A stretch of 64,000 nt of DNA from NCBI GenBank assembly GCA_045533905.1, contig JAZSIR010000022.1, positions 36,498-100,497 on the forward strand, in the 5' to 3' direction. A model generated the notes under the pieces. It was not told the DNA's origin. It ran no database searches and saw only the letters and a list, made by a program, of their open reading frames with translations. This DNA is from Clostridia bacterium. Its GTDB lineage: Bacteria; Bacillota; Clostridia; UMGS1883; UMGS1540. Shown here piece after piece: positions 1-64,000 of the stretch. Every line of letters starts with the position of its first letter. Positions within the stretch are counted from its first letter, which is position 1. A program made the position numbers and the translations under genes.

Positions 1-639
1 CTCGCCCACTTCGGCGAAGAAACGGTCAATCATCCCGTCAATCATCGCGGCATTGCCGAACACAACACCGGAGCGCATGCAGTCCGCCGTGTTTTTGCCG
101 ATGACGGAGCGCGGCGCCTCGAGACTTATCTGCGGGAGCTGTGCCGTGCCCGAGGAAAGCGCACGAAGACCCATATTGACACCGGGCGCAATGGAAACGC
201 CCGAAAATGTGCCCAGTTTATCCACATACATAATTTTCGTGGCGGTGCCCATATCCACAACGAGGGAGGGACTGCCGTATATATGATGCGCCGCAACGCA
301 TGCGCATATAAGGTCTGCACCCACCGTGGCGGGATTATCGCAATGAATGCCGATGCCGGTTTTGATGCCGGGGCCGACCAGAATCGGCTCCACCCCGTAC
401 ACAATGCGCACGGCTTTTTTAATGATGGAATTTAAGGGCGGCACTACGGAAGAAATGATGGCGCCGCGGATTTCCTTCTTCTCCACCTCATGAAGAGAAA
501 GAATACTGCGGATTTTCGTGGCATACTCATCCTCCGTTTTGGAAGGGTTTGTCGCAATGCGCGCCACAAACGAAAGCTCCTCGCCCGAAAAACCGCCGAG
601 AACAATATTGGTATTACCGATATCAATCGCTAAAATCAT
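1..639 (-). CDS. coaX: Type III pantothenate kinase (3' end truncated by window edge; absent from the ORF track)
   Basis: Manual translation from ATG at 639 (RBS AGGAG): MILAIDIGNTNIV..., VGADL, LVVDMGTAT motifs. Confidence 0.9.
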   Translation of the reverse strand, partial: MILAIDIGNTNIVLGGFSGEELSFVARIATNPSKTEDEYATKIRSILSLHEVEKKEIRGAIISSVVPPLNSIIKKAVRIVYGVEPILVGPGIKTGIGIHCDNPATVGADLICACVAAHHIYGSPSLVVDMGTATKIMYVDKLGTFSGVSIAPGVNMGLRALSSGTAQLPQISLEAPRSVIGKNTADCMRSGVVFGNAAMIDGMIDRFFAEVGE

Positions 640-769
640 GGCCGTTCTCCTTTGTTTTTTCCGTTTTTCTGCATAATAGTATACCACACGCGGGCAGAAT
701 ATGCAAGAAAAACAATATACAAAACGAAGATCCCGGAAACCGCTTCGTTTTAGCGAAAGGACGAAATAT

Positions 770-2473
770 ATGCAAAACAGACTCTCGGAAAGCAAAAGCC
801 CCTACCTTCTCGATCACGCGAGAAATCCCATCGACTGGTTCCCGTGGGGCACCGAAGCCTTTCTCCGCGCGATGGCGGAGGATAGACCGATTCTTTTGAG
901 CGTTGGTTTTTCCGCGTGCCACTGGTGCCACGTGATGGCGCGCGAAAGCTTTGAGGATGAAGAAACCGCCGATATAATAAACCGCCATTTTATCCCCGTG
1001 AAGGTGGACCGCGAGGAGCGGCCCGACGTGGATAAACTCTATATGCACGCGTGCGAAATGCTGACGGGTGGCGGCGGCTGGCCGCTGCACGTATTTTTAA
1101 CGCCCGCCGGCAAGCCCTTTTTCGCGGGCACCTATTTCCCGCCCGAGGATGCAGACGGGCATATGGGCTTTAAGACGCTTCTCCGGAATGCGGCGCGCGC
1201 ATGGGAGGAAAACAAGGCGGCACTTGTGGACTCCGCCTCAAAAATCACCGATATCCTTTGCCGCGAGGAGGAAGGGATGTATAAGGAGACCATCTCCCGC
1301 GATGCCGCAGACGAAGCGGCGGCCGCCCTTGCCGGCGCATTTGACACGGTGCACGGCGGCTTTGGCACGGCGCCCAAGTTCCCCTCGCCGCATACGGTCT
1401 TGTTTCTTCTCGCCTACGGGCGAAAATATGCAAACGCCGAAAGCCGGATGATGGCGGAAAAGACGCTCCAGAAAATCCGTGACGGCGGCCTTTGCGACCA
1501 TGTGGGCGGCGGCTACTTCCGCTATTCGACCGACCGCGCGTGGCACGTGCCGCACTATGAAAAAATGCTTTCGGATAACGCGCTTTTGGCTATCGCCTTT
1601 CTGGAGGCTGGCGGGCACTTTGTGGCGTACGCTGAGGAAATACTCGCCTTTTTGGAAGAAACGCTTTCGGATGCGGGCGGCGGCTATTATGCGGCCGTGA
1701 GCGCGGAAAGCGAAGCGGGCGAGGGTGCTTTTTATCTCTGGGACGCAGAAGAGGTGCGCGAGGTGCTCGGCAAGGAGGGCAAAGCCTTCTGCCGTGCCTT
1801 TCATATCACAGAGCGCTCTCTGCCGCGACGGGAGGATCCTTCGGGCGACTACCGTTCGCAGCTTTCGGCGCTGTATGCCGCGCGGCTTGCACGCCCGCAC
1901 CCGTTTATTGACCGCAAAATCCTGACGGGCCCGAACGCCCTTGCCGCCGTGGCCTTTGCGCGGGCGGGCGAGGCTACGGGAGAGTCGGCCTACACCGAGC
2001 GCGCCAAGAAAATCCTTGCCATGATTGACCGCACGCTCCGAAAGGAGGACGGGCGCCTCCTTGCCCGCTTCTTCGATGGCGAGGCCGGTATTTTAGCCTT
2101 TTTGGAGGATTATGCCTACCTTCTCTGGGCGCGCCTTTCTCTTTATGAGGCGACAGGCGAGGAAGCCTACCTTACGGGCGCAAAGGAAACGTGGGGCGAT
2201 ATTGCGCGCCTTTTCCTTTCCGAGCGCGGCGGCGCCTTTCAAAACGGGCGGGATGCCGAGCAGATGATTGCACCGCTTCTCGAAGCGGACGATGGTGCCA
2301 CCCCCGGCGCCAATGCCGTTTTAGCACTTTGCCTCCGAAAGCTGTATGCCATAACGGGCGACGTCGGCTACCGGACGGATATGGAAAAGATTTTCTTTGC
2401 CTTCGGCGGGCAGGTAAATACGTATCCTTCCGCGTTTTGCTTTCTTTTATACGCGAAGCTCCTGACGGAATAA
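770..2473 (+). CDS. YyaL/DUF255 thioredoxin-domain protein with six-hairpin glycosidase-like domain
   Basis: NRL...[49 protein letters not shown] motifs; ATG 770 after AAAGGA. Confidence 0.9.
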
Positions 2474-2488
2474 AAATGCGAAAAAGGC

Positions 2489-2517
2489 TTGACAAATAGT
2501 TTCTTTCGGAGTATACT
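2489..2517 (+). promoter_or_regulatory. Sigma-A promoter of the aro operon
   Basis: TTGACA(2489-2494)-17 bp-TATACT(2512-2517). Confidence 0.85.
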
Positions 2518-2553
2518 GAGTATATAAACATTCTAGGAAAGGGTCTTTGCAAA

Positions 2554-2637
2554 ATGGTCGCTATGATTTTTGCAATTGCATATTTCTTTTACTTTTACTT
2601 TACCAAGTTCGAAGTAAGGGATTTTTGTGTTGCATAA
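2554..2637 (+). CDS. Phe/Tyr-rich attenuator leader peptide (27 aa, MVAMIFAIAYFFYFYFTKFEVRDFCVA)
   Basis: RBS AGGAAAGGG upstream; seven consecutive Tyr/Phe codons; lies between the promoter and a terminator ahead of aroF. Confidence 0.8.
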   Translation: MVAMIFAIAYFFYFYFTKFEVRDFCVA

Positions 2638-2666
2638 AACTCGCGGGCCCCGAAAGCGGTACTTTC

Positions 2667-2700
2667 AAGGCTACACAGAATCCCCTCTGTGTAGCCTTTT
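2667..2700 (+). terminator. Attenuator terminator hairpin of the aro leader
   Basis: AAGGCTACACAGA-loop-TCTGTGTAGCCTT followed by T-rich tail; 5' arm and loop are complementary to 2618-2633. Confidence 0.85.
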
Positions 2701-2723
2701 ATATTTAGATTGGAGGAAATACC

Positions 2724-3722
2724 ATGATTGCGGTACTTAAAAAGAATACTTCCGAGGAACAAATTCAGCATCTTACCCATTGGCTCGAGGAGCAGGGCGT
2801 TGAGGTGCACGCCTCTTTTGGTGTGGACTATACGGTGCTGGGCCTTGTGGGCGACACGTCCTCAATTGACATAGACCTTCTTGAAAGCCTTGCGATTGTG
2901 GACACGGTCAAGCGCGTGTCCGACCCCTTCAAGCAGTGCAACCGCAAGTTCCACCCCGAGGACACGGTGGTGGACGTTGGCGGCATTAAAATCGGCGGCG
3001 GGCATTTTGCCATTATGGCCGGGCCGTGCTCGGTGGAATCGCGCGAGCAGATGATTACGGTGGCGCACGCCGTAAAGGCCGCCGGCGCCGGCATCCTTCG
3101 CGGCGGTGCTTTCAAGCCTCGCACCTCGCCGTACGACTTTCAGGGTCTTCGCGCGGATGGGATTGAATACCTTCTTGAAGCAAAGCGCGAAACCGGTATG
3201 CCCATCGTAACGGAAATTATGAGCGCAAACCATCTGCCGCTTTTTGAAGAGGTGGACCTCATTCAGGTAGGTGCGCGCAATATGCAAAACTTTGACCTAC
3301 TCAAAGAACTCGGCAAAACGAAAAAGCCGATTCTCCTAAAGCGCGGGCTTGCGAATACTTTGAAAGAATTTTTGATGAGTGCCGAATACATTTTAAGCGA
3401 GGGCAACGGGAACGTCATCCTTTGCGAGCGCGGCATTCGCACCTATGAAACGTACACGCGAAACACGATGGATATTTCCTCGATTCCGCTTCTCCATGAA
3501 CTTTCGCATCTTCCTATCATTGCCGACCCGAGCCACGCAACAGGCAAGGCGCGGCTGGTAGAGCCGATGGCGATGGCCGCCGCCGCCGCAGGGGCGGACG
3601 GGCTTATGATTGAAGTGCACGGCGACCCCGCGCACGCGCTTTGTGATGGCGCGCAGTCCCTCACGCCGACGCAATTTGCGGGCGTGGCGAAAAAGATTCA
3701 GAAAATTCGTGAGATTTTGTAA
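2724..3722 (+). CDS. aroF: DAHP synthase class I-beta with N-terminal regulatory domain
   Basis: AGPCSVES, RGGAFKPRTSPY, QVGARNMQNF, LKRG, CERGIRT, DPSH motifs. Confidence 0.95.
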   Translation: MIAVLKKNTSEEQIQHLTHWLEEQGVEVHASFGVDYTVLGLVGDTSSIDIDLLESLAIVDTVKRVSDPFKQCNRKFHPEDTVVDVGGIKIGGGHFAIMAGPCSVESREQMITVAHAVKAAGAGILRGGAFKPRTSPYDFQGLRADGIEYLLEAKRETGMPIVTEIMSANHLPLFEEVDLIQVGARNMQNFDLLKELGKTKKPILLKRGLANTLKEFLMSAEYILSEGNGNVILCERGIRTYETYTRNTMDISSIPLLHELSHLPIIADPSHATGKARLVEPMAMAAAAAGADGLMIEVHGDPAHALCDGAQSLTPTQFAGVAKKIQKIREIL

Positions 3723-3734
3723 GGAAGTGCTTTT

Positions 3735-4565
3735 ATGCAGGTTGGAATTTTAGGTCTCGGGCTTATCGGCGGCAGTGCGGCGCGCGCCTATAAAGAGGCA
3801 GGGCACACGGTTCTCGCTTTTGACCGCGACAAGGTGATTCTCGATTACGCCATTTTATGCGGCGCGGTGGATGCGCCCCTTCCGCCCGAGGACCTTTCGA
3901 AAGTAGATTTACTGCTTATTTGTCTCTACCCCAAAGCGGCGATAGAATACCTTCGCGAAAACGCCGCGCGCATCTCAAAAGATGCCGTAGTGATTGACTT
4001 TTGCGGCACAAAAAAAGGAATCTCGGAGGTAGGCTTTGCGCTTTCTAAAGAATACGGCTTTCTCTATGTGGGCGGCCACCCCATGGCAGGCACGCACCAC
4101 AGCGGCTTTAAATATAGTAGAAGCGATATGTTCTCGGGCGCGCCCATGGTGATTGTGCCGCCCACTCGTGACGATATAGCGCTTCTTTCACGTGTGCAGA
4201 AGCTTTTATCGCCGCTTTCGTTCGGTTCCTTTACCGTAACGGATGCCGAAGAACACGACAAGAGGATTGCTTTCACCTCCCAGCTTGCGCACATTGTTTC
4301 AAATGCGTATGTAAAATCGCCCGGTGCGGAAAACCACCGCGGTCTTTCCGCCGGAAGCTACCGCGATTTAACGCGCGTGGCGTGGCTCAATCCCGATATG
4401 TGGACGGAATTGTTCCTCGAAAACCGCGAGGCGCTCCTTTCGGAGCTTGACGGGCTACTTAAAAATCTCACAGAATACCGCGACGCTTTAAGAGACGAGG
4501 ACGGCGAGCGCCTATGGCAGCTACTCGAGGACGGACGCCGCCGAAAAGGAGAGATTGACGGATGA
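3735..4565 (+). CDS. tyrA: Prephenate dehydrogenase
   Basis: GLGLIGGS Rossmann motif, GGHPMAG, EEHD, SYRDLTRVA. Confidence 0.93.
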   Translation: MQVGILGLGLIGGSAARAYKEAGHTVLAFDRDKVILDYAILCGAVDAPLPPEDLSKVDLLLICLYPKAAIEYLRENAARISKDAVVIDFCGTKKGISEVGFALSKEYGFLYVGGHPMAGTHHSGFKYSRSDMFSGAPMVIVPPTRDDIALLSRVQKLLSPLSFGSFTVTDAEEHDKRIAFTSQLAHIVSNAYVKSPGAENHRGLSAGSYRDLTRVAWLNPDMWTELFLENREALLSELDGLLKNLTEYRDALRDEDGERLWQLLEDGRRRKGEIDG

Positions 4566-5626
4566 AAAAAATACACGTTGCCGCCGCAAAATCCTATGAT
4601 GTTATCCTCCAAAGCGGCTGTCTTAAAAATATAGGTAAGCACCTTGCGCCTTTTGCCAAAAACGGCTACGCCGCCATTATCACGGACAGCGTGGTGGATG
4701 CGCTTTATGGCGAAACCCTTTCGCGCTCGCTTTCAGAAAGCGGCGTGAAAACTGTAAAATTTGTATTTCCAAACGGCGAAAAATCAAAAAATGCCGATAC
4801 GTACCTTCGCGCGCTTTCCTTCCTTTCTGAAAACCACGTAACGCGCGATGACCTCATCATCGCCCTCGGCGGCGGTGTGGTAGGTGACCTTGCAGGCTTT
4901 ACGGCCGCGACATATTTACGCGGCATTGACTTTGTGCAGATTCCCACCACGCTCCTTGCGATGGTAGATTCCTCCGTCGGCGGCAAAACGGCGATAGATT
5001 TGCCCGAGGGCAAAAACCTCGTCGGCGCTTTTCATCAGCCGCGTGCCGTGTTCTGCGACCCCGAGGTACTCGATACACTTCCCGCCGATATTTTCAGAGA
5101 CGGCTCGGCGGAAGTGATTAAATACGGCGTACTTGGCGATGCCGCGCTTTTTTACCACCTCACGGAAAAAGGCCTCGATTTCGACCGCGACTATGTACTG
5201 GAGCGCTGTATAGCGCTTAAAAGCCGCATCGTGGAAAGCGATGAATTTGACAAGGGCACCCGAGCGCTTTTAAACCTTGGGCACACCGTGGGGCATGCCA
5301 TTGAAAAGGAAAGCAATTTCGCGCTTTCGCACGGCGTCGGCGTCGGCATCGGCATGGCGATGATTGCAAAAAGCGCCGCGGCAAACGGATTTTGCGAAAA
5401 AACGGTTTTTGAAGAAATTTGCGCGGTTTTAGAAAAATTTGGTCTTCCTACATCGACCGAAATGGAAAAGGGGCGCATTCTTTCGGCCATGCTTTCCGAT
5501 AAAAAACGCCGCGGCGATGCGATTACACTTGTTCTCCCCGAAAAAATCGGGAGTGCTGTGCTTTACGAGGCACCCATTTCGTCTCTTTCTGCCTTTCTTT
5601 TTGAAGGCGACAAGGAGGAAGTATGA
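4562..5626 (+). CDS. aroB: 3-dehydroquinate synthase
   Basis: GGGVVGDLAGF, PTTLLAMVDSSVGGKT, LNLGHT. Confidence 0.95.
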   Translation: MKKIHVAAAKSYDVILQSGCLKNIGKHLAPFAKNGYAAIITDSVVDALYGETLSRSLSESGVKTVKFVFPNGEKSKNADTYLRALSFLSENHVTRDDLIIALGGGVVGDLAGFTAATYLRGIDFVQIPTTLLAMVDSSVGGKTAIDLPEGKNLVGAFHQPRAVFCDPEVLDTLPADIFRDGSAEVIKYGVLGDAALFYHLTEKGLDFDRDYVLERCIALKSRIVESDEFDKGTRALLNLGHTVGHAIEKESNFALSHGVGVGIGMAMIAKSAAANGFCEKTVFEEICAVLEKFGLPTSTEMEKGRILSAMLSDKKRRGDAITLVLPEKIGSAVLYEAPISSLSAFLFEGDKEEV

Positions 5627-6891
5627 ATATTACCATCTCGCCGCGGCCCCTCCGTGGCAAAATCTCGGCGATTCCCTCAAAATCCGTAGCGCACCGCCTA
5701 CTCATCGCGGCGGCGCTGGCGAAAACGCCTGCAAAAATTTTGATACGTGACACAAACGAAGATATAGATGCCACGGCAAGGTGCCTTTTGGCGCTCGGCA
5801 CGCGTGCAGAGAAGGCGGCAGATGGCTTTACGCTTACGCCCACCTCGTCGTACGCTTCCGAAATCGACTGTGGCGAAAGCGGCTCCACCCTTCGCTTCCT
5901 TCTCCCCGTTTTGGGGGCATACGGAAGGGCGGTTCGCCTTCAGCTTCATGGGCGGCTTGGGGCAAGACCCCTTTCCCCCCTTTGGGAAGAGCTCGAGCGC
6001 CATGGAATGACGCTTCGAAAGGAAGATGAGAACACGCTTTTAGTCTTTGGAAAGCTCCAAAGCGGCGCGTATTCTCTTCCGGGGAACATTTCCTCGCAGT
6101 TTATAAGCGGCCTTCTTTTTGCCTTGCCGCTACTCTCTGGGGACAGTACGCTTTCGATTACTTCCCCCATCGAATCCGAAGGCTACATAAAAATGACCGA
6201 GGATGCCCTTAAAAAATGCGGCATTCGGTTTACTGCCCGAAATAATACCTATAAAATCCCCGGCGGGCAGGTGCCCGTGGTGGCGCAAAACGCGCCGCTC
6301 TCTGCTGAGGGGGACTGGTCAAACGCCGCGTTCTGGCTCTCGGCAGGTGCCTTTTCGGACGGCATTTCGGTAGACGGGCTCTCGCTTTCCTCTCTGCAAG
6401 GCGACCGCGAAATTGTATCGATTTTATCGCGTTTTGGCGCGGAGGTACGCGAGGAAGAAACCGGTATTCTCGTAAAGCGCGGCACAATGACAGGCCTTTC
6501 GCTTTCTGCGCGGCAGATTCCCGACCTTGTGCCGATTCTCTCGGTTTTAGCGGCCGGCGCGCACGGCAAAACGAAAATCTCAGGTGCCGAGCGGCTGAAA
6601 ATTAAGGAAAGTGACCGTCTTTTGGCGGTTTTTGAGATGCTTTCCGCACTTGGCGGCATTGTGGAAAGAACGGAAGACGGCCTTATCATCGAAGGCGGCG
6701 TGCCCCTTTTGGGCGGCACGGTGGATAGCTTTTCTGATCACCGCATTGCGATGAGCGCTGCCATTCTTTCGTCACTATGCCAAGGCCCCGTCACCATTTT
6801 GGGCGCGGAGGCCGTAAATAAATCGTATCCCGCCTTTTGGGAGGACTTTGCCGCCCTTGGCGGTCAGTTTGAAAGGAGCGAAATCCTTTGA
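5623..6891 (+). CDS. aroA: EPSP synthase
   Basis: PSKS.AHR, CGESGSTLRF, SSQFISGLL, KESDR, DHRIAM, KSYP.F. Confidence 0.95.
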   Translation: MNITISPRPLRGKISAIPSKSVAHRLLIAAALAKTPAKILIRDTNEDIDATARCLLALGTRAEKAADGFTLTPTSSYASEIDCGESGSTLRFLLPVLGAYGRAVRLQLHGRLGARPLSPLWEELERHGMTLRKEDENTLLVFGKLQSGAYSLPGNISSQFISGLLFALPLLSGDSTLSITSPIESEGYIKMTEDALKKCGIRFTARNNTYKIPGGQVPVVAQNAPLSAEGDWSNAAFWLSAGAFSDGISVDGLSLSSLQGDREIVSILSRFGAEVREEETGILVKRGTMTGLSLSARQIPDLVPILSVLAAGAHGKTKISGAERLKIKESDRLLAVFEMLSALGGIVERTEDGLIIEGGVPLLGGTVDSFSDHRIAMSAAILSSLCQGPVTILGAEAVNKSYPAFWEDFAALGGQFERSEIL

Positions 6892-7994
6892 GCAGTACGT
6901 TTGGAAAAAATATTCATATTTCTCTGGCGGGCGAATCCCACGGCGAGGCTCTCGGCGTGATTATGGACGGATTTCCCGCAGGCTTTCGTGTGGATATGGA
7001 AGCGCTTTCTGCCTTTTTGGCGCGGCGCGCACCCGGGCAAAACCGATTTTCCACGCCACGGCGCGAGGCAGATGCCCCTAAATTTTTATCAGGTCTACTG
7101 GGGGGTGTAACCACGGGTGCACCGATTTTAGCCATTATTGAAAACACAAACCAAAAAAGCGCGGACTATGCGGCACTCGCAGATATTCCGCGTCCGGGGC
7201 ATGCAGACTATACGGCGCATATAAAATACGGCGGCCACGCGGACGCGCGCGGCGGCGGGCATTTTTCCGGTCGCCTTACGGCACCCCTCGCGGTTGCCGG
7301 CGGCATTGCGCGGCAGATGCTTTCCGAAAAGGGCATTTTGGTTTTTGCACACATTCGCGCCATCGGCGGCGTATGGGGAGAGGCACCCGCGTATTCCCCA
7401 AGCGATATACCTGCCCTTTCGGCTGTCGCAGAGAAAGAGTTCCCTGCATTTGACGATGCCGCCGCACCTCGTATGGAGGCGGAAATGGATGCGGCACGCG
7501 AAGCGGGCGACTCTGTGGGCGGCATTATCGAGGTTTCTGTACTGGGACTTCCCGCGGGACTTGGTGCTCCGATGTTTGACCGCGTGGAAGGGCGTATTTC
7601 CGCGGCCGTTTGGGGCGTGCCGGCCGTTCGCGGCATTGAATTCGGGGAAGGCTTTGGCGCGGCGAATTTACGCGGCAGCGAGAATAACGACGCTTTCTAT
7701 TATGACGAGGACGGCGCAGTCCGCACCCGCACAAACCACGCCGGCGGGGTACTCGGCGGCATCTCAACGGGCGAGCCGCTCGTTTTCCGCGTAGGCATAA
7801 AGCCTACACCCTCGATTTTCAAAGAACAGGAAAGCATTTCTCTCTCTAAGAAAGAGGCGGCAACGCTTTCTACAAAGGGGCGGCATGACCCGTGTATCGT
7901 ACCGCGTGCAGTGCCGGCTTTAGAAGCCGCAACGTCTCTTGCCGTACTCGATTTACTGTTTGACCACGATATGCTTTGGAAAAAGGAGCGATAA
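6888..7994 (+). CDS. aroC: Chorismate synthase
   Basis: GESHG, PRPGHAD, GGGHFSGR, KPTPSI, GRHDPC; TTG start overlapping the aroA stop. Confidence 0.95.
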   Translation: MSSTFGKNIHISLAGESHGEALGVIMDGFPAGFRVDMEALSAFLARRAPGQNRFSTPRREADAPKFLSGLLGGVTTGAPILAIIENTNQKSADYAALADIPRPGHADYTAHIKYGGHADARGGGHFSGRLTAPLAVAGGIARQMLSEKGILVFAHIRAIGGVWGEAPAYSPSDIPALSAVAEKEFPAFDDAAAPRMEAEMDAAREAGDSVGGIIEVSVLGLPAGLGAPMFDRVEGRISAAVWGVPAVRGIEFGEGFGAANLRGSENNDAFYYDEDGAVRTRTNHAGGVLGGISTGEPLVFRVGIKPTPSIFKEQESISLSKKEAATLSTKGRHDPCIVPRAVPALEAATSLAVLDLLFDHDMLWKKER

Positions 7995-7997
7995 ACG

Positions 7998-9152
7998 ATG
8001 GAGAATCTCTTAAAAATATACCGCGATGAAATCAACCGCATCGATGATGAGATGGTACGTCTTTTCGGCGAGCGGATGGAGGTGGCAGGAAAGATTGCCG
8101 CCCACAAAAAGGAAAACGGGCTTCCCGTTCTCGATGCACGCCGCGAGCGTGAGAAAATGGCAGATGTACAAAAGAAAGCCGATCCGCGCTTTGCTTCGTA
8201 CACCACCTCTCTCTACTCGCTTCTCTTTTCTATGAGCCGCGCGTGGCAGGAAAAGCTGCTCGCGCCCGAAAGTGCGCTTCATAAAACGGTTTCGGAAGCG
8301 ATCGACGCGCACACAAACTGCGAATTTCCGCCGAGCGCGATGGTAGCTTGCCAGGGCGTGGACGGGGCATACTCCCAGATTGCCGCGGACCATATGTTCC
8401 AAAATGCGAATATTTTATATTTTGATACGTTTGACAAGGTCTTCTCTGCAATTGACAAGGGGCTTTGCACGTACGGCGTTTTGCCGATTGAAAACAGCAC
8501 GGCAGGCTCCGTAAACCGCGTGTATGACCTGATGCTCGAGCATAATTTCTACATTGTGAAAAGCACGCGCATTAAGGTGGACCATTGTCTTCTTACAAAA
8601 GAAGGCGTGGACATTTCGGAAATTCGCGAAATCTTCACGCACGAGCAGGCCATTCGCCAGTGTGGCGACTTTTTAGCCTCGCTCGGAAAAGATGTGAAAA
8701 TAACGCCGTGCGAAAATACGGCCATGGCGGCAAAGCTTGTGGCAGAGTCTACCCGCCGCGACGTGGCGGCGCTTTCCTCGTACCACTGTGCAAAGCTCTA
8801 TGGGCTTTACTGCCACAAGAGCGCCGTGCAAAATACGGAAAACAACTACACGCGCTTTATCTGCATTTCCAAAAAGCTTGAAATTTATCCGGGTGCGGAT
8901 AAAACGAGTATTATGATGGTGCTTCCGCACGAGCCGGGTGCGCTTTACAAGGTGCTCGGACGTCTTTACACCATCGGTCTAAACCTCATAAAGCTCGAAA
9001 GCCGCCCTATGCCAAACCGTAATTTCGAGTTTATGTTCTACTTTGATTTAGAAACAAGTGTGTATTCTGAGGCGTTTGTGGAGCTTTTATGCGAGCTTGA
9101 GAATTCGGGCGAAGAGTTCCGCTACCTCGGCAGCTACACGGAAACGGTGTAA
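7998..9152 (+). CDS. pheA: Chorismate mutase / prephenate dehydratase (P-protein) with ACT domain
   Basis: N-terminal R.EI..ID...LF.ERM mutase domain, PIENSTAG, NYTRF, KLESRP. Confidence 0.92.
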   Translation: MENLLKIYRDEINRIDDEMVRLFGERMEVAGKIAAHKKENGLPVLDARREREKMADVQKKADPRFASYTTSLYSLLFSMSRAWQEKLLAPESALHKTVSEAIDAHTNCEFPPSAMVACQGVDGAYSQIAADHMFQNANILYFDTFDKVFSAIDKGLCTYGVLPIENSTAGSVNRVYDLMLEHNFYIVKSTRIKVDHCLLTKEGVDISEIREIFTHEQAIRQCGDFLASLGKDVKITPCENTAMAAKLVAESTRRDVAALSSYHCAKLYGLYCHKSAVQNTENNYTRFICISKKLEIYPGADKTSIMMVLPHEPGALYKVLGRLYTIGLNLIKLESRPMPNRNFEFMFYFDLETSVYSEAFVELLCELENSGEEFRYLGSYTETV

Positions 9153-9155
9153 GTT

Positions 9156-10391
9156 ATGAAAAAATGCGGACTTTTGGGAGAAACCCTCTCCCACAGTTTT
9201 TCGCCCCGGTTGCACGCCCACTTCGGCACGTATTCTTACGAGCTTTTTGAAGTGGCGCCGTGCGCGCTCACGTCCTTTCTTATGACGCGTGATTTTGACG
9301 GATTGAACGTAACGATTCCGTACAAAAAAGCGGTGCTTCCGCACCTTGACGAGCTTTCGCCCATCGCGGCGCGGCTTGGAAGCGTGAACACCATCCTTCG
9401 CCGCGAAGACGGCACGCTCTGGGGGCATAATACGGACTATTTCGGCTTTTCGTATATGCTTTCGAAAAGCGGCATTTCCGTGGAAGGGAAAAAGGCACTC
9501 GTACTGGGAAGCGGCGGTGCATCTGCTACCGTGTGCGCGGTGCTTTCTGACGCGGGCGCGCGCGAGGTGTGCGTAATTTCAAGAAGCGGGGAAAACACAT
9601 ACGAAACGCTTTCCCGCCACTATGATGCGGAAATTATCGTAAACACCACACCCGTCGGTATGTACCCGCACGTGGGCGAGGCGCCCATCTCTCTCGCTCC
9701 TTTCAAAACCTGTGCGCTCGTTTTGGACATTATTTATAACCCTTCGAAAACGGCGCTACTTCTCGAAGCGGAAAGCCTCGGCATCCCGCACCTTGGGGGG
9801 CTTTCCATGCTCGTCGCGCAAGGGGCGGAAAGTGCAGGATATTTTGGCGGCGCGCCCATCTCCGATGCAGTTTTGGAAGAAACGATACGTAAGATAGAAA
9901 AATCGCAGAAAAATCTCATTCTTATCGGGATGCCGGGGGCAGGCAAAACGACCATTGGCAAAAAACTTGCCGCGCGAATGGAGCGAAAATTTATAGATGC
10001 GGATGATGCCGTGCGAGAGCGCGCAGGCATGTCTATCCCCGAAATTTTTGAAAAAGAAGGCGAAGCCGGTTTTCGAAAACGCGAGACCGAGGTTTTATCC
10101 GCACTCGGGAAAGAGAGCGGCCTTGTAATTGCCACGGGCGGCGGGGCCGTTGTGCGCGAAGAAAACTATGCGCATCTCCACCAAAACGGCGTATTCGTTT
10201 ATCTTCGCCGTGCGCTCGAAAACCTCCCGAAAAAAGGGAGGCCCCTATCGCTTTCGGGAAACCTCCCAAAAATGTATGCCGAGCGCGCGCCGCTGTATGC
10301 GCGCTTTGCCGATGCCGAGGTGGAAAATGAGGGGACACTTTCAGAAGTTATAGAAAGGGTGGTAAAAGCGTATGAAAATTCTTGTAATTAA
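9156..10391 (+). CDS. aroE: Shikimate dehydrogenase-shikimate kinase fusion (AroE-AroK)
   Basis: HSFSP, NVTIPYK, NTD, GSGGA, NTTPVGM, then GMPGAGKTT P-loop, FRKRE, ATGGG, RPL. Confidence 0.9.
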   Translation: MKKCGLLGETLSHSFSPRLHAHFGTYSYELFEVAPCALTSFLMTRDFDGLNVTIPYKKAVLPHLDELSPIAARLGSVNTILRREDGTLWGHNTDYFGFSYMLSKSGISVEGKKALVLGSGGASATVCAVLSDAGAREVCVISRSGENTYETLSRHYDAEIIVNTTPVGMYPHVGEAPISLAPFKTCALVLDIIYNPSKTALLLEAESLGIPHLGGLSMLVAQGAESAGYFGGAPISDAVLEETIRKIEKSQKNLILIGMPGAGKTTIGKKLAARMERKFIDADDAVRERAGMSIPEIFEKEGEAGFRKRETEVLSALGKESGLVIATGGGAVVREENYAHLHQNGVFVYLRRALENLPKKGRPLSLSGNLPKMYAERAPLYARFADAEVENEGTLSEVIERVVKAYENSCN

Positions 10392-10806
10392 CGGACCGAA
10401 CCTGAATATGCTGGGCATTCGCGAGCCTGAAATCTACGGGCACGAAACGTACGCGGATCTTGTGCGCTATATTGAAGAAAGCGCGCGCGAGGCAGGCGCC
10501 GAAATCGAAGTGTACCAGTCAAACTACGAAGGGGATATCGTTACAAAAATTCAGGAAGCACACGGCAAAATGGACGGCATTGTGATAAACCCTGCCGCCT
10601 ACACGCACACGAGCATGGCAATTTTGGATGCGCTTCGCGCCGTTTCCCTCCCCGCTGTGGAGGTGCATCTTTCCGACATTACAAACCGCGAAGCCTTTCG
10701 CCGCCTTTCCTATGCAGGTATGGGCTGTGTGAAAACATTTATGGGGCTCGGGTTTGCAGGGTACAGAGACGCGATTTTTTATCTGAAAGAAAACTACGGC
10801 AAATAG
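10372..10806 (+). CDS. aroQ: Type II 3-dehydroquinate dehydratase
   Basis: INGPNLNMLG.REP.IYG, NPAAYTHTS, EVHLS. Confidence 0.95.
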   Translation: MKILVINGPNLNMLGIREPEIYGHETYADLVRYIEESAREAGAEIEVYQSNYEGDIVTKIQEAHGKMDGIVINPAAYTHTSMAILDALRAVSLPAVEVHLSDITNREAFRRLSYAGMGCVKTFMGLGFAGYRDAIFYLKENYGK

Positions 10807-10815
10807 AAAAATACG

Positions 10816-10848
10816 AAAAGCCTTTTCCGAGTGCGGAAAGGCTTTTTT
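10816..10848 (+). terminator. Intrinsic terminator of the aro operon
   Basis: AAAAGCCTTTTCCG-AGTG-CGGAAAGGCTTTTTT. Confidence 0.8.
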
Positions 10849-11059
10849 CATGCTTATCTTTGCGAAAGCAAAATAAAACTCTGCCCAAAGTGCAGAATAC
10901 CACTTGCGAAGCAAATACCACCCGCGCCGCGCGCGGATATACCTGCGAAGCGATCAATGGACCGCGCACAGCGTCCTCTGCGCGGTGGTGTTTTGACATA
11001 GCAAAAAGGCTTCTCCTTTTTGCGGTCTGGACTTTTTTACATTCCCCTTGCAAAGAGAG

Positions 11060-11093
11060 AAAGCGACCGACACGTACTCGTGTCGGTCGCTTT
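11060..11093 (-). terminator. Terminator downstream of the SLH gene (likely bidirectional)
   Basis: Perfect 15-bp stem AAAGCGACCGACACG/CGTGTCGGTCGCTTT. Confidence 0.8.
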
Positions 11094-11120
11094 TGTATCT
11101 ATAATTTTCGGGTAGGAAAA

Positions 11121-13295
11121 TTATTTCGCGATAATGCTGTTTGCAATGCCAAGGATCTTAGCGAGCTGTGCACGTGTGATGGTGGCCTTCGGAGCCAGAG
11201 TGCCATCGCCCATGCCGTTTACGATGCCTGCCTTTGTAAGAGCTGTGATAGCTTCAACACACGCTGCATCGATGCTTGCTGCGTCTGTGTATTCGATTGC
11301 TTCTGCAGTTTCAGCGAGTTCTACGCCTGCAGCCTTGAGGGCATTGTAAAGAAGTGTGAATGCAACTTCGCGAGTTGTTGCAGCTTCTACATCAACCTTG
11401 TCGCCAAATACACCGAGGATGTTGGCTTCGGCAGCTGCTGCCATTTCAGCCTGTACCCAGTGATCCTTTGCAACGATATCGGTGGTAGCACCATCTTTAG
11501 CCTTGAGGCCTGCAATGCGAACTGCAAGTGCAACAACCTGAGCATTTGTGGTCTTTTCTTCCGGACCGAATGTTGTAGCGGTCATACCCTTGATAACGCC
11601 TGCTTTTGCAAGAGCGTCGATGCCGTCGTATGCCCAAGCGTAGGTTTCCTTGTTAACGTCGGTGAATGCTGCAGCACCGTTTTCGATAGCTTCGCCTGCC
11701 GGATCGTTATCTTCCTTGGGTTCTTCCTTCGGCTCTTCTTCCTTCGGTTCTTCTTCCTTCTTATCATCGCTGAGGGAAGCACCACCAACGCTGCCGCCGC
11801 CGCTCGGGAGCTTAGCGATTGCATTTGTGAATGCAACTGTCTTTGTTGTGGAAATGTCAAGAGCGTCGGTTGCGGTGATCACAACTACAACGAACTTGCC
11901 TTCTGTTTCCTTCGGAACAGCAAAGCTGTTGTCGGAATCAAGAACTTCTTTGCCTTCTGCGCTGAATTCTTCTGCTGCAACGAATTCGTCAACAATGTAC
12001 CATGCATAGGCAATTGTCGGAACTGCAGTGTCGCCTTCAGCGTTGCTTACTGCAGATACGTTAGCTGCAGAAAGTGCGAAGGAGGCGCCTGCATACGGCT
12101 TCTTGGACGGAACGGTTTCTGCGATTGTGAGTGTCGGCGGTTCGCTTGTGATGGTGTAGCTGTCAGAAGCAACTTCTTCACTTGCTGCGAATGCTTCGCC
12201 GCCTACAGAGATTGTAACAATGGCCTTAACAACCACGGTCTTGTCAATGGCATCTGCGCCGAAGGTTGCAGTTTCGCCGACAACCGGATCTGCTGCGCCT
12301 TCAAGGAACCACTTGTATGCTACTGCATATTCTGCATTTGCATATGTCTTTTCAAAAGTAGCAACTGCCTTAGCTGCTGCAGCTGCGGAAACTTTGCCGC
12401 CTTCAACTGCTACTGCAGAGATAACCGGAGCATAGCCTTCTGCCGGGAGGATGTAGCCACAGTCAAATGCTTCGGAAAGAGCACCTTCAGCATCGATAGC
12501 GCGAACATCTGTCTTCGGGAGAACGGTGTAGGAAAGCTTCTTGCCAACCCAAGCATCGTCGCTGATTGCGAGTGTTTTGCCGGTAGCTACTGCGGCTTCG
12601 ATGCCTTCTACATACCACTTAACTTCGGAAACATCGCCTGCTGTGGTATCAGCACCCGGTGTTCTTTCACCGTTGTCGAATGCGTAGTCAGCTTCAACGG
12701 TTTCGCCATCTGCAACTGTGCCGTCTACTGCAAAAGAGGAAGCTGTGGGAGCAACCGGCTTTGCCTTTACAACAACTGCATCAGCAGCGGTTTTGTCGGT
12801 AATGGTCCAAGCTTCGCCACCGTTTACTGCGGTGTAAAGGGAAGTGGCGGTCATAGCACTGTCGCCTGCGGCGATTGCCTTGAAGGTGAGAGTGAAGAGA
12901 ATGCCATCAGCCGGCATATCGATAGAGCCCTGGCCCTTCTTAATGCCGAGGATGCTGAGGTCGCCATTTTCGAGGAATGTGCACATATCGAGTGCAAATG
13001 CTCTGTCGAATGTGGTAACAGCATCTTCCGGATAGTCGCTTACAGCGTCGCCTTCAGCGTCTACGAGCTGTACAACTTCGTCGTCGTATGCAAGAACGAG
13101 GTCATGCATAGCAACTGTTTCGGGGCCTTCTACCTTTACGTCTACAGTGAAGAGATTGTCTTCACCTTCTACATAGTAAACCGAGGCCGGATCCCAAACA
13201 AGTGTTAATGTGCCTTCGTTTGCCGCGGCTACTGCGAAAGACATCGACAGAAGCATCATAACGGCAAGCAAAACGGCAGAAATTTTCTTCATCAT
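11121..13295 (-). CDS. Cell-surface protein: signal peptide, N-terminal cohesin-like domain, about 3 Ig-like repeats, Glu/Pro/Lys linker, 3 C-terminal SLH domains
   Basis: Signal MMKKISAVLLAVMMLL; FTVDVKV...LAYDDEVVQLV...LFTLTFKA cohesin-like strands; FTDV...WAY..I..L...GVIKG...FGP and GIVNG.GDG...P...ITRAQ SLH motifs. Confidence 0.85.
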   Translation of the reverse strand: MMKKISAVLLAVMMLLSMSFAVAAANEGTLTLVWDPASVYYVEGEDNLFTVDVKVEGPETVAMHDLVLAYDDEVVQLVDAEGDAVSDYPEDAVTTFDRAFALDMCTFLENGDLSILGIKKGQGSIDMPADGILFTLTFKAIAAGDSAMTATSLYTAVNGGEAWTITDKTAADAVVVKAKPVAPTASSFAVDGTVADGETVEADYAFDNGERTPGADTTAGDVSEVKWYVEGIEAAVATGKTLAISDDAWVGKKLSYTVLPKTDVRAIDAEGALSEAFDCGYILPAEGYAPVISAVAVEGGKVSAAAAAKAVATFEKTYANAEYAVAYKWFLEGAADPVVGETATFGADAIDKTVVVKAIVTISVGGEAFAASEEVASDSYTITSEPPTLTIAETVPSKKPYAGASFALSAANVSAVSNAEGDTAVPTIAYAWYIVDEFVAAEEFSAEGKEVLDSDNSFAVPKETEGKFVVVVITATDALDISTTKTVAFTNAIAKLPSGGGSVGGASLSDDKKEEEPKEEEPKEEPKEDNDPAGEAIENGAAAFTDVNKETYAWAYDGIDALAKAGVIKGMTATTFGPEEKTTNAQVVALAVRIAGLKAKDGATTDIVAKDHWVQAEMAAAAEANILGVFGDKVDVEAATTREVAFTLLYNALKAAGVELAETAEAIEYTDAASIDAACVEAITALTKAGIVNGMGDGTLAPKATITRAQLAKILGIANSIIAK

Positions 13296-13347
13296 AATTT
13301 TGTTACCTCTTTCTTTGGATTTTACCGCGTGCCTTGCGGGGTATTAC

Positions 13348-15144
13348 TTAATAACCAAATCTCCATTCAGCATAGAGAGCGGAAGCGTCGAGACCGTTTA
13401 CTTCGCCGCTGCCGTCAATGTCGGCTGCGATATTGTAAAGTTCAACGTTCTCTGTGGTTGCACGCCATGCAGCGTAGAGGGCGGAAGCGTCCATACCGTC
13501 AACCTTGCCGTCAACGTAGATGTCACCGGCTACCATATTTACGGTGAAGCCTTCTGCGGTGATATCTTCTGCGCGTACCGAGTCAACAGCTGCAACTGCG
13601 CCGTCTGCTACTGTGAGCGTGAAGGTGAGCGTTACAAAGCCGGGACGTGCAACAACAACGGTGTGATCGCCGTCTGCAACAGCTTCTGCAGTAAAGACTG
13701 CGCCGTCAGCTGCAGCTTCTGCGCCGTCAACGGTTACAGTTGCATCCACAACAGCATCTACTGCAATCTTTGCGAGTGTGATAGCTACTTCGATACCCTT
13801 TACATTGATCTGGTTTACAGTCAGTGTGTAAGAAACAGTTTCTGTAGTATCTGCATCATCGCCGTATACGATAGTAGCAACTGCTTCGTAAGCTGTCTTC
13901 GGTTCTGCTGCATCGGAAGCGGCACGAGCGAGTTCTACAACGCCTGCTTCTACAGCAATTTCGTCAATCGTCCAGCTGATAACTGCATCAGAGCCTTCTA
14001 CTGCGGCCGGAAGCGTAACGCTTGCCTTACCGAAGAGAGCCTGTGCATCATCCGGAGTGCCATCTTCCGGCCATGCCGGGTCAGCAGTTTCGAATTCGGA
14101 ATCGCTGTATACGACTTCGGGAGCTACGAGAGCGTTCTTTGCAGCGGTGGTTTCAGCTGTGATTACAACATCTGCTGTAACAACTGCAAACTTCGGAGCT
14201 GCGATAGAAACTACATATGTGTCAACGCCTGTCTTCGGAGCGGTGATACCTGTGATAGTAAGAACACCGTCAGAAATTGCATACTCGAAACCTTCTACTG
14301 CTTCGCCGCCCTTTGTGATGGAAACGCTTTCTGCACCGATGTTGGAAATCCATTCGTTAGCATCTTCAAGTGCGATGGCGATTGCTTCGTCGCCTACGAG
14401 AGCGAGGTCAGAAGCTGTACCCGGTGTCTTTGCGACAGCTGTGATACCTTCTTCAGATTCCCAACGGGCATCTTTAAAGAGCTTCTTGTCAGCTGCAGCT
14501 TTCAGAACAACCTTTGTTACAGTGCCTTCGCCGAGGTTTGCAATGGCGAGCTCGCCATCTGCAAAGGTTACGTCATCAAGGTCAACGGAAACTTCTTCGC
14601 CGTTTAAGGTTACGGTAACTGTGCCGACTCTTTCGAACCATGCATCAGCATCGCTGCCGGTTACGGAGAATACGAGGTCATCCCCAAATTCCCAGTTTTC
14701 GGTTACGAGTGCAAGTGTCGGAGCCTTTACGAGTGCTTCAACGCTTGTGTATGCAACAGCAGAAACGTTTTCACCGCCAACGAAGGCTGTGATGATGCCG
14801 CCGATTGTTGCATCTGCACGCGGAACGAATGTGAACGAGAAAGCGCCTTCTGTTGCAGCCTTCTGGTCGATGTAGACAACGTCTTCGCCGAGGTCTTCAT
14901 CCGTATATGCCGCAAGAGCCTCATCATCGTATGCCTGACCGCCACGAACAGCGAGGATGGTTACTTCTGCATCAGCATCCGAAATGGTGCCGGCGATGGT
15001 AACTGTACCTTCTGCTTCGTTAACGGTAGCCGATGTGATTGCCACTTCAGTTGCAGTTTCTTCTGCAAATGCCACTGTGGGAATCATGCACAATGCGAGT
15101 ACGATCGCAAGGGCTTTCCGCAAGTTGTTTGTTCTTTTGAACAT
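13348..15144 (-). CDS. Secreted acidic protein: Ig-like domains, two DUF1533-like repeats, X module and C-terminal dockerin
   Basis: Signal peptide; duplicated Ca-loop/helix GDIYVDGKVDGMDASALYAAW and ADIDGSGEVNGLDASALYAEW; HTVVVARPGF X-module motif. Confidence 0.8.
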   Translation of the reverse strand: MFKRTNNLRKALAIVLALCMIPTVAFAEETATEVAITSATVNEAEGTVTIAGTISDADAEVTILAVRGGQAYDDEALAAYTDEDLGEDVVYIDQKAATEGAFSFTFVPRADATIGGIITAFVGGENVSAVAYTSVEALVKAPTLALVTENWEFGDDLVFSVTGSDADAWFERVGTVTVTLNGEEVSVDLDDVTFADGELAIANLGEGTVTKVVLKAAADKKLFKDARWESEEGITAVAKTPGTASDLALVGDEAIAIALEDANEWISNIGAESVSITKGGEAVEGFEYAISDGVLTITGITAPKTGVDTYVVSIAAPKFAVVTADVVITAETTAAKNALVAPEVVYSDSEFETADPAWPEDGTPDDAQALFGKASVTLPAAVEGSDAVISWTIDEIAVEAGVVELARAASDAAEPKTAYEAVATIVYGDDADTTETVSYTLTVNQINVKGIEVAITLAKIAVDAVVDATVTVDGAEAAADGAVFTAEAVADGDHTVVVARPGFVTLTFTLTVADGAVAAVDSVRAEDITAEGFTVNMVAGDIYVDGKVDGMDASALYAAWRATTENVELYNIAADIDGSGEVNGLDASALYAEWRFGY

Positions 15145-15276
15145 TTTCCTACCCCTTCCTTTAATTGGAATGTTTTTACTTTGCGAATATGTACATTATT
15201 ATGCAGACTTCGCAAGAGTGTGATAAAAAGCCACCCTCTTCTTGGGGAGAGTAGCCCTTTATAACTATACGCTCTT

Positions 15277-15305
15277 ATTATACAGGCTTCCCGTCAAAAA
15301 TGCAA
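15277..15305 (-). promoter_or_regulatory. Sigma-A promoter of the dockerin/cohesin-SLH operon, giving a 5' UTR of about 125 nt
   Basis: TTGCAT-17 bp-TATAAT on the minus strand. Confidence 0.6.
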
Positions 15306-15415
15306 GTCTTTTTTGAAAGATTTTTTCGTTTTTGTACAATATGTATAAACCCGCACGGGACTTTTTGCGAAATCACGTGCGGGCCATCGTTTGATTTTTG
15401 GAAGATGTGCCGAAG

Positions 15416-16732
15416 TCAGTTTTCTTTTACGACCGAAAGGCGCCCAATGCCGTAGTAACCGAAGGCTTCTATATGCGCTTTTCCGATGCGTTCGCCGCTC
15501 ACTAAAATCGGCACGGCGGGCGGGCAGCTGACGCCCTCCGCCGCCAAAATGCGCCCCTCACAGTCTTCTGTCTTTACCGTCTCGTGTGGGGAAAGGCGCG
15601 CGGCGCGCGGCGAGAGAACGCGTACACCTTCTGCCGCCCGCGGCGGCCTCTCTTCGACCGGCGTGCGGCGGGGAATCGCCGAGAGTACTTCCAGAAGGCG
15701 CGCAAGCCCCTCTTCGCCCGTTTCGGGCGTAACCATTAAAACGAGATAGTCTTTATCATAAAATTCGGGGATGCAGTTTTCCTCTTTCAGGATTGCGGCC
15801 AGCGCTTCTCCCGTATAGCCGTAGCTTTTGGGTGCGATTGTGATTTTCAGTTCTTCGCCCGAAAGCACATCGTAGCCTTTTCCCCGAAGGGCCGTCTTTG
15901 CTTTTTCCACCTGCGGCAAAAAGGCCGCGAGGCGCTCGCGGTAGCCGGCCGCGAGGTACGCATTTGTGCGGTCAATCGAGGCAAGTATCAAATAGGAAGG
16001 ACTTGTGGAGCCGAAAAGCACCATCGCCTCCTTCGCATACGGCGAAAAACGCGCGCTGTGCCTTCCGGCAATGTGCAGATACGCGCTTCCCGTCAGCGCG
16101 GGAAGTGTTTTATGCGCCGAGTCGGCACACAGGTCGGCACCGAGGTCGATAGGGTGCGCGGATGTGGGCAGAAATTTCCGGTATGCGCCGTGCGCATTGT
16201 CAACAAGGAGAAGCGTGCCGTGCGCGCGACACACCCGCGAAAGGCCTTCAATATCGAGAATCTGCCCGAGATAGTCGGGACTTGTGACATATACGGCCGT
16301 AAACTTCTGCGCCGAAAGGGCTTTATCGAGCGCTTCGGCCGAAAGCGTGCAAGAAAGATAGCTTTCGCCCGCCGCGGGCAGCCACGTAACCGCAAAATCC
16401 AAAAGTGCGGCGGCACTTATAAATGCGCGATGCGCATTTCTTGCCGCGAGGATATGCGCCTGTTCTTCCGTTTGCATACAAACGAGTGCGAGCATTGCGC
16501 GGATGGCGAGTGAGGCGCCTTCTGCGGAATAGAACGTGTCAGCCCCGAAAAGGGCGCCGGCATTTTCCTCGCTTTCGCGGATAATGCCTTCGGGCGCGTA
16601 GAGACTGTCGGCCCCGTCGATTTCCGTAATGTCCGCCCCATACCCGTGCATACCCTTATGCCCCGGCATATGGAGACGGAGCGCGTTTTTCTCTATGTAC
16701 TTTTCCACAAAGTCACAAACGGGGGTTTTCAA
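15416..16732 (-). CDS. PLP-dependent Orn/Lys/Arg decarboxylase family protein (YaaO-like)
   Basis: HMPGHKG, VTSPDY.G, VDNAHGA, DSAHKTLP, STSPSY; start at TTG 16732 or GTG 16741. Confidence 0.88.
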   Translation of the reverse strand: MKTPVCDFVEKYIEKNALRLHMPGHKGMHGYGADITEIDGADSLYAPEGIIRESEENAGALFGADTFYSAEGASLAIRAMLALVCMQTEEQAHILAARNAHRAFISAAALLDFAVTWLPAAGESYLSCTLSAEALDKALSAQKFTAVYVTSPDYLGQILDIEGLSRVCRAHGTLLLVDNAHGAYRKFLPTSAHPIDLGADLCADSAHKTLPALTGSAYLHIAGRHSARFSPYAKEAMVLFGSTSPSYLILASIDRTNAYLAAGYRERLAAFLPQVEKAKTALRGKGYDVLSGEELKITIAPKSYGYTGEALAAILKEENCIPEFYDKDYLVLMVTPETGEEGLARLLEVLSAIPRRTPVEERPPRAAEGVRVLSPRAARLSPHETVKTEDCEGRILAAEGVSCPPAVPILVSGERIGKAHIEAFGYYGIGRLSVVKEN

Positions 16733-16737
16733 AATGC

Positions 16738-18123
16738 TCACTCCGCTTCGCTTCCAAGACTTCTTGCAGCCGCAACCATAATGGCACATTCCATACGCTT
16801 TTTGAAGAGCTTGCAGCCGTATTCATATACGCCGCGTATGTCGCCCGTGGCGTGGTAGGCGTTTGCGGCACAGCCGCCTGAGCAGTATAGCCGTGCCCAG
16901 CACGATTTACATTCTTCTCTTGCATACACGTTGCAAGCGGCGAACTCGGCCTGTACGTCTTTTTTGGTGACGCCGTCCCAGATGTTGCCGAGAAGGTACT
17001 TTTCATCCCCCACAAACTGGTGGCAGGGGTAAAGGTCGCCCCACGGCGTGACGGCCATATATTCCGTGCCCGAGCCGCAACCCGATATGCGCTTATAGAT
17101 GCACGGGCCGCCGGAAAGGTCAATCATATAATGGTAGAAGGTGAAGGGCTTGCCTTCCTTATCGCGCGAAAGCATAAGCTCAGCAAGCTTTTCATACTGG
17201 TCAAAAAGTACGGGTAAGTCTTCTTCCGTAAGGGCGGCGCCGTCTTCGGGCGCGGTGACCACAGGCTCCATACTAAGCTCCGAAAAGCCAAGGTCGAGCA
17301 TCGTTTTGATATCCTCTAAAAAGTCGGCATTTTCGTGTGTGAAGGTGCCGCGCATATAATAGTTTTTGCCGCCGCGGGCTTCTACCAGCTTTTGAAACTT
17401 CGGCACGATGCGGTCAAAGCTTCCGTTTCCTGCATAATCTACGCGGTAACGGTCGTGCACCTCGCGCCGCCCGTCAAGGCTTAAAACAACGTTGCTCATT
17501 TCGCGGTTTGCAAAGTCGATTACATCATCATCAATGAGAAGCCCATTTGTGGTGAGCGTGAAGCGGAAGTTTTTGCCCTTTTCTTTCTCGATGCTTCGGG
17601 CATACGCCACAAGCTGTTTCACCACGTCAAAATTCATAAGCGGCTCGCCGCCGAAAAAGTCTACTTCGAGATTTCTGCGCGTGCCTGAATTTTCGATGAG
17701 GAAATCGAGGGCGCGTTTTCCGACTTCAAAGGACATAATGGCGCGTTCGCCCCGGTATTTTCCCTGGCTTGCAAAGCAGTAGGCGCAGTTTAAATTGCAC
17801 GTGTGCGCCACGTGGAGGCATAAAGCCTTTACGACGCCCGCCGTCTTCTCTTTTAAAACGCCTGCTTTATCGGAAAACGTGTCGTGCGCAAAAAGCTGGC
17901 CTCTGTCCCGAAGGGTTTCGAGTTCTGCATAGCAGCCCGCCACCTCTTCGCGCGTGACGCCTTTTTCTGTATATCTTTCCGAAACGGTGGTGATGAGCGC
18001 CTCCTTTTCCGAGGATTCAAAGCCTTCGATAAGGTCATAGGCCACATCGTCCACAACGTGCACGCCGCCGGAGGCGACATCGAGCACTATGTTATATCCG
18101 CCAAGTTTATACTGGTGTATCAT
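16738..18123 (-). CDS. scfB: SCIFF ranthipeptide radical SAM/SPASM maturase
   Basis: MIHQY..GY N-terminus, CNLNCAYC, FFGGEPL, SPASM cysteines GCG.G...YPCHQF...C..C....YCSGGC.AN; adjacent to scfA. Confidence 0.95.
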   Translation of the reverse strand: MIHQYKLGGYNIVLDVASGGVHVVDDVAYDLIEGFESSEKEALITTVSERYTEKGVTREEVAGCYAELETLRDRGQLFAHDTFSDKAGVLKEKTAGVVKALCLHVAHTCNLNCAYCFASQGKYRGERAIMSFEVGKRALDFLIENSGTRRNLEVDFFGGEPLMNFDVVKQLVAYARSIEKEKGKNFRFTLTTNGLLIDDDVIDFANREMSNVVLSLDGRREVHDRYRVDYAGNGSFDRIVPKFQKLVEARGGKNYYMRGTFTHENADFLEDIKTMLDLGFSELSMEPVVTAPEDGAALTEEDLPVLFDQYEKLAELMLSRDKEGKPFTFYHYMIDLSGGPCIYKRISGCGSGTEYMAVTPWGDLYPCHQFVGDEKYLLGNIWDGVTKKDVQAEFAACNVYAREECKSCWARLYCSGGCAANAYHATGDIRGVYEYGCKLFKKRMECAIMVAAARSLGSEAE

Positions 18124-18152
18124 TGTAGATTCCTCTCTTTATCGTAAACAAG

Positions 18153-18177
18153 AATGCCGCCCAAAAAGGACGGCATT
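18153..18177 (-). terminator. Hairpin between scfA and scfB (partial terminator or stabiliser)
   Basis: AATGCCGTCC-loop-GGGCGGCATT followed by CTTGTTT on the minus strand. Confidence 0.5.
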
Positions 18178-18183
18178 TTGTAA

Positions 18184-18336
18184 TTACTTGCTTTCTTTCG
18201 TGTTTTCACACTGCTGGTTAGCAATGCCGCAGCTTGTTTTGCATGCAGACTGGCAAGAGGTCTGACATTCGCCGCAGCCGCCGTTTTTCGCGCTTTCACA
18301 CAAAGAGCGTGTTTCAATTGTCTTAATATGTTCCAT
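18184..18336 (-). CDS. scfA: Six-cysteine ranthipeptide precursor (SCIFF), 50 aa
   Basis: MEHIKTIETRSLCESAKNGGCGECQTSCQSACKTSCGIANQQCE; RBS GGAGGG. Confidence 0.95.
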   Translation of the reverse strand: MEHIKTIETRSLCESAKNGGCGECQTSCQSACKTSCGIANQQCENTKESK

Positions 18337-18365
18337 TTTTCGACCCTCCATCTCTGTTTTCCCTA

Positions 18366-18394
18366 AGTATACCATACCTTTTTCCCAAAGTCAA
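18366..18394 (-). promoter_or_regulatory. Sigma-A promoter of scfAB
   Basis: TTGACT-17 bp-TATACT with TG extended -10. Confidence 0.75.
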
Positions 18395-18402
18395 TACAAA
18401 AT

Positions 18403-18924
18403 CTATTTTTTAAGAAGCGGGGAAAGAGGCTTATAAAGAAGCATTGTAAGCGCCGTAATCACCACGGCCTTGATGGCGTTAAACGGCAGGATGGCGGCAA
18501 GAAGCGTCGGCACAATCTGCTCTTTCGGGATGCCGTAGAGCGGCAAGTTTATGAAGCGGTTTGCAAAAAGCGCGGCGAGAAGCATCACGATGCTACCGAG
18601 TACGAGCGACCAAAAGGCGCCGCCCTTCGTGTGGAATCTCTTATACAAAAGCCCTGCACAAAGGACAAAGGGGCCGCTTATAAGAATGTTGGCCATTTCC
18701 CCCACGCCGCCCGAAAACGACTGGAAAAGGTGGAGGGCGTTTTCGATGATAACAACCAAAAGACCGGCTACGGGCCCAATCGAAAACGCGGCAAAAAGTG
18801 CGGGGATATCGCAAAGGTTCATCCGCAGAAAGCTTGCCGAGGGAAGTACGGCAAACTCAAACTGCATTAAAATAAAGCCGATAGCACCTAAAATAGCAAT
18901 GCGCAGTAAATTTTTTGTTTTCAT
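18403..18924 (-). CDS. ribU: ECF transporter S component, riboflavin RibU-like
   Basis: Hydrophobic protein of about six TM segments, D.PAL...F..GP..G, GEMAN, PFN.IK motifs; downstream of an FMN riboswitch. Confidence 0.85.
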   Translation of the reverse strand: MKTKNLLRIAILGAIGFILMQFEFAVLPSASFLRMNLCDIPALFAAFSIGPVAGLLVVIIENALHLFQSFSGGVGEMANILISGPFVLCAGLLYKRFHTKGGAFWSLVLGSIVMLLAALFANRFINLPLYGIPKEQIVPTLLAAILPFNAIKAVVITALTMLLYKPLSPLLKK

Positions 18925-18947
18925 TCTTTGCCTCCTTAAAATGAAAT

Positions 18948-18969
18948 GCCCCGACACACGTGTCGGGGC
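18948..18969 (-). terminator. Riboswitch expression-platform terminator
   Basis: GCCCCGACAC/GTGTCGGGGC stem plus ATTTCATTTT; 5' arm is complementary to the aptamer 5' segment TCGGGGC. Confidence 0.8.
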
Positions 18970-18985
18970 TTGCTTCTTTCTTTTT

Positions 18986-19097
18986 GCTCTTTATACCGGA
19001 CTATACCGTCGGCTTCGGAATTTCACCGAATCAGCCGTCTTATAAAAGACGGGTCGCGGGCTGTACCGCCGGTAGGGAATTGCACCCTGCCCCGAGC
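18986..19097 (-). ncRNA. FMN (RFN) riboswitch aptamer with an atypical 3' joining segment
   Basis: CTCGGGGCAGGGTGCAATTCCCTACCGGCGGTACAGCCCGCGA...GATTCGGTGAAATTCCGAAGCCGACGGTATAGTCCGG; P1 GCTC/GAGC. Confidence 0.9.
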
Positions 19098-19099
19098 TA

Positions 19100-20119
19100 T
19101 TAATATTTGCGTTTGGAAATACTTACGTTTTCGCGAAGAGCATCAATATTATCGAGCGCTTTGCCCGTACCGATGGCAACGCAGGAAATAGCATCCTCTG
19201 CGATGCGCACGCTGATGCCCGTCTCCTTCTGGAGAAGAAGGTCAAGCCCGTGAATGAGCGAGCCGCCGCCCGTAAGTACGATACCTGCATTACTGATATC
19301 ACCCACAAGCTCCGGCGGTGTTTTTTCCAAAACGGAGTGGACAGCATCCACAATTGCGGTGGCCGGTTCCTCAAGCGCCTCAAGCATTTCCGAGGAAGAA
19401 ACCGTAGCGGTTTTCGGAAGGCCTGTTACAAGGCAACGCCCGCGGATTTCCATCGTTTCGTTTTCTTCGCGCGGGTACACACAGCCGATTTTGATTTTCA
19501 TATCTTCTGCCGTGCGGTCACCAATCGAAATGTTGTGCTTTTTACGGATGTAGCGAACGAGCGTTTCGTCAAAAGCGTCACCCGCGACCTTAATCGAGTT
19601 ACTTACTACGATACCGCCAAGCGAGATAACCGCAACGTCACTCGTGCCGCCGCCGATATCGACGACCATACTGCCGTACGGCTTTGCAATATCAAGGCCT
19701 GCCCCGATTGCCGCGGCAATCGGTTCTTCGATGAGATGGACGCGTCTCGCGCCTGCCTGCATCGCCGCATCGATTACGGCGCGCTCCTCTACTTCTGTGA
19801 CGCCGCTCGGCACACAGACGATGACATTGGGGCGGAAAAGGCGCTTGTTGCAAACCTTCTTAAGGAAATATTTCAGCATTTTTTCTGTGGTGTCATAATC
19901 GGAAATAACCCCGTCACGAAGGGGACGGATGGCTACGATGTTGCCCGGCGTGCGCCCGATCATACGCTGTGCCTCAAGCCCTACCTCCTGGACTTTGCCG
20001 GTGTTCTTGTCAATCGAAACAACCGAGGGCTCTTTGAGGACGATGCCGCGGCCGCGTACATAGACAAGTACGCTTGCGGTACCAAGGTCGATACCGATAT
20101 CCTGTTTGTATCCAAACAT
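19100..20119 (-). CDS. mbl: MreB-family rod shape protein (Mbl-like)
   Basis: IGIDLGTA, EPSVV, RPLRDGVI, EEPIAAAIGAG, DIGGGT, LTGGG; no mreCD alongside. Confidence 0.85.
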   Translation of the reverse strand: MFGYKQDIGIDLGTASVLVYVRGRGIVLKEPSVVSIDKNTGKVQEVGLEAQRMIGRTPGNIVAIRPLRDGVISDYDTTEKMLKYFLKKVCNKRLFRPNVIVCVPSGVTEVEERAVIDAAMQAGARRVHLIEEPIAAAIGAGLDIAKPYGSMVVDIGGGTSDVAVISLGGIVVSNSIKVAGDAFDETLVRYIRKKHNISIGDRTAEDMKIKIGCVYPREENETMEIRGRCLVTGLPKTATVSSSEMLEALEEPATAIVDAVHSVLEKTPPELVGDISNAGIVLTGGGSLIHGLDLLLQKETGISVRIAEDAISCVAIGTGKALDNIDALRENVSISKRKY

Positions 20120-20234
20120 ATTAAAAACCTCCTGTGTGGATTTTCGTGCAATACCGTGCCACGCGGGCACGCTGTTTTTTTATTATACAGTTTTTTCTGA
20201 AAGAAAGCAAATTTTTTTGAAAAACTTTCGCCTT

Positions 20235-20864
20235 TTATATTTCCCTGTCTGCTGCATCCGTCAGAAAATGGCGGGTGTAGCGGCAAAAACCGGGGGCATA
20301 GCCGGGAATTTCCTTTTCCATCGCATCGAGCACCGCGGAAGGCTTCAGATTGCGGGTGCTGCCTGTGGCAAGGCGGAGAAAAAGGCTGTCGCCTTCTATT
20401 CTCGCTTCGAAAATATCCGGACGGATATCCGTAAGCTTTACGCCGCTTTTCGTGCGCTTTTCGATGCAGATTTCTTCTTTTTCCATAAAGGCGCGGAGTT
20501 CTTCTGCCGTCGGCAGCTTTTCGGGCGTGGCCGTATACACACCGCGCTCGATTTTTGCAAAATTGTTTCTCTCGCACAAGGTGACTTCCACAATGTCAAT
20601 GCCCCCGGGCATTTTCGCGGAAAGTCTTTCTTTTATGTCGGGGCATTCCTCTGTCATCTCCACCTCAAAAAGCTCGCGCTCGCCCCATACGCCTACGCCG
20701 AGCGGCTGGGCAAAGGAAAGGCACGGGTGGGGATTGAAGCCTTCGGAAAATTTAAGGGGCAATTCGGCCCTTCGCATCGCGCGCTGAATAAGGCGCAAAA
20801 AGTCGAGATGCGAAACGAACTTTGCATCGCCCCGTTTTGCATAGCGAACAATATATTTATGCAT
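20235..20864 (-). CDS. TIGR03936/DUF2344 radical SAM-associated protein
   Basis: KFVSHLD..R...RA.RRA.LP..FSEGFNPHP...FA..L..G. Confidence 0.88.
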   Translation of the reverse strand: MHKYIVRYAKRGDAKFVSHLDFLRLIQRAMRRAELPLKFSEGFNPHPCLSFAQPLGVGVWGERELFEVEMTEECPDIKERLSAKMPGGIDIVEVTLCERNNFAKIERGVYTATPEKLPTAEELRAFMEKEEICIEKRTKSGVKLTDIRPDIFEARIEGDSLFLRLATGSTRNLKPSAVLDAMEKEIPGYAPGFCRYTRHFLTDAADREI

Positions 20865-22680
20865 GGCAGACACCTGCTTTCATCGAAGCGGCGCCACAGC
20901 CGCTGCATTTTTCGCGGCAGTTCGGCGTAACAACGCCCTCTGCGGCGCGCTCCCACTCGCGAAGGAGGAAGGATTTCGCCACACCAATATCGACGATATC
21001 CCAAGGAAGCGCCTCGTCCTCACCTCTCGCTCTTGTGTACATTTCCATCGAAATGCCACATTCCGAAAACGCTTTCTCCCAGCGTGCGAAATCAAAATGC
21101 TCGCTCCAGCCGTCAAACCGACAGCCAAGCTCTACCGCACGTTCGAGTACGCGCCCGAGCCGTCTGTCGCCACGGGCAAATACGCCCTCAAGTACGCTGA
21201 GCTTCGATTCGTGATAGTTTATCGTAAGGCGCTTGGAGCGCACGGTGCCGCAAAGAATTTCCTGCTTCTTCCGAAGCTCTTCCACGGTGTTTTGCGCCGC
21301 CCACTGAAACGGCGTGTGCGGCTTTGGCACAAACGAAGATACGCTCGCCGTTACCTGCACGGGCTTTTCGCCCTTCTCCCGCGGGATTTCAAACGAGGTG
21401 TCCACCACTTTTTTCGCAAGAAGCGGAATACCGGCCACATCCTCCTCTGTCTCATAGGGAAGGCCGATCATAAAATACAGCTTCAGATTCTTGTAGCCGC
21501 CGCCAAACGCGATGCGGGCAGATTCCAGCACATTTTCTTCCGTGAGGCCTTTATTGATTACATCGCGCATACGCTGCGTGCCGGCTTCGGGCGCGAAGGT
21601 AAGGCCGGTTTTGCGCACCTTCTGGATTCTCTGCATCAGCTCCATCGAGAAGTTGTCCACGCGGAGGGAAGGCAGCGCAAGGCTTATTTTTTTCGCCTCG
21701 GTCATATCGAGAAGCTTCTCGGTAAAGGGCCCGAGGCACGTATAATCACTTGTGGAAAGCGAAAGGAGAGAAATTTCCTCATACCCCGTATATTCCAGAA
21801 GCTTTTTGGAAAGCTCGAGCAGTCTCTCTGGCGATTTTTCGCGCACAGGGCGGTAAATCATCCCGGCCTGGCAAAATCTGCAGCCGCGGATGCAGCCGCG
21901 GAACATCTCAAGGGAAACACGGTCGTGCACCACTTCGCCGTAGGGCACAATCTGTGTTTCGGGGTAGAAGCACGCATCCATATCTTTTACAATGCGCTTT
22001 TTCACTTTTTCGGGGGCTTTGTCGGAAAGGCGGCGAAAGCCTCCGAATTTCTCGCCGTCATAGGAAGGCTCATAAAACGCGGGCACATACACGCCTTCAA
22101 TCCCTGCCACGGTTTCAAGGAACGCCGATTTCGGCGCGCCGCTATCCTTCCAAACGCTAAAGGCATCAAGGATTTCCATATTGACCTCTTCGCCCTCGCC
22201 GAGGATGAAAAAGTCGATAAAATCCGCCATCGGCTCGGGATTTAGCGCGCAGGAGCCGCCGGCACAGATAAACGGGAAGTTTTCCGTGCGGTCTTCTCTT
22301 CTGATCGGGATGCGGGCAAGGCGCAGCATTGCAAGCACATTTGTGTAGGACATTTCATACTGCAGCGAAAAACCGAGCATATCAAAGACGGAAAGCGGGT
22401 CGCGGCTTTCAAGCGCAAAAAGCGGCATATCGTTTTTGGCCATTTCGTCCATCATATCGTCCCACGGCATAAAGGCGCGCTCGCACCACGTATCCTCGCG
22501 CGAATTTTTCAGATGGTATAAAATCCGAAGGCCGAGGTGGCTCATCCCCACCTCGTAAAGGTCAGGAAAGCACATGGCAAAGCGGATTTTTACCTCCGCC
22601 GGATTTTTATAAACAGCGCCGTATTCGCCGCCGATATAGCGCACCGGCTTCTGCACGGCGGTCAGCATTTTTTCAAACAT
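20857..22680 (-). CDS. TIGR03960-family B12-binding radical SAM protein
   Basis: KP.RYIGGE, FPD.YEVGMSHLG, RGCIRGCRFC, FAPEAG..R.R.VINK, FVPKPHTPFQW. Confidence 0.9.
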   Translation of the reverse strand: MFEKMLTAVQKPVRYIGGEYGAVYKNPAEVKIRFAMCFPDLYEVGMSHLGLRILYHLKNSREDTWCERAFMPWDDMMDEMAKNDMPLFALESRDPLSVFDMLGFSLQYEMSYTNVLAMLRLARIPIRREDRTENFPFICAGGSCALNPEPMADFIDFFILGEGEEVNMEILDAFSVWKDSGAPKSAFLETVAGIEGVYVPAFYEPSYDGEKFGGFRRLSDKAPEKVKKRIVKDMDACFYPETQIVPYGEVVHDRVSLEMFRGCIRGCRFCQAGMIYRPVREKSPERLLELSKKLLEYTGYEEISLLSLSTSDYTCLGPFTEKLLDMTEAKKISLALPSLRVDNFSMELMQRIQKVRKTGLTFAPEAGTQRMRDVINKGLTEENVLESARIAFGGGYKNLKLYFMIGLPYETEEDVAGIPLLAKKVVDTSFEIPREKGEKPVQVTASVSSFVPKPHTPFQWAAQNTVEELRKKQEILCGTVRSKRLTINYHESKLSVLEGVFARGDRRLGRVLERAVELGCRFDGWSEHFDFARWEKAFSECGISMEMYTRARGEDEALPWDIVDIGVAKSFLLREWERAAEGVVTPNCREKCSGCGAASMKAGVCHA

Positions 22681-22693
22681 AAGTCGCCCTCGT

Positions 22694-23974
22694 TTACTGA
22701 TATTTATTGCGTCTTCTCATCTCCGCCATCTTGCGGCGGCGGCTTCTCGCGCGGGCACGCCGCAGGCGGCGGGCAAACACGATAAAGAAGAGAAGAATCA
22801 GGATGCCCCATACCCAGACGGACGAGAAGATCCAACTGAAAAAGCGCGAGATAAGTCCCTGCTTTTCAATTTCTTCGTCTGCAAGAAGGTAGGCCTTGCC
22901 TACGACGATATCGCCGTAGCGGTATTCAAGCTTACCGATAACATCGCCCACGTGCACGGGAGCCTCAAGGTCTGTTTTGATATATTCGAGCCGCTCCGCA
23001 CCTTCCGCGGAAACGCCCGGCGGGAGGCAGATGGAAATATTCTCCGCCGTTCTGCCCGCTACCACCTTTGTGCCCTTTGCGCGCTGTACGGGAATATCCC
23101 ATACAAGCGTGCCGGCCGGCGCCAGAATCTGCGGTGCACATTCCTCGGCACCAAAGCGGAGAAGCGCGCGGCTGTCCACAAACGACATCGTCTGCCCCTC
23201 AATGCTTTCTGCGCCCATAACAACGCTTATGTAGGTTGCTCCGTCCGTTTCCGCCGCGGCCACGAGGCAGCTCTTGGCTCTGTCGGTGTACCCCGTCTTT
23301 ACCCCGATGGCATCGGCATAATAGTAGGGGCTCTGCGGGTTCAGAAGATGGTTCGTGGAATTGCAGTAGCGCACCTCTTCGTACTTATCCGTCGGTTCAA
23401 GGATGTACTGGCGCGTCTCTATAATATCGCGGAAATGCGGAAGCGAGAGCGCGTGGCGGGTAAGAATTGCGAGGTCGTAGGCTGTGGTGTAATGATTATC
23501 GTCATGCAGGCCATGTGTATTTACAAAATGCGTGTTCTTTGCGCCGAGCTCGGCGGCGCGGGTGTTCATCTTTTCCACAAACGCGTCAATATCGCCCGCG
23601 ATATGCTCGGCGATGACGTTTGCGGAATCGTTTGCGGAGCAGACAAGGAGCGTGTAGACCATATCCTTTAGGGTAAACGTCTCGCCCTCAAAAAGGCCTG
23701 CCTTACTGCTATCATAGCTTATGGAGTTTACGGCGTCAAAGCTGACCGTAACCATCTCGTCCATATTCCCGTTTTCAAGGGCCAGTATGGCCGTCATAAT
23801 CTTTGTGGTGCTGGCGGGATATGCTTTTTGATGCGCATTTCTTTCATAGAGCACAATCCCTGTTTTCGCGTCGATTAAAATCGCCTCGGGCGCGGAGACC
23901 GAGGGCGCAGCCAGACCGACTTGCGCCAAAAGCGGAAGCAGCAACAGAAAAAGCGCTAAAAGCTTTCGTTTCAA
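22694..23974 (-). CDS. D-alanyl-D-alanine carboxypeptidase (peptidase S11) with C-terminal membrane anchor
   Basis: PASTTK (SxxK), SAND (SxN), KTG motifs; signal peptide and C-terminal TM segment. Confidence 0.9.
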   Translation of the reverse strand: MKRKLLALFLLLLPLLAQVGLAAPSVSAPEAILIDAKTGIVLYERNAHQKAYPASTTKIMTAILALENGNMDEMVTVSFDAVNSISYDSSKAGLFEGETFTLKDMVYTLLVCSANDSANVIAEHIAGDIDAFVEKMNTRAAELGAKNTHFVNTHGLHDDNHYTTAYDLAILTRHALSLPHFRDIIETRQYILEPTDKYEEVRYCNSTNHLLNPQSPYYYADAIGVKTGYTDRAKSCLVAAAETDGATYISVVMGAESIEGQTMSFVDSRALLRFGAEECAPQILAPAGTLVWDIPVQRAKGTKVVAGRTAENISICLPPGVSAEGAERLEYIKTDLEAPVHVGDVIGKLEYRYGDIVVGKAYLLADEEIEKQGLISRFFSWIFSSVWVWGILILLFFIVFARRLRRARARSRRRKMAEMRRRNKYQ

Positions 23975-24127
23975 AACAAATCCTCCTTCGTAACACCTTA
24001 AAATAAAATATTTTAATTTAGGATTGAAATATACCGGATAATGTTATATAATATACCAAATAGAGGCTAAAAGCAAGGCTTTTTTGGAAAAAAGCGTGAA
24101 AACAGGGCAGGAAAGGAGCCTTTTAGG

Positions 24128-24805
24128 GTGAAAATTTTAATTGTTGACGATGAAAAGCTTTTGGTAAAAGGCATAAAGTTCAATTTTGAGCAGGAAGGCT
24201 TTTTGGTGGAGGCTGCATATGACGGCGAGGAAGCATTAAAGCTTGCGCGCGACAAAAGCATCGACCTTATCATCCTGGATTTAATGCTCCCGAAGGTAGA
24301 CGGGCTTTCCGTCTGCCAGAAAATCCGCGAGTTTTCCCGCGTGCCGATTATTATGCTCACGGCCAAAACCGAGGATATGGATAAAATTATGGGCCTTGAG
24401 TACGGCGCGGATGACTATATGACAAAGCCGTTTAATATCTTAGAGCTGAAGGCGCGCGTAAAAGCCATTTTGCGCCGCGCACAAAAGAGCGACGGCAAGG
24501 CCGCAAAGGATGGCGGCAGAAGTGCCGCGCTTGACTATAACCTCAGAAAAGTACGTATTGGCGACAAGTGGGTAGAGCTTACGGCGAAGGAGTTTGATCT
24601 TATCGACCTCCTCGTTTCAAACGCCGGCCGCGTCTATTCCCGCGAAAGCCTTCTCGATATTGTGTGGGGGTACGATTATCCCGGGGATATCCGCACGGTG
24701 GACGTGCACGTGCGGCGTCTGCGCGAGAAAATCGAGCCGAACCCCGCCGAGCCGCAGTTTATTATCACCAAGTGGGGGGTAGGATACTATTTTAGAGAAA
24801 GCTAA
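24128..24805 (+). CDS. OmpR-family response regulator
   Basis: VDDE, LDLMLP, KPF, RTVDVHVRRLREKIE, WGVGY. Confidence 0.93.
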   Translation: MKILIVDDEKLLVKGIKFNFEQEGFLVEAAYDGEEALKLARDKSIDLIILDLMLPKVDGLSVCQKIREFSRVPIIMLTAKTEDMDKIMGLEYGADDYMTKPFNILELKARVKAILRRAQKSDGKAAKDGGRSAALDYNLRKVRIGDKWVELTAKEFDLIDLLVSNAGRVYSRESLLDIVWGYDYPGDIRTVDVHVRRLREKIEPNPAEPQFIITKWGVGYYFRES

Positions 24806-24836
24806 ACACTTCTTTTTCGGCATTCGTCTCCGCCTT

Positions 24837-26216
24837 GTGGCCTCCTACTTTGCCGTAATTGCCCTCTCCCTTACCATTATGATCCTGTTCATTCTGGCAT
24901 CGGTGCAGGGGTACAGCATCAAAAACCGCAGTGCGGAAATGCTGGAGGAAGCAAATATTCTGGCCGGTTTTTCGGCCGATTATGTGACGGGCCGTGCGGA
25001 CATTGCCGCGTTTGCGCCCTCCCTGTATATTGAAAACTATGATGCCCGCGTTTTGCTTCTCGACCGTGACGGGCGCATTTTGGCCGACACGGGCGACGCC
25101 GCACAGCGCGGAAAAATCCTTGCGGCCCCGTGGCTTTTACGCGCGCTTTCGGGCGAGAATGTCACGCGTGAGGTAGAGGAGGGCGGCTTGCACTTTCTCG
25201 GTGCGGGCGTGCCCGTATACAGTGGCACCCGCGTGGTCGGCGCACTTTTACTGAAAGCCTCCACAGAGGATTTATACACCTATTTTGCGCATCTCCGCAG
25301 CCGCCTTATCGGCATTGCCGCGGTGGCGCTTCTCCTTCTGGTTGCGTTCGGTATGCTGATTTCTTCCGTTTTCACCGCGCCCATCTCGCGCCTTACGGTG
25401 CAGATTAAAGAGATGAGCGAAACGGATGCGCGAAAGCTGACGGAGGAAGGCGGCACCACCGAAATCCGCGAGCTCGTTTCCGCGTTTAACCTTATGGTGG
25501 AGCGGATTGACGATATTGATAGTCGCCGGCAGGAATTCGTTTCGAATGCCTCGCACGAGCTCAAAACCCCGCTTTCGTCCATTAAGCTCATCTGCGACTC
25601 GCTGATCCAGAACCCCGATGCGGACCCCGCGATGGTGCGCGAGTTTTTATCCGATATGAACGGGCAGGTGGACAGACTCACCCGCATTGTCAACAAGCTT
25701 TTAAGCCTTACAAAGCTCGATGCAGACACGGATGAGGCGGAGATTTTCACCTTCTCCACCGTAAACCTCCAGGTGCTTGTGCAGGATGTGGTCCGTGCGC
25801 TTTCGCCCCTTGCAGAAAAGAAAAATATACAGATAGAAACCCACCTTCCCGACAGTATCTTCCACCGCGTGGATGCAGACAAGATGTGGGAGGCGGTTTA
25901 CAATATTCTCGATAACAGCATCAAATATACGCCCGAGGACGGGCGCGTGTATTTGGAAATGTACCGCGATGAAGAGAACGTTTTCATCACCATTGCCGAC
26001 AGTGGCATCGGGCTTGCGGAAACGGAGTTTGCCAAGATTTTTGACCGCTTCTACCGCGTAGACAAGGCCCGCGCCAGAGAAACAGGCGGCACAGGCCTCG
26101 GCCTTTCCATTGCGCTCGGCGCGGTGGAGCTGCACGGCGGCTACATTGAAGTGGAAAGCCGTGAGGAGGAAGGCAGTCTTTTCCGCATTATCCTTCCCGT
26201 CTCGCACGATTTGTAA
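24837..26216 (+). CDS. HAMP sensor histidine kinase (true start may be upstream, at ATT 24789)
   Basis: Two TM segments, SHELKTPL H-box, N-box, DSGIG, FYRVDKAR, GGTGLGL. Confidence 0.9.
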   Translation: MASYFAVIALSLTIMILFILASVQGYSIKNRSAEMLEEANILAGFSADYVTGRADIAAFAPSLYIENYDARVLLLDRDGRILADTGDAAQRGKILAAPWLLRALSGENVTREVEEGGLHFLGAGVPVYSGTRVVGALLLKASTEDLYTYFAHLRSRLIGIAAVALLLLVAFGMLISSVFTAPISRLTVQIKEMSETDARKLTEEGGTTEIRELVSAFNLMVERIDDIDSRRQEFVSNASHELKTPLSSIKLICDSLIQNPDADPAMVREFLSDMNGQVDRLTRIVNKLLSLTKLDADTDEAEIFTFSTVNLQVLVQDVVRALSPLAEKKNIQIETHLPDSIFHRVDADKMWEAVYNILDNSIKYTPEDGRVYLEMYRDEENVFITIADSGIGLAETEFAKIFDRFYRVDKARARETGGTGLGLSIALGAVELHGGYIEVESREEEGSLFRIILPVSHDL

Positions 26217-26228
26217 AGGAGAACGCAT

Positions 26229-27116
26229 ATGAAAAAACTTTTGCTTTTTATACTCGCGCTCTGCTTTCTCACCGGCTGTGCCTCCGGGCCACGCGGCCGT
26301 GTCAGTTTATACTTTGCCGCCGGCGGCGATGAAATCCGTGAAGAATCCCGCACGGTGACGCTCGAAGGGAGCGTTCTGGAAACGGCGATACGGGCGCTTC
26401 TGGAAGGGCCCAAAAAGCCCGGTATGACGCGGGTGATTCCGAAGGGTACAGAGCTTCTCGGCATTACGATGCGCGGCACCGTGGCGGAAATCAACCTTTC
26501 CGCACCGTTTGATACGGGCACGGATGCGGACCGGCTTCTTGCCCGCTACACAGTAATTTATACGGCCTCGGCCGTGCGCGAGGTGGGTAAGGTCCTCTTG
26601 CTTGTGGACGGGAAACCGCTTTCAAGTCTCCAGACCGGCGAACGCCTCGGCGCACTTGGACGGGAGGATCTTGCGCTTTTCTCGCCCGAAAGCGGCACCG
26701 AAGCCCTTCTGACCTTGTATTTTACAGACGAGACGGCCTCCTTCCTTCTCCCCGAAGCACGGAAGGTTTCTCTTTCGGAGGGACATTCCGCGGCGGAAGC
26801 CGTGGTGACGGAGCTTGTGCGCGGTCCCTCTTCCTCGCATCTGGCACCTACGCTGCCGGAGGAGGTGCGTGTACTCTCGGCAGAAATCCGCGCCGGCGTC
26901 TGCTTTGTAAACCTCTCCCGCGCCTTTTGGGATGTGGCAGAGGAAGCGCCGAAGAAAACAGCGCTCTCGGTCTATTCCATTGTAAATTCTCTCACGGCGC
27001 TTCCCGAAATCAGCGAGGTACATTTCCTCATCGAAGGGAAAACGGCCGGAAAATTCGGACAGTTTGAATTCAGCCGCGGCTTTACGGAAAACAGCGCGTT
27101 ATACCCGCCGGCTTAA
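26229..27116 (+). CDS. Lipoprotein with two GerMN domains
   Basis: Lipobox LTGC; duplicated LYF...E.R...L..GP...NLS..F...V..L..G pattern. Confidence 0.85.
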   Translation: MKKLLLFILALCFLTGCASGPRGRVSLYFAAGGDEIREESRTVTLEGSVLETAIRALLEGPKKPGMTRVIPKGTELLGITMRGTVAEINLSAPFDTGTDADRLLARYTVIYTASAVREVGKVLLLVDGKPLSSLQTGERLGALGREDLALFSPESGTEALLTLYFTDETASFLLPEARKVSLSEGHSAAEAVVTELVRGPSSSHLAPTLPEEVRVLSAEIRAGVCFVNLSRAFWDVAEEAPKKTALSVYSIVNSLTALPEISEVHFLIEGKTAGKFGQFEFSRGFTENSALYPPA

Positions 27117-27134
27117 AAAGAAAGGAACCATTGT

Positions 27135-28478
27135 ATGAATCGCACATTTGATGATCTTTGCACGGCCGCCCGCGCCGCATACTCCATAGAGGGCGAGCTC
27201 TATCCGCGCTATAACGTAAAGCGCGGCCTCCGTAACGCCGATAATACGGGCGTACTCGTCGGTCTTACCAACATCGGCGATGCTCACGGCTATATCGTAA
27301 ACGAAGGCGATAAGATTCCGGACAGGGGCATCCTCCGCTACCGCGGCATTGATGTTTTTGATATCGTCCGCGCCTGCCGCGAGGAGGACAGACACGGCTT
27401 TGAGGAAATTACATACCTTCTTCTCTTCGGCGTACTGCCGACAAAGGAGGAGCTTGCGCACTTCACGAGCTACCTCGGTGCGCACCGCACACTGCCCGAG
27501 GGCTTTACCGAGGATATGATTCTGAAGGCCCCGAGCCAGAATATTATGAATAAGCTCGCCCGCAGTGTTCTGGCAAGCTATTCGTATGACGAGAATCCCG
27601 ACGATGTTTCCCTTGAAAATATGCTGCGCCAGTCGATTGCGCTGATTGCGCGCATCCCCACGATGGTCACATACGGCTACTATGCTAAGGCACATTACTA
27701 TGACCAGAAGAGTCTCATCATCCACTCGCCGAATCCCGAGCTTTCCACGGCGGAAAATATTCTCTATATGATCCGCCCTGACAATCAGTTTACAAAGCTT
27801 GAGGCCGACACGCTTGACGAATGTCTCATCATCCACGCCGAGCACGGCGGCGGTAATAACTCTTCCTTCACCACGCACGTGGTTTCCTCCACGGGTACGG
27901 ATACATATTCCGCAATCGCCTCGGCCATCGGCTCCCTCAAAGGCCCCCTCCACGGCGGCGCCAACATCAAGGTCCGCGAGATGATTGACGATTTCAAAAA
28001 GAACATAAAGGATATCACAAGCCGCGAAGAAGTGGGCGCCTACATCGAAAGGATTCTCCGGAAAGAAGCGTTTGACGGCGCAGGCCTCGTCTATGGTATG
28101 GGCCACGCCATCTATACTTTAAGCGACCCGCGCGCCGTAATTCTCAAAGAAAAGGCGAAGGAGCTCGCACGCGTTAAAGGCCGCGAGGACGAATTTGTGC
28201 TCTACGAGCTTATCGAAACGCTCACGCCCGAGCTTTTTGCCAAGGTCAAGGGCGTGGAAAAGGATATGTGCGCAAATGTCGACCTTTATTCGGGCTTTGT
28301 ATACAGTATGCTCGGTATTCCGCACGAACTGTATACGCCGCTTTTCGCTATTTCCCGCACGGCAGGCTGGTGTGCCCACCGCATGGAAGAAGTGCTCACG
28401 GGCGGCAAAATTATCCGTCCTGCTTACAAGAACGTATTCAAAAAGAAGGACTACACGGCTATGGCCGAAAGAAAATAA
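27135..28478 (+). CDS. gltA: Citrate synthase family protein
   Basis: L.YRG, HAEHGGGNNS, LKGPLHGGAN, YGMGHAIY..SDPRA, NVDLYSG. Confidence 0.88.
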   Translation: MNRTFDDLCTAARAAYSIEGELYPRYNVKRGLRNADNTGVLVGLTNIGDAHGYIVNEGDKIPDRGILRYRGIDVFDIVRACREEDRHGFEEITYLLLFGVLPTKEELAHFTSYLGAHRTLPEGFTEDMILKAPSQNIMNKLARSVLASYSYDENPDDVSLENMLRQSIALIARIPTMVTYGYYAKAHYYDQKSLIIHSPNPELSTAENILYMIRPDNQFTKLEADTLDECLIIHAEHGGGNNSSFTTHVVSSTGTDTYSAIASAIGSLKGPLHGGANIKVREMIDDFKKNIKDITSREEVGAYIERILRKEAFDGAGLVYGMGHAIYTLSDPRAVILKEKAKELARVKGREDEFVLYELIETLTPELFAKVKGVEKDMCANVDLYSGFVYSMLGIPHELYTPLFAISRTAGWCAHRMEEVLTGGKIIRPAYKNVFKKKDYTAMAERK

Positions 28479-28493
28479 AAGGAGGAAGCACAG

Positions 28494-28847
28494 ATGGATT
28501 TCTTTGAAAATCTGAAGGAGAAAATCACAACGACCGCACGCGGCGCCAAAGAGAAGGGCGAAGCCATTGTGGAGATTACAAAGCGCCGCGCCGCCATCGC
28601 AGAGAAAGAAAGCGAAATCAGCAAAAACTTCCGTCATATGGGTGAAGCCTTATATGAAGCCTACAAAACGGGCGAGGATGCAGGCGATTTTCCCGCACTT
28701 TGCGCGGAGATTGACGATGCCTATGCACAGATCGAGGAGCTTTCTGCCCGCGCACGCGCCCTTCGCAACGTGAAGGTTTGCCCGGTGTGCAAGAAGGAAA
28801 TGGATAAGGATGCGGTATTTTGCTCCATCTGCGGCGCTAAGTTTTAG
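28494..28847 (+). CDS. Coiled-coil protein with C-terminal zinc ribbon
   Basis: CPVC...FCSICG; RBS AGGAGG. Confidence 0.8.
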   Translation: MDFFENLKEKITTTARGAKEKGEAIVEITKRRAAIAEKESEISKNFRHMGEALYEAYKTGEDAGDFPALCAEIDDAYAQIEELSARARALRNVKVCPVCKKEMDKDAVFCSICGAKF

Positions 28848-29007
28848 GGAATGTAAAAAAAGTCCAGACCGCAAAAGGCAAAGAAAATAAAATAGTTGGG
28901 AAATTCGCCCCGTAAGAGATTTCTTTTGCGGGGCGAAAAATTTCACTACGTTCCATTTTTCTCGATTTTCACGCCTTTTGCTATGCGAAAACTTTGCCGC
29001 TCGGCGA

Positions 29008-29566
29008 CGTCGCAAGTCTCGCTTTATGGCCGTTTGCTGTCGCAAAGCGTCCCTTTTCGCTCGCTTGCTCCTTTTCCCCTTAACGCCCTCGGCCGTTCGG
29101 GGACCCCTATTGTACGCCGTCGGGTGGCCAAATGGGCCCCCGAAAAGCCTTGGCTTTTTGGGGAAGAGGAGAAGCGCGGGAGCAAAGCAGAGTTTCTGCC
29201 GACGAGGCGGAAACGAAGTGGCGCGCACGCGGCTTCGACGAGTTCTGCCTTTTCAAAGTCTGCACCCGCTTCCCAAAACAAAAGTAAAACGCACAAGCTA
29301 TCCTTCCGCACATTCCCTGACGGGCGCTTTTCGAAGCGTGCCGCCGATTCGAAGGAAGACGGCGCTCGTCGAGCGGCGGCGTGCCTGAGATAGTCGAGGA
29401 AGACTTTTCGAAGAAAAGGCTTGCCGAGCGGAAAGGCGGTAAAAGGCGGATGCCCTAAATGGGCCCCGAAAAGCCTTGGCTTTTTGGGGAAGAGGAGAAG
29501 CAAGGAAGCAAAGCGGAATATTTCGCCGATAAGGCGAAAATGGAGTGAGCGTACTTTGCTTCGACG
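29008..29566. repeat. Three copies of a structured repeat unit of about 100 bp (29008-29106 minus; 29134-29240 and 29461-29566 plus)
   Basis: GGGCCCCGAAAAGCCTTGGCTTTTTGGGGAAGAGGAGAAGC is near-identical in two copies; all copies end in GACG. Confidence 0.8.
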
Positions 29567-29681
29567 AGAGCGCGCCCTGCGGGGGTTGTAGGGGTGTAGC
29601 ATGACACCCCTACAAAAAGAAAACTTTATAAGAAACTTCCGTCTTTATTTCGTCTTCGCCCGTGTGTAAAAAGGCCAAATT

Positions 29682-29713
29682 AAAAGGGAAATGCCCGAAG
29701 GCATTTCCCTTTT
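29682..29713 (-). terminator. Intrinsic terminator (bidirectional) downstream of rny
   Basis: AAAAGGGAAATGCC-CGAA-GGCATTTCCCTTTT. Confidence 0.75.
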
Positions 29714-29795
29714 TGTCTTTTGTGTTTTTCGGTTTTTTCTTTTGTGTGAAATTGCAGGTTCCGTTTTGTCGGAGCCGTGCAATTATGCACTTTCC

Positions 29796-29929
29796 AAAAA
29801 ATTTCAAAAATCCGTGCAGAACGGGGAAATGGATGCGCGATAGCGCTTCCCCCGACGGCGTACATTGGTACGTCAAGTGGGTCCATTTCGCCGTAGCGAA
29901 TGCGGTCTGGGCGATTTTTGGAATTTTTT
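29796..29929. repeat. MITE-like palindromic element of about 135 bp abutting the rny stop codon
   Basis: 17-bp terminal inverted repeats with 1 mismatch; inner 12-bp inverted repeat; central CGTAC-ATTG-GTACG. Confidence 0.55.
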
Positions 29930-31493
29930 ACTTTGCGTAGTCGACTGCGCGCGTCTCCCGAATGACGTTTACTTTGATCTGACCGGGATACTGCATTTCT
30001 TCTTCAATGCGCTTTACAACATCGCGGGCCAAAATGATGGCATCGTCATCGTTAATCGCGTCAGGCTTTACCATAATGCGGATTTCACGGCCGGCCTGGA
30101 TGGCGTAGGACTTGTCAACCCCCTTGAAGGAGTCGGCAATTTCTTCGAGCTTTTCAAGACGCTTTATGTACGTTTCGATATTCTCGCGCCGTGCGCCGGG
30201 GCGTGCTGCGGAAATCGCGTCTGCCGCCTGTACGATAGAAGCAATCAGTGTTGTAGCCTCCACATCGCCATGGTGGGCATGGATGGCGTGGATGATTTCC
30301 TGGCTTTCCTTGTACTTCTTTGCAAGGTCCACACCGATGGTGACGTGTGTGCCTTCTGTCTCATGGTCGACAGCTTTGCCAAGGTCGTGCAAAAGACCTG
30401 CGCGCTTTGCCGTCATCACATCGGCACCGAGCTCGCCGGCAAGCAGCCCCGATAAATGGGCCACTTCGATAGCGTGCTTTAACACGTTCTGCCCGTAGCT
30501 TGTACGGAAATGCAGTTTACCGAGGAGCTTAATAAGCTCGGGATGCAGACCGTGTACACCGGTTTCGAAGGTCGCCTGTTCACCTTCCTGTTTAATTGTA
30601 GCTTCGACTTCTTTCTTCGCGCGTTCTACCATTTCTTCGATGCGAGCGGGGTGAATACGGCCGTCCACAATCAGCTTTTCAAGCGATACACGTGCGATTT
30701 CTCTTCTTATAGGGTCAAAGCCGGAAAGGATAACGGCCTCCGGCGTATCGTCGATAATCAAATCTATACCCGTTAAGGTTTCGAGGGTACGAATGTTTCT
30801 ACCTTCGCGCCCGATTATACGTCCCTTCATGTCCTCACTGGGTAGCGGGACCACCGATACGGTTGTTTCTGCCACATGGTCTGCTGCGCATTTCTGGATG
30901 GCAAGGCCCAGAATGTTCTTTGCGTTCTTCTCCGCCTGTTCTTTTGCTTCGGTCTCGATGTCTTTAATCATCATGGCCGTTTCGTGGCGGACTTCACTTT
31001 CAATGTTCTTGAGGAGATATTCCTTGGCTTCTTCAGCTGTAAGTCCGGAAATTTTCTCCAAGAGTTCAATCTGCGTCTGTTTGAGTTTCTTAAGTTCTTC
31101 TCTTTCTGTGTCCAGCTCGCGGTTTCTCTTTGCAAGCTGTTCCTCTTTCTGCTCGAGAGCGTCCGTTTTCTTATCCAGCGTTTCTTCCTTCTGCTGAATA
31201 CGGCGTTCCTGGCGCGTGATTTCATTTCTGCGCTCGCGCACTTCTTTTTCATACTCTACGCGGTTTTTGTGGATTTCTTCCTTCGCTTCCACAAGAGCTT
31301 CACGCTTTTTGCCTTCTGCGGCTTTCTGCGCGTCGGCCACTATGCGCTTGGCTTTTTCTTCGGCGCTTCCGATTTCCGCTTCTGCGATGCGCTTCCGGTA
31401 TGAAATACCAAAGCGAAATGCAATCAGTGCCGCCAAAATGGCCAGAACAAGACCGCCACTGAGCCCCAAGAGGATTCCTGTTGTGCCTGTCAT
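29928..31493 (-). CDS. rny: Ribonuclease Y
   Basis: N-terminal TM segment, coiled coil, KH motif [15 protein letters not shown] motif LLHDLGK. Confidence 0.96.
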
Positions 31494-31549
31494 ATAGCTA
31501 CCACCTCCTTAATTTTTTGTTTTCGGAAAAACAATTTTTTCCTTTTTAT

Positions 31550-31578
31550 ATTGTAAAGCTTTTTCTGCCGCTTGTCAA
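31550..31578 (-). promoter_or_regulatory. Sigma-A promoter of rny
   Basis: TTGACA-17 bp-TACAAT. Confidence 0.7.
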
Positions 31579-31627
31579 GTCCTTTCGGAAAAATGCACCC
31601 ACCGCGCGGCAGAAAGCACCCTACGCT

Positions 31628-32071
31628 TTATTCCCCGTCCGGGCCGTTTTTGTCGAGTGTGCCGAGGGCACCCTCGTACTTCCGAAGGGCGGCCGCAGCG
31701 GAAAGGCGAAGCGTATGGATATCGGCCTCGACGGCAAGGCGACGGGCCTCTGTTTCCGTAAGCTCACGCTCTTTTTCGAGAAGAAGCTCGTCGGCTTTGC
31801 TCTTTGCTTCTTCCAAAATGGCGTCCGCTTCCTTCTGTGCGGCGATGACGGCGCGCGAAACAGAATCGCGCTCGGCTTCAAACGCCGTGATTTTTTCAAA
31901 CAGCTTTGCATTTTCGGAAAGCGCGGCTTCCGTTTCGGCGCGTGCCGAAAGGAACGATTCGCGCGCCTCGCGCAGCTGTGCCTCGTACTTTTTCGTGAGC
32001 GCTTCTATATATGCGGTAACATCCTTCCGCTTGTAGCCGCCCATGGTTTTTCGAAGTTGTAATTCTTCCAT
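31628..32071 (-). CDS. DivIVA-like coiled-coil protein
   Basis: GGYKRKDV..YI N-terminal motif; A.I.AQK.AD.I..EA...A repeat. Confidence 0.7.
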   Translation of the reverse strand: MEELQLRKTMGGYKRKDVTAYIEALTKKYEAQLREARESFLSARAETEAALSENAKLFEKITAFEAERDSVSRAVIAAQKEADAILEEAKSKADELLLEKERELTETEARRLAVEADIHTLRLSAAAALRKYEGALGTLDKNGPDGE

Positions 32072-32079
32072 ACTTCCTC

Positions 32080-33531
32080 CTATTCTGCTCGAAGGAGCTT
32101 AATACCTTCGCGGATTCTCGCAAGACTTTCCTCGCGGCCCAAGATTGCCGCAAGCTCAATGCCGCCGCCGGGTGTGAAGGCTTTGCCGGAAAGAGCGGTG
32201 CGAAGCGGCCAGAGGATGATGCCGTTTTTCACTTCCATCTTCTGGGCAAGGCCTAAAAGCGCTTCGTGAAGAGCATCCTTTGTCCAAGTCTCCATCCCTT
32301 CCAAAAGCGGCAGGATGGCTTCAAGCGAGGTGAGGGAATTTTCCGTGTCCGTCTTCATCTTCTTATGGCAATAGAGCTCTTTGTCATACGCAGGGAGAGC
32401 GTCGATAAAGTCAATCTGTTCTTCGATATCGGAAAGCTTTTCCGTGCGCTGCTGGAGTACGCTGCTGAGCATTTTAAGGTCTACATCCCTGTGGATGCAC
32501 TTTTCGTAGTACGGCTTCGCCTTTTCGTGGAATTCTTCGGGGGAAAGGGCGCGGATATATTCGCCGTTGAGCCAGCGAAGCTTTGCCTCGTCAAAAATGG
32601 CGGGGGATTTGCTGATGCCCTTTACATCGAAAAGCTCTATCATATCCGAAAGGCTCATAACCTCGCGCTCGTCGCCGGGGCTCCAGCCGAGGAGAGCAAT
32701 ATAGTTTAAGACTGCATCTTTGAGATACCCTTTATCGATAAAGTCGGCATAGGAAGCATCCCCTTCGCGTTTTGAAAGCTTTTTGTGCGCATCCTTCATA
32801 ATGGCGCTGCAGTGGATATACTGGGGAATTTCCCAGCCGAAGGCTTCATAAAGAAGATTGTACTTCGGCGTGGAGGAAAGGTATTCGCTGCCGCGGACAA
32901 CGTGGGTAATGCCCATGAGATGGTCGTCAATTACATTGGCGAAGTTATAGGTAGGCATACCGTCGCTCTTTAAGAGGATGGCATCGTCAAGCGTTTCGTT
33001 CGGGGCGGTGATGGTACCAAATACCGCATCGTCAAACGAAGTGGAGCCTTCCTTCGGGATTTTCTGGCGGATAACATACGGCTCACCTGCCGCAATTCTG
33101 GCCTCGACCTCTTCTTTCGAAAGAGATGCACAGCGTCCGTCATACTTCGAAGGAATTTTGAGCGCTTCCTGTTTGGTGCGAAGCTCGTCAAGCCGTTCCT
33201 TTGTGCAGAAGCAGTAGTACGCGCCACCGCGCTCTACAAGCTCTTCGGCATATTTTTTATAAATGCCCATGCGTTCGCTCTGTACATAGGGGCCGAATTC
33301 GCCGCCCACATCGGGGCCTTCATCGTGCACAAGGCCTGTTTCGGCGAGCGTGTGATAAATAAGGTCTACCGCGCCGTCTACATAGCGTTCGCGGTCGGTA
33401 TCCTCAATACGCAAAATGAAGTCGCCGCCCTCGTGCTTTGCAAGAAGGTAGGCGTAAAGTGCCGTACGAAGGTTACCGATATGCATGTACCCCGTAGGAC
33501 TGGGTGCAAAACGTGTTCTTACTTTTGTCAT
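32080..33531 (-). CDS. gltX: Glutamate--tRNA ligase
   Basis: [28 protein letters not shown]. Confidence 0.96.
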
Positions 33532-33544
33532 CTTTGGTTCTCCT

Positions 33545-34000
33545 TTATTTCTCCGTCAGAAGCTTTCGAAGCTCCTGCATAAATGTATTGATATCCTTAA
33601 ACTGTCTGTATACGGAGGCAAACCGAACATAGGCTACCTCGTCAATCCCCTTAAGCTGTTCCATAACAAGGTCGCCGATGCGGGTGGAGGTGATTTCACG
33701 GTCGAGCGAATTTTGAATGATGTTCTCGATGGTGGAAACCATATTCTCCATGATTTCAACGGAAACAGGGCGTTTTTCGCAGGCCTTTACGATGCCGCGC
33801 ATGAGCTTTTCGCGGTCAAACGGCTCTCTGCCCTTATCCTTTTTGATAACCATAATCGGCACGCCTTCAATTTTTTCATATGTGGTAAAGCGGCGCTTAC
33901 ACGCCATGCACTCACGGCGACGGCGAATGGATGCGCCTTCTTCCGTGGGGCGGGAGTCTAACACCTTGCTGTCCTGGGTATCGCAGTAGGGACATTTCAT
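33545..34000 (-). CDS. nrdR: Transcriptional repressor NrdR
   Basis: [26 protein letters not shown] cone, [10 protein letters not shown]. Confidence 0.96.
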
Positions 34001-34027
34001 ATTCTGACTCTTCCTTTCTTTGCCTTT

Positions 34028-34462
34028 TTATTCTTCTTCGGGTCTGTGAATCTTAAAAACGCGGGCGGTGTGATGCTTTTCTAAAAATGCGGCATCGAGC
34101 CATGCATCCACGCAATCTATCGCGAGATTTTCACCCGTCGTGCGCCCGCCGAGGCATAAGATGTTCGCGTTATTATGTTCTTTCGCAAGTTTTGCGGAAA
34201 ACGGCTCTGAGACGAGGGCGGCGCGTATGCCGCGGTATTTATTGGCGGCAATGGAAATGCCGATGCCCGTGCCGCAGCAAAGAATGCCGCATTCTGCTTC
34301 TCCGCTTTGTATTTTTTCGCACGCGGCGCGCGCAATATCGGGATAGTCGCACGTCTCTCCCTCGCAGCCGACGTCTAAAACGCGGATGCCGCGCTTTGCA
34401 AGATGTTCTTTTAAGGCTTCTTTGAGTGTGTATCCACCGTGGTCACTACCAATTACAAGCAT
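34028..34462 (-). CDS. rpiB: Ribose-5-phosphate isomerase B
   Basis: GSDHGG, DYPD, CGTGIG, AKEHNNAN; ATG at 34462. Confidence 0.93.
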   Translation of the reverse strand: MLVIGSDHGGYTLKEALKEHLAKRGIRVLDVGCEGETCDYPDIARAACEKIQSGEAECGILCCGTGIGISIAANKYRGIRAALVSEPFSAKLAKEHNNANILCLGGRTTGENLAIDCVDAWLDAAFLEKHHTARVFKIHRPEEE

Positions 34463-35145
34463 ACTTTCTCTCCTTGTCTTTCCTGATATTCCCGCTCCGC
34501 TTGCGATAAGCGAAGGTAAATAGGCTCTGCCTCGTGGGGCGAAACGAGCGGTAAATCCTTCGCCGCCATCGCCACGGCTGCGGCTCTGTGATAGAGAAGA
34601 TGGGAAGGCGCTATCTGCGCGCGCGCACCCATCACTTCCAAAATTTTCTCGCGGTGTACACTCGCGCCGTCCCCTACGAAGATAGCCGTATCGAGAGAGG
34701 GCAAAAGCGCATCTACCGCCATGGCGCACATCGGTTTTGCTTCTGTGAGTACGCCGCCGCGGCTTTCATATACCGCCGTATACACCTCGCCGCGCCTTGC
34801 ATCCATCATCGGGACGATTATTCCCTCGAAGGTGGAAACGTTTTCAGCAAGTGCAAGGAGCGTGGGTACAAGTATCATCGGTTTTCCGGCGCCGAGCGCG
34901 AGGCCCTTCGCCGTACCCATACCGATGCGGACGCCCGTAAACGAGCCGGGACCGGCACTGACTGCAATCGCGTCCATCTCTTCTATTTTTTTGCCTGCGG
35001 ACGAGAGCGCCTTATCGATAAGCGGCAAAAGCGTCTGCGAATGTGTAAGGCCGCAGTTTACAAATTCTTCACTTAAAAGTTTTTCGCCCGAAAGGACGGC
35101 GGCGCCTGCGGAAAGCGCGGCGCTTTCAATTGCCAAAATCTGCAT
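34453..35145 (-). CDS. tsaB: tRNA t6A biosynthesis protein TsaB
   Basis: ILAIES, HSQTLLP, GPGSFTGVRIG, DARRGEVY, P.YLR. Confidence 0.93.
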   Translation of the reverse strand: MQILAIESAALSAGAAVLSGEKLLSEEFVNCGLTHSQTLLPLIDKALSSAGKKIEEMDAIAVSAGPGSFTGVRIGMGTAKGLALGAGKPMILVPTLLALAENVSTFEGIIVPMMDARRGEVYTAVYESRGGVLTEAKPMCAMAVDALLPSLDTAIFVGDGASVHREKILEVMGARAQIAPSHLLYHRAAAVAMAAKDLPLVSPHEAEPIYLRLSQAEREYQERQGEKVCL

Positions 35146-35161
35146 CTTTTTGCCCCTTTTG

Positions 35162-36937
35162 TTATTCTTCGTCAGGCTCGCTCGCACCGTAAATCGGAAG
35201 TACGACCCGAACGGTGGTGCCCCTTCCTGCACTACTCGTAATCTGAATGCGGCCGCCGTGCGCCTCTACAATTTCGCGCGCGATGGCAAGGCCGAGACCT
35301 GTGCCGCCCATTTTGCGGCTTCGCGCTTTATCCACGCGGTAAAAGCGCTCGAAAATGCGGGGAAGGTCGGCCTCGGGAATCCCGATGCCCGTATCCTTTA
35401 CCGTGATGACGGCTTCCGTAAGCCGTGCCTCACACTCCACCTGCACCTTGCCGTGCACGGGTGTGTATTTGATCGCGTTTGATACAATATTGACAAGCAC
35501 CTGCTCAATTCTGTCCTTATCGCCGTTAACATCGGGAAGGCGCGGTGCGCGGTTTTCAAACGTAAGCGTCTGCTCGCGCTTTTGTGCCTCAAGCGCAAGG
35601 CGCGAGACTACGCCCTCCGCAAGATGCGGGAGAGAGAACGGCTCTTTGTGGAGCGCGCGGCCGTAGTCGAGCTGCGAGAGAAGGAGAAGGTCGCGCACAA
35701 GGCGCGTCATCCTGTCTGCCTCGCCGCAGATAACCGTGAGGAAGTTTTTCTCCATACTGCCTTCCTCTGCGGCATCAAGGAGCGTTTCGCCATAGCTTTT
35801 TACATTGGTAAGCGGCGTTCTGAGCTCGTGCGAAACATTCGCCACGAATTCTCTTCGCGATTCGTCAAGCCGCTGCTGCTCGGTAATATCCTGCAGCACC
35901 ACCACGATGCCGCTTGCGGGTCCTTTTTCAGGAAGTAGCTTTGCAAAGTAGGCGCGGATATGAGCGCCACCCACCGTGATGGTTTTTTCCACGGCCTTAT
36001 CCGTTTCGAGATACAAAAGGGCGTTCATCGTAAGAGAGGTGCCGAGCCGCGCAAAGAGCGCATCGAAGGGCTCGCCGTCATCTCCGAGGGAGAGCATCCT
36101 CTGTGCCGCGGGATTGATATGGAGAACCTCGCCCTCACGGTCAAACGCCATAACGCCGTCGGCCATGAAGGCAAGAATCGTTTCCACCTTGTTTTTTTCG
36201 TTTGCGATATCAAAAAGTGTGGCCTGCAGCTCCGCCGCCATTGTATTGAAGGAGACGGTAAGCTCGCCGATTTCATCGTCGTGCCGCACTTCGATTTTAC
36301 TGTCGAAATCCCCTGCCGCAATCTTTTCGGCACGTTTTTTGAGGGTGGCAATCGGCGCCGTAATCGTGCGCGAGAGAATGAGGCCGAGGAAAAATGCGAG
36401 GGCAAAGCCGAGTACGAGGGCATAGAGAATAATCTTGAAAATACTCTCCATAATGCCGTAGAGCTCTTCCTTACTGTCGCTCACATACACAATGTGGTGC
36501 ACCTGTCCGCTTTCCGAAATGGGGTAGGCATAGTCCATCGTCTCGGCGCGGCGGTCCACATCGCCGCCCACCTTCCCCGAAAGCGCGGTGAGAATGTTCT
36601 GCGAAGCGGTAACAGCGGCAGCACCGTCTGTCGCATACAGAACGCCGGCGTCACGTCCCGAAAGAATATAAAAATTCCGGTACGAGTCCACGCCGATACG
36701 GCCCGAATAGTTTTCGAGCACCGTGCGAAGCGCTTCTACCGCATTTTCGGCACGCGAAGCCGCCGAAAGCTGGGTGGAAAGCTCCTTCGTAAACACCGTT
36801 TCCTCCATCTGGGTGCGAAATTCGGTGTGATAATAATCGCTGATATTGCTTAAAAGGAATGTGCCGACGGCAAGCATAACGGAAACAACTAAAACGAGAA
36901 AGACCGCGAGCACCTTCCACTGAATACTCTTAAACAT
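35162..36937 (-). CDS. walK: WalK-like sensor kinase (TM-extracellular-TM-HAMP-PAS-HisKA-HATPase)
   Basis: HAMP DEIGEL, PAS M.DGV...D..G, REFVANVSHELRTPLT, FYRVDKARSR..GGTGLGL. Confidence 0.75.
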   Translation of the reverse strand: MFKSIQWKVLAVFLVLVVSVMLAVGTFLLSNISDYYHTEFRTQMEETVFTKELSTQLSAASRAENAVEALRTVLENYSGRIGVDSYRNFYILSGRDAGVLYATDGAAAVTASQNILTALSGKVGGDVDRRAETMDYAYPISESGQVHHIVYVSDSKEELYGIMESIFKIILYALVLGFALAFFLGLILSRTITAPIATLKKRAEKIAAGDFDSKIEVRHDDEIGELTVSFNTMAAELQATLFDIANEKNKVETILAFMADGVMAFDREGEVLHINPAAQRMLSLGDDGEPFDALFARLGTSLTMNALLYLETDKAVEKTITVGGAHIRAYFAKLLPEKGPASGIVVVLQDITEQQRLDESRREFVANVSHELRTPLTNVKSYGETLLDAAEEGSMEKNFLTVICGEADRMTRLVRDLLLLSQLDYGRALHKEPFSLPHLAEGVVSRLALEAQKREQTLTFENRAPRLPDVNGDKDRIEQVLVNIVSNAIKYTPVHGKVQVECEARLTEAVITVKDTGIGIPEADLPRIFERFYRVDKARSRKMGGTGLGLAIAREIVEAHGGRIQITSSAGRGTTVRVVLPIYGASEPDEE

Positions 36938-37623
36938 CAGTTCGCCTTCAGATAGTAGCCTACCCCGCGCTTGGTAACGATGTAACGCGGCTCAGCAGGA
37001 TTTTCTTCAATCTTCTCGCGAAGGCGGCGAATCGTAACGTCCACTGTTCGCACCTCGCCGAAATATTCATAGCCCCAGACCTGTTCGAGAAGATTCTCTC
37101 TTGTGAAAATGCGGCCCGGCTGGCTTGCGAGGAATTTGAGAAGCTCAAATTCGCGGAGGGTAAGGTCTACCTCCTGCCCGTCCTTCGTGACCTCATACCG
37201 GTCGCACAAAATGCAGTATTCGCCGAAGCGGATGACTTCGCCACTCTTTTCCTCATCGCCTGTGGTGCGGCGAAGATGTGCCTTGACGCGTGCCATAAGC
37301 TCACGAACGCCAAACGGCTTTGTGATATAATCGTCCGCGCCCATTTCAAGGCCTAAAACCTTATCGAGCTCTTCGTCCCTTGCCGTGAGCATCAGAATCG
37401 GCACGCGGCTCTTCTCGCGGACGCGACGGCAAACGTCAAACCCGTCCATCCCCGGAAGCATAACATCGAGGAGAATAAGGTCGGGCGCCTTGGAGAGCGC
37501 AAGCTCGAGGCCTGCCTCGCCGTCGAGCGCATAGATGACCTTATAATTTTCACGTTCCAGATTGAATTTTAAAATATCCACAATCTGTTTTTCGTCTTCA
37601 ATTATCAAAATCAACTTTTGCAT
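36937..37623 (-). CDS. walR: WalR/YycF-like response regulator
   Basis: DKVLGLE.GADDY.TKPF, LT.REFELL, VWGYEYFG.VRTVDVT.RRLREKIE, TKRGVGY. Confidence 0.75.
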   Translation of the reverse strand: MQKLILIIEDEKQIVDILKFNLERENYKVIYALDGEAGLELALSKAPDLILLDVMLPGMDGFDVCRRVREKSRVPILMLTARDEELDKVLGLEMGADDYITKPFGVRELMARVKAHLRRTTGDEEKSGEVIRFGEYCILCDRYEVTKDGQEVDLTLREFELLKFLASQPGRIFTRENLLEQVWGYEYFGEVRTVDVTIRRLREKIEENPAEPRYIVTKRGVGYYLKAN

Positions 37624-37657
37624 GCCGTCACCTCGCCTAACTTTTCTTTTTCCTATT

Positions 37658-37686
37658 ATTATACATCACTTTCCCCCTATTGTCAA
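37658..37686 (-). promoter_or_regulatory. Consensus sigma-A promoter of the walR-walK-tsaB-rpiB-nrdR-gltX run
   Basis: TTGACA-17 bp-TATAAT on the minus strand. Confidence 0.8.
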
Positions 37687-37712
37687 GATTTTGTGGCATC
37701 TTATATTTTCAC

Positions 37713-37741
37713 TTGACTTTATCTCCTAAACATGGTATACT
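37713..37741 (+). promoter_or_regulatory. Sigma-A promoter of uxaE
   Basis: TTGACT-17 bp-TATACT with TG extended -10. Confidence 0.75.
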
Positions 37742-37781
37742 TTCCCTAACTGAAAACTTTTCGAAAAGGAGATGCTCGAGA

Positions 37782-39203
37782 GTGAAAATTTTTGAAAAAT
37801 CCATACATGAGGTACAGGGCGTTCGCGTTTACATGGCCGAAGAAGCGGGTGTGACCTCCATTTACGCAGAGGGCGACCTTGGCTTTGCTGCCGAAAAGAA
37901 GGAAATTGACGGCAAGACCGTATACGTTGCCGCCAAAACCTATGAAAATGCAGATGTTCTTCGCCGTCTCTTCCCGTTCACGGCACCTTGCCGCGTGCTT
38001 GGGAAAGAACGCAGCTTCGGCGTTGGCGACCGTCTCGGTATTGCCACCCCGGGCCACATTGCCGTATTTGAAAAATATGATGCTTACCCGGTTCTCGCAC
38101 AGCAGTCCATGCGCGAGCTTACGCTTACCGACCGCACATATGAGGACGTTCTTGACTGTGCCACCTTCACCGTTTTCCGTGAAGACTTTACGAAGGGCTT
38201 TGGCGCGGACGGCGACCATTTAAAGCGTGCAGAGGACGTGCGCTACGCACTCGACCTCGGCTACACGATGATTACGCTTGACTGCTCCGACCATATTGAT
38301 AACAACGCTGCTTCGCTTTCTGATGCAGAAGTGGCCGCAGCCTACGTGAAAAATGCAGAAATCGAAAACGAATACCTCGGCAAGACGATTGACATCGGCG
38401 AAGGCATTTCGATCACCTTCACCGAAGAAGAGCTTCGCCGCATCGTTTTAATCTACGGCAAAGCCATTGATTTTGCCGTTTCCATCTACGAAGAATTCTT
38501 TAAGGGCGGCAAGTACAATTCCGACTTTGAAATCTCGATTGACGAAACGCTCACACCGACAACGCCTCTGCAGCACTTCTTTGTAGCAAATGAGCTTCTC
38601 CGCCGCGGCGTTCGTTTTGAAACGATGGCTCCGCGTTTCTGCGGCGAATTCCAAAAGGGTGTTGACTACATTGGCGATCTCGCCCAGTTTACGGAAGAAA
38701 TGACCATACACAGCCAGCTCGCCCGCCACTTCGGCTACAAGCTCAGTATCCACTCGGGTTCTGACAAGTTCTCCACCTTCCCGATTATCGGCGAAAAGAA
38801 CCGCGGCATCTTCCATGTAAAGACTGCAGGCACAAACTGGCTCGAGGCTATGCGCGTTGTTGCAATGGTGGACCCCGCCCTTTACCGCGAAGTACATGCC
38901 TATGCACTCGAAGCTTTCGATGAAGCTACGAAGTACTACCACGTAACGACCGACCTTACAAAGGTTGCACCGCTTTCTGAAGTTTCGGATGCGGATTTAC
39001 CGAAATACTTTGACGAGAACGACCCCCGTCAGCTCATCCACATTACCTACGGTCTCATTTTAAGCCGCAAGAATGCGGACGGGAGCTTTGTCTTCCGCGA
39101 CAGACTCTATAAGCTCTGGAGCGAATACGAAGCTGTATATACCGAGAGACTCGTTTCGCACATTGGACGCCACCTTGACCTCTTAGGTGTTGCAAGTAAG
39201 TAA
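37782..39203 (+). CDS. uxaE: Tagaturonate/fructuronate epimerase
   Basis: SFG.GDRLG.ATPGH, AQQS.RE, GADGDHLK, FEISIDET, FQKG.DY.GD, SIHSGSDKF, HVKTAGTNWLE. Confidence 0.92.
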   Translation: MKIFEKSIHEVQGVRVYMAEEAGVTSIYAEGDLGFAAEKKEIDGKTVYVAAKTYENADVLRRLFPFTAPCRVLGKERSFGVGDRLGIATPGHIAVFEKYDAYPVLAQQSMRELTLTDRTYEDVLDCATFTVFREDFTKGFGADGDHLKRAEDVRYALDLGYTMITLDCSDHIDNNAASLSDAEVAAAYVKNAEIENEYLGKTIDIGEGISITFTEEELRRIVLIYGKAIDFAVSIYEEFFKGGKYNSDFEISIDETLTPTTPLQHFFVANELLRRGVRFETMAPRFCGEFQKGVDYIGDLAQFTEEMTIHSQLARHFGYKLSIHSGSDKFSTFPIIGEKNRGIFHVKTAGTNWLEAMRVVAMVDPALYREVHAYALEAFDEATKYYHVTTDLTKVAPLSEVSDADLPKYFDENDPRQLIHITYGLILSRKNADGSFVFRDRLYKLWSEYEAVYTERLVSHIGRHLDLLGVASK

Positions 39204-39215
39204 GAAACTCTAAAG

Positions 39216-39242
39216 AAGGGGGCGCTTTCCGCGTCCCCTTTT
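39216..39242 (+). terminator. Intrinsic terminator after uxaE
   Basis: AAGGGGGCGC...GCGTCCCCTTTT. Confidence 0.6.
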
Positions 39243-39260
39243 GTAAAATGGAGGAAGTTT

Positions 39261-39995
39261 ATGTTCTGTGCAGAGAAAATAAAAAACGACTGCGTTTTAT
39301 GGATTCGCGATTTCTTTGAAAAAAACGGGCCCACCTCGCCTGCCGTTATCGGTATTTCCGGCGGGAAGGACAGCTCTGTGGTGGCGGCGCTTTGCGTGGA
39401 AGCCTTGGGCGCCGAACGCGTTGTGGGCGTTTTAATGCCGTGCGGCGTGCAGGCCGATATTGATGCGGCGCGCCTTCTTGTAAACCACCTTGGCATCAAA
39501 AGCTATGAAATCAACATAAAAGATGCGGTGGAGGGGGTTCTTTCGAGTATGCCGGAAGATCTGCCCATCTCGGTGCAGGCGAGGACGAATTTGCCGCCGC
39601 GCATTCGAATGTCCACGCTCTATGCCGTTTCGCAAAGCCTTGACGGCCGCGTGGCAAATACGTGTAACCTTTCTGAAGACTATGTTGGGTATTCGACCCG
39701 CTACGGCGATATGGCAGGCGATTTTTCGCCGCTTTCGCACCTGACTGTGACGGAAATTCTTGAAATCGGCGCGTGTCTCGGTCTTCCCAAAGAACTCATT
39801 TACAAAACGCCGATTGATGGGCTTTCCGGCAAAACGGACGAGGAAAATCTCGGCTTTTTGTACCGCGATCTGGACCGCTACATCCGCGAAGGCAAGCTGG
39901 AGGATGAAAAGACGCGCGAGAAGATTGACAGAAGGCATCGCGCAAATCTTTTCAAGCTCGAACCGATGCCCGCATTTATCCCCGAAAATCTGTAA
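39261..39995 (+). CDS. nadE: NH3-dependent NAD+ synthetase
   Basis: GISGGKDS, R.RM..LY, GY.T.YGD, TDEE.LG. Confidence 0.92.
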   Translation: MFCAEKIKNDCVLWIRDFFEKNGPTSPAVIGISGGKDSSVVAALCVEALGAERVVGVLMPCGVQADIDAARLLVNHLGIKSYEINIKDAVEGVLSSMPEDLPISVQARTNLPPRIRMSTLYAVSQSLDGRVANTCNLSEDYVGYSTRYGDMAGDFSPLSHLTVTEILEIGACLGLPKELIYKTPIDGLSGKTDEENLGFLYRDLDRYIREGKLEDEKTREKIDRRHRANLFKLEPMPAFIPENL

Positions 39996-40002
39996 GTTTT
40001 TG

Positions 40003-40029
40003 AAAAAGTCGCCCCCGGCGACTTTTTTT
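40003..40029 (+). terminator. Intrinsic terminator after nadE
   Basis: AAAAAGTCGCC-CCC-GGCGACTTTTTTT. Confidence 0.75.
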
Positions 40030-40142
40030 ATTTGTTTTAGAAAAAAATGTGTGCATTTTCTCGGTTTCTATGTTATAATAAAGTAGATATATTGGGAAAA
40101 AATTTTGCATTTTGCAAAAAGATACAAAGGGAGGATTTTAAT

Positions 40143-41771
40143 ATGCTTTCGGACATTGAAATCGCATTGGCTGCAAAAATGGAGCCTATCACAAAAATTG
40201 CCGCAAAAATCGGTATCTCTGAAGAGGAAATTGAGCCGTACGGTCACTATAAGGCTAAGCTCTCGTCCTCTCTTTGGCAAAGAATTAAAGATAAAAAGGA
40301 CGGCAAGCTCGTTTTGGTAACGGCTATAAACCCGACGCCTGCGGGCGAAGGGAAAACGACGGTTTCCGTAGGTCTTGCCGAGGCGCTTTGCAAAAAGGGA
40401 AAAAACGCCATTGCGGCCCTTCGCGAGCCCTCGCTCGGTCCTGTTATGGGCATTAAAGGCGGCGCCGCGGGCGGCGGCTATGCACAGGTTGTGCCGATGG
40501 AGGATATTAACCTTCACTTCACGGGCGACATGCACGCCATCACCGCCGCAAATAACCTTCTTTCCGCTATGCTCGACAATCACCTCCAGCAGGGCAACGC
40601 TCTTGGGATTGACCCGCGCCGCATTGCATTTCGCCGCGTTCTCGATATGAACGACCGCGCGCTTCGAAATGTAACCGTCGGCCTCGGTGGCCCCTTAAAC
40701 GGCGTGCCGCGTGAGGACGGGTTTATGATTACGGTTGCCAGCGAAGTTATGGCCATTTTGTGCCTTTCGGAAAACCCTGCCGATATGAAAAAGCGCCTCG
40801 GGCGCATCATTGTGGCGTATACATACGATAAAAAACCCGTAACGGCCGATGACCTTGGTGCGGCAGGCGCCATGGCAGTTCTTCTTAAAGATGCCATAAA
40901 GCCAAACCTTGTGCAGACGCTTGAAAACACCCCTTGTATTTTACACGGCGGCCCGTTTGCCAATATCGCACACGGCTGTAACAGCCTTATTGCAACGCGC
41001 CACGCCCTAAAGCTTGGCGACATTTGCGTAACCGAAGCCGGCTTTGGTGCTGACCTGGGTGCTGAAAAATTCCTCGATATTAAGTGCCGCATGGGCGGGC
41101 TTTCGCCCGACGCGGTTGTGCTTGTGGCAACGCTTCGCGCACTTGCCTATCATAATAGCGCCGATAAATTTGAAAACCTCGGCAAGCACATTGAAAACTT
41201 ACGCGCGTTCGGGCTTCCCGTGCTCGTGGCGATTAACCGCTTCTCTGGCGATACGGACGAAGAAATCGCCGAGCTTCGCGCCTACTGCGAAGCGATGGGT
41301 GCCAAATGCACGCCTTGCGAAGTGTTTGCGCGCGGCGGCGAAGGCGGCGCGGAAATGGCAGATGCGCTTCTTTCCATCCTCGAAACGGAAAAGGCAAACT
41401 TTGCCCCCATTTATCCCGACAATATGCCCCTTACCGAAAAAATCGAAACGGTGGCACGCGTTATTTACGGGGCAGACGGCGTAGACTTTGCGCCCTCGGC
41501 TGCGAAAAAACTTGCCGACTTTGAAGCGGCCGGCTTTGGCAATTTCCCCGTTTGTATGGCGAAAACGCAGTACTCCCTCTCGGATGACCCGAAAAAGCTC
41601 GGCAGACCGCGCGGATTCCGCATTACGGTGCGCGATGCACGCGTTTCGGCAGGTGCCGGCTTTGTGGTGGCGCTGACGGGCGAGATTATGACGATGCCGG
41701 GTCTTCCCAAAGTGCCGGCCGCCGAGCGCATTGATATTGATGAAAACGGCGTAATCACAGGTCTTTTTTAG
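40143..41771 (+). CDS. fhs: Formate--tetrahydrofolate ligase
   Basis: [49 protein letters not shown]. Confidence 0.96.
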
Positions 41772-41780
41772 GAGAAAACT

Positions 41781-42191
41781 ATGAAATTCATTTCAAATTC
41801 TGTACTCGAAACCGAAGACTTCGGCGCTTCCCTTGCCGAAAAATACCCTGCGCCGCACGTGTTTTGCCTCACGGGCGACCTTGGCGCGGGCAAAACGGCT
41901 ATGACGCGCGGCATCGCGCGCGGGTACGGTTTTTCGGGCAGAGTGTCAAGCCCCACGTTTACGATTATGCACGTATATGAAGGTGAGGGGGCGACGGTGC
42001 ACCACTTTGACCTGTACCGCATTGAGGAAGAGGACGAACTCGATGCCATCGGGTTTGACAGCTTCCTCAGAGAGGGCATTTCGGTCATTGAATGGCCCGA
42101 CAGCTATTGGGACCGCATTGGGGCGGCAACGCGCATCACGATTACGCGCATCGGGGACGATGTGCGAAAAATCGTGTTGGAAGAAATATAA
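41781..42191 (+). CDS. tsaE: tRNA t6A ATPase TsaE
   Basis: GDLGAGKT, SPTF, HFDLYR, IEW. Confidence 0.93.
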   Translation: MKFISNSVLETEDFGASLAEKYPAPHVFCLTGDLGAGKTAMTRGIARGYGFSGRVSSPTFTIMHVYEGEGATVHHFDLYRIEEEDELDAIGFDSFLREGISVIEWPDSYWDRIGAATRITITRIGDDVRKIVLEEI

Positions 42192-42209
42192 ATCGGAGAG
42201 TGAAAAACT

Positions 42210-43004
42210 TTGGATATTCGGAATGCGAAAAGAATCGTCGTAAAAGTGGGAACCTCTACGCTTACGCACGAGACGGGGCGGCTAAACCTTCGCCGCATCG
42301 AGCACCTGACCCGCGTTTTAAGCGGCCTTAAAAATATGGACAAAGAGGTCATCCTTGTATCGAGCGGTGCTGTGGGCGTAGGTATGGCAAAGCTTGACAT
42401 GGAAAAGCGCCCTACGAAAACGCGAGAAAAGCAGGCGGCCGCGGCCGTTGGCCAGTGCGAGCTTATGGGTATTTACGGGCGGCTTTTCGCCGAGTACGGC
42501 TACAAGGTGGCGCAGATTCTGATGACGAAGGACGTTGTGGACCACGCCGAGCGTGAGGAAAACGTTTCCGGCACGATTGACACGCTCCTTTCCTACGGCG
42601 CCATCCCGATTTTTAACGAAAACGACCCCGTTTCGACATACGAGCTGGAGTTCGGGGACAATGATACTTTAAGCGCCAATGTGGCGGTTGTATCCCGCGC
42701 GGACCTTCTCATTATCCTTTCGGATATTGATGGGCTTTATGATACCGACCCCAGAGAGAATGACGAGGCGCGCCTTATCCGCACGGTGCGCGAGATTACG
42801 CCTGAAATTGAAGAGATGGCAGGCGGCGCGGGCACAACGCGCGGCACGGGCGGTATGGCCACGAAAATCAGCGCGGCTTCTGTTGCGACGGCGCGCGGCA
42901 TTGACGTAATTATCACAAACGGGGACCGCCCCGAGGTTTTATATGATATTTTAGAGGGAAAGCCGGAAGGCACGCGCTTTCTCGGGAAGGAAGAGGCAAG
43001 ATGA
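42210..43004 (+). CDS. proB: Glutamate 5-kinase (no PUA domain)
   Basis: VVKVGTS, VSSGAV, NEND, GDND.L, GTGGM.TK. Confidence 0.94.
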   Translation: MDIRNAKRIVVKVGTSTLTHETGRLNLRRIEHLTRVLSGLKNMDKEVILVSSGAVGVGMAKLDMEKRPTKTREKQAAAAVGQCELMGIYGRLFAEYGYKVAQILMTKDVVDHAEREENVSGTIDTLLSYGAIPIFNENDPVSTYELEFGDNDTLSANVAVVSRADLLIILSDIDGLYDTDPRENDEARLIRTVREITPEIEEMAGGAGTTRGTGGMATKISAASVATARGIDVIITNGDRPEVLYDILEGKPEGTRFLGKEEAR

Positions 43005-44242
43005 CAGACCTTTTAGCGCTCGGCGCACGCGCAAAAGATGCCTCCCGCGTCCTTTCCACCACAGATACCGAGGCGAGAAACCACGCGCTCTTTTCTATGG
43101 CGGCGGCCCTTTTAGAGGATGCTCCCTCCATACTCGCGGCAAATGAAAAAGACGTTCAAGCCGCCCGCGAGAAGGGCACAAGCGAAGCGATGATTGACCG
43201 CTTATCCCTATCAAAAGAACGTATCGCTTCTATTGCCGCGGATATGGAGCGCGTAGCGGCGCTTTCTGACCCTTTGGGCGAAATCCTTGAAGAAATCGAA
43301 AGACCGAACGGCATTCTAATTCAGAAGGTGCGCGTAGCTATGGGCGTTATTGCCGTTATCTACGAATCGCGCCCGAATGTAACGGCGGATGCGGCGGCAC
43401 TTTGTATAAAGACAGGCAACGCCGTAATTTTAAAAGGCGGCAGTGACGCGATTTTCTCAAATACGGCTATCGAAGCGGCGCTTCGTAAAGGACTGCTCGC
43501 GGCAGGGCTTCCTATGGACGCGGTACAGCTTCTCTCGGACACCGACCGCGCGGCGGCGCTTTCTCTTATGCGCCTTCGCGAGTATGTGGACCTTCTGATC
43601 CCGCGCGGCGGCGCAGGTCTTATTCGAAATGCGGTGGAAAATGCCACCGTACCCGTGATTGAAACGGGCACGGGCAACTGCCATGTGTATGTGGATAAAG
43701 CCGCAGACCTTTCTATGGCGCTTTCTATTCTCATAAATGCAAAAACAAGCCGCCCCGGCGTTTGCAACGCCGCGGAAACGCTTCTCGTTCACGAGGCGGT
43801 GGCGAAGGAATTTCTCCCGATGGCGGCACGCAAGCTCGCGGCGCGCGGCGTAGAAATCCGCGGCTGCGAAAAAACAAGAGCGATTATCGACTGCACGGCG
43901 GCCACAGAAGAGGATTTTGCGACCGAATTTTTAGATTTGATTCTTTCGGTGCGCGTAGTTTCCTCCCTCTCTGAAGCTATAACACACATTTCAAAATATT
44001 CCACGCGCCACTCCGAGGCCATTATTACGGAGGATGACGCGGCGGCGGAAATATTTTTAAACTGCATAGATGCGGCGGCGGTGTATGTAAACGCCTCCAC
44101 CCGATTTACCGACGGCGGCGAGTTCGGCTTTGGCGCGGAAATCGGCATCAGCACACAAAAACTGCACGCGCGCGGGCCTATGGGGCTTCGCGAGCTCTGC
44201 ACATATAAGTACCGCATCCGCGGCACAGGCCAGATACGCTAA
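43001..44242 (+). CDS. proA: Gamma-glutamyl phosphate reductase
   Basis: YESRPNVT, IPRGG, CNA.ET, NASTRFTDG, STQKLHARGP.GL. Confidence 0.95.
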   Translation: MTDLLALGARAKDASRVLSTTDTEARNHALFSMAAALLEDAPSILAANEKDVQAAREKGTSEAMIDRLSLSKERIASIAADMERVAALSDPLGEILEEIERPNGILIQKVRVAMGVIAVIYESRPNVTADAAALCIKTGNAVILKGGSDAIFSNTAIEAALRKGLLAAGLPMDAVQLLSDTDRAAALSLMRLREYVDLLIPRGGAGLIRNAVENATVPVIETGTGNCHVYVDKAADLSMALSILINAKTSRPGVCNAAETLLVHEAVAKEFLPMAARKLAARGVEIRGCEKTRAIIDCTAATEEDFATEFLDLILSVRVVSSLSEAITHISKYSTRHSEAIITEDDAAAEIFLNCIDAAAVYVNASTRFTDGGEFGFGAEIGISTQKLHARGPMGLRELCTYKYRIRGTGQIR

Positions 44243-44257
44243 AAGGAGGTTTTTTCT

Positions 44258-45187
44258 ATGGAAATCTTATCGGTAAAGCTTTCGAAATTAATTAAAGAAT
44301 TTTCCCTTTCTGTTTTGTATGCGCCCGAAAATCTCGACGCGCGCGAAATCACATCGCGCGACGTTCTCCGTCCCGGTATGCAGCTTGCCACGGGGTTTTT
44401 CAGCGATTTTGATAATGAGCGCATCTCCATTTTAGGCAAAATGGAGCACGCCTATCTCGAAAAGCAGGAACCGGAAAAGCGGCTTCTTCTTTTAGACCGC
44501 CTTTTCGCGGCAGACATTCCGTGCCTTCTTATCACAAGAAATCTTGAAGTGTTCCCCGAAATTCTCACCGTGGCGGAAAAATATCAGGTTCCGGTGCTTC
44601 GTACGGAGCACGAAACCTCTTCCTTTATCGCGGCGCTCATTGCCGCACTCAATTTGCACCTTGCGCCGCGCATTACGCGCCACGGCGTTTTGGTGGAGGT
44701 GTACGGCGAGGGCATCCTTCTCCTTGGGGAAAGCGGCGTAGGTAAGAGCGAAACCGCCATTGAGCTTGTAAAACGCGGCCACCGCCTTGTGGCGGACGAT
44801 GCCGTGGAAATTAAGCGCGTTTCCTCGAAAACTTTGGTAGGCTCTGCGCCCGAGATGATTCGCCACTTTATTGAGCTGCGCGGCATCGGCATTGTGGATG
44901 TGCAACGCATTTTCGGTACAAGTGCCGTTAAGGAAACGGAGCGTATCGACTTTATTTTAAACTTTGAGCCGTGGCAGACGGGCAAAACGTATGACCGCCT
45001 CGGTCTTGAAAGCGAATACACCACGCTACTCGATGTAGAGATTCCGTCGCTTACCGTCCCTGTAAAGCCGGGACGAAACCTTGCCGTTATCGTAGAGGTT
45101 GCGGCGATGAACAATAAGCAGAAAAAACTCGGCTACAACGCCGCCGCGGTTCTCAACGACCGATGGATGAACCAGAAAACGGAATAG
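44258..45187 (+). CDS. hprK: HPr kinase/phosphorylase
   Basis: GESGVGKSE, RGHRLVADD, ELRGIGI, PGRN. Confidence 0.95.
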   Translation: MEILSVKLSKLIKEFSLSVLYAPENLDAREITSRDVLRPGMQLATGFFSDFDNERISILGKMEHAYLEKQEPEKRLLLLDRLFAADIPCLLITRNLEVFPEILTVAEKYQVPVLRTEHETSSFIAALIAALNLHLAPRITRHGVLVEVYGEGILLLGESGVGKSETAIELVKRGHRLVADDAVEIKRVSSKTLVGSAPEMIRHFIELRGIGIVDVQRIFGTSAVKETERIDFILNFEPWQTGKTYDRLGLESEYTTLLDVEIPSLTVPVKPGRNLAVIVEVAAMNNKQKKLGYNAAAVLNDRWMNQKTE

Positions 45188-45205
45188 GGAAAGAAGGTTT
45201 TCCAT

Positions 45206-46150
45206 ATGTATTATATCGGTATTGATGTGGGCGGTACAAATATAAAGGCCGGCCTTATAAAAGATAACGGCGAAATCGTTTTTCGCCGTACGGTGCCGAC
45301 GGGCGCCGCGCGGGAAGGGGCGGCCGTGGCTGAGGAAATCGGTAAAATCGCCGCCGCGGTAGCCGTTGAGAGCGGCGTGCCGCTTTCGGAAATCGACAGC
45401 ATCGGCATCGGGATTCCCGGCGCGTGCGATGAGAAAAACGGCACCGTTTTATACACGGCCAATATTGATTTTATGAAATTCCCGCTTCGGGAGGCTGTGC
45501 AAAAACACATCCCGCTTCCCGTCCATCTTGCAAATGACGCGAACTGCGCCGCACTCGGCGAGTATGTTGCCCTGCCGGATCCCCCTTCGGATATGCTTTT
45601 CGTAACGCTCGGCACGGGGATTGGCGGCGGCATCATTATAGGCGGCAAAATTTATGAGGGCGCCTATGGCATTGCCGGTGAGGTCGGCCATATCCGCCTT
45701 TGTCCCGAAGGCCGGCTCTGCGGCTGCGGCCGGCACGGCTGCTGGGAAATGTATGCTTCGGTCACGGCGCTCGTCCGCGATACGCGCGAATTTATCGAAA
45801 AAAATCCCGCATCGGCTCTGGCGGCCTCTGTGGAGGGCGACCTCTCGCGCGCCAGCGGCAAAACCTCGTTCGTCCTCGCCAAAGAAGGCGACGCAGATGC
45901 CAAAAAAATAGTAGATACCTGGATTTCGTATGTGGCAGAAGGGATAACCGACCTTGTCAATACGTTTAATCCTTCGCTTGTTCTTATCGGCGGCGCGATA
46001 AGCCGCGAGGGCGAAACGATTCTCTCGCCCGTACGAGATAAGGTGTATCGCGATATGTATAAAAGCTATGTGCCCTTCCCCGAAATCCGGGCGGCAAAAC
46101 TGGGCAATGACGCCGGCCTTATCGGCGCGGCATTTTTAGGAAAAAAGTAA
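45206..46150 (+). CDS. ROK-family sugar kinase (glucokinase-like)
   Basis: GIDVGGT, NDAN.AALGE, GTGIGGG, GE.GH, CGCG..GC.E. Confidence 0.9.
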   Translation: MYYIGIDVGGTNIKAGLIKDNGEIVFRRTVPTGAAREGAAVAEEIGKIAAAVAVESGVPLSEIDSIGIGIPGACDEKNGTVLYTANIDFMKFPLREAVQKHIPLPVHLANDANCAALGEYVALPDPPSDMLFVTLGTGIGGGIIIGGKIYEGAYGIAGEVGHIRLCPEGRLCGCGRHGCWEMYASVTALVRDTREFIEKNPASALAASVEGDLSRASGKTSFVLAKEGDADAKKIVDTWISYVAEGITDLVNTFNPSLVLIGGAISREGETILSPVRDKVYRDMYKSYVPFPEIRAAKLGNDAGLIGAAFLGKK

Positions 46151-46172
46151 TCCCTTTTTGAAAGGAGACCAT

Positions 46173-47063
46173 ATGCGAGAGCTGTTTTTGGAAATAGAGA
46201 GCATTTGCCCCGCCGTGCGCGATGCAGATATGCGGAAATATACGAGCTTTTCCATCGGCGGCCCTGCCGATATACTGGCCGAGCCCGAAAACGAGGAGCA
46301 GCTTGCCGCACTTTTGAAGCTTCTTCAAAACGCGCCGCACGCCGTTATCGGCAACGGCTCAAACCTTCTTGTAGGCGACGGCGGTTTTCGCGGCGTTTTG
46401 GTGCGGCTATCGAGCGGTTTTTCGAGCGTTCGCGTCGAAGGCAACCGCATCATAGCTTCTGCCGGTGCCACGCTTTCGCACGTGGCGAAGGTGGCGATGG
46501 AGATAGGGCTTTCCGGTATGGCGCCGCTTGCAGGGATTCCCGGCACCGTGGGCGGTGCAATGGTGATGAATGCAGGGGCGTACGGCGGCGAGATGGCGGA
46601 CGTTATAGAAAGCTCTTCCTGCATCACGAAAGAAGGCAGGCGCGAGGTGCTTTCTGACCACGATTTTTCCTACCGCCACAGCATCTATGCCGAAAACGGC
46701 GCGATTGTAACCGGCGCGGTATTCGCGCTCCGAGAAGGCAATAAAGAAGAAATCCGCGAAGAAATGCGCGCGCTTTCTATAAAGCGGCGCGAAAAACAGC
46801 CGCTGACTCTTCCGAGCGCAGGGAGTGCCTTTAAGCGCCCCTCTGGCGGCTTTGCGGCACAGATGATTGACGAAGCAGGCCTTCGCGGCTTTTCGGTGGG
46901 CGGCGCGGCCGTATCCGAAAAGCATGCGGGCTTTGTCGTAAACCTCGGCGGCGCCACGGCGCGCGATGTGCGCACCCTTCTCTCGCTCGTGCAGGAGAAG
47001 GTGCAGAAAACACACGGCGTTCTTCTCGAGCCGGAAATCCGTTTTTTAGGCGAATTTATATAA
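46173..47063 (+). CDS. murB: UDP-N-acetylenolpyruvoylglucosamine reductase
   Basis: GNGSNLL, GIPGTVGGA..MNAGAYG, PSAGSAFK, SEKHA. Confidence 0.95.
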   Translation: MRELFLEIESICPAVRDADMRKYTSFSIGGPADILAEPENEEQLAALLKLLQNAPHAVIGNGSNLLVGDGGFRGVLVRLSSGFSSVRVEGNRIIASAGATLSHVAKVAMEIGLSGMAPLAGIPGTVGGAMVMNAGAYGGEMADVIESSSCITKEGRREVLSDHDFSYRHSIYAENGAIVTGAVFALREGNKEEIREEMRALSIKRREKQPLTLPSAGSAFKRPSGGFAAQMIDEAGLRGFSVGGAAVSEKHAGFVVNLGGATARDVRTLLSLVQEKVQKTHGVLLEPEIRFLGEFI

Positions 47064-47088
47064 AGCCCGATAAAAAGGAGGCTTTCCT

Positions 47089-48609
47089 ATGTTTACAAAA
47101 GTGAATACTGCCTGCATACAGGGCCTTTTGGGCCACGCCGCCACGGCGGAGGCCGATGTTTCCCAGGGGCTTCCCGGCTTTGAGATTGTGGGCCTTCCGG
47201 ATGCCGCTGTCAAGGAGGCACGCGAGCGTGTGCGCGCCGCCATCAAAAACTGCGGTTTTTCTTTTCCCCAAAAGCGCGTGACCGTGAACCTCGCCCCTGC
47301 CGATATCAAAAAAACGGGAAGTATGTTTGACCTTCCCATCGCCGCCGCCATCCTTCTCGCCACAGAGGAGGTAAAGGCGGATGCGGATGAATATGTTCTT
47401 TTGGGCGAGCTTTCCCTTGCCGGTGCGCTCCGCCCTGTTCCCGGCGTTTTGCCGCTTGTGATGGGTGCCTGCCGGCAGGGGGCCAAAAAAGTAATTGTGC
47501 CTTCCGAAAATGCAAAAGAAGCCGCCCTTTGCGAAGATGCAGAGGTGTATGGCGCCGCATCTCTCGCTGATGTGATGGCGCATCTTGCGGGGCAGAAAAC
47601 CCTTTCGCGGGTAACCGTTTCCATCGCGGAGCTTCTCGCGGAAGGCGCCACGCTTTCCGGCGATTTTGCCGATGTGAAAGGGCAGGAAAACGTAAAGCGT
47701 GCCCTTACCATTGCGGCCGCCGGCGGCCATAACATTTTAATTGTCGGCGCCCCGGGCTCGGGCAAAAGTATGCTCGCCCAGCGCCTTCCCTCTATTCTGC
47801 CGCCGCTTTCGGCTGCGGAGGCACTCGAGGCCACACAGATTCACTCGGTTGCCGGCACACTGCCGAAGGATAGGCCGCTTCTCTCCACACGTCCCTTCCG
47901 CGCACCGCACCACTCCGCCTCCACCGTGGGGCTTACGGGTGGCGGCCCCTCCGCGCGTCCGGGCGAAATTTCCCTTGCGCACCGCGGCGTTCTGTTCCTG
48001 GACGAGCTTCCCGAATTTCACCGCGATGCAATGGAAATATTGCGCCAACCGATGGAGGACGGCGTGGTCACAGTGACCCGTGCCGCCGCTTCCTATACGT
48101 ATCCGAGCGACTTTATGCTCGTGGCCGCGATGAATCCGTGCCGCTGCGGCTATTATGGCGACAAAACGCACCGTTGCCGCTGCACGGCCTCGTCCATTGC
48201 CCGCTACGTGGGCAAAATCAGCGGCCCGCTGCTTGACAGAATTGACCTCCGCGTCGAAGCGGAAACCGTTACGTATGACGACCTTTCCGCGCCGCGCGCC
48301 GAAGGGAGCGCCGAAATCCGCGCCCGTGTTGTTGCCGCGAGAGAGCGGCAGGCAAAGCGCCTTGCGCCTCTTGGCCTTTTCCAAAATTCCCAGCTGAAAA
48401 CGGATGTGGAGGCGCATTGCCTTCTCACGCCTGCGGCCGTGCAGATGGCAAAGGACGCCTTCTCCGCGATGCACCTTTCTGCCCGCGCCTACACGCGCAT
48501 TGTGAAGGTGGCGCGTACAATTGCTGACCTTGCCGGAAGCGAGTATGTTTCGGAGCTTCACATTGCCGAAGCCTTCCGGTATCATATGCCCGGAGACCTT
48601 CTCTCGTAG
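47089..48609 (+). CDS. comM: YifB/ComM Mg-chelatase-like AAA+ ATPase
   Basis: GLPD..VKE..ERV, NLAPAD..K, GAPGSGKS, RPFR.PHH, LFLDE, MNPC.CG, GPLLDRID. Confidence 0.85.
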   Translation: MFTKVNTACIQGLLGHAATAEADVSQGLPGFEIVGLPDAAVKEARERVRAAIKNCGFSFPQKRVTVNLAPADIKKTGSMFDLPIAAAILLATEEVKADADEYVLLGELSLAGALRPVPGVLPLVMGACRQGAKKVIVPSENAKEAALCEDAEVYGAASLADVMAHLAGQKTLSRVTVSIAELLAEGATLSGDFADVKGQENVKRALTIAAAGGHNILIVGAPGSGKSMLAQRLPSILPPLSAAEALEATQIHSVAGTLPKDRPLLSTRPFRAPHHSASTVGLTGGGPSARPGEISLAHRGVLFLDELPEFHRDAMEILRQPMEDGVVTVTRAAASYTYPSDFMLVAAMNPCRCGYYGDKTHRCRCTASSIARYVGKISGPLLDRIDLRVEAETVTYDDLSAPRAEGSAEIRARVVAARERQAKRLAPLGLFQNSQLKTDVEAHCLLTPAAVQMAKDAFSAMHLSARAYTRIVKVARTIADLAGSEYVSELHIAEAFRYHMPGDLLS

Positions 48610-48751
48610 GGCCGCCGAGCGTGTGCTGCATCCCTTTGGCAAAAACGGTTCTGCTTATATATTAACTCGTAGGGTTTTGCCATTGCCTATTCAAAGCAAA
48701 TGTGCTATCCTTATCATAGCGGTCTGCGCGGGTGCGCAGTAGCTTTTTATC

Positions 48752-50155
48752 TTGAAATTCTGTATAAAGAAAGAGTGTAATTTATTGGAAGTCTACTGTG
48801 GTCTTAAAAGCGGCGCCGTTTTGCAAAGAGATGGCGAAAATGTGTGCCAATGTTATTTCAGCGCACACGCGGAGGGAACGATTTCTTCTTCCCTCGGTCA
48901 TATTGAAAAATGCGGCGAAGATTCCTATGTTCTTTCCGGTATTCCCGTGGGCGGCCCTTATGAAATTAAAGTGTGGGATGACGCTTCGGCCTTGCTTCTT
49001 ACGGACATCTATGTTGGTGACCTGTGGCTTTTAGCCGGTCAGTCTAATATGGAGGGCTCCGGGAAATGGCGCGAAGCGATGCAGACGTATGATGCCTCGC
49101 CAAAAGAGACCGTGCGCGCCTACTATATGAATGAATCCTGGGGCGCGGCGAAAACGCAGCTGCACCAGCTTTGGGAATCTATATATCCTTTTATTCATGA
49201 GCCCTACCGCAAAACGCGGAAAGAATCTCCTTGGGGCGATGAATTCCCCGCGGTGCAAAATGACGGTGTTGGCCCCGGTCTTTTCTTCGCGCTGGAGATG
49301 GAACGCCTTTCCGGCGGTGTGCCGCAGGGCGTTATTCCCTGCGCCGTTGGCGGCTCCTCCCTTTCGGACTGGAACCCGGACAATGCAGATAACCTCTATA
49401 CGGCTGCCATTTGCCGTTTCCGTGCGTGCGGCGGACATATCCGCGGTATTTTCTGGCATCAGGGCGAATCACAGGCGCCTTTTGTAATTGCCGCCCACTA
49501 TGTCGACGATATGAAAAAGCTCGTGGCCTCGTTCAGAAAGGATTGCAAAAATCCCCGCCTTCCGTTTGTGCAGGTGCAGATTAATAAGTATGTTTCCCAA
49601 AATCCAGACCGTGAAATTGCCTGGACGTTTTTCCGCGAAAAGCAGCGAACACTCTCCTCGCATATCGAGAATCTTGCTACGGTGTGGTCGGTGGATGCAG
49701 AGCTTGACGATTCTCTTCATCTTGCAAGCGAATCACAGATAGAAATCGGCGGGCGTGCCGCCGAGGCAATGTCGCATCTTTTAGGTGGCGAAGGCTTCCC
49801 TTCTCCCGATTTTGACGGTTTTGAAATTATCCCCGATGATTTTGTTCCCCATGCTGTAAACATCCGCATCCACTTTAAAAATATAGTGGGCGGCCTTACG
49901 GCAAAGGGTGTTCCCTCCGGCCTTGCCGTTTTAGAAAAGGAAGACGGGTTTCCCGTGCCGTGCATCCAGAGAATTTGTCTCGAGGGCGATTCGATACGCC
50001 TTAAAATAAATTTCCCCGAGAAAAATTTTGAGGACCTTTATATCGCATATGCACACGGCAATTCTTTTTACTGCAACATTACGGACGGCCGTGGCCGAAG
50101 TATTCCCGGATTTGGGCCTCTGAAAGTTGCAGATTATTTGAAAAAAGGAGAATAA
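48752..50155 (+). CDS. Sialate O-acetylesterase (SASA)-type carbohydrate esterase; start uncertain (TTG 48752 or 48785)
   Basis: VGDLWLLAGQSNM, WHQGES, D.LH catalytic motifs. Confidence 0.82.
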   Translation: MKFCIKKECNLLEVYCGLKSGAVLQRDGENVCQCYFSAHAEGTISSSLGHIEKCGEDSYVLSGIPVGGPYEIKVWDDASALLLTDIYVGDLWLLAGQSNMEGSGKWREAMQTYDASPKETVRAYYMNESWGAAKTQLHQLWESIYPFIHEPYRKTRKESPWGDEFPAVQNDGVGPGLFFALEMERLSGGVPQGVIPCAVGGSSLSDWNPDNADNLYTAAICRFRACGGHIRGIFWHQGESQAPFVIAAHYVDDMKKLVASFRKDCKNPRLPFVQVQINKYVSQNPDREIAWTFFREKQRTLSSHIENLATVWSVDAELDDSLHLASESQIEIGGRAAEAMSHLLGGEGFPSPDFDGFEIIPDDFVPHAVNIRIHFKNIVGGLTAKGVPSGLAVLEKEDGFPVPCIQRICLEGDSIRLKINFPEKNFEDLYIAYAHGNSFYCNITDGRGRSIPGFGPLKVADYLKKGE

Positions 50156-50160
50156 TTTGC

Positions 50161-51780
50161 ATGGAAAAGCGGCTTCAAAAAGGTACGTGTATCGAAAGTA
50201 ACACGTATTATAAGGCAGACGGCTTACGTATTGACATCTATCCGGAAGACTGCGAAATCACTACCGAGCCGGTCTATTTCCCCTATTTTTCCCACTCCAT
50301 ACAGCAAGCCAGGCCGGTTGGTTTTCTCCTCAAAAATCTTGAGAATGTTACGCTGGATTTCGGGGGCGCGACCATTGTTTTTCACGGGGAAATCGTACCA
50401 TTCATCCTCGATACCTGTAAAAATGTGAAGCTTATCAACTTCAAGGTGGACTATCACAGACCCTTCTATACACAGGCGCGCGTTTTGGAATGTGACAAGA
50501 CCCATATGCGCGTCCGTATGGACAAGGACTTTCCGTGCCGCGTAGAAAACGGCTACCTCTACGCCGTGGGCGATGGCTGGGAGAGAAACCTGAACAAAGA
50601 GTCCTGTCTGCTGTGGCTGTATGACAGAAGCGGGATAAAGAACTACTCCATTATTCTGGCAGCCTTTGGCCCTGAAATTTTCCCCAGCGAAAATCCCCCG
50701 CTGCCCATCCGCCATCTCCTCGTAGAGGAAGAAGGGGACACCTTCGTCTTCCGTGGCGATTTCCCCGAAGCGTGGGATGCAAATGACGAAAACAACAGTC
50801 TTGTGTTCTCGCACGAACCGCGCGACAAGTGCACGATAACTATCGTAAACTGCGAGAATATTTATGTGGAAAACTTCACGCTCATCTACGGCGCTGCCTA
50901 TGCCGTGATGGGGCTGCACTCCAAAAATTTATATTTCGACAATTACAATATGTATATGGATTTTGAAGGGAATGGCCGCCTCGTAACGAACAATGCCGAC
51001 GGTATTCATCTTTTCAACTGCAGCGGCGATTTCGTTTTCAAAAATTCGCATATGGAAGGTCTTCTGGATGATACGGTGAATGTGCATAACAACTACCTAC
51101 GGGTGGTGGAAGCAGAAGAAAACCGTCTTGTGTGCGCATTTGTCGGCGCTTCTCTCTCGCTGCAGTGTCCCATTTTTGCAAAGGGAGACCGCATCGCACT
51201 CTACCGGGGCAGAACGCAGGAGAGAAAAGCAGAAGCCGAAATCACGGATGTTTTCATCGACTTGGAAAAGAGGCAATTTGTATATTCGCTTGACCGCACT
51301 CTTGCAGGCATCGATTCCGGCGACGTAATGGAAAACCTTTCCGGTCACCCCGAAATTCTTTTGGAAAACTGCGAGTTCGGCCGCTTCCGCGGCACGATGC
51401 GCCTGCAGAGCCGCGCCAAAACGGTGGTGCGAGGCTGCAAGTTCCATAATCTTCAGGAATCTATTATCTTCACGGGCGATACGACGTACTGGTTCGAATC
51501 CGGCCCCGTAAACGACTTCCGCATCGAAAACTGCTCCTTCCCGCACACGACCTTCTGTCCCCGCATCCTTTTCTTTGGTGAGGTGGAATATACGGAGAAG
51601 GAAAACTATTATCACAAGAATATCACCGTTGAAAACTGCACCTTCGGCAAGGGGGAGGTCGCCATTTTGAACCACGTGGACGGATTCGTGTTCCGCAACA
51701 ATACGGCGGACGGCGAAATGAAAATCCGCGTGAAGGAATCGGTAAATGTCGTCTGCGATGAGGATGTAACGCTTTTATAA
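50161..51780 (+). CDS. Right-handed beta-helix protein, GH110 (alpha-galactosidase)-like
   Basis: N.TLDF.G..I.FHG, ADGIH, DD..NVH motifs; repeated I.(I/V)ENC.F turns. Confidence 0.7.
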   Translation: MEKRLQKGTCIESNTYYKADGLRIDIYPEDCEITTEPVYFPYFSHSIQQARPVGFLLKNLENVTLDFGGATIVFHGEIVPFILDTCKNVKLINFKVDYHRPFYTQARVLECDKTHMRVRMDKDFPCRVENGYLYAVGDGWERNLNKESCLLWLYDRSGIKNYSIILAAFGPEIFPSENPPLPIRHLLVEEEGDTFVFRGDFPEAWDANDENNSLVFSHEPRDKCTITIVNCENIYVENFTLIYGAAYAVMGLHSKNLYFDNYNMYMDFEGNGRLVTNNADGIHLFNCSGDFVFKNSHMEGLLDDTVNVHNNYLRVVEAEENRLVCAFVGASLSLQCPIFAKGDRIALYRGRTQERKAEAEITDVFIDLEKRQFVYSLDRTLAGIDSGDVMENLSGHPEILLENCEFGRFRGTMRLQSRAKTVVRGCKFHNLQESIIFTGDTTYWFESGPVNDFRIENCSFPHTTFCPRILFFGEVEYTEKENYYHKNITVENCTFGKGEVAILNHVDGFVFRNNTADGEMKIRVKESVNVVCDEDVTLL

Positions 51781-51795
51781 AAACAAAATACATAG

Positions 51796-51828
51796 AAAAG
51801 CCGCAAAGGTTGCCCTTTGCGGCTTTTT
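51796..51828. terminator. Bidirectional intrinsic terminator
   Basis: AAAAGCCGCAAAGG-TTGC-CCTTTGCGGCTTTTT. Confidence 0.8.
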
Positions 51829-51917
51829 GTATCTCTTTTCTGCTATAGGCTCGTTTTGCTCTCCTGCGATAGGATGTCCCGAAAGGGCATATCGAATCCG
51901 CCGGGATATATAAAGAT

Positions 51918-51971
51918 TTATATCGCTGTCGAAAGCGTCAGTAGCGCTATGCTTTCGACATGGCTTGTGTG
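51918..51971 (-). other. Second, diverged copy of the rlmD 3' end (HTSHVESIALLTLSTAI*); putative att site
   Basis: Translation aligns with the rlmD C-terminus QTHHVECCVLLCR*; contains a perfect 10-bp inverted repeat. Confidence 0.7.
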
Positions 51972-51983
51972 GTGTCTGCGACA

Positions 51984-52967
51984 CTATTGATGAGATTTTT
52001 TGTATGCTTTTTCAAATAATGAAACAATAATTATATATATTCTCTTCATTATTATGGACATTAAGATAGTACCGATAATTACGACAATTATATATATAGG
52101 TATTTGTTCTATGTATTTTAATTTTATCAGTCTTAAGAACAGTCCGTGTGTGACATATATTTCTAATGAATAATCGCCGCAAAACGCATTAAACCTATTA
52201 TGTATTAAAGATGTGTTAGCTAAAATATACGATAATGAAATCATAGAACAAACAAAAAGTAATGCGTATAATACATTAAATATTACCGGAATCCCACTCT
52301 TGGCAGAAAGTACAAAGCAAGCAGCAAACAATATACCACTTAAAATAAATAGTACCCAAGCATGTTTTTTTAATTGTACATCAATATAGTCCTTTTTGCA
52401 GTAGTATATCATACCTAAAACCATACAAGGAACAGTTTGATACCAATTTATCCCCAGACCCATTAAATGACAAAGAATGCAGTAAGCACAAACACAAATA
52501 CCAAATGAAAATATTTGTATTTTCTGAGACTTAAATTTTTTGAATATAACTAAATAGAGCAAGTATACGACAAATGTAGTTTGTAAATACCAACCATTTG
52601 TAACTATTGTTCCTCCAAATAAAAACGATTGTATAAAAAGCTTAGGGGAGAAACTTCTTTCTAACAATAATGTCCATAAGCTATATAAAACTATAAGTAA
52701 AACATAAAAAGAATATAGCGGTAAAAACCTTTTAATAAAAAATCCATCTATATAGTTTTTCCTTTGGCTGGAAAGCATCAAGCCATACCCAGAAAAAAAG
52801 AAAAACATAGCAACGGAAATAAATCCCAGCAACTGAAGGAATACTCCAATATACATTCCTCTGAACAATCCGCTATACTGATACAAATGATGAATTACCA
52901 CTAATATGGAAAAAATTCCTCGCAAACAGTTCGTGTACTCTTTTGATATGTATTTTGTTTCTTGCAT
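51984..52967 (-). CDS. Membrane acyltransferase-3 family O-acyltransferase; AT-rich, probably horizontally acquired
   Basis: LRG....VVIHH, V..FFF.SGYG, WY, G.YS.EIY..H motifs; about 10 TM segments; far lower GC than the flanks. Confidence 0.88.
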   Translation of the reverse strand: MQETKYISKEYTNCLRGIFSILVVIHHLYQYSGLFRGMYIGVFLQLLGFISVAMFFFFSGYGLMLSSQRKNYIDGFFIKRFLPLYSFYVLLIVLYSLWTLLLERSFSPKLFIQSFLFGGTIVTNGWYLQTTFVVYLLYLVIFKKFKSQKIQIFSFGICVCAYCILCHLMGLGINWYQTVPCMVLGMIYYCKKDYIDVQLKKHAWVLFILSGILFAACFVLSAKSGIPVIFNVLYALLFVCSMISLSYILANTSLIHNRFNAFCGDYSLEIYVTHGLFLRLIKLKYIEQIPIYIIVVIIGTILMSIIMKRIYIIIVSLFEKAYKKSHQ

Positions 52968-52982
52968 ATAATATTTTCCTTT

Positions 52983-54320
52983 CTATCGACATAGTAGCAC
53001 ACAGCACTCCACATGATGCGTCTGCGGAAAAAGCGCAAAGGGGAAAACCTCGCTAAACGTGTAGCCGTTTTCGCAAAGGAAGGCGGCGTCGCGCGCGAGG
53101 GTGGCGGGGTTACAGGAGATGTAGAGGATTTTTTCGGGGTGCATAGAAAGAAGCGTTTGTAAAAGCGCCGCATCGCATCCCTTTCTTGGGGGATCCACGA
53201 CGGCAATGTCGGCGTGCTCGCCGTCCTCTATCAGTTTCCGGGTAACCTCAAGCGCATCGCCTGCATAGAAAAAGGCGTTTTCGAAGCCGTTTCTCTTCGC
53301 ATTTTCCACAGCGTCGCGCACCGCCTCGGGCACGATTTCCACGCCGATTACGCGCTTTGCACGGCGTGCCAAAAAGAGCGAGATGGAGCCGATGCCGCAG
53401 TAGAGGTCAAACACCGTTTTGTCGGAAATATCGCCGAGAAGCGCAAGTCCTTTTGCATACAGCTTTTCTGCCATAGGGGCGTTGACCTGAAAGAACGAAT
53501 GGTGCGAGACGGAATAGGTAATGCCGGAAAGCGTGATGTTCACCTTTCCCGTGCCGAAAAGAATCCGCGTTTCTTTGCCTAAAATCACATTGGTCCGCGC
53601 GGGATTTATATTCTGCAAAAGCGTGGTAACGCCAAGCGCGCGCAGCTTTTCGGAAAGAGCCTCCTGCGCAGGAATTGTGCGCGAGCGCGTGATGAGGGAG
53701 ACCATACATTCCTCCCCGTCTCCTTCGCGGACAAAGATGTGGCGCACCGTGCCGCGGTGCTTCTCCTCATCATACGGCGAGACGGCATTTTCCTCCATCC
53801 ACGCGAGAACGCCGCGGATAATCCGCGCCGTTTTTTCGGACTGCAAAAGGCAATCTGTGCAGGGCGCAATGCGGTGCGACCGCGGCGCAAAAAAGCCGGC
53901 CGCGATGCCCGCTTCCGTCATCGCGACAGGCATCTGAATTTTATTTCTGTACCGAAGGGATCTCCCGTCTTCTTCCACGTCGTGCACACGAAGCGAAAGC
54001 CCGCCTACGTGGCGGAACGTGTTTTCGCATATCGCACGCCACGTGCGCGACTGGAGCGCGGCATCCATATGCATAAGACTGCACCCGCCGCACTTTTCGT
54101 ACACGGGGCACGGCGGCGCGGTGCGGTTTGGCGAGGGGGTTATAACCTCTAACAGCTTACCGAAGCCGTGCGACTTTTGCAGCTTCACAATTTTTACAAG
54201 ACATTCCTCGCCCTCTATGGCGCCGGGGATGAAAAGCGGAAAGCCCTCGGGCTTTGCCACGCCTTCCCCGCCTGCGCCCTGCGAGAGAATCCGAACGGTT
54301 AAAACATCATTTTTCTGCAT
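52983..54320 (-). CDS. rlmD: 23S rRNA (uracil-C5)-methyltransferase RlmD/RumA
   Basis: TRAM domain, C....CGGC, YRNK, SFFQVN, DLYCG.G, VDPPRKG, YISCNPATLARD, FPQT.HVE. Confidence 0.95.
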   Translation of the reverse strand: MQKNDVLTVRILSQGAGGEGVAKPEGFPLFIPGAIEGEECLVKIVKLQKSHGFGKLLEVITPSPNRTAPPCPVYEKCGGCSLMHMDAALQSRTWRAICENTFRHVGGLSLRVHDVEEDGRSLRYRNKIQMPVAMTEAGIAAGFFAPRSHRIAPCTDCLLQSEKTARIIRGVLAWMEENAVSPYDEEKHRGTVRHIFVREGDGEECMVSLITRSRTIPAQEALSEKLRALGVTTLLQNINPARTNVILGKETRILFGTGKVNITLSGITYSVSHHSFFQVNAPMAEKLYAKGLALLGDISDKTVFDLYCGIGSISLFLARRAKRVIGVEIVPEAVRDAVENAKRNGFENAFFYAGDALEVTRKLIEDGEHADIAVVDPPRKGCDAALLQTLLSMHPEKILYISCNPATLARDAAFLCENGYTFSEVFPFALFPQTHHVECCVLLCR

Positions 54321-54321
54321 A

Positions 54322-55314
54322 TTATTCTATAATCGGTTTCACGCCGCTCGGCAAAAGCATTACCCAGGTCTGCCCCGGATTTAAGAGCACTTCTTCGCCA
54401 TCGGCCGTTTTCCATACAGTTTTGCCGCCGCGGGAGGGCTTTTCCCACGTAATCGGTACGGCGCGGCCCATCGTGATATAGTAGCCTTCGCCGCTGCCTA
54501 CGGTTTTTACATCAATGCGGTCGGACCCGTCGCCCAAAAGCGCGGTCTGCATCTGCATAATGATGATATTTTTCGCGGCAATCGAGGGCGGCTCCTGCAC
54601 GATGTGCGGGGCGCCGTTCATAAACTTTTTATATGTGCCTGCCTCCTCGTTATAGGAGAAGGAAGAGGAATAAAAGCCTGCATAGGGAATTTTTACATTG
54701 ACCGCACTCGTACCTTCCGCAAGGGGTGCATCCTCGGGCGCGAAGGCGAGGGGCGCCGTGGTTCTGTCGGTGCGGTAGCCCTTCTTTTCGGCGAGCCCGT
54801 TTATGTTTTCCATCGAGGTGAACGCCGTATGCCAGCCGCTTCCCTCACGCCAGAAAATGCCGCCATCCGTACCCAGAACGCCGTTTATGTTCTGGATGCC
54901 GAGGGCGGGGATATCCGCCTGCGCGCGGGGGCTGTAGCCGTAATGTGTGTAAACGGCATCGTGCTCGAGCACATAATCTAAAAAGTAATGGCGGGAAGAG
55001 CGCACGGGGCCGATTTTGGCCGTATCCTTTTCATTGAAAAAGGCCATAAGGCGTGTGGCGCCGCCTTCCACGGGTACCTCGTAAATGAGATAGGCGTCGG
55101 TAAGGCCGGCGTGCGGCCAAGCGCCGGAATTGTCATTATCCACCATAACGGCCACAGGGCGTTTTGTGGCAGAGGCATATGCCGAATAAAATTCGCTCAC
55201 GGCTTTGGGCGTTTCGGCCGGCTCTTTTCCGGTAGCGCCCGTGGGGGCCTCCGTCTTTCCGCAGCCCGAGAGCACAAGGATGCCTGCAAGGAAAATCGTA
55301 AGAAGCTTCTTCAT
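54322..55314 (-). CDS. DUF3048 family lipoprotein (YerB-like)
   Basis: Lipobox LSGC; RPVAVMVDN, YE..VEGG.TR, IGPVRS.R, PGQTW. Confidence 0.85.
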   Translation of the reverse strand: MKKLLTIFLAGILVLSGCGKTEAPTGATGKEPAETPKAVSEFYSAYASATKRPVAVMVDNDNSGAWPHAGLTDAYLIYEVPVEGGATRLMAFFNEKDTAKIGPVRSSRHYFLDYVLEHDAVYTHYGYSPRAQADIPALGIQNINGVLGTDGGIFWREGSGWHTAFTSMENINGLAEKKGYRTDRTTAPLAFAPEDAPLAEGTSAVNVKIPYAGFYSSSFSYNEEAGTYKKFMNGAPHIVQEPPSIAAKNIIIMQMQTALLGDGSDRIDVKTVGSGEGYYITMGRAVPITWEKPSRGGKTVWKTADGEEVLLNPGQTWVMLLPSGVKPIIE

Positions 55315-55370
55315 AAGTCGTTCCTTTCCGCCGCAAAAGGTCTTTGCGGCCTCCTTTTGTTCTTATATTC

Positions 55371-55444
55371 AGTATACCAGTGACGGGGGCGTCTGTCAAG
55401 AAAAAACCGCATCCCTTGACATATAGTGCGAAGTATGCTACAAT
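55371..55444. promoter_or_regulatory. Divergent sigma-A promoter pair
   Basis: Minus strand TTGACA(55399)-17-TATACT; plus strand TTGACA(55416)-17-TACAAT with TG. Confidence 0.7.
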
Positions 55445-55470
55445 ATGTAGATAGAAAGGGAGGGATTACG

Positions 55471-56775
55471 ATGCCAATTTCGGATGAACGGATGAAACAA
55501 ATCAAACGCCGGAAAATTCTTTCGAATATCGCTTTGTATGGGACTGTGTTGCTTCTTACAGCGCTTCTCGCCTTTGGTATTTTCTCTCTTGTGCGCGGCA
55601 TGATAAATCGCGCCTCCCGGCCGGGCAGTGCGGAAGAAATTTACGCGCGCGCCGCATATCTTTCCGAAGGGTATTTTTATGACGAAGCCATCACGGAAAT
55701 CACGGGCTTTGCAAAATACGCCGAAAACGAGAAGCTTTCCGCGCTTCTTTCGGAAATCGAGAGTACAAAGGCATCCCTTGTGCCCGCCAATATCCACGAG
55801 GTGACACACGTGTTCTTCCACACCCTGATTGCCGATACTTCCAAGGCGTTTGACGGGGATTATAAGGAAAACGGGTATAACCAGTATATGACGACCATAT
55901 CGGAATTTCGCGAAATGCTCCGCATTATGCACGAGCGCGGGTATGTGCTTGTGAATATGGACGATATGGCGAAGATGCAGGCGGACGAAAACGGAGAAAT
56001 GCGGATGACGCCGTGCGAAATCCTTCTCCCGCCCGGCAAGAAGCCGCTTGTGATGAGTCAGGACGATGTAAGCTACTATACGTATATGACGGGGGACGGC
56101 TTTGCCACCCGCCTTGTCATCGGCGAGGACGGCTATCCGACAAACGAATATATCGAAGAGGACGGCTCTGTCTCTCGCGGCGCGTATGACCTTGTGCCGA
56201 TTCTCGAAGACTTTATAAAAGAGCACCCTGATTTTTCCTACCGCGGCGCCCGCGCCACACTTGCCATCACGGGGTATGACGGCGTTTTAGGCTATCGCAC
56301 CTGCCCCTCTGGTGAAGGGTTCGACCCGGCCGAAATTGAAAAAGCGAAGGCCGTGGCCGACCGGATGCGCGAGCTTGGCTGGGTGTTTGCAAGCCACAGC
56401 TGGGGGCACCGCCTCTACGGCTCGATTGAAACCGAAACGCTCCGCACCGACGCGCAGAAGTGGGAAGACGAAGTGGAGCCGATTCTCGGCGAATGTGATG
56501 TGATTATCTACGCCCACGGCGAGGATATCGCCGGCATTGAAAGCTACACGGCAGAAAATGAAAAGTTCCAAATTCTTTACGATATGGGCTTCCGCTATTT
56601 CTGCAATGTGGACGCGCATACCTACTGGGTGCAGGTGGGCGAAAACTACCTCCGCCAGGGCCGCCGCAATCTCGACGGCTACCGCATGTACCATAACCCC
56701 GAACTGCTCGAGGATTTGTTCCCTGTATCGGAGGTCTTCGATTCTGCACGGCCTTTGCCCGTGCCGGCTATCTAG
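55471..56775 (+). CDS. Membrane-anchored polysaccharide deacetylase-like protein
   Basis: N-terminal TM segment; HVFFH.L, KP...SQDD, ASHSWGH motifs. Confidence 0.75.
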   Translation: MPISDERMKQIKRRKILSNIALYGTVLLLTALLAFGIFSLVRGMINRASRPGSAEEIYARAAYLSEGYFYDEAITEITGFAKYAENEKLSALLSEIESTKASLVPANIHEVTHVFFHTLIADTSKAFDGDYKENGYNQYMTTISEFREMLRIMHERGYVLVNMDDMAKMQADENGEMRMTPCEILLPPGKKPLVMSQDDVSYYTYMTGDGFATRLVIGEDGYPTNEYIEEDGSVSRGAYDLVPILEDFIKEHPDFSYRGARATLAITGYDGVLGYRTCPSGEGFDPAEIEKAKAVADRMRELGWVFASHSWGHRLYGSIETETLRTDAQKWEDEVEPILGECDVIIYAHGEDIAGIESYTAENEKFQILYDMGFRYFCNVDAHTYWVQVGENYLRQGRRNLDGYRMYHNPELLEDLFPVSEVFDSARPLPVPAI

Positions 56776-56801
56776 GGATGTAAAAAAGAAGGTTCATACG
56801 G

Positions 56802-56836
56802 GCAGGGACGCTCTAAAAGAGCGTCCCTGCTGTTTT
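56802..56836 (+). terminator. Intrinsic terminator
   Basis: GCAGGGACGCTCT-AAA-AGAGCGTCCCTGC-TGTTTT. Confidence 0.75.
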
Positions 56837-56863
56837 GTGCCTTAAAGCGGGCGCAAACTACAG

Positions 56864-57035
56864 GAAGACGAAGCCTTTCTGTTAAAACCTTCTTTTTGCA
56901 GGGGTGTTATGCGACACCCCTACAACCCCCGCAGGGCGCGCTCCGCTAAAAGCCAAAGGCTTTTACCGCCTTTCCGATCGGCGGCACGCTCCGTAAAGCG
57001 CCCGTTAGAGCAAGTGCGAAAAGGTAGTTTACGCG
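56864..57035. repeat. Intergenic repeat homologous, in inverted orientation, to blocks within 29290-29657
   Basis: Shared ACACCCCTACAACCCCCGCAGGGCGCGCTC, TTTTACCGCCTTTCCG and ATCGGCGGCACGCT...AAAGCGCCCGT blocks in the same order. Confidence 0.8.
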
Positions 57036-57063
57036 CTGCAATAAAAGTACGTTCAGACAAGTG

Positions 57064-57088
57064 GGGACTCTCCAATATGGAGAGTCCC
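57064..57088 (-). terminator. Hairpin terminator after rnhA
   Basis: GGGACTCTCCA-ATA-TGGAGAGTCCC. Confidence 0.65.
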
Positions 57089-57094
57089 TTTGTT

Positions 57095-57565
57095 TTATGC
57101 TTGCATTTTTTCATATTCTTCGTCTATTAAAAGGTTGTTTTTTGCATACGCCGCGGTAGCAAGCGCATCGCACCGATTATTCTTTTCGTTTTCGGCGTGG
57201 CCCTTTACCCAGTGGCAGGTGACGGCGTGCATTTCAAAAAGCGCGAGAAGGCGCGCCCAGAGGTCGGGATTTTGCGCGGGGCCGCTTTTTCGTTTCCACC
57301 CGTTTTTCTGCCAGGTGACCGCCCAGCCCTTCTCAATCGCTTCCACCACGTACTTCGAATCGCTGTAGAGATCCACGCGGCAGGGCTCCCGAAGTGCTTC
57401 GAGCGCGCGAATGACGCCGAGAAGCTCCATCCGGTTATTCGTGGTTTTGCGGTAGCCTTCGGAAAGCTCCTTTTCTCTTCCGCCATAGGCCAAAATGGCA
57501 CCAAAGCCCCCGGGACCGGGATTGCCGCTGCAGGCGCCGTCCGTATAAATCGTTACTTCCTTCAT
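57095..57565 (-). CDS. rnhA: Ribonuclease HI
   Basis: [34 protein letters not shown]. Confidence 0.95.
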
Positions 57566-58386
57566 ACTTCGTCTCCCCCAAGGCGTTTTATGGCCTCCGT
57601 AAGAAGGAGGCTGAATTTTTCGCTCATCTTGGCCGCCTCTGTCTTTACCTCTTCGTGCGAGAGGGGATTTTCCGTCATCCCCGCCGCAGCGTTGACGATG
57701 CAGCTGATGCCGCCGACTTCCATACCCATATGCCGCGCAGCAATGGCCTCGACGGCCGTACTCATCCCGACGGCGTCAGCTCCCAGTGCACGAAATGCGC
57801 GGATTTCCGCAGGCGTTTCATACTGCGGCCCCCCTACCTGCAGGTACACGCCCGAGGCAAGCGGGATGGAAAGGTCCGCGGCGCACGCGGCGAGAACCTT
57901 CTGCACGCGCGGCGTATATACCGCGCTCATATCGGGAAAGCGCGGGCCAAGCGTCTCTTTGTTCCGGCCGCGAAGCGGTGAGGGCACAAAGGATGCGATA
58001 TGGTCGGCAATCATCATAAGGGTGCCGGCAGGAAACGCGGGGTTTATGCCGCCTGCGGCGTTCGAGAGAAGAAGCGTTTTCGCACCAAGGGCGCACATAA
58101 TGCGCACGCCGAGCACCACATCCTCCATCGGATACCCTTCATAATAATGGACACGCCCCTGCATAAAAACGGTGGGCACATCCCCTATATACCCGCAAAC
58201 AAACTGCCCTCTATGTCCCGAAACGGTTGAAGCGGGGAACCCGGGCAGCTCCTTGTACGGAATACAAACGGCTTTTGTGAGTTTTTCTGCCGCGTCCCCA
58301 AGGCCTGAGCCGAGCACGACCGCGACGCGCGGCACAAAATCCGTTTTTTCACGTATCGCCGCAAGACAAGCGTTGATTTTTTCCAT
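57562..58386 (-). CDS. punA: Purine nucleoside phosphorylase (trimeric type)
   Basis: [31 protein letters not shown]. Confidence 0.93.
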
Positions 58387-58395
58387 AGGCGCCTC

Positions 58396-58629
58396 CTATG
58401 CCTTCCGCAAAAGAATATCGAGAAAAAGACCGAGCACAAAGCCTTCCGAAAAAAGCGTGATACCCGTTTTGCACATCTGCGAAGAAAGAACCGCCGCCGC
58501 ATATGAGCCGCTTTCCCCTAGAAGAAGCGTGGCGGCAACAAGCAAAAATATGGCGGGGATGATGCCCCAGAACATTACGCGCCGCGGCAGGCCCGAAAGC
58601 CCTTCGAGCGCAAGAAAAAGCTTTTTCAT
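58396..58629 (-). CDS. Small membrane protein (two TM segments)
   Basis: RBS AAGGGG; hydrophobic; fits the operon directly upstream of punA. Confidence 0.6.
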   Translation of the reverse strand: MKKLFLALEGLSGLPRRVMFWGIIPAIFLLVAATLLLGESGSYAAAVLSSQMCKTGITLFSEGFVLGLFLDILLRKA

Positions 58630-58698
58630 TCGTAATTCCCCCTTTTACTTTATTGTAAAGGGAGTTTTATTGAAAAGCAAGGCACAAGTTCTTCCGTT

Positions 58699-60159
58699 TT
58701 ATCCGAAATAATACAAGGGGTTTTCTCTGCCTTCCACCTTCGTGCACCAGATGGGCCGAAGCGTGCCGTCACCTTCATTTTCGAGATAAACGAGATATAA
58801 ATCCTGAATTCGGATCTGGCTTTTTTCCTTGGAAAGGCGGGCGTAGAGCCCGTCGATCGCCTCGAGCATCGTGATATTCTCCGTCTTTTCCCCGCGCGGC
58901 GCAAAGCGGCGGAGAATGTGGCGATATTCCACAATTTTGCCATTCTTCACGCGGATTTCCGCGGCGTGGCGAAGGTCGCCCTCTCGCACGATGATGGGTG
59001 TGCCTTCATAATAATAGTCAAGCGTGAAAAGGTATTCGCCTGCCTCGCTCTCGACAAGGTCGGAGGAAACGAGGGCGTCGAAGGGCCTGTCCGGCACGAG
59101 CGACTGCCATACGCGTGCAGCAAAGCCTACGGCGCCGTTTAAGGCATCGTACACCGTGCCGCTGCCTTCCGAATAAGGCAGAATATTTACGCCTTTTTCC
59201 GCATCCACGGCAAAGTATTCCAAAAGACCGCCCGGAGAGATATGGATGGAGCTGTAGTTTTCCACGAAATGCTCTGTGCCGTCGGCGCCCGTGTGGCGGT
59301 TCACGCCGTGCTCGCGGTAGCCGAAAACGGACAGAAGCGCCGCTGTATCCCGCGCGCCGGAAAGCGGATTCGTGCCTTCCACGGGCACGCTTTCGGTGCT
59401 GCGCGGCGAAATGAGGATGAGGGGGTCCATAACCACGTTCTGCTCCACGCCCCCGCCGATACCGACCTGGCTGTCGTGGAGATTGAGCTCAAACGCGTAG
59501 GAATAACCGAAGTCCTCTGTCATACCGGAGATGAGCGTGTACAAATCGCCCTTCGCGGCATAGTTGATATAGAATTTGGAGATGGCGCCGCCCGTATCGC
59601 GGACATATAAAAGGACATCCTCGCCTGCGCTTCCGATCGGCGCGAGAATAAATTCGGAGAGGGCCTCTGTGTGCTTTTCGAGCCACGTATGCTCCGTGCC
59701 GATGACCTGCGCGAAAAGTCGGGGCGAAAACTCGGTGGAATAGGAAATGTAGATGGACTTGGTGTCGAGAATCTCGTCGTTTCGCAAAACGTCGTACCAT
59801 TCCTCTTCATCCACCGCGGTGGACATAAAGACGGCCGCTTCGTTTGAAAGCGTCTCCTTGAAAAAGGCGCTTATCGCCTCGTAGTACGGCGCGTAGGAAG
59901 CATCGCTGTTATAGTAGACGGCGCGGTCGCCGCCGTTTGTAACAACGAAAAGGCGGGGCTTTGCGAGGTTCTCCATCGGGCTTATATAGGGCTGCTCTTT
60001 CCGGAAAATTTGCGAAAAAAAGGCGCGGTTCGGCAGATTTGCAAAAAAATCATACCCGCGCGGCCAGATGCCGCGTCCAAACCACACACTCATCGCGAGC
60101 GCCACCGCGCTCAGTATTAACAAAAGAAGGATTCCAGTTTTAATCTTTTCTTTTCTCAT
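58699..60159 (-). CDS. Membrane-anchored extracellular protein, YycH/WalH-like
   Basis: N-terminus MRKEKIKT.IL.LLI.S..L...VW resembles YycH; C-terminal L.P.W motif. Confidence 0.55.
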   Translation of the reverse strand: MRKEKIKTGILLLLILSAVALAMSVWFGRGIWPRGYDFFANLPNRAFFSQIFRKEQPYISPMENLAKPRLFVVTNGGDRAVYYNSDASYAPYYEAISAFFKETLSNEAAVFMSTAVDEEEWYDVLRNDEILDTKSIYISYSTEFSPRLFAQVIGTEHTWLEKHTEALSEFILAPIGSAGEDVLLYVRDTGGAISKFYINYAAKGDLYTLISGMTEDFGYSYAFELNLHDSQVGIGGGVEQNVVMDPLILISPRSTESVPVEGTNPLSGARDTAALLSVFGYREHGVNRHTGADGTEHFVENYSSIHISPGGLLEYFAVDAEKGVNILPYSEGSGTVYDALNGAVGFAARVWQSLVPDRPFDALVSSDLVESEAGEYLFTLDYYYEGTPIIVREGDLRHAAEIRVKNGKIVEYRHILRRFAPRGEKTENITMLEAIDGLYARLSKEKSQIRIQDLYLVYLENEGDGTLRPIWCTKVEGRENPLYYFG

Positions 60160-60211
60160 TTTAATTCCAAAAGAGAAGGCACGCGGCCTTCTCTATCCAT
60201 TCCTCTATTTT

Positions 60212-60688
60212 TTACCAGCCGCCGAAAAGCGAACGGAAGTTCGCGGCAAAGCCGCGGATACTGTCCAGAAGTGACTGATCTAAAAGCGTGATATCGAGAC
60301 GCACGTGCTGATAATTGCCCTCGCCGTGCTCGGCACGGAGAAGCAGTGCATTCGTTTCCTTGGCAAGGTCAATTTCCTGCAGGTAAATGCCGCCGGCATT
60401 TACAGTACGGGAAAGTGCGGCGCCGAACGCATCTCTTTTGAGACGGAATACGCCTGCGGCCGCATCATAACTGTAAAGAGATACCTCTGCCCCCGGAAGC
60501 ACAACGGCCGAGAGCGTATACTTTTTCTTCGTAGTGGAGGAAACCGAGGTTTCCGGCTTTTTCACAACCATAAGCCCGCTTGCCGTGCCGCCATCGCCTG
60601 CCGCGACAGTTTCCGGCGCCGCCTGTGCCACCATCCCCAAGGTGAGAAGCACAGCGCAAAGAAGGCTCAGAAATACTTTCTTTTTCAT
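60212..60688 (-). CDS. Secreted hypothetical protein
   Basis: Signal peptide MKKKVFLSLLCAVLLTLGMVAQA; RBS GGAAGGA. Confidence 0.7.
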   Translation of the reverse strand: MKKKVFLSLLCAVLLTLGMVAQAAPETVAAGDGGTASGLMVVKKPETSVSSTTKKKYTLSAVVLPGAEVSLYSYDAAAGVFRLKRDAFGAALSRTVNAGGIYLQEIDLAKETNALLLRAEHGEGNYQHVRLDITLLDQSLLDSIRGFAANFRSLFGGW

Positions 60689-60746
60689 AGCGCAAATCCT
60701 TCCAATATTACAAAGGGGCAAACCCTTCCTATCTTGTTACGTTCTT

Positions 60747-60779
60747 ATTATACACCCATCATATTACAGATATGTTACG
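60747..60779 (-). promoter_or_regulatory. OmpR/WalR-type direct repeat next to a -10 box
   Basis: CGTAAC-N5-TGTAAT, 10 bp upstream of TATAAT. Confidence 0.5.
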
Positions 60780-60824
60780 GCCGATTATCTTTTGGTTAAC
60801 ATTCGAGAAAGTGTTATTTTTTAC

Positions 60825-60851
60825 ATATTTCGCGGGCGGCGTGCATATATA
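60825..60851 (+). promoter_or_regulatory. Putative sigma-E sporulation promoter
   Basis: ATA-16 bp-CATATATA upstream of the SipL-like gene. Confidence 0.45.
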
Positions 60852-60877
60852 TGGACAAAAAAAGAGGAGGTCTCTCT

Positions 60878-62404
60878 ATGGAAATTATGATACAGAAAGA
60901 GGCGCTGTTATCGCGCGAGGTGCTTGGAAATATCGCGGCGGAGGTTCCTTTGGAGAGCGACACCATCGTGCCCGATGCTCTTCCCGATATCGGCTCCATT
61001 TTAGATGTTTCGGCGCTTGCCCGCATTGCAGAGGCGCGGGCAGAAGGGGACAGAATCCATATAAGCGGCACGGCGCGTTTTTGCATTTTGTATGCGCCCG
61101 AAGGGGGCGAGGCGATGATGGAGTCTCTCTCGGCAGAGGTGCCGTTTCGCGATGTGCTCGCCTCCCCGTCCGCGTCCGACGCGGCGCTCACCTGCGCGGC
61201 TGAGGTCACGGCCGCACACGGGATTTTATTGAATTCCAGAAAACTCGCGGTAAAGGGCACCGTTTCCCTCGCCCTCCGGCTCACAAAGCCGTGCGAGGTG
61301 GAGGTGCCGACCGATATCACGGGCGATGTGCCCACAGAGATTCTCTATGAAAGCCTTACGGCAGAGCGGACGGGCGGGTGCGGCACATTTGTGACCACCG
61401 TTTCCGCCGCCGAGGAGGTGCCGCCCGAAAATCCGCCCATCCGTTCGGTCCTCAAAACGGAGGCCACCGTTTTGGAGGAAGATGTGCGGCTTGTAACAGG
61501 GAAAATGATTGTGAAAGGCACCGTGCGGCTGATGACGCTTTACGTGGGCGACACGCCTTCACTCGCACCGTCAGCGATGTTCCATTCGCTTCCGTTTACG
61601 GAAATTTTAGATCTTCCCGAGGCAGAGGAAGGGATGGACTATACGCTCGACTATAGTCTTTTAGATATTTATTTTGAAAATGACACGGACGACGGCCGCC
61701 GCTTTGGCGCCGAAGTCACGATGGAAATGCGCGCCGAAACCCGCGGGAAAGAAACATTCAGGATTCCTGTGGACTGCTACTGCCCGGGATATCGCGTGGC
61801 GCTCGAAAAAAGCGAGGTCACATTGCGCGAAACCTTCCCGTCGCGCCCCGAAAGCCTCACGGTGCGGAAAACGCTCGCACTTCCGGCCGAGTATCCGCCC
61901 GTGTACGCCGTGTGCGCACTCTCCTGTGTGCCGAGTGTGACTTCCGTTTCGCTCGACGGGCACACGGCCGAAATCGAAGGGGAAATCGCCGCGCGCATCC
62001 TATATTTTTCCGACGGGGATACGCTCTCTACCTTCTCTGACCGCATCCCCTTCTCCGTAAAGCTTGCGACGGAGGCGCCCCAAAACGCCGACATCGCGGC
62101 CCGTGTGCGCGCCGCCTCCTCTTCCTACACGTTGCCCGACTCGGGCAGTGTGGAGGTGCGCATAAACCTTCTTCTCGACCTTACGGCCACGGCAGAAAAA
62201 ACAGCCGTGCTCCTTTCCGGCATAACCGTTTCGGAAAGCGACGATGCGGCGCGCCCCTCGGTGGTCATTGCCTTTCCGCGGGAGGGCGATACGCTCTGGT
62301 CGCTCGGCAAGCGCTACGGCGTTCCCGGCGAAAAAATCGCCGCGGCGAACGGGCTTGACGAAAATGCTCCGCTTCTGCCCGGCTCACGCCTGTTGGTGCC
62401 GTGA
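60878..62404 (+). CDS. SipL-like spore coat morphogenetic protein (3x SPOCS/DUF3794 plus LysM)
   Basis: VPD..PDI..IL repeats, K...G...LY pattern three times, C-terminal GDTLW...KRY......I...N LysM. Confidence 0.85.
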   Translation: MEIMIQKEALLSREVLGNIAAEVPLESDTIVPDALPDIGSILDVSALARIAEARAEGDRIHISGTARFCILYAPEGGEAMMESLSAEVPFRDVLASPSASDAALTCAAEVTAAHGILLNSRKLAVKGTVSLALRLTKPCEVEVPTDITGDVPTEILYESLTAERTGGCGTFVTTVSAAEEVPPENPPIRSVLKTEATVLEEDVRLVTGKMIVKGTVRLMTLYVGDTPSLAPSAMFHSLPFTEILDLPEAEEGMDYTLDYSLLDIYFENDTDDGRRFGAEVTMEMRAETRGKETFRIPVDCYCPGYRVALEKSEVTLRETFPSRPESLTVRKTLALPAEYPPVYAVCALSCVPSVTSVSLDGHTAEIEGEIAARILYFSDGDTLSTFSDRIPFSVKLATEAPQNADIAARVRAASSSYTLPDSGSVEVRINLLLDLTATAEKTAVLLSGITVSESDDAARPSVVIAFPREGDTLWSLGKRYGVPGEKIAAANGLDENAPLLPGSRLLVP

Positions 62405-62567
62405 TGCGCCGCATCTCGGCCTGCCTCTGCGAAGTGGAAGCCTTCTTCGAATTTCTGTGCCGCCGGAAAAGACTCCGAAAAGCGGCAAAAATGGGGACGA
62501 AGGCGCGCACGGCCTTTCAGAATTTTCACGTAAAGCCGCCGAAGATGCGGCATAAATAGGAGGCAGT

Positions 62568-63215
62568 ATGAAGCTCGCAATTTTCATCCCCGACACGGCA
62601 GACTTTACAAAATCCATCCCCATTGGGCACGGCGAGGCTGTTTTTCTCCACTACCGCATCCGGCGCGGCTTTCTCGGCGCGCGGCGTGCGCGCCGCCGCC
62701 TTCTTCGCGAGGCGCGGGGCGCCTACACCTTTGATACCGCCTTTTCCGAACAGCTCTCCCTGCCCATACCTGCGGGCGATGCGGCGCGGCTTGTACATAC
62801 GGTGTGGGACCGGCTTTTACCCGAGGACATTACGCTTTTATCCCTTGCGCCGGGCGAAGGGTATCTGCCCGAAACGGTTCTGCGGGCGGCGCGGAAGGTT
62901 CGCTTTTTAGAGCTTTTAGGGGATGCGTCGCTTTCCCCGCTTGCCGATTTTCTGGAAGCGGAAACGGGGATGGTGGTGCCGATTGTCGCCGCGCCGCACA
63001 CCGCGGAGGGCGCCCTTTCCGTGTATCTTCCGGGCAGCCGCGGCGGCGCGGGGCTGGATCTGACACAGCCCGACCGCACACTTTCCTTCCTGCCGCCGCC
63101 CACGCTCCGGAGCCTGACGCCCCACACCGGCACTTCCGCCCGCACCATAGCCGCGCTTCTCTCTTTTTTCGACATTCCGTACGCGGATGTGGATGTTTTT
63201 TGTAAAAAATTATAA
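62568..63215 (+). CDS. Hypothetical protein
   Basis: 215-aa ORF with strong RBS AGGAGG, co-oriented with neighbours. Confidence 0.6.
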   Translation: MKLAIFIPDTADFTKSIPIGHGEAVFLHYRIRRGFLGARRARRRLLREARGAYTFDTAFSEQLSLPIPAGDAARLVHTVWDRLLPEDITLLSLAPGEGYLPETVLRAARKVRFLELLGDASLSPLADFLEAETGMVVPIVAAPHTAEGALSVYLPGSRGGAGLDLTQPDRTLSFLPPPTLRSLTPHTGTSARTIAALLSFFDIPYADVDVFCKKL

Positions 63216-63261
63216 AAATGCTGTCGTTTTAATAAAAATTTTGTGTAAAAACAATAAATGC

Positions 63262-63290
63262 TTGACAATGGAATACAAGTGTGCTATAAT
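63262..63290 (+). promoter_or_regulatory. Consensus sigma-A promoter of greA
   Basis: TTGACA-17 bp-TATAAT with TG extended -10. Confidence 0.85.
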
Positions 63291-63336
63291 CAAATAATAA
63301 ACTTCCGGAATATAAAAAGTAGGAGTGGAATTTTTC

Positions 63337-63813
63337 ATGGCTAAAGTCACATTTCTGACGGCCGACGGCCTTCGTCAGCTCGAAGAAGAACTCGAAAACT
63401 TAAAAACTGTTCGCCGCCACGAGGTTGCGGAAAAAATCAAGCAGGCAAGAGCGTATGGGGACCTTTCGGAAAACAGCGAATATGACGAAGCAAAGAACGA
63501 GCAGGCACAGGTGGAAAACCGCATTGTGGAGCTCGAGGAAAAGCTCAAAAACATCAAGCTCATTGATGAGGACAATATTGACACTACCGTTGTAAATATG
63601 GGCGCAAAGGTCCGCGTTTTAGACGTGGAGTTTGACGAAGAGGTGGAATACACCATCGTCGGCTCGACCGAGGCCGACCCCTCGCGCGACCGTATTTCCG
63701 ACGAATCGCCCGTAGGCCGTGCACTTCTCGGCGCCAAGGTGGGCGACACGGTAGAGGCCGTTGTGCCTTCCGGGGCTAGGCTGCAGTTCAAGATTTTATC
63801 TATCGGTAAATAA
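63337..63813 (+). CDS. greA: Transcription elongation factor GreA
   Basis: [27 protein letters not shown]. Confidence 0.96.
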
Positions 63814-63824
63814 TAGCAAAAAAG

Positions 63825-63866
63825 AAAGGGACTGTAAAAAAACTTGGTTTTTTTACAGTCCCTTTT
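63825..63866 (+). terminator. Long hairpin/terminator after greA
   Basis: 19-bp stem AAAGGGACTGTAAAAAAAC-TTG-GTTTTTTTACAGTCCCTTT. Confidence 0.75.
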
Positions 63867-63917
63867 GGGGAATAGGAAAAAAAGAGGCAGAACGCGAAAA
63901 CTCCACCCGACGCTGTA

Positions 63918-64000
63918 CGTCGTCAAAACAAAGTCCACTCGCTCCGGTTTTGCTTTACTGGCAAAACCCTCCGCTCAGTTTCCTTGTTTTTCCTATTCCC
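63918..64000 (-). repeat. Fourth copy of the ~100-bp structured repeat unit (runs off the window)
   Basis: Reverse complement GGGAATAGGAAAAACAAGGAAAC...GGACTTTGTTTTGACG aligns with 29487-29566. Confidence 0.7.

Follow-up and report, generated by a model that had tools for sequence, protein, structure and literature searches.

The leader of an eight-gene aro-tyrA-pheA operon in the 64,000-nt stretch of clostridial DNA analysed here (hereafter, the window) combines a Phe/Tyr leader ORF with three mutually exclusive predicted helices, and it is very probably a ribosome-mediated transcription attenuator of that operon. This mechanism, put forward in an original prediction made from the sequence of the window, is supported by conservation of the element, the frame of its start codons, the complementarity of the antiterminator, footprint folding and the lack of a T-box.

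Elements of the leader and the operon behind it

The leader begins with the promoter TTGACA-17-TATACT at positions 2489-2517 (consensus match 11/12), with transcription predicted to start near position 2524; no second promoter was found on the + strand within positions 2000-3200. The ORF that follows (Table 1) displays the first feature of a classical attenuator, being a short 5' ORF with a ribosome-binding site, rich in codons for the end products of its pathway: the peptide contains seven Phe and three Tyr residues and no Trp, and the run YFFYFYF occupies codons 10-16. The promoter and the 27-codon, Trp-free ORF with ten aromatic residues were recovered exactly where the original prediction had placed them. 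An NCBIfam search with the leader peptide returned no family.

Table 1. Features of the leader and of the operon in the window.
Feature	Position	Strand	Basis
SigA-type (sigma-70) promoter	2489..2517	+	sequence; similar hexamers ahead of the uORF in relatives
Leader-ORF ribosome-binding site AGGAAAGGG, purine-rich, ATG 10 nt further	2535..2543	+	sequence; relatives with similar purine tract
Leader ORF, 27 codons, MVAMIFAIAYFFYFYFTKFEVRDFCVA and stop	2554..2637	+	sequence; frame test, 44/45 loci
Control codons YFFYFYF (4 Phe, 3 Tyr), within segment 1	2581..2601	+	aligned core columns Phe/Tyr in 30-32 of 32 sequences
Protector (anti-antiterminator) 1:2, outer stem 2571-2580/2626-2634, inner stem 2585-2595/2611-2621	2571..2634	+	fold; outer stem covaries
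Antiterminator 2:3, 2618-2633 pairing 2670-2684	2618..2684	+	fold, shuffle test, alignment
Intrinsic terminator 3:4, stem 2667-2698 (G-C-closed part 2669-2696) and interrupted U-tract TTTTATATT (2697-2705)	2667..2705	+	fold; compensatory pairs in relatives
aroF ribosome-binding site GGAGG, not covered by the terminator hairpin	2712..2716	+	sequence, fold
aroF, DAHP synthase	2724..3722	+	above cut-off, NF006421 and TIGR01361
tyrA-like, prephenate dehydrogenase	3735..4565	+	best E 1.9e-43, below family cut-offs
aroB	4562..5626	+	TIGR01357 above cut-off
aroA	5623..6891	+	TIGR01356 above cut-off
aroC	6888..7994	+	TIGR00033 above cut-off
pheA-like, chorismate mutase/prephenate dehydratase	7998..9152	+	208.9 bits against cut-off 219 (NF008865); N-terminal chorismate mutase match
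aroE-aroK fusion, shikimate dehydrogenase-shikimate kinase	9156..10391	+	each half matches, below cut-offs
aroQ, type II dehydroquinase, last gene	10372..10806	+	TIGR01088 above cut-off
Terminator-like hairpin ending the operon	10816..10849	+	sequence read by eye

An intrinsic terminator (2667-2698, 13 pairs, -20.8 kcal/mol, with TTATATTT directly after it) stands between the uORF and the first gene, leaving the ribosome-binding site of that gene uncovered, as in classical attenuators. The segment 2618-2633 pairs with 2670-2684 in an antiterminator of 14 pairs with one bulge and one U-U mismatch, the duplex (-18.2 kcal/mol) exceeding its dinucleotide shuffles (p=0.02, 200 shuffles); both this pairing and the terminator are as originally described. 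A protector helix 1:2 (2571-2634, -18.8 kcal/mol), in which the aromatic codons are paired with segment 2, had been overlooked, and its addition completes the classical attenuator layout: in the predicted folds the helices 1:2, 2:3 and 3:4 exclude each other, and a stall frees segment 2, only prior to completion of the terminator. The whole leader folds at z=-4.4, with none of 200 shuffles being equally good. Two further elements of the fold in the window, a small hairpin (2651-2665) and a helix covering the start region, were kept out of the mechanism because the spacer is not conserved.

The operon reads aroF-tyrA-aroB-aroA-aroC-pheA-aroE/K-aroQ, without a trp gene, in agreement with the gene content proposed earlier, and its intergenic gaps are 12, -4, -4, -4, 3, 3 and -20 nt. 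In the 95.5% complete genome neither trpA nor trpE was found, and TRAP (mtrB, PF02081) was likewise not found in a search that detected the B. subtilis positive control; these absences are consistent with a leader lacking Trp codons. The upstream gene (701-2473, +), presumably YyaL/SSP411-like, has a thioredoxin-like N-terminus and no NCBIfam match, ends 16 nt before the promoter and is swapped for other genes in most relatives. There is no terminator between it and the promoter, so its transcripts could enter the attenuator.

The lack of a T-box, noted originally from the letters, holds under the model search proposed for it: Rfam 15 gave no match on the leader at the gathering threshold and just two chance miRNA matches at E<=10, and the T-box model (RF00230) found six sites in the genome, none of them at the leader. 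The genes behind these six T-boxes (L018-L023) were read by eye from their N-termini as pheS, aspS and TrpB2-like, the others being, by eye, an acyl-CoA ligase, a LeuA-like and an HTH-fused protein. The genome apparently uses a T-box for a synthetase (pheS by eye) and a leader peptide for biosynthesis. Elsewhere in the window, an FMN riboswitch (107.8 bits) lies at 18980-19103 (-), and two long acidic, Ala-rich, secreted-looking proteins of 724 and 598 aa are encoded at 11121-15144 (-), which, by eye, we take to resemble S-layer-homology and cohesin/dockerin-type surface proteins.

The leader ORF and its helices among relatives

Phe/Tyr runs of seven or more codons occur only twice in the six frames of the 1.57-Mb genome, the leader run included. 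Leaders were called with the same settings throughout, a call consisting of a Shine-Dalgarno-led ORF of 10-45 codons with an aromatic cluster and a nearby hairpin with a U tail. As a control, 533 leaders of the own genome (defined by crude gene calls) gave nine calls, namely the window leader with seven aromatic codons in eight (the highest), one with six and seven with four, i.e., five or more in eight were reached by 2/533 leaders. No second copy of the leader was found in this genome.

Within the family, 17/22 genomes yielded an aroF locus, and the uORF stood at 16 of these 17. In the class sample aroF was detected at E<=1e-100 in 254/399 genomes, and the 103 loci analysed (100 genomes, 36 families) comprised the 17 family loci, 26 further best matches and 60 loci hand-picked among the 150 matches listed, a further 188 class matches lying outside those 150; this set leans to close relatives, and its counts are therefore not an estimate of prevalence. 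A uORF with at least five aromatic codons in eight, together with a terminator, preceded aroF at 69/103 loci and in 26/36 families (74/103 loci at four or more). The five calls at 4/8 were left out of later counts, giving a working set of 69 leaders, and the loci missed by the caller include, by eye, mid-operon copies, bare promoters and some false negatives. Thus, the comparison of aroF upstream regions called for in the original prediction does reveal a conserved uORF, in the family and class-wide.

A frame-neutral DNA motif was present at 49/103 loci, four of them having no Shine-Dalgarno-led ATG in range; at 44 of the other 45 (17 families) the ATG was in the Phe/Tyr frame, against a chance value of 1/3. 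The indication that the leader ORF is translated is indirect but strong. The peptides range from about 17 to 45 codons and differ in their flanks and in where they stop, the aromatic run being kept; Trp is present in 7/69 peptides and FYF in 43/69. An exact motif scan of GTDB gave 20 matches in records titled Clostridia, Oscillospiraceae, Clostridiaceae or Bacillota, all of them accepted by the caller and 18 located 76-318 nt ahead of aroF. The covariance-model search of the class, in which 19 candidates were scored per genome, found the element in at least 28/150 genomes, a floor not used for prevalence, and among 14 weaker or new matches inspected, four resemble bare terminators (L154, L156, L162, L163). 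Leaders of another type precede aroF in one family (f16: L047, L055, L060), with a longer ORF, fewer aromatic codons and the ending WRWRKF or LRWRKF; no clear matching terminator was seen in these three, and they possibly represent another attenuator class.

The leader, about 180 nt long, is built of the ORF, the terminator and, between them, a spacer that varies among relatives; the median distance from the aromatic run to segment 2 is 19 nt in the 69 leaders. The antiterminator was more stable than its shuffles (p<=0.05) in 46/69 leaders and not in the other 23, its mean energy being -15.1 kcal/mol with the cognate partner versus -9.9 kcal/mol when the partner was taken from another family. 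For covariation, 32 of the 69 leaders, picked as likely alignable, were aligned. Helix 2:3 had 74% paired cells and 35 two-sided changes, a level reached by 9/500 column shuffles; slid by +1 or +2 columns, it still gave 31 and 35 two-sided changes, but just 42% and 56% paired cells. The outer 1:2 stem had 18 two-sided changes (0/500 column shuffles), and the inner 1:2 stem, which has two possible registers, was conserved with no covariation beyond shuffles (221/500). Compensatory changes were seen in all but one of eight terminator pairs. The covarying stems which the original prediction had proposed to look for are accordingly found in the outer 1:2 stem and in helix 2:3, although kin are not independent and counts of conservation and covariation therefore overstate significance.

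Footprint folding, proposed mechanism and alternative explanations

When the window leader was folded with a ribosome footprint and a transcript end at 2692, the terminator gave way to the antiterminator for A-site codons 8/9 to 17/18 only, a range that includes the aromatic run. In the model applied to the 69 leaders, the transcript stopping 6 nt short of the terminator end, mean terminator pairing was 0.66 with no ribosome, 0.14 with a stalled one and 0.83 with the ribosome at the stop codon; 56/69 leaders switched by >0.3 and 13/69 did not, and shuffling of the freed segment brought terminator pairing back to 0.67. The complete terminator of the window remained paired at equilibrium (0.97) whatever the ribosome position, i.e., full-leader equilibrium folding produced no switch and truncated transcripts alone switched. 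The footprint check suggested earlier thus bears out that a stall on the aromatic run disables the terminator, though solely as long as the hairpin is still incomplete. Because the complete terminator wins at equilibrium, the switch would be kinetic, and the model rests on the order of folding. At a transcript end of 2686 without a ribosome, helix 2:3 (0.63) is ahead of 1:2 (0.41), so some leak is predicted.

We propose the following mechanism. With ample charged tRNA-Phe and tRNA-Tyr, the ribosome would reach the stop codon (2635-2637) and cover segment 2, and the terminator would form, ending transcription near 2700-2705. With no ribosome on the leader, helix 1:2 would sequester segment 2 and termination would be favoured. 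Under shortage of the charged tRNAs, the ribosome would stall at codons 10-16, melting helix 1:2, and the freed segment 2 would capture the 5' arm and loop of the terminator before the 3' arm exits RNA polymerase, so that the operon would be transcribed. A polymerase pause is probably required for such a kinetic switch.

In B. subtilis, uORF control involves NusG pausing at TTNTTT (PMC9226507). This motif occurs between the aromatic run and the terminator in 28/69 leaders, versus 18.5 expected, and is absent there in the window; a conserved pause motif of the NusG type was not established in the 69 leaders. The B. subtilis polymerase outruns its ribosomes, a short distance from stop codon to terminator serving as a proxy (review, PMC7858274), and C. 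difficile was reported not to have the short-distance pattern (PMC8237595). In the own genome, 51% of 322 terminator-like hairpins (1079 genes) start <=12 nt from the stop codon in a crude and uncalibrated count, and uncoupled ('runaway') transcription is possible there; it would handicap ribosome control. Coupling of the ribosome to the polymerase is the main unexplained step of the attenuator model.

Of the two amino acids that the leader was originally proposed to sense, Phe is the safer inference, and sensing of Tyr is likely. As a sub-case of the attenuator, the leader might answer Phe only, Tyr codons being kept since TAC supplies the inner 1:2 pairing, and we regard this as rather unlikely, though deserving consideration. 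In the Tyr columns of the alignment the codon is mostly TAC (25/32 and 28/32), whose partner in the inner stem is GTA, and the C. glutamicum AroR leader contains Phe-Tyr-Phe, yet its operon is unaffected by Tyr (PMC11802643). However, at least two Phe and at least two Tyr codons occur in 67/69 leaders, Tyr is absent from none and several runs are mostly Tyr; stalls at Y10, Y13 or Y15 fall inside the switch window; and two leaders that stand before Phe-specific genes have no Tyr (L157 before pheA, its leader read by eye, and L205 before a PaaK-like gene), which suggests (n=2) that codon content tracks the pathway.

Explanations that dispense with the ribosome fare worse. A protein that binds the repeated UUUUAC in the style of TRAP or PyrR and picks the helix, the ORF being incidental, would accord with the strong conservation of the nucleotide repeat, which shows few synonymous changes, with the possible runaway-transcription signature of the genome and with the fact that protein-mediated attenuation is common in Firmicutes; we nevertheless hold it to be very improbable, as Shine-Dalgarno-led start codons lie in the Phe/Tyr frame in 44/45 cases, distant leaders have lost the repeat and kept the aromatic codons, and TRAP (PF02081) is the protein that the 95.5% complete genome did not yield. 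The conserved reading frame speaks equally against a T-box or metabolite riboswitch too divergent for Rfam, as do the absence of any match to the leader at E<=10 that goes beyond chance and a leader of ~180 nt made up of ORF, variable spacer and terminator only; the six T-boxes elsewhere in the genome, one of them before the gene read as pheS by its N-terminus, do lend it some plausibility, but this already disfavoured explanation is extremely improbable. That the peptide, which is hydrophobic, is a small membrane or signalling protein with the hairpin as its constitutive terminator, aroF being expressed by leak or from another promoter, is scarcely credible either, given that length, stop and flanks vary freely around a constant aromatic run, that the antiterminator is conserved, that 2000-3200 holds no other + strand promoter and that the element travels with aromatic-pathway genes. 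The ribosome-mediated attenuator accordingly remains our preferred reading.

Known aromatic leaders and other genes behind the element

Attenuators with an amino-acid leader peptide are textbook matter in Proteobacteria, those of Firmicutes being for the most part predictions. The window leader shares the four-segment layout of the E. coli pheL and trpL attenuators, i.e., a leader peptide with control codons, protector, antiterminator and terminator. The E. coli leaders respond to a single amino acid and serve terminal-pathway operons in a host with coupled transcription and translation, whereas the window leader carries a mixed run before the whole shikimate-Phe-Tyr pathway and has a 33-nt spacer from segment 2 to the terminator stem.

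The closest described element is uORF-13 (Stav et al., 2019, BMC Microbiol 19:66, PMC6429828), with 336 examples in Clostridiales and other Firmicutes, about half of them before aroF, for which the paper and its supplement describe an F-Y-F peptide and a terminator and propose a trp-like attenuator. The window leader resembles it in being a short F-Y-F ORF upstream of a terminator, before aroF and shikimate genes and in Clostridia/Firmicutes, the F-Y-F feature being found in the window leader as well as in 43/69 relatives. The text on uORF-13 names just P1 and the terminator and mentions neither an antiterminator nor footprint logic nor an experiment; F-Y-F is placed in the P1 loop, whereas in the window it lies inside the covarying outer stem and is partly paired by the inner stem; and 'amino acid transporters' are named among the targets, while pheA, TrpX-like and PaaK-like genes are not (PMC6429828). 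With three described features matching, the window leader probably belongs to uORF-13, as compared by description.

Other relatives of the element are more distant. The F-Y-rich Firmicute uORF-12 shares some shikimate gene context with the window leader, but is more complex, has its peptide before stem P1 and is found mostly ahead of transporters (PMC6429828); the window leader departs from it in that its aromatic codons fall inside the first helix. The predicted attenuator uORFC-13-1 of Acholeplasma, found exclusively before aroF (Brewer et al., 2021, PMC8632094), similarly comprises a promoter, an RBS, a uORF with Phe codons and a terminator; its 24 examples (Acholeplasma and environmental) have at least one Phe codon, as against the seven-codon Phe/Tyr run of the window, and it is likened here by description. 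AroR of C. glutamicum, tested and answering to Phe and not to Tyr (Neshat et al., 2014, as reviewed in PMC11802643), also has a Phe-Tyr-Phe leader before an aroF operon, where ribosome stalling raises transcription, but belongs to Actinobacteria and is called structurally distinct from uORF-13 by Stav et al. (PMC6429828). Moreover, His-leader attenuators have been predicted in several Firmicute groups (PMC9413887). The novelty for Firmicutes that the original prediction implied was therefore overstated, uORF-13 having been predicted in Clostridiales in 2019 (PMC6429828): the window attenuator is neither a new principle nor a first sighting.

In C. difficile, named by Stav et al. as a carrier of their motifs (PMC6429828), the aroF2 operon has a premature 3' end (2105845) in its 5' UTR, 38 nt before the gene start at 2105883, which Fuchs et al. 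(2021, PMC8237595) entered among putative regulators without an explanation. By analogy, this end may be counted in favour of the attenuator, the likeness lying in the position before aroF alone. Besides this 3'-end mapping, no experimental test of the element in Firmicutes was found in a literature search in which subscription journals were thinly covered and the name 'uORF-13' occurs in a supplement only, so this absence carries little weight.

The covariance-model matches also place the leader before pheA-like genes (L145 and L157, the latter leader having, by eye, six Phe, one Trp and no Tyr) and before a TrpX-like ABC substrate-binding protein (L148, L149); the leaders of this transporter have Phe/Tyr and no Trp codons, so it may carry Phe/Tyr. 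A further copy, near 1460-1610 of L122, precedes a gene for a PaaK-like phenylacetate-CoA ligase (1637-2950; 547 bits, cut-off 646), and another (L126/L172, near 390-560) precedes a cluster of Na+/solute symporter, PaaK-like and small protein genes (618-3990 in L172 coordinates). The leader of the closest PaaK orthologue (L205, 78%) has seven Phe and no Tyr codons, and IorA, above cut-off, is encoded elsewhere in both genomes with PaaK-linked leader copies. In the rumen, phenylacetate can serve microbes as a precursor of Phe (PMC7356843), and the PaaK-linked leaders suggest salvage of phenylacetate to Phe. A role of the leader as a general control of phenylacetate genes was rejected, as 0/30 symporter and 0/30 PaaK-like loci carried it at five or more in eight, one passing at four, and these upstream regions double as controls for the aroF counts; the link between the leader and phenylacetate genes is rare and sporadic.

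As a broader and tentative reading, which we consider possible rather than probable, the three-helix kinetic Phe and Tyr attenuator would be the main aromatic control in dozens of gut Clostridia families, would work despite uncoupled-looking genomes, would have its codon mix tuned to the gene and would indicate that some lineages supply themselves with Phe by taking up phenylacetate (symporter) and activating it (PaaK-like ligase). The window holds an exceptionally clear example, and the relatives compared with it define the helices explicitly and predict where a stall would act, which makes testable both dual Phe/Tyr sensing by a mixed run and ribosome control of a terminator in a phylum whose polymerase can outrun ribosomes. 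In uncultured gut Clostridia, moreover, the leader can be used to annotate genes of aromatic supply.

Follow-up and report, generated by a model that had tools for sequence, protein, structure and literature searches.

Cohesins and dockerins are often found outside cellulosomes, where what they do is mostly guesswork. The locus considered here raises the question of what a single cohesin and a single dockerin, encoded side by side on two secreted proteins, might hold together. It lies in the window, the whole 64,000-nt stretch of clostridial DNA analysed, and consists of two co-oriented open reading frames, P0001 and P0002, both with predicted signal peptides and set 52 nt apart (13296-13347), just as a sequence-only reading had described them. 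Our findings support a model where, judging from sequence, the two proteins probably clip together as a single rod, about nine beta-sandwich domains long, that would hold a conserved tip domain off the cell wall. The features, in the direction of transcription, are as follows.

15277-15305, minus strand: sigma-A-type promoter candidate, TTGCAT-17 nt-TATAAT (sequence and alignment)
15145-15270, minus strand: extended 5' leader containing hairpins and a ribosome-binding site, the transcription start being putative
13348-15144, minus strand: gene 1, P0001, 598 aa, distal rod protein with X-dockerin at its C-terminus
15064-15144, minus strand: P0001 signal peptide, about residues 1-27 (by eye; helix 6-18 in the model)
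14731-15057, minus strand: tip domain, residues 30-138, an Ig/FnIII-like sandwich of no named family, with V-Y-I-D-Q as its conserved motif (alignment)
14158-14730, minus strand: two beta-sandwich spacers of the Shr-like HID family (former DUF1533), residues 139-329 (PF07550)
13807-14157, minus strand: fourth beta-sandwich, residues 330-446, with fusion junctions just past its end
13546-13806, minus strand: X module, residues 447-533 (profile similarity to the X-dockerins of ScaA and CipA)
13351-13530, minus strand: dockerin, residues 539-598, two near-identical calcium-loop/helix repeats from 540 and 574
13296-13347, minus strand: 52-nt spacer carrying the gene 2 ribosome-binding site
11121-13295, minus strand: gene 2, P0002, 724 aa, wall-anchored stalk protein with cohesin at its N-terminus
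13224-13295, minus strand: P0002 signal peptide, about residues 1-24 (by eye)
12759-13223, minus strand: type II-like cohesin, residues 25-179
11805-12758, minus strand: three beta-sandwich stalk repeats, residues 180-497 (at least two in orthologues)
11712-11804, minus strand: Gly/Pro/Glu/Lys linker, residues 498-528, predicted disordered (pLDDT <50 at 499-528)
11124-11669, minus strand: three SLH repeats, residues 543-724
11060-11093, minus strand: terminator-like hairpin, 15 pairs, weak U tail

The promoter and terminator first ascribed to the pair remain candidates. The same promoter form also occurs upstream in 3/7 relatives checked (G001, G005 and G007; pattern search), but a consensus promoter scan of the region does not list it; the hairpin is present, but its U tail is weak and terminator-like sites in the region total 6, against 6.1 in shuffles, that is, no excess. 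The leader, with flanks, has a folding energy of -39.4 kcal/mol and is partly conserved among seven sequences, with two-sided change in 6/18 consensus pairs; an Rfam search of the locus and of one relative's leader gave no credible match. Flanking genes vary among species, G004 excepted, so the neighbourhood is uninformative on function.

The domains at the two facing ends are those of a known anchoring joint. Although a whole-protein Pfam scan of P0002 did not call the cohesin, PF00963 matched 12789-13151 in the genome search (30.2 bits, cut-off 24.1), the top profile match of the module is the type II cohesin 3l8q of A. cellulolyticus (E 6e-11), and in the structure model residues 26-177 fold like cohesins of type II (Z 14.9, rmsd 2.4 over 142), the margin being small (Z 13.7-14.9 for type II rows, 12.3-13.3 for type I). 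At the other end of P0002 Pfam called two SLH stretches, and the model corresponds to the full SLH trimer of Sap (Z 18.5, rmsd 3.3 over 175); a match to NF033190 covers the SLH part only (29.7 of 1275 bits). The X module of P0001 is followed directly by the dockerin at the C-terminus, the arrangement of type II X-dockerins. Dockerin_1 covers residues 539-590 (32.7 bits, cut-off 22.9), the best profile partners are type II (4wi0_B, E 4e-19; CipA 2b59_B, E 1e-14), and the predicted structure resembles 3kcp_A (Z 13.1, rmsd 2.4 over 134). The two dockerin repeats share 10/13 residues, and both predicted calcium loops are intact. The reading of these modules as a type II cohesin-SLH anchor with an X-dockerin partner and non-enzymatic cargo is thus borne out by Pfam, profiles and predicted folds, save that the span 13351-13527, given for X module plus dockerin, holds the dockerin alone. 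Neither cohesin nor CBM3 was found on P0001, nor any anchor besides the dockerin, and Pfam and NCBIfam agree with the sequence-only reading that neither protein has a recognisable catalytic family. Whole-chain Foldseek of both proteins retrieved only generic tandem Ig/FnIII chains, and since pTM is low (0.52 for P0001, 0.43 for P0002), the models do not fix the shape of the rod.

Further evidence for a joint comes from relatives. Among 21 same-family genomes, 14 carry the adjacent pair, nine SLH-anchored and five with a copper-amine-oxidase-type anchor; in two genomes the locus is truncated by contig ends, and no match was found in G003, G016 and G019 (77, 94 and 84% complete). In the remaining two, G005 and G007, a single fused protein lacks exactly the X module, dockerin and cohesin. 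Three further single-chain forms are known: P0025 and P0041 also lack these three modules, with different junctions, while P0061 is a read-through that keeps X, half a dockerin and cohesin (P0025 and P0061 stand on one contig each). In the SLH and tip trees, as in the RpoC tree (18 of 30 loci returned; G004, G008, G018 and G021 left out), G005 and G007 pair as sisters and sit within the split forms. On the SLH tree the single-chain forms fall at four places, and a single clade of them is rejected (p-AU 5e-6 with five forms, 1.6e-5 with four). Because several separate related lineages carry one fused protein, P0001 and P0002 likely clip into one stalk, and the joint most likely replaces a peptide bond in one rod.

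The proposed assembly would run as follows. Both proteins would be exported via their signal peptides; the P0002 SLH trimer, to judge from its fold and from a pyruvyl transferase CsaB over cut-off in the genome, would bind pyruvylated wall polymer; and the N-terminal cohesin would capture the X-dockerin at the P0001 C-terminus through a type II contact that depends on calcium. The domain order of the assembled pair would then be that of the relatives' fused proteins, with the tip outward. A beta-sandwich domain spans about 4 nm, which would put the fully extended rod at an estimated 35-40 nm. The non-covalent joint may allow the fast-evolving outer half to be secreted separately, shed or replaced.

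Conservation is uneven along this rod. Across six split members, identity is 69% in the SLH part, whereas every outer domain lies at 26-39%, and mean identity among orthologues is 28% for the cohesin and 33% for the dockerin. Word-based homologue searches found one relative each, 64/80 homologue loci matched the SLH profile only, and a metagenome scan matched only the SLH region (best-segment identity at most 37%). Domain number varies among species in both halves. In the five copper-amine-oxidase-anchored pairs dockerin scores are weak (1-11 bits), and one of them, G020, gave no cohesin call. The dockerin repeats share 9.9/13 residues within species versus 3.6/13 between species (15/15; 15 of 16 dockerins used, that of G012 being unparsed; two of them offered two candidates for the first repeat, of which the better was kept). 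Gene conversion could explain this symmetry too. Co-evolution of dockerin and cohesin is not claimed, since their pairwise identities correlate (rho 0.46) not above those of dockerin and SLH (0.54).

Could the pair itself be the S-layer, P0002 anchoring, P0001 clipping on and the domains packing sideways into a lattice? Much in the composition would suit this. As first noted, both proteins are very acidic and rich in Ala, Val and Thr (pI ranks 2 and 5, Ala+Val+Thr ranks 1 and 2, for P0001 and P0002 among 971 predicted proteins of at least 200 aa), and codon use is strongly biased (codon-adaptation ranks 37 and 11 of 1201), a proxy by which the pair is probably highly expressed. The long stop-free antisense frames remarked on earlier do exist, yet in this genome they are commonplace among codon-biased genes (over 70% of gene length in 13/30 top codon-biased genes versus 39/372 others); those at 10860-13208 and 13210-14607 were rejected as genes, being shadows of codon bias. 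The SLH trimer together with CsaB, as in SLH-type S-layers, and the long structured leader point the same way, as do SbsB and an archaeal S-layer protein among the Foldseek matches (ranks 38 and 23), although these are nonspecific matches to tandem Ig chains (TM-score about 0.1-0.2). Yet a 921-aa protein with N-terminal SLH (contig C17, 15192-17957) is the better candidate, with codon-adaptation rank 3/1201, above both pair members, and a homologue of its non-SLH part in 21/21 family relatives. Moreover, the pair consists of separate sandwiches in variable number, a disordered linker parts stalk from anchor, and the 186-aa dockerin protein of G004 retains only the X-dockerin, lacking everything between signal peptide and X module. 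The pair is thus unlikely to be the S-layer proposed from sequence. To the cohesin-SLH/X-dockerin pairing read from sequence the fused relatives add support. What the two proteins form is probably an accessory structure of high abundance that stands on a separate S-layer or passes through it.

What the rod displays is an outermost domain with no Pfam family and with no solved structure found related by sequence. It has 283 representative homologues at E<=0.001, and among the 150 listed it is N-terminal in 137, with 65 of them carrying a dockerin (profile). Fold matches are generic (Z up to 9.6, the tip being taken from the whole-chain model in a weak fold search), and atlas matches are all <0.9, with MG2-like leads. 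Profile comparison gives no homology to the P0002 cohesin (probability 2.5%). By its fold and position the tip is likely an adhesive or surface-binding module. It might instead be a self-assembly module, stalk tips and an unanchored paralogue forming an outer layer on stilts above the S-layer. The genome does encode a secreted 259-aa paralogue of the tip domain (codon rank 34) that has neither dockerin nor SLH, short-frame paralogues are seen repeatedly in the genus, and the N-terminal, often dockerin-linked tip is retained while spacers and anchors get swapped; however, its identity among orthologues is just 38%, the paralogue is unlinked (contig C1), and the loss of outer domains in G004 makes the tip dispensable on the stalk in at least one assembly. 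Such a layer seems doubtful to us. So does its bolder form, an improbable second, detachable outer coat of this family of gut Clostridia, in which stalks anchored by SLH or amine-oxidase-type domains would pass the S-layer, a species-specific cohesin-dockerin clasp would bear an exchangeable outer rod, tip and free paralogue would self-assemble into a sheddable layer, and the cellulosomal type II anchor would be a reuse of this older clasp of the envelope.

P0001 might also capture haemoglobin or haem, as a receptor like streptococcal Shr shown on a stalk. Two stretches match PF07550 in tandem (29.2 bits, cut-off 22.3), and 6/12 orthologues match the HID family at E<=0.1. Shr, though, passes haem from its HIDs, of which HID2 has capping residues R196, Y197 and M238, to NEAT domains (PMC9945957), and Pfam finds NEAT in neither P0001 nor P0002 (in a genome-wide NEAT search no control genome gave a match). 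No part is less conserved than the HID-like domains (mean identity 26-27% among orthologues), which several orthologues lack or have in reduced form, and the sequence match to solved HIDs maps onto the X module instead. We therefore consider haem capture very unlikely.

It is just as hard to credit that cohesin and dockerin are relics without mutual binding, the proteins acting separately. Both are highly divergent, as their mean identities indicate, but the intact, symmetric calcium loops, the want of another anchor on P0001, the retention of the pair across genera and the joint loss of X, dockerin and cohesin in fusions, with the dockerin halved in the read-through, all speak against this.

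With cohesin and SLH in one secreted protein P0002 resembles an SLH-anchoring scaffoldin of the SdbA type, but its partner is not a multi-cohesin primary scaffoldin with CBM3. The sole dockerin and cohesin detected in the 95.5%-complete genome (Pfam; family profiles over six frames) are this adjacent pair, which argues for no cellulosome, as the sequence-only reading held. That genome showed neither a multi-cohesin scaffoldin nor a dockerin-bearing glycoside hydrolase; GH9 and CBM3 gave no match with controls working, GH5 matched under cut-off only, and GH48 gave none, as in the control genomes. That the pair simply belongs to the anchoring apparatus of a cellulosome with its further genes missing from the assembly deserves almost no credence: the modules are nearest to the SdbA/CipA type and the genome is not closed, but P0001 bears neither cohesin nor enzyme and none of eight same-genus relatives has more than one Pfam cohesin.

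The proposed clip-together stalk offers, in one family, a natural set of controls, from the split pair through the read-through intermediate to cleanly fused proteins, with about four origins, a series indicating that the joint replaces a peptide bond in a surface rod with a link that can come apart. The benefit of splitting (shedding, exchange or easier export) could be tested directly. Over a dozen type II pairs with distinct, internally symmetric recognition residues might serve in surface display as orthogonal connectors, and among Clostridia the tip domain, which has no name yet, is widespread.

Among known systems, Shr shares the two tandem HID-family domains, which in P0001 are internal, variable spacers in a protein without NEAT or LRR. 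SLH-anchored S-layer proteins (B. anthracis Sap, P. alvei SpaA, G. stearothermophilus SbsB) resemble the pair in CsaB, acidity and codon bias, and Sap and SpaA in the SLH trimer fold (Z 16.1 for SpaA); in P0002, by contrast, the SLH part is C-terminal behind a disordered linker, the build is two-part, and a different protein is the likelier lattice former. Among non-cellulosomal cohesins and dockerins, those of C. perfringens (2vo8, 2w1n) and A. fulgidus (2xdh) match the P0002 cohesin fold (Z 12.3-14.3), whereas here there is no enzyme or toxin cargo but an operon with a fixed one-to-one pairing and with counterparts fused in nature; cohesin-dockerin pairs outside cellulose breakdown are established, ANME archaea included (PMC9012536, citing Peer et al. 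2009). Of the scaffoldin classes defined in one survey, P0002 fits the SLH-anchoring and the orthologues with a copper-amine-oxidase-like domain the nonSLH-anchoring one, although its criteria call for both a multi-cohesin protein and a glycoside hydrolase fused to a dockerin, and this genome has neither (PMC11557425). Closest are SdbA/CipA of Acetivibrio (Clostridium) thermocellus and ScaB-ScaA of A. cellulolyticus (PDB 2b59, 3kcp, 5g5d, 4u3s, 4wi0), which share the N-terminal type II cohesin on an SLH protein, the C-terminal X-dockerin on its partner, and the order of dockerin upstream and anchor downstream. The pair described here differs in that the docked protein is without cohesins, CBM3 or enzymes, the anchor carries a three-domain Ig stalk, there is one pair per genome, the dockerin repeats are strongly symmetric, and several lineages carry a fused protein in its place.

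Our findings support a model, which we regard as probable, where two neighbouring genes encode an abundant two-piece stalk that presents a tip domain (P0001 residues 30-138) as a putative adhesive or surface-binding module. Its observed basis is the modules, their uniqueness, adjacency and conservation, and the natural fusions. The two genes, 52 nt apart, and their promoter candidate lie as follows:

13348-15144, minus strand: P0001, upstream X-dockerin rod protein, 598 aa
11121-13295, minus strand: P0002, downstream cohesin-stalk-SLH protein, 724 aa
15305-15277, minus strand: promoter candidate TTGCAT-17-TATAAT, with an equivalent form upstream in three of seven relatives

Both proteins apparently begin with a signal peptide. 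A Pfam protein scan placed a dockerin at P0001 residues 539-590 (32.7 bits; cut-off 22.9), with two Shr-like HID stretches, and found SLH repeats in P0002; the P0002 cohesin, missed by that scan, was recovered by the genome search (30.2 bits; cut-off 24.1; window 12789-13151). The predicted folds are confident strings of beta-sandwiches (mean pLDDT 83.5 for P0001 and 80.4 for P0002), yet pTM values of 0.52 and 0.43 mean that domain orientation is not fixed by the models. In fold comparisons, P0002 residues 26-177 are a little closer to type II cohesins (3l8q, Z 14.9, rmsd 2.4 over 142; SdbA 2bm3, Z 13.7) than to those of type I (Z 12.3-13.3); P0002 residues 542-724 correspond to the Sap SLH trimer (Z 18.5), and P0001 residues 449-597 to the X-dockerin of CipA (3kcp_A, Z 13.1, rmsd 2.4 over 134). 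Family profiles agree, that of the cohesin retrieving a ScaB-type cohesin (E 6e-11) and that of the X-dockerin 4wi0_B (E 4e-19). The sequence-only reading, which proposed an X-dockerin protein and a cohesin-SLH partner, is borne out, as is its absence of a catalytic module, protein family scans having found no enzyme families in either protein; yet the interval it gave for X module plus dockerin holds the dockerin alone, the X module lying at about 13546-13806.

The source genome G000 (1.57 Mb, 95.5% complete) encodes one dockerin and one cohesin, both in this operon, by Pfam as well as by a six-frame search with family profiles. Searches for GH9 and CBM3 gave no match in G000, with control genomes positive; GH5 gave matches below cut-off only, and GH48 matched neither G000 nor any control genome. 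CsaB is present. By codon adaptation (1291 de novo gene calls, 1201 ranked, with 29 ribosomal-protein genes as reference) P0002 ranks 11 and P0001 37. The acidity and Ala/Val/Thr richness noted earlier also hold: P0001 and P0002 rank second and fifth of 971 in pI, and first and second in Ala+Val+Thr. Long stop-free antisense frames occur in 13 of the 30 top codon-biased genes versus 39 of 372 others, and those over the operon are, as proposed, explained by codon bias.

Both proteins would be exported, the SLH part of P0002 would bind a pyruvylated wall polymer, and P0002 would capture P0001 in a calcium-dependent manner, giving a rod with the domain order of the fused proteins. The predicted joint is more certain than the proposed role of the tip. 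Against the model stand the tip's modelled fold, with generic Ig-like matches only (Z up to 9.6), and the upstream gene of G004 (L027:4033-4593, 186 aa), which retains only signal peptide and X-dockerin. A five-residue repeat in P0001 is common to both regions matching the G004 break points; the sequences suggest deletion between short repeats, if not an assembly effect. A secreted 259-aa tip-domain paralogue in G000 (C1:141320-142099, plus strand, L122; codon rank 34) has no dockerin, SLH or Pfam family; a 60-aa ORF lies immediately upstream, and short-frame tip paralogues recur across the genus.

The pair had also been read as a possible two-component S-layer. However, a 921-aa acidic protein with N-terminal SLH (C17:15192-17957, minus strand, L121) ranks third in codon adaptation, versus 11 and 37, and its residues 201-921 have a homologue in all 21 family relatives. 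Although sequence identification reaches its SLH part only, it presumably resembles a conventional clostridial S-layer protein and is likely the main one of G000; the operon pair is therefore more likely an accessory structure than a lattice. Similar-looking SLH proteins occur at C15:75232-78258 (codon rank 28) and C11:38771-41695, and phage-like genes lie beside the S-layer candidate (C17:8193-13471). Elsewhere in G000, C3:100249-109992 and C1:126201-134153 hold exceptionally long ORFs of 3247 and 2650 aa.

Several signs point to a working joint. In all 15 dockerins parsed, the two repeats agree at 9.9 of 13 positions within species versus 3.6 between species. PMC12484212 describes symmetry of this kind as the basis of both dual binding and species-specific recognition in known dockerins, though gene conversion could be an alternative source. 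In an additional split pair, L041, X module, dockerin and cohesin are nearest G000 (53, 59 and 44% identity) whereas tip and spacers are nearest G006, which suggests, from sequence comparison, that the joint travels as a single cassette. Across six split members the SLH part is 69% identical versus 26-39% for all outer domains.

Among 21 same-family genomes, an adjacent pair with SLH anchor occurs in nine (G001, G002, G004, G006, G008, G010, G011, G012, G018) and a fused protein in two (G005, G007). In five (G009, G013, G015, G017, G020) a tip-domain gene precedes one for a stalk that terminates in a copper-amine-oxidase N-terminal domain; Pfam calls a cohesin in four of these genomes, and the dockerins score weakly in all. 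Amine-oxidase-like domains of this kind are listed among non-SLH scaffoldin anchors in PMC11557425. Contig ends interrupt two (G014, G021), and three (G003, G016, G019) gave no match. The next family, like L068, L084 and L086, has shorter tip-X-dockerin or tip-dockerin genes, several of which precede cohesin stalk genes. At L068, L084 and L086 a tip-dockerin gene (about 190 aa) is accompanied by two others, one for a cohesin-like Big_4 stalk bearing SLH and one for a further cohesin whose anchor is of amine-oxidase type or SLH. Other family or order members have as many as 12 cohesins by Pfam in one genome, with multi-cohesin proteins and cohesin-dockerin adaptors (G011 C166; G012 C86, C96; G017 C34, C43, C45; G028 C8, C16, C18); L158, on G011 C166, is a second tip-dockerin locus feeding an adaptor chain. 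In G039 a 593-aa protein (L161:4375-6153) has a tip-like domain and three SLH repeats without dockerin, and adjoins a 1038-aa frame with N-terminal SLH.

The fusions of G005 (876 aa) and G007 (903 aa) open with signal peptide and tip, continue through two spacers and the fourth domain, and close with two stalk repeats and the SLH trimer; they have no X, dockerin or cohesin, and they share upstream neighbours. They are sisters in RpoC (100/99), SLH (98/97) and tip (99/98) trees and nest within a genus of split forms, with outgroups also split; their fusion is therefore derived. The tip-domain profile matched 283 representatives (E<=0.001), and among the 150 listed are at least three further single chains. 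P0041 (1038 aa, on four contigs; sister to G006, 99/98) aligns over residues 1-462 to the G006 upstream protein, stopping just short of X; P0025 (835 aa) and P0061 (1115 aa) are each known from one contig. P0061 is a read-through that retains X, the cohesin and roughly half of the dockerin; G018 and G021 are its sisters (97/97). The SLH tree, which recombination may distort, requires four changes for single-chain forms and rejects one clade (p-AU 5e-6), with groups defined after viewing architectures, not the tree; the junctions differ as well.

The operon is flanked by shikimate-pathway genes and a decarboxylase-like gene, as named from neighbour sequences; the shikimate-like run (window 4562-10806, plus strand) converges on its 3' end, a neighbourhood conserved only in G004. 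Beyond the stop codon of the second gene lies a hairpin of 15 pairs. The 5' leader (window 15145-15270) is long and structured, with partial genus-wide conservation (L025, L026, L028-L031) and no credible Rfam match for the locus or for the leader of one relative; that of G000 lacks a central part found in most relatives. Strong intergenic hairpins (-24 to -30 kcal/mol) in G002, G006 and G010 (L026:5912-6000, L029:2456-2545, L032:5502-5583) have no counterpart in G000; they may adjust how much of each protein is made.

A literature search at the level of listings, with few subscription papers, turned up no description of this operon or of fused forms like these. Cohesin-dockerin pairs outside cellulosomes are already well documented (PMC9012536). 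This one is built from the same components as the SdbA-CipA anchor, and the natural series from split through read-through to fused adds to its value.

Follow-up and report, generated by a model that had tools for sequence, protein, structure and literature searches.

How does a single AT-rich acyltransferase gene come to lie between the 3' end of rlmD and what resembles a second rlmD 3' end, and has it been moved there as a unit? This question is raised by a locus within a stretch of 64,000 nt from a Clostridia bacterium, which was analysed as a whole and is referred to as the window. The features on which the original prediction was built, namely the rlmD end, the AGGA spacer, the acyltransferase gene, the second tail and the inverted repeat, are all present, and Table 1 lists their coordinates. 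The rlmD product matches TIGR00479 with 405.8 bits (cut-off 183.55) and ends with FPQTHHVECCVLLCR; the second rlmD-like tail, at 51971-51918, reads HTSHVESIALLTLSTAI. The acyltransferase gene stops at the TAG contained in the right arm, and the GACA of this arm at -20 to -17 mirrors the TGTC of the left arm. A GC profile, which had been suggested as a check, showed an AT-rich insert with a G+C content of 0.30; the values for rlmD and the whole genome are 0.56 and 0.49, respectively. The genome (1.57 Mb on 23 contigs, 95.5% complete) carries a single rlmD, and chance is excluded as the source of the two tails since they are the only HVE-type tails in its 1.57 Mb. The right arm scores 29.2 bits and the next-best position of the genome 18.8 bits, with the window itself in the training set. 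Convergent to the cassette, the window contains sialate O-acetylesterase-family (PF03629) and beta-helix-type genes (48752-51780), which are absent from the corresponding place in the closest relative, G004.

Table 1. Features of the rlmD locus, in window coordinates.
Feature	Position	Strand	Basis or remark
rlmD (RlmD/RlmCD 23S rRNA m5U methyltransferase), 445 aa	52983..54320	-	TIGR00479
Left-arm-derived rlmD residues, CCVLLCR*			Last residues of the protein
Left crossover GA at its predicted position (attL core)	53008..53009	-	First two bases of the H-V-E Glu codon
Left (P') arm encoding the replacement tail	52983..53007	-	TGTC motif at +17..+20 from GA
15-bp spacer containing AGGA (52980-52977), similar to a ribosome-binding site	52968..52982	-	Sequence
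Acyltransferase-3 (PF01757) cargo gene, 327 aa, GC 0.29	51984..52967	-	
Right (P) arm, family-conserved	51957..51989	-	Tail frame reads *-C-R-R-H-H-T-S-H-V
Right crossover GA at its predicted position (attR core)	51955..51956	-	
Displaced former rlmD tail (SIALLTLSTAI*)	51918..51954	-	Likeness to the G006 tail
10-bp inverted repeat	51927..51960	-	Copies 51960-51951 / 51936-51927
Short remnant of the CGATATAAATC hairpin-repeat tract	51873..51925	-	End approximate
Terminator-like hairpin, both strands, closing the predicted operon	51796..51827	-	
Upstream DUF3048 gene (55314-54322) and sigma-70-like promoter (55399-55371, 11/12)	54322..55399	-	Predicted

The ends of the unit were placed at the dinucleotide GA. 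It is invariant in 15 out of 15 junctions of related loci and falls, by alignment, in the codon of the general-base (catalytic) Glu of rlmD; the aligned Glu443 is termed the general base in PMC6235398. Given this invariance within the H-V-E Glu codon, we took the module as the sequence between the two GA dinucleotides, 53007-51957, a total of 1,051 bp with one ORF and no recombinase remnant, as expected from the predicted insert of about 1.05 kb without integrase. Homology to metagenome contigs begins at 53009. Close copies vary, at either end, in the base preceding GA. The cut can thus be confined only to the H-V-E codons, within which GA is the most probable crossover dinucleotide. The choice of the rumA/rlmD 3' end as an integration target, stated in the original prediction, is borne out by PMC4120198, where the same GA is the target. 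What is conserved of the att site at the right end is the arm (51989-51957); the inverted repeat is no part of it. TGTC is placed symmetrically in both arms, 17-20 bases from GA; the overall symmetry of the arms is modest, with 8.7 of 22 matches at offset 0 versus 8.0 at offset -3. The distal tail shares 20 of 30 bases with the rlmD-fused tail of G006, a member of the same genus, and only 8-13 of 30 with the tails of the seven other genus members; judged by this likeness, it is the displaced tail of the host rlmD. The proposal that the insert supplies a replacement C-terminus for rlmD is supported in the form of a discrete cassette at GA, and the left arm presumably restores a working RlmD C-terminus.

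The 10-bp inverted repeat had been regarded as an att feature, which did not hold up. It lies mostly past the right GA, outside the cassette, and constitutes the first hairpin of a CGATAT hairpin-repeat tract; we rejected it as an att site, as it belongs with the CGATATAAATC tract, whose tails fold variously. In a set made up of tract-bearing tails only, each of the 17 distinct tails preceding the tract forms a hairpin, with z from -1.6 to -6.7, and the hairpin sequences differ. No Rfam family was matched. In each of the 17 cases the 3' arm of the hairpin mirrors whichever rlmD tail precedes the CGATAT tract (window 51960-51873, L002, L004, L008, L009, L020, L024, L025, L057, L078, L079, L137, L138, L140, L173, L175 and L179), which suggests local templating or strong selection. 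The tract often leads to a gene for a PF05635 four-helix-bundle protein.

Is the cassette a single case? We found that the right arm is common to 29 modules in 25 genomes, with varied cargo and partly in tandem; these are the complete modules obtained from 27 out of 30 loci picked for the arm, and they are not independent, several of them having common cargo. Their size ranges from 500 to 5,560 bp, with 22 of 29 modules at ≤1.5 kb, and their G+C content from 0.27 to 0.36. In 19 of 29 modules the last stop codon lies ≤9 bases from the arm. Among the cargo are three acyltransferase-3 modules, DNA methylases, four-helix-bundle proteins, HNH, GDSL, hexapeptide transferase and metallo-hydrolase. 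One cassette (L198:5049-6197) has an in-frame fusion, of 383 aa, between a four-helix-bundle gene and the cargo gene that follows. Recombinase or relaxase domains were absent from the 33 of 55 cargo ORFs that were scanned, near-duplicates and overlapping artefact frames having been left out, and 32 recombinase queries against all 29 modules revealed a clear remnant in one (G038) and none in the other 28. Cassette arrays in relatives had been anticipated, and tandem arrays indeed occur in G037, G490 and G425; many of their internal junctions are degenerate. Alternative cargo between the same arms was found as well: in metagenome run X9 the arms surround 528 other bases, and in run X7 the right arm of the acyltransferase module leads into another cassette.

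The strict right-arm pattern was detected at 9 loci of a species-representative collection, all of them in Clostridia, and in 3 of 400 sampled genomes of the class. The junction model was matched over its full length by 9 of the 87 genomes searched in the order and by 14 of the 150 searched among the relatives of G425; the training set included six of these genomes. Searches of viral contigs with arm patterns gave 0, 17 and 0 matches, the 17 being chance matches without a tail. A metagenome scan for the arm yielded 6 chance matches without a tail, and plasmid and phage BLAST searches returned chance matches or the rum gene only. A literature search, which excluded supplements and most subscription papers, retrieved no description of such recurrent rlmD cassettes below 2 kb or of a helper for them.

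The same modules occur next to very different rlmD genes. The acyltransferase module is present at full length directly 3' of rlmD in G490 (81% DNA identity) and, with a premature stop, inside an array in G425 (80%); the RlmD proteins of these genomes are 41% and 40% identical to that of the window, respectively. Further copies come from gut metagenomes. Run X1 contains a 96%-identical copy starting at 53009. Runs X8 and X9, which belong to one study, yielded a copy with 93% identity over 53009-51958; on one side it is fused at 53009 to another rlmD, on the other at 51958 to another tail. The host flanks of the metagenome copies are unrelated past about 8 common bases. A sister module of 500 bp encoding an HD-domain protein is 98.8% identical in G001 and G476, whose RlmD proteins share 40% identity. 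High module identity across hosts with divergent RlmD calls for horizontal movement of the trimmed unit. Relatives without the cassette had been named as a further check, and none of the 21 other genomes of the family carries the acyltransferase gene; rlmD tails vary widely among 40 relatives, and no empty allele from the same species was found. G476 holds two rlmD 3' junction alleles (L091 and L129) with an HD-domain gene and a GDSL lipase gene as the respective first cassette, which suggests strain-level variation.

Which enzyme could act on these arms? A complete element of 9.4 kb on a single contig of G546 (L368:9357-18770, G546:C11) consists of rlmD with the left arm of the family, a cargo gene, a recombinase gene, ArdA, further ORFs and a degenerate right arm (9.7 bits, compared to a minimum of 11.4 in the modules). 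The recombinase (G546:C11:10854-12512) is a large serine recombinase of 552 aa with Resolvase, Recombinase and zinc-ribbon domains, and its gene points toward the left junction. Several ORFs of the element belong to no known family and one matched no atlas family; no recognisable relaxase or phage genes were found in it. G472 (98%) and G473 (79%) show the G546 layout, each split over two contigs. About 85 bp separate the left junction of the G038 module from a recombinase stub that shares 59% identity with the intact G473 enzyme; a frameshifted gene is also present in this module. In all four genomes with matches of at least 57% (G546, G473, G472 and G038) the enzyme lies inside such a module. 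With a C-terminal part of this recombinase as query, 1 of 151 (G546) and 1 of 87 genomes matched (2 of 238, one of them a remnant), and the full-length candidate gave a single match of 44% in 300 genomes of the class, in a prophage with a different arm.

In a tree from a quick search, the G546 enzyme clusters with prophage recombinases (99% SH-aLRT). Among 80 viral-contig relatives, those of the same clade end in or near rlmD-type tails, and several C-termini of the clade read through the site as Y-C/S-S/T-x-Q-x-x-x-H-x-E, to which the cassette arm, Y/*-C-R-R-H-H-T-x-H-V-E, is close. With a matrix of the cassette arm, the arms of the clade score from -4 to +15.5, 40 rlmD arms from -31 to -8 and three loci of other clades from -29 to -18. 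Judged by these scores and the likeness to the C-terminal motif, the arm of the cassette would be the attP arm belonging to the G546-recombinase clade, and the 552-aa enzyme of G546 is the probable cognate recombinase. The search for serine recombinases tied to rlmD-like att sites, proposed with the original prediction, was thus answered by a same-arm element outside the window's genome.

In the window's genome itself the candidate has no close homologue (best identity 29-30%, 0 matches with the C-terminal query). Its own serine recombinases (4 PF00239 and 5 PF07508 matches) were rejected as helpers, none of them adjoining an arm or tail. Likewise, a large serine recombinase of 451 aa (G000:C7:1952-3304, L128) was dismissed, as it was found in none of the 64 genomes of family f3, in which cassettes are common. 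This gene has a host-like G+C content, lies among housekeeping genes and is kept in all eight other members of the genus and all three of the sister genus; it is apparently domesticated. Among 10 cassette-bearing genomes, PF00239 loci with an adjoining arm were not observed, and three of the 10, which are 71-88% complete, have no PF00239 match. An order-wide PF00239 search showed only other arm types among the matches listed, with 179 weaker ones beyond. Other, unrelated types of serine-recombinase elements occupy the same rlmD site with different arms (L045 in G011, L064 in G034, L267 in G230 and L260 in G043). In G425 an ICE-type recombinase gene continues directly into the cassette array that holds the acyltransferase module. 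No direct parent element of the acyltransferase module was found; the same-arm elements are G546 and the decayed G038, from which type of larger element the cassette family is likely derived.

Regarding expression, an operon is predicted that runs from the promoter (55399-55371) through DUF3048, rlmD and the cargo to the terminator (51827-51796), with one weak terminator-like match inside rlmD. This layout fits transcription of the promoterless cargo by read-through from the DUF3048-rlmD operon. At the acyltransferase start, a promoter-like match (11/12) on the plus strand at 52943-52972 is directed antisense into rlmD; it may be due to chance in AT-rich DNA. Considering its PF01757 domain and the polysaccharide-biosynthesis genes that adjoin a 42% homologue in G468, the acyltransferase likely O-acylates surface polysaccharide.

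Taken together, the locus carries a 1,051-bp cassette with defined ends and without a recombinase, its arms are common to modules that recur across families and in arrays, and a same-arm element encodes an intact recombinase. We consider it probable, at roughly two chances in three, that this is a non-autonomous cassette with matched arms, recurrent in unrelated Clostridia and moved by the recombinase of a G546-type element. A large serine recombinase from such a rarer autonomous element would insert and excise the cassette at GA, the left arm would restore the RlmD C-terminus and the cargo would be read from the DUF3048-rlmD operon. As a T-x-H-V|E-x-x-x-L-L site is restored at every junction, further insertions are possible. 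The small modules may descend from G546-like elements that lost their interior and took up tightly packed genes; the terminal genes of G546 are also tightly packed, and tight packing alone is therefore no proof of capture. The cassette ends hold 40 and 27 non-coding bases, which leaves no room for an oriT, and transfer would hence most likely occur in cis. The cassette would cross between cells in tandem with an autonomous rlmD element (G546 type, ICE or prophage) and would stay behind when the latter excises alone; the recombinase-plus-array arrangement of G425 is the tandem state that this requires.

Of the mobilisation in trans that had originally been proposed, the recombination step agrees with these data and the rest does not, there being neither room for an oriT nor a junction of an excised acyltransferase circle in assembled metagenome contigs. 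In its full form this integron-like model has a free circle of 1,053 bp, acted on purely in trans, that spreads by transduction, transformation or vesicles and integrates autonomously. Its matched arms with TGTC symmetric at +/-17 to 20 would make a plausible attP, single-gene modules do lie directly behind rlmD in several hosts, and the two junction alleles in the G476 assembly (L091, L129) are in keeping with it. However, the arm-to-arm joint in X7 leads to other cargo and the flanks of the X8 joint are not visible, the cassette has no oriT or replication sequence, and a recipient would need to possess the rare enzyme at the very moment of entry. We regard such a circle as unlikely.

Could the cassette instead be the immobile remnant of an ICE or prophage, trimmed by deletion in the lineage of the window, with the arms as scars? 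Decay of the parent type is real, as seen from the recombinase stub and frameshifted gene of G038, many internal array junctions are degenerate, the G425 copy has a premature stop, and CIMEs are described as decay products in PMC5704250. Yet copies with the same ends and a DNA identity of 80-96% recur in hosts that belong to different families, none of 21 other family members has the gene, and the HD module is 98.8% identical across hosts with 40%-identical RlmD; together these demand that the trimmed unit moved horizontally, and recently. The contigs of the X runs and the identities between hosts largely refute this reading, which we judge very improbable. The original prediction had allowed for larger elements that would expose a decayed ICE remnant; such same-arm elements exist, intact in G546 and decayed in G038, but a one-off remnant does not agree with a module that is recurrent and moved. 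Least credible, in our view, is exchange by homology or microhomology between the H-V-E tails and their flanks, in which site-specific enzymes would no longer take part. Both ends do resemble an rlmD tail and most carriers lack a candidate enzyme; the host flanks, however, are unrelated past about 8 common bases, and the conserved part of the arm (-30 to -10) is kept despite having no rlmD counterpart or coding role.

If the preferred reading of a cassette moved by a G546-type recombinase is right, bacteria would acquire surface-modifying and defence genes singly, in one small module each time. The family moves surface-modifying genes (three acyltransferase-3 modules), restriction-modification, HNH and small hydrolase genes among families of Clostridia, at a site known as an entry point for resistance elements in Firmicutes. 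As annotation tools seek integrases, recombinase-free modules of 0.5-1.5 kb go unseen. The analysis adds the matched arm pair, the cross-family transfer with exact ends and the candidate recombinase. With the arm pair defined and a candidate enzyme named, it can be tested directly whether a large serine recombinase runs a cassette array, and the G546-type enzyme would be a new rlmD-specific integrase for the engineering of gut Clostridia.

How does the cassette compare with known systems? Staphylococcal SCC and pseudo-SCC elements insert at the 3' end of rlmH by means of large serine recombinases and form composite arrays that include members without ccr. The cassette resembles them in targeting the 3' end of an rRNA methyltransferase gene and in the recombinase-free array members, but the target is rlmD, not rlmH, the units are far smaller, and with 146 bits the G546 enzyme stays well below the CcrB cut-off of 900. 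Integron cassettes consist of a promoterless ORF and one recombination site, with the stop codon within or beside this site, and form arrays; the hallmarks of integrons are the tyrosine recombinase IntI, attI and a folded attC. The present cassette likewise is a promoterless ORF tightly bounded by a site, with a site-adjacent stop, arrays and predicted read-through from an upstream promoter. In contrast to integron cassettes, its sites are of the serine-recombinase type and every junction copies the tail of the host gene. No IntI or attI was found, the only neighbours being rlmD and DUF3048 and the five PF00589 matches of the genome all lying on other contigs; nor was there an attC hairpin, the hairpin lying mostly beyond the right GA with the CGATAT tract, and Rfam gave nothing. 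Without IntI and attC and with serine-recombinase-type sites, integron membership as originally suggested does not apply. Somewhat more speculatively, the system is possibly a serine-recombinase counterpart of the integron, in which the rlmD operon would provide a universal promoter and landing site, the recombinase would come from a roving 9-kb element, and ORFs would be captured precisely between an arm-borne ribosome-binding site and stop and then excised, reordered and exchanged singly across gut Clostridia.

IMEs are defined by their own integrase together with a relaxase or oriT; the cassette has no such genes, and its ends offer 40 and 27 bases. Closer are the elements known from rumA/rlmD, a hotspot (PMC4701971, PMC5357655, PMC7168690) from which serine-integrase ICEs, IMEs, vanG/ICE-r elements and prophages are described (PMC4120198, PMC4701971, PMC5357655, PMC7168690, PMC9815147). 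Like the cassette, such elements insert at the GA within the terminal Glu codon of H-V-E, replace the C-terminus in frame and stack in tandem. They are large (ICE-r about 45 kb) and have their own integrase, which in ICEs reads through attR, whereas the cassette measures 1 kb, lacks integrase and relaxase and has a non-coding right arm; an own serine integrase is found in the same-arm G546 element. TGTC is symmetric at +/-17 to 20 in the cassette and stands at +15 in other tails of relatives. By the definition of CIMEs in PMC5704250 and PMC9815147, the cassette counts as one at the level of sequence: attL and attR are retained, and integrase, relaxase and transfer genes are absent. A copy stands in tandem with an ICE-type recombinase gene in G425, and transfer in cis, as in CIMEs, would be likely. 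The CIMEs of S. suis are about 13 kb long and lie in snf2, and these texts report no single-gene CIMEs in rumA. The cassette family differs from CIMEs in being made up of recurrent, promoterless modules of 0.5-1.5 kb with stop codons in the arm, shared across host families. We conclude that the observation is real and the unit mobile, and that the cassette represents a CIME-like element of a new sort, at a hotspot already known.
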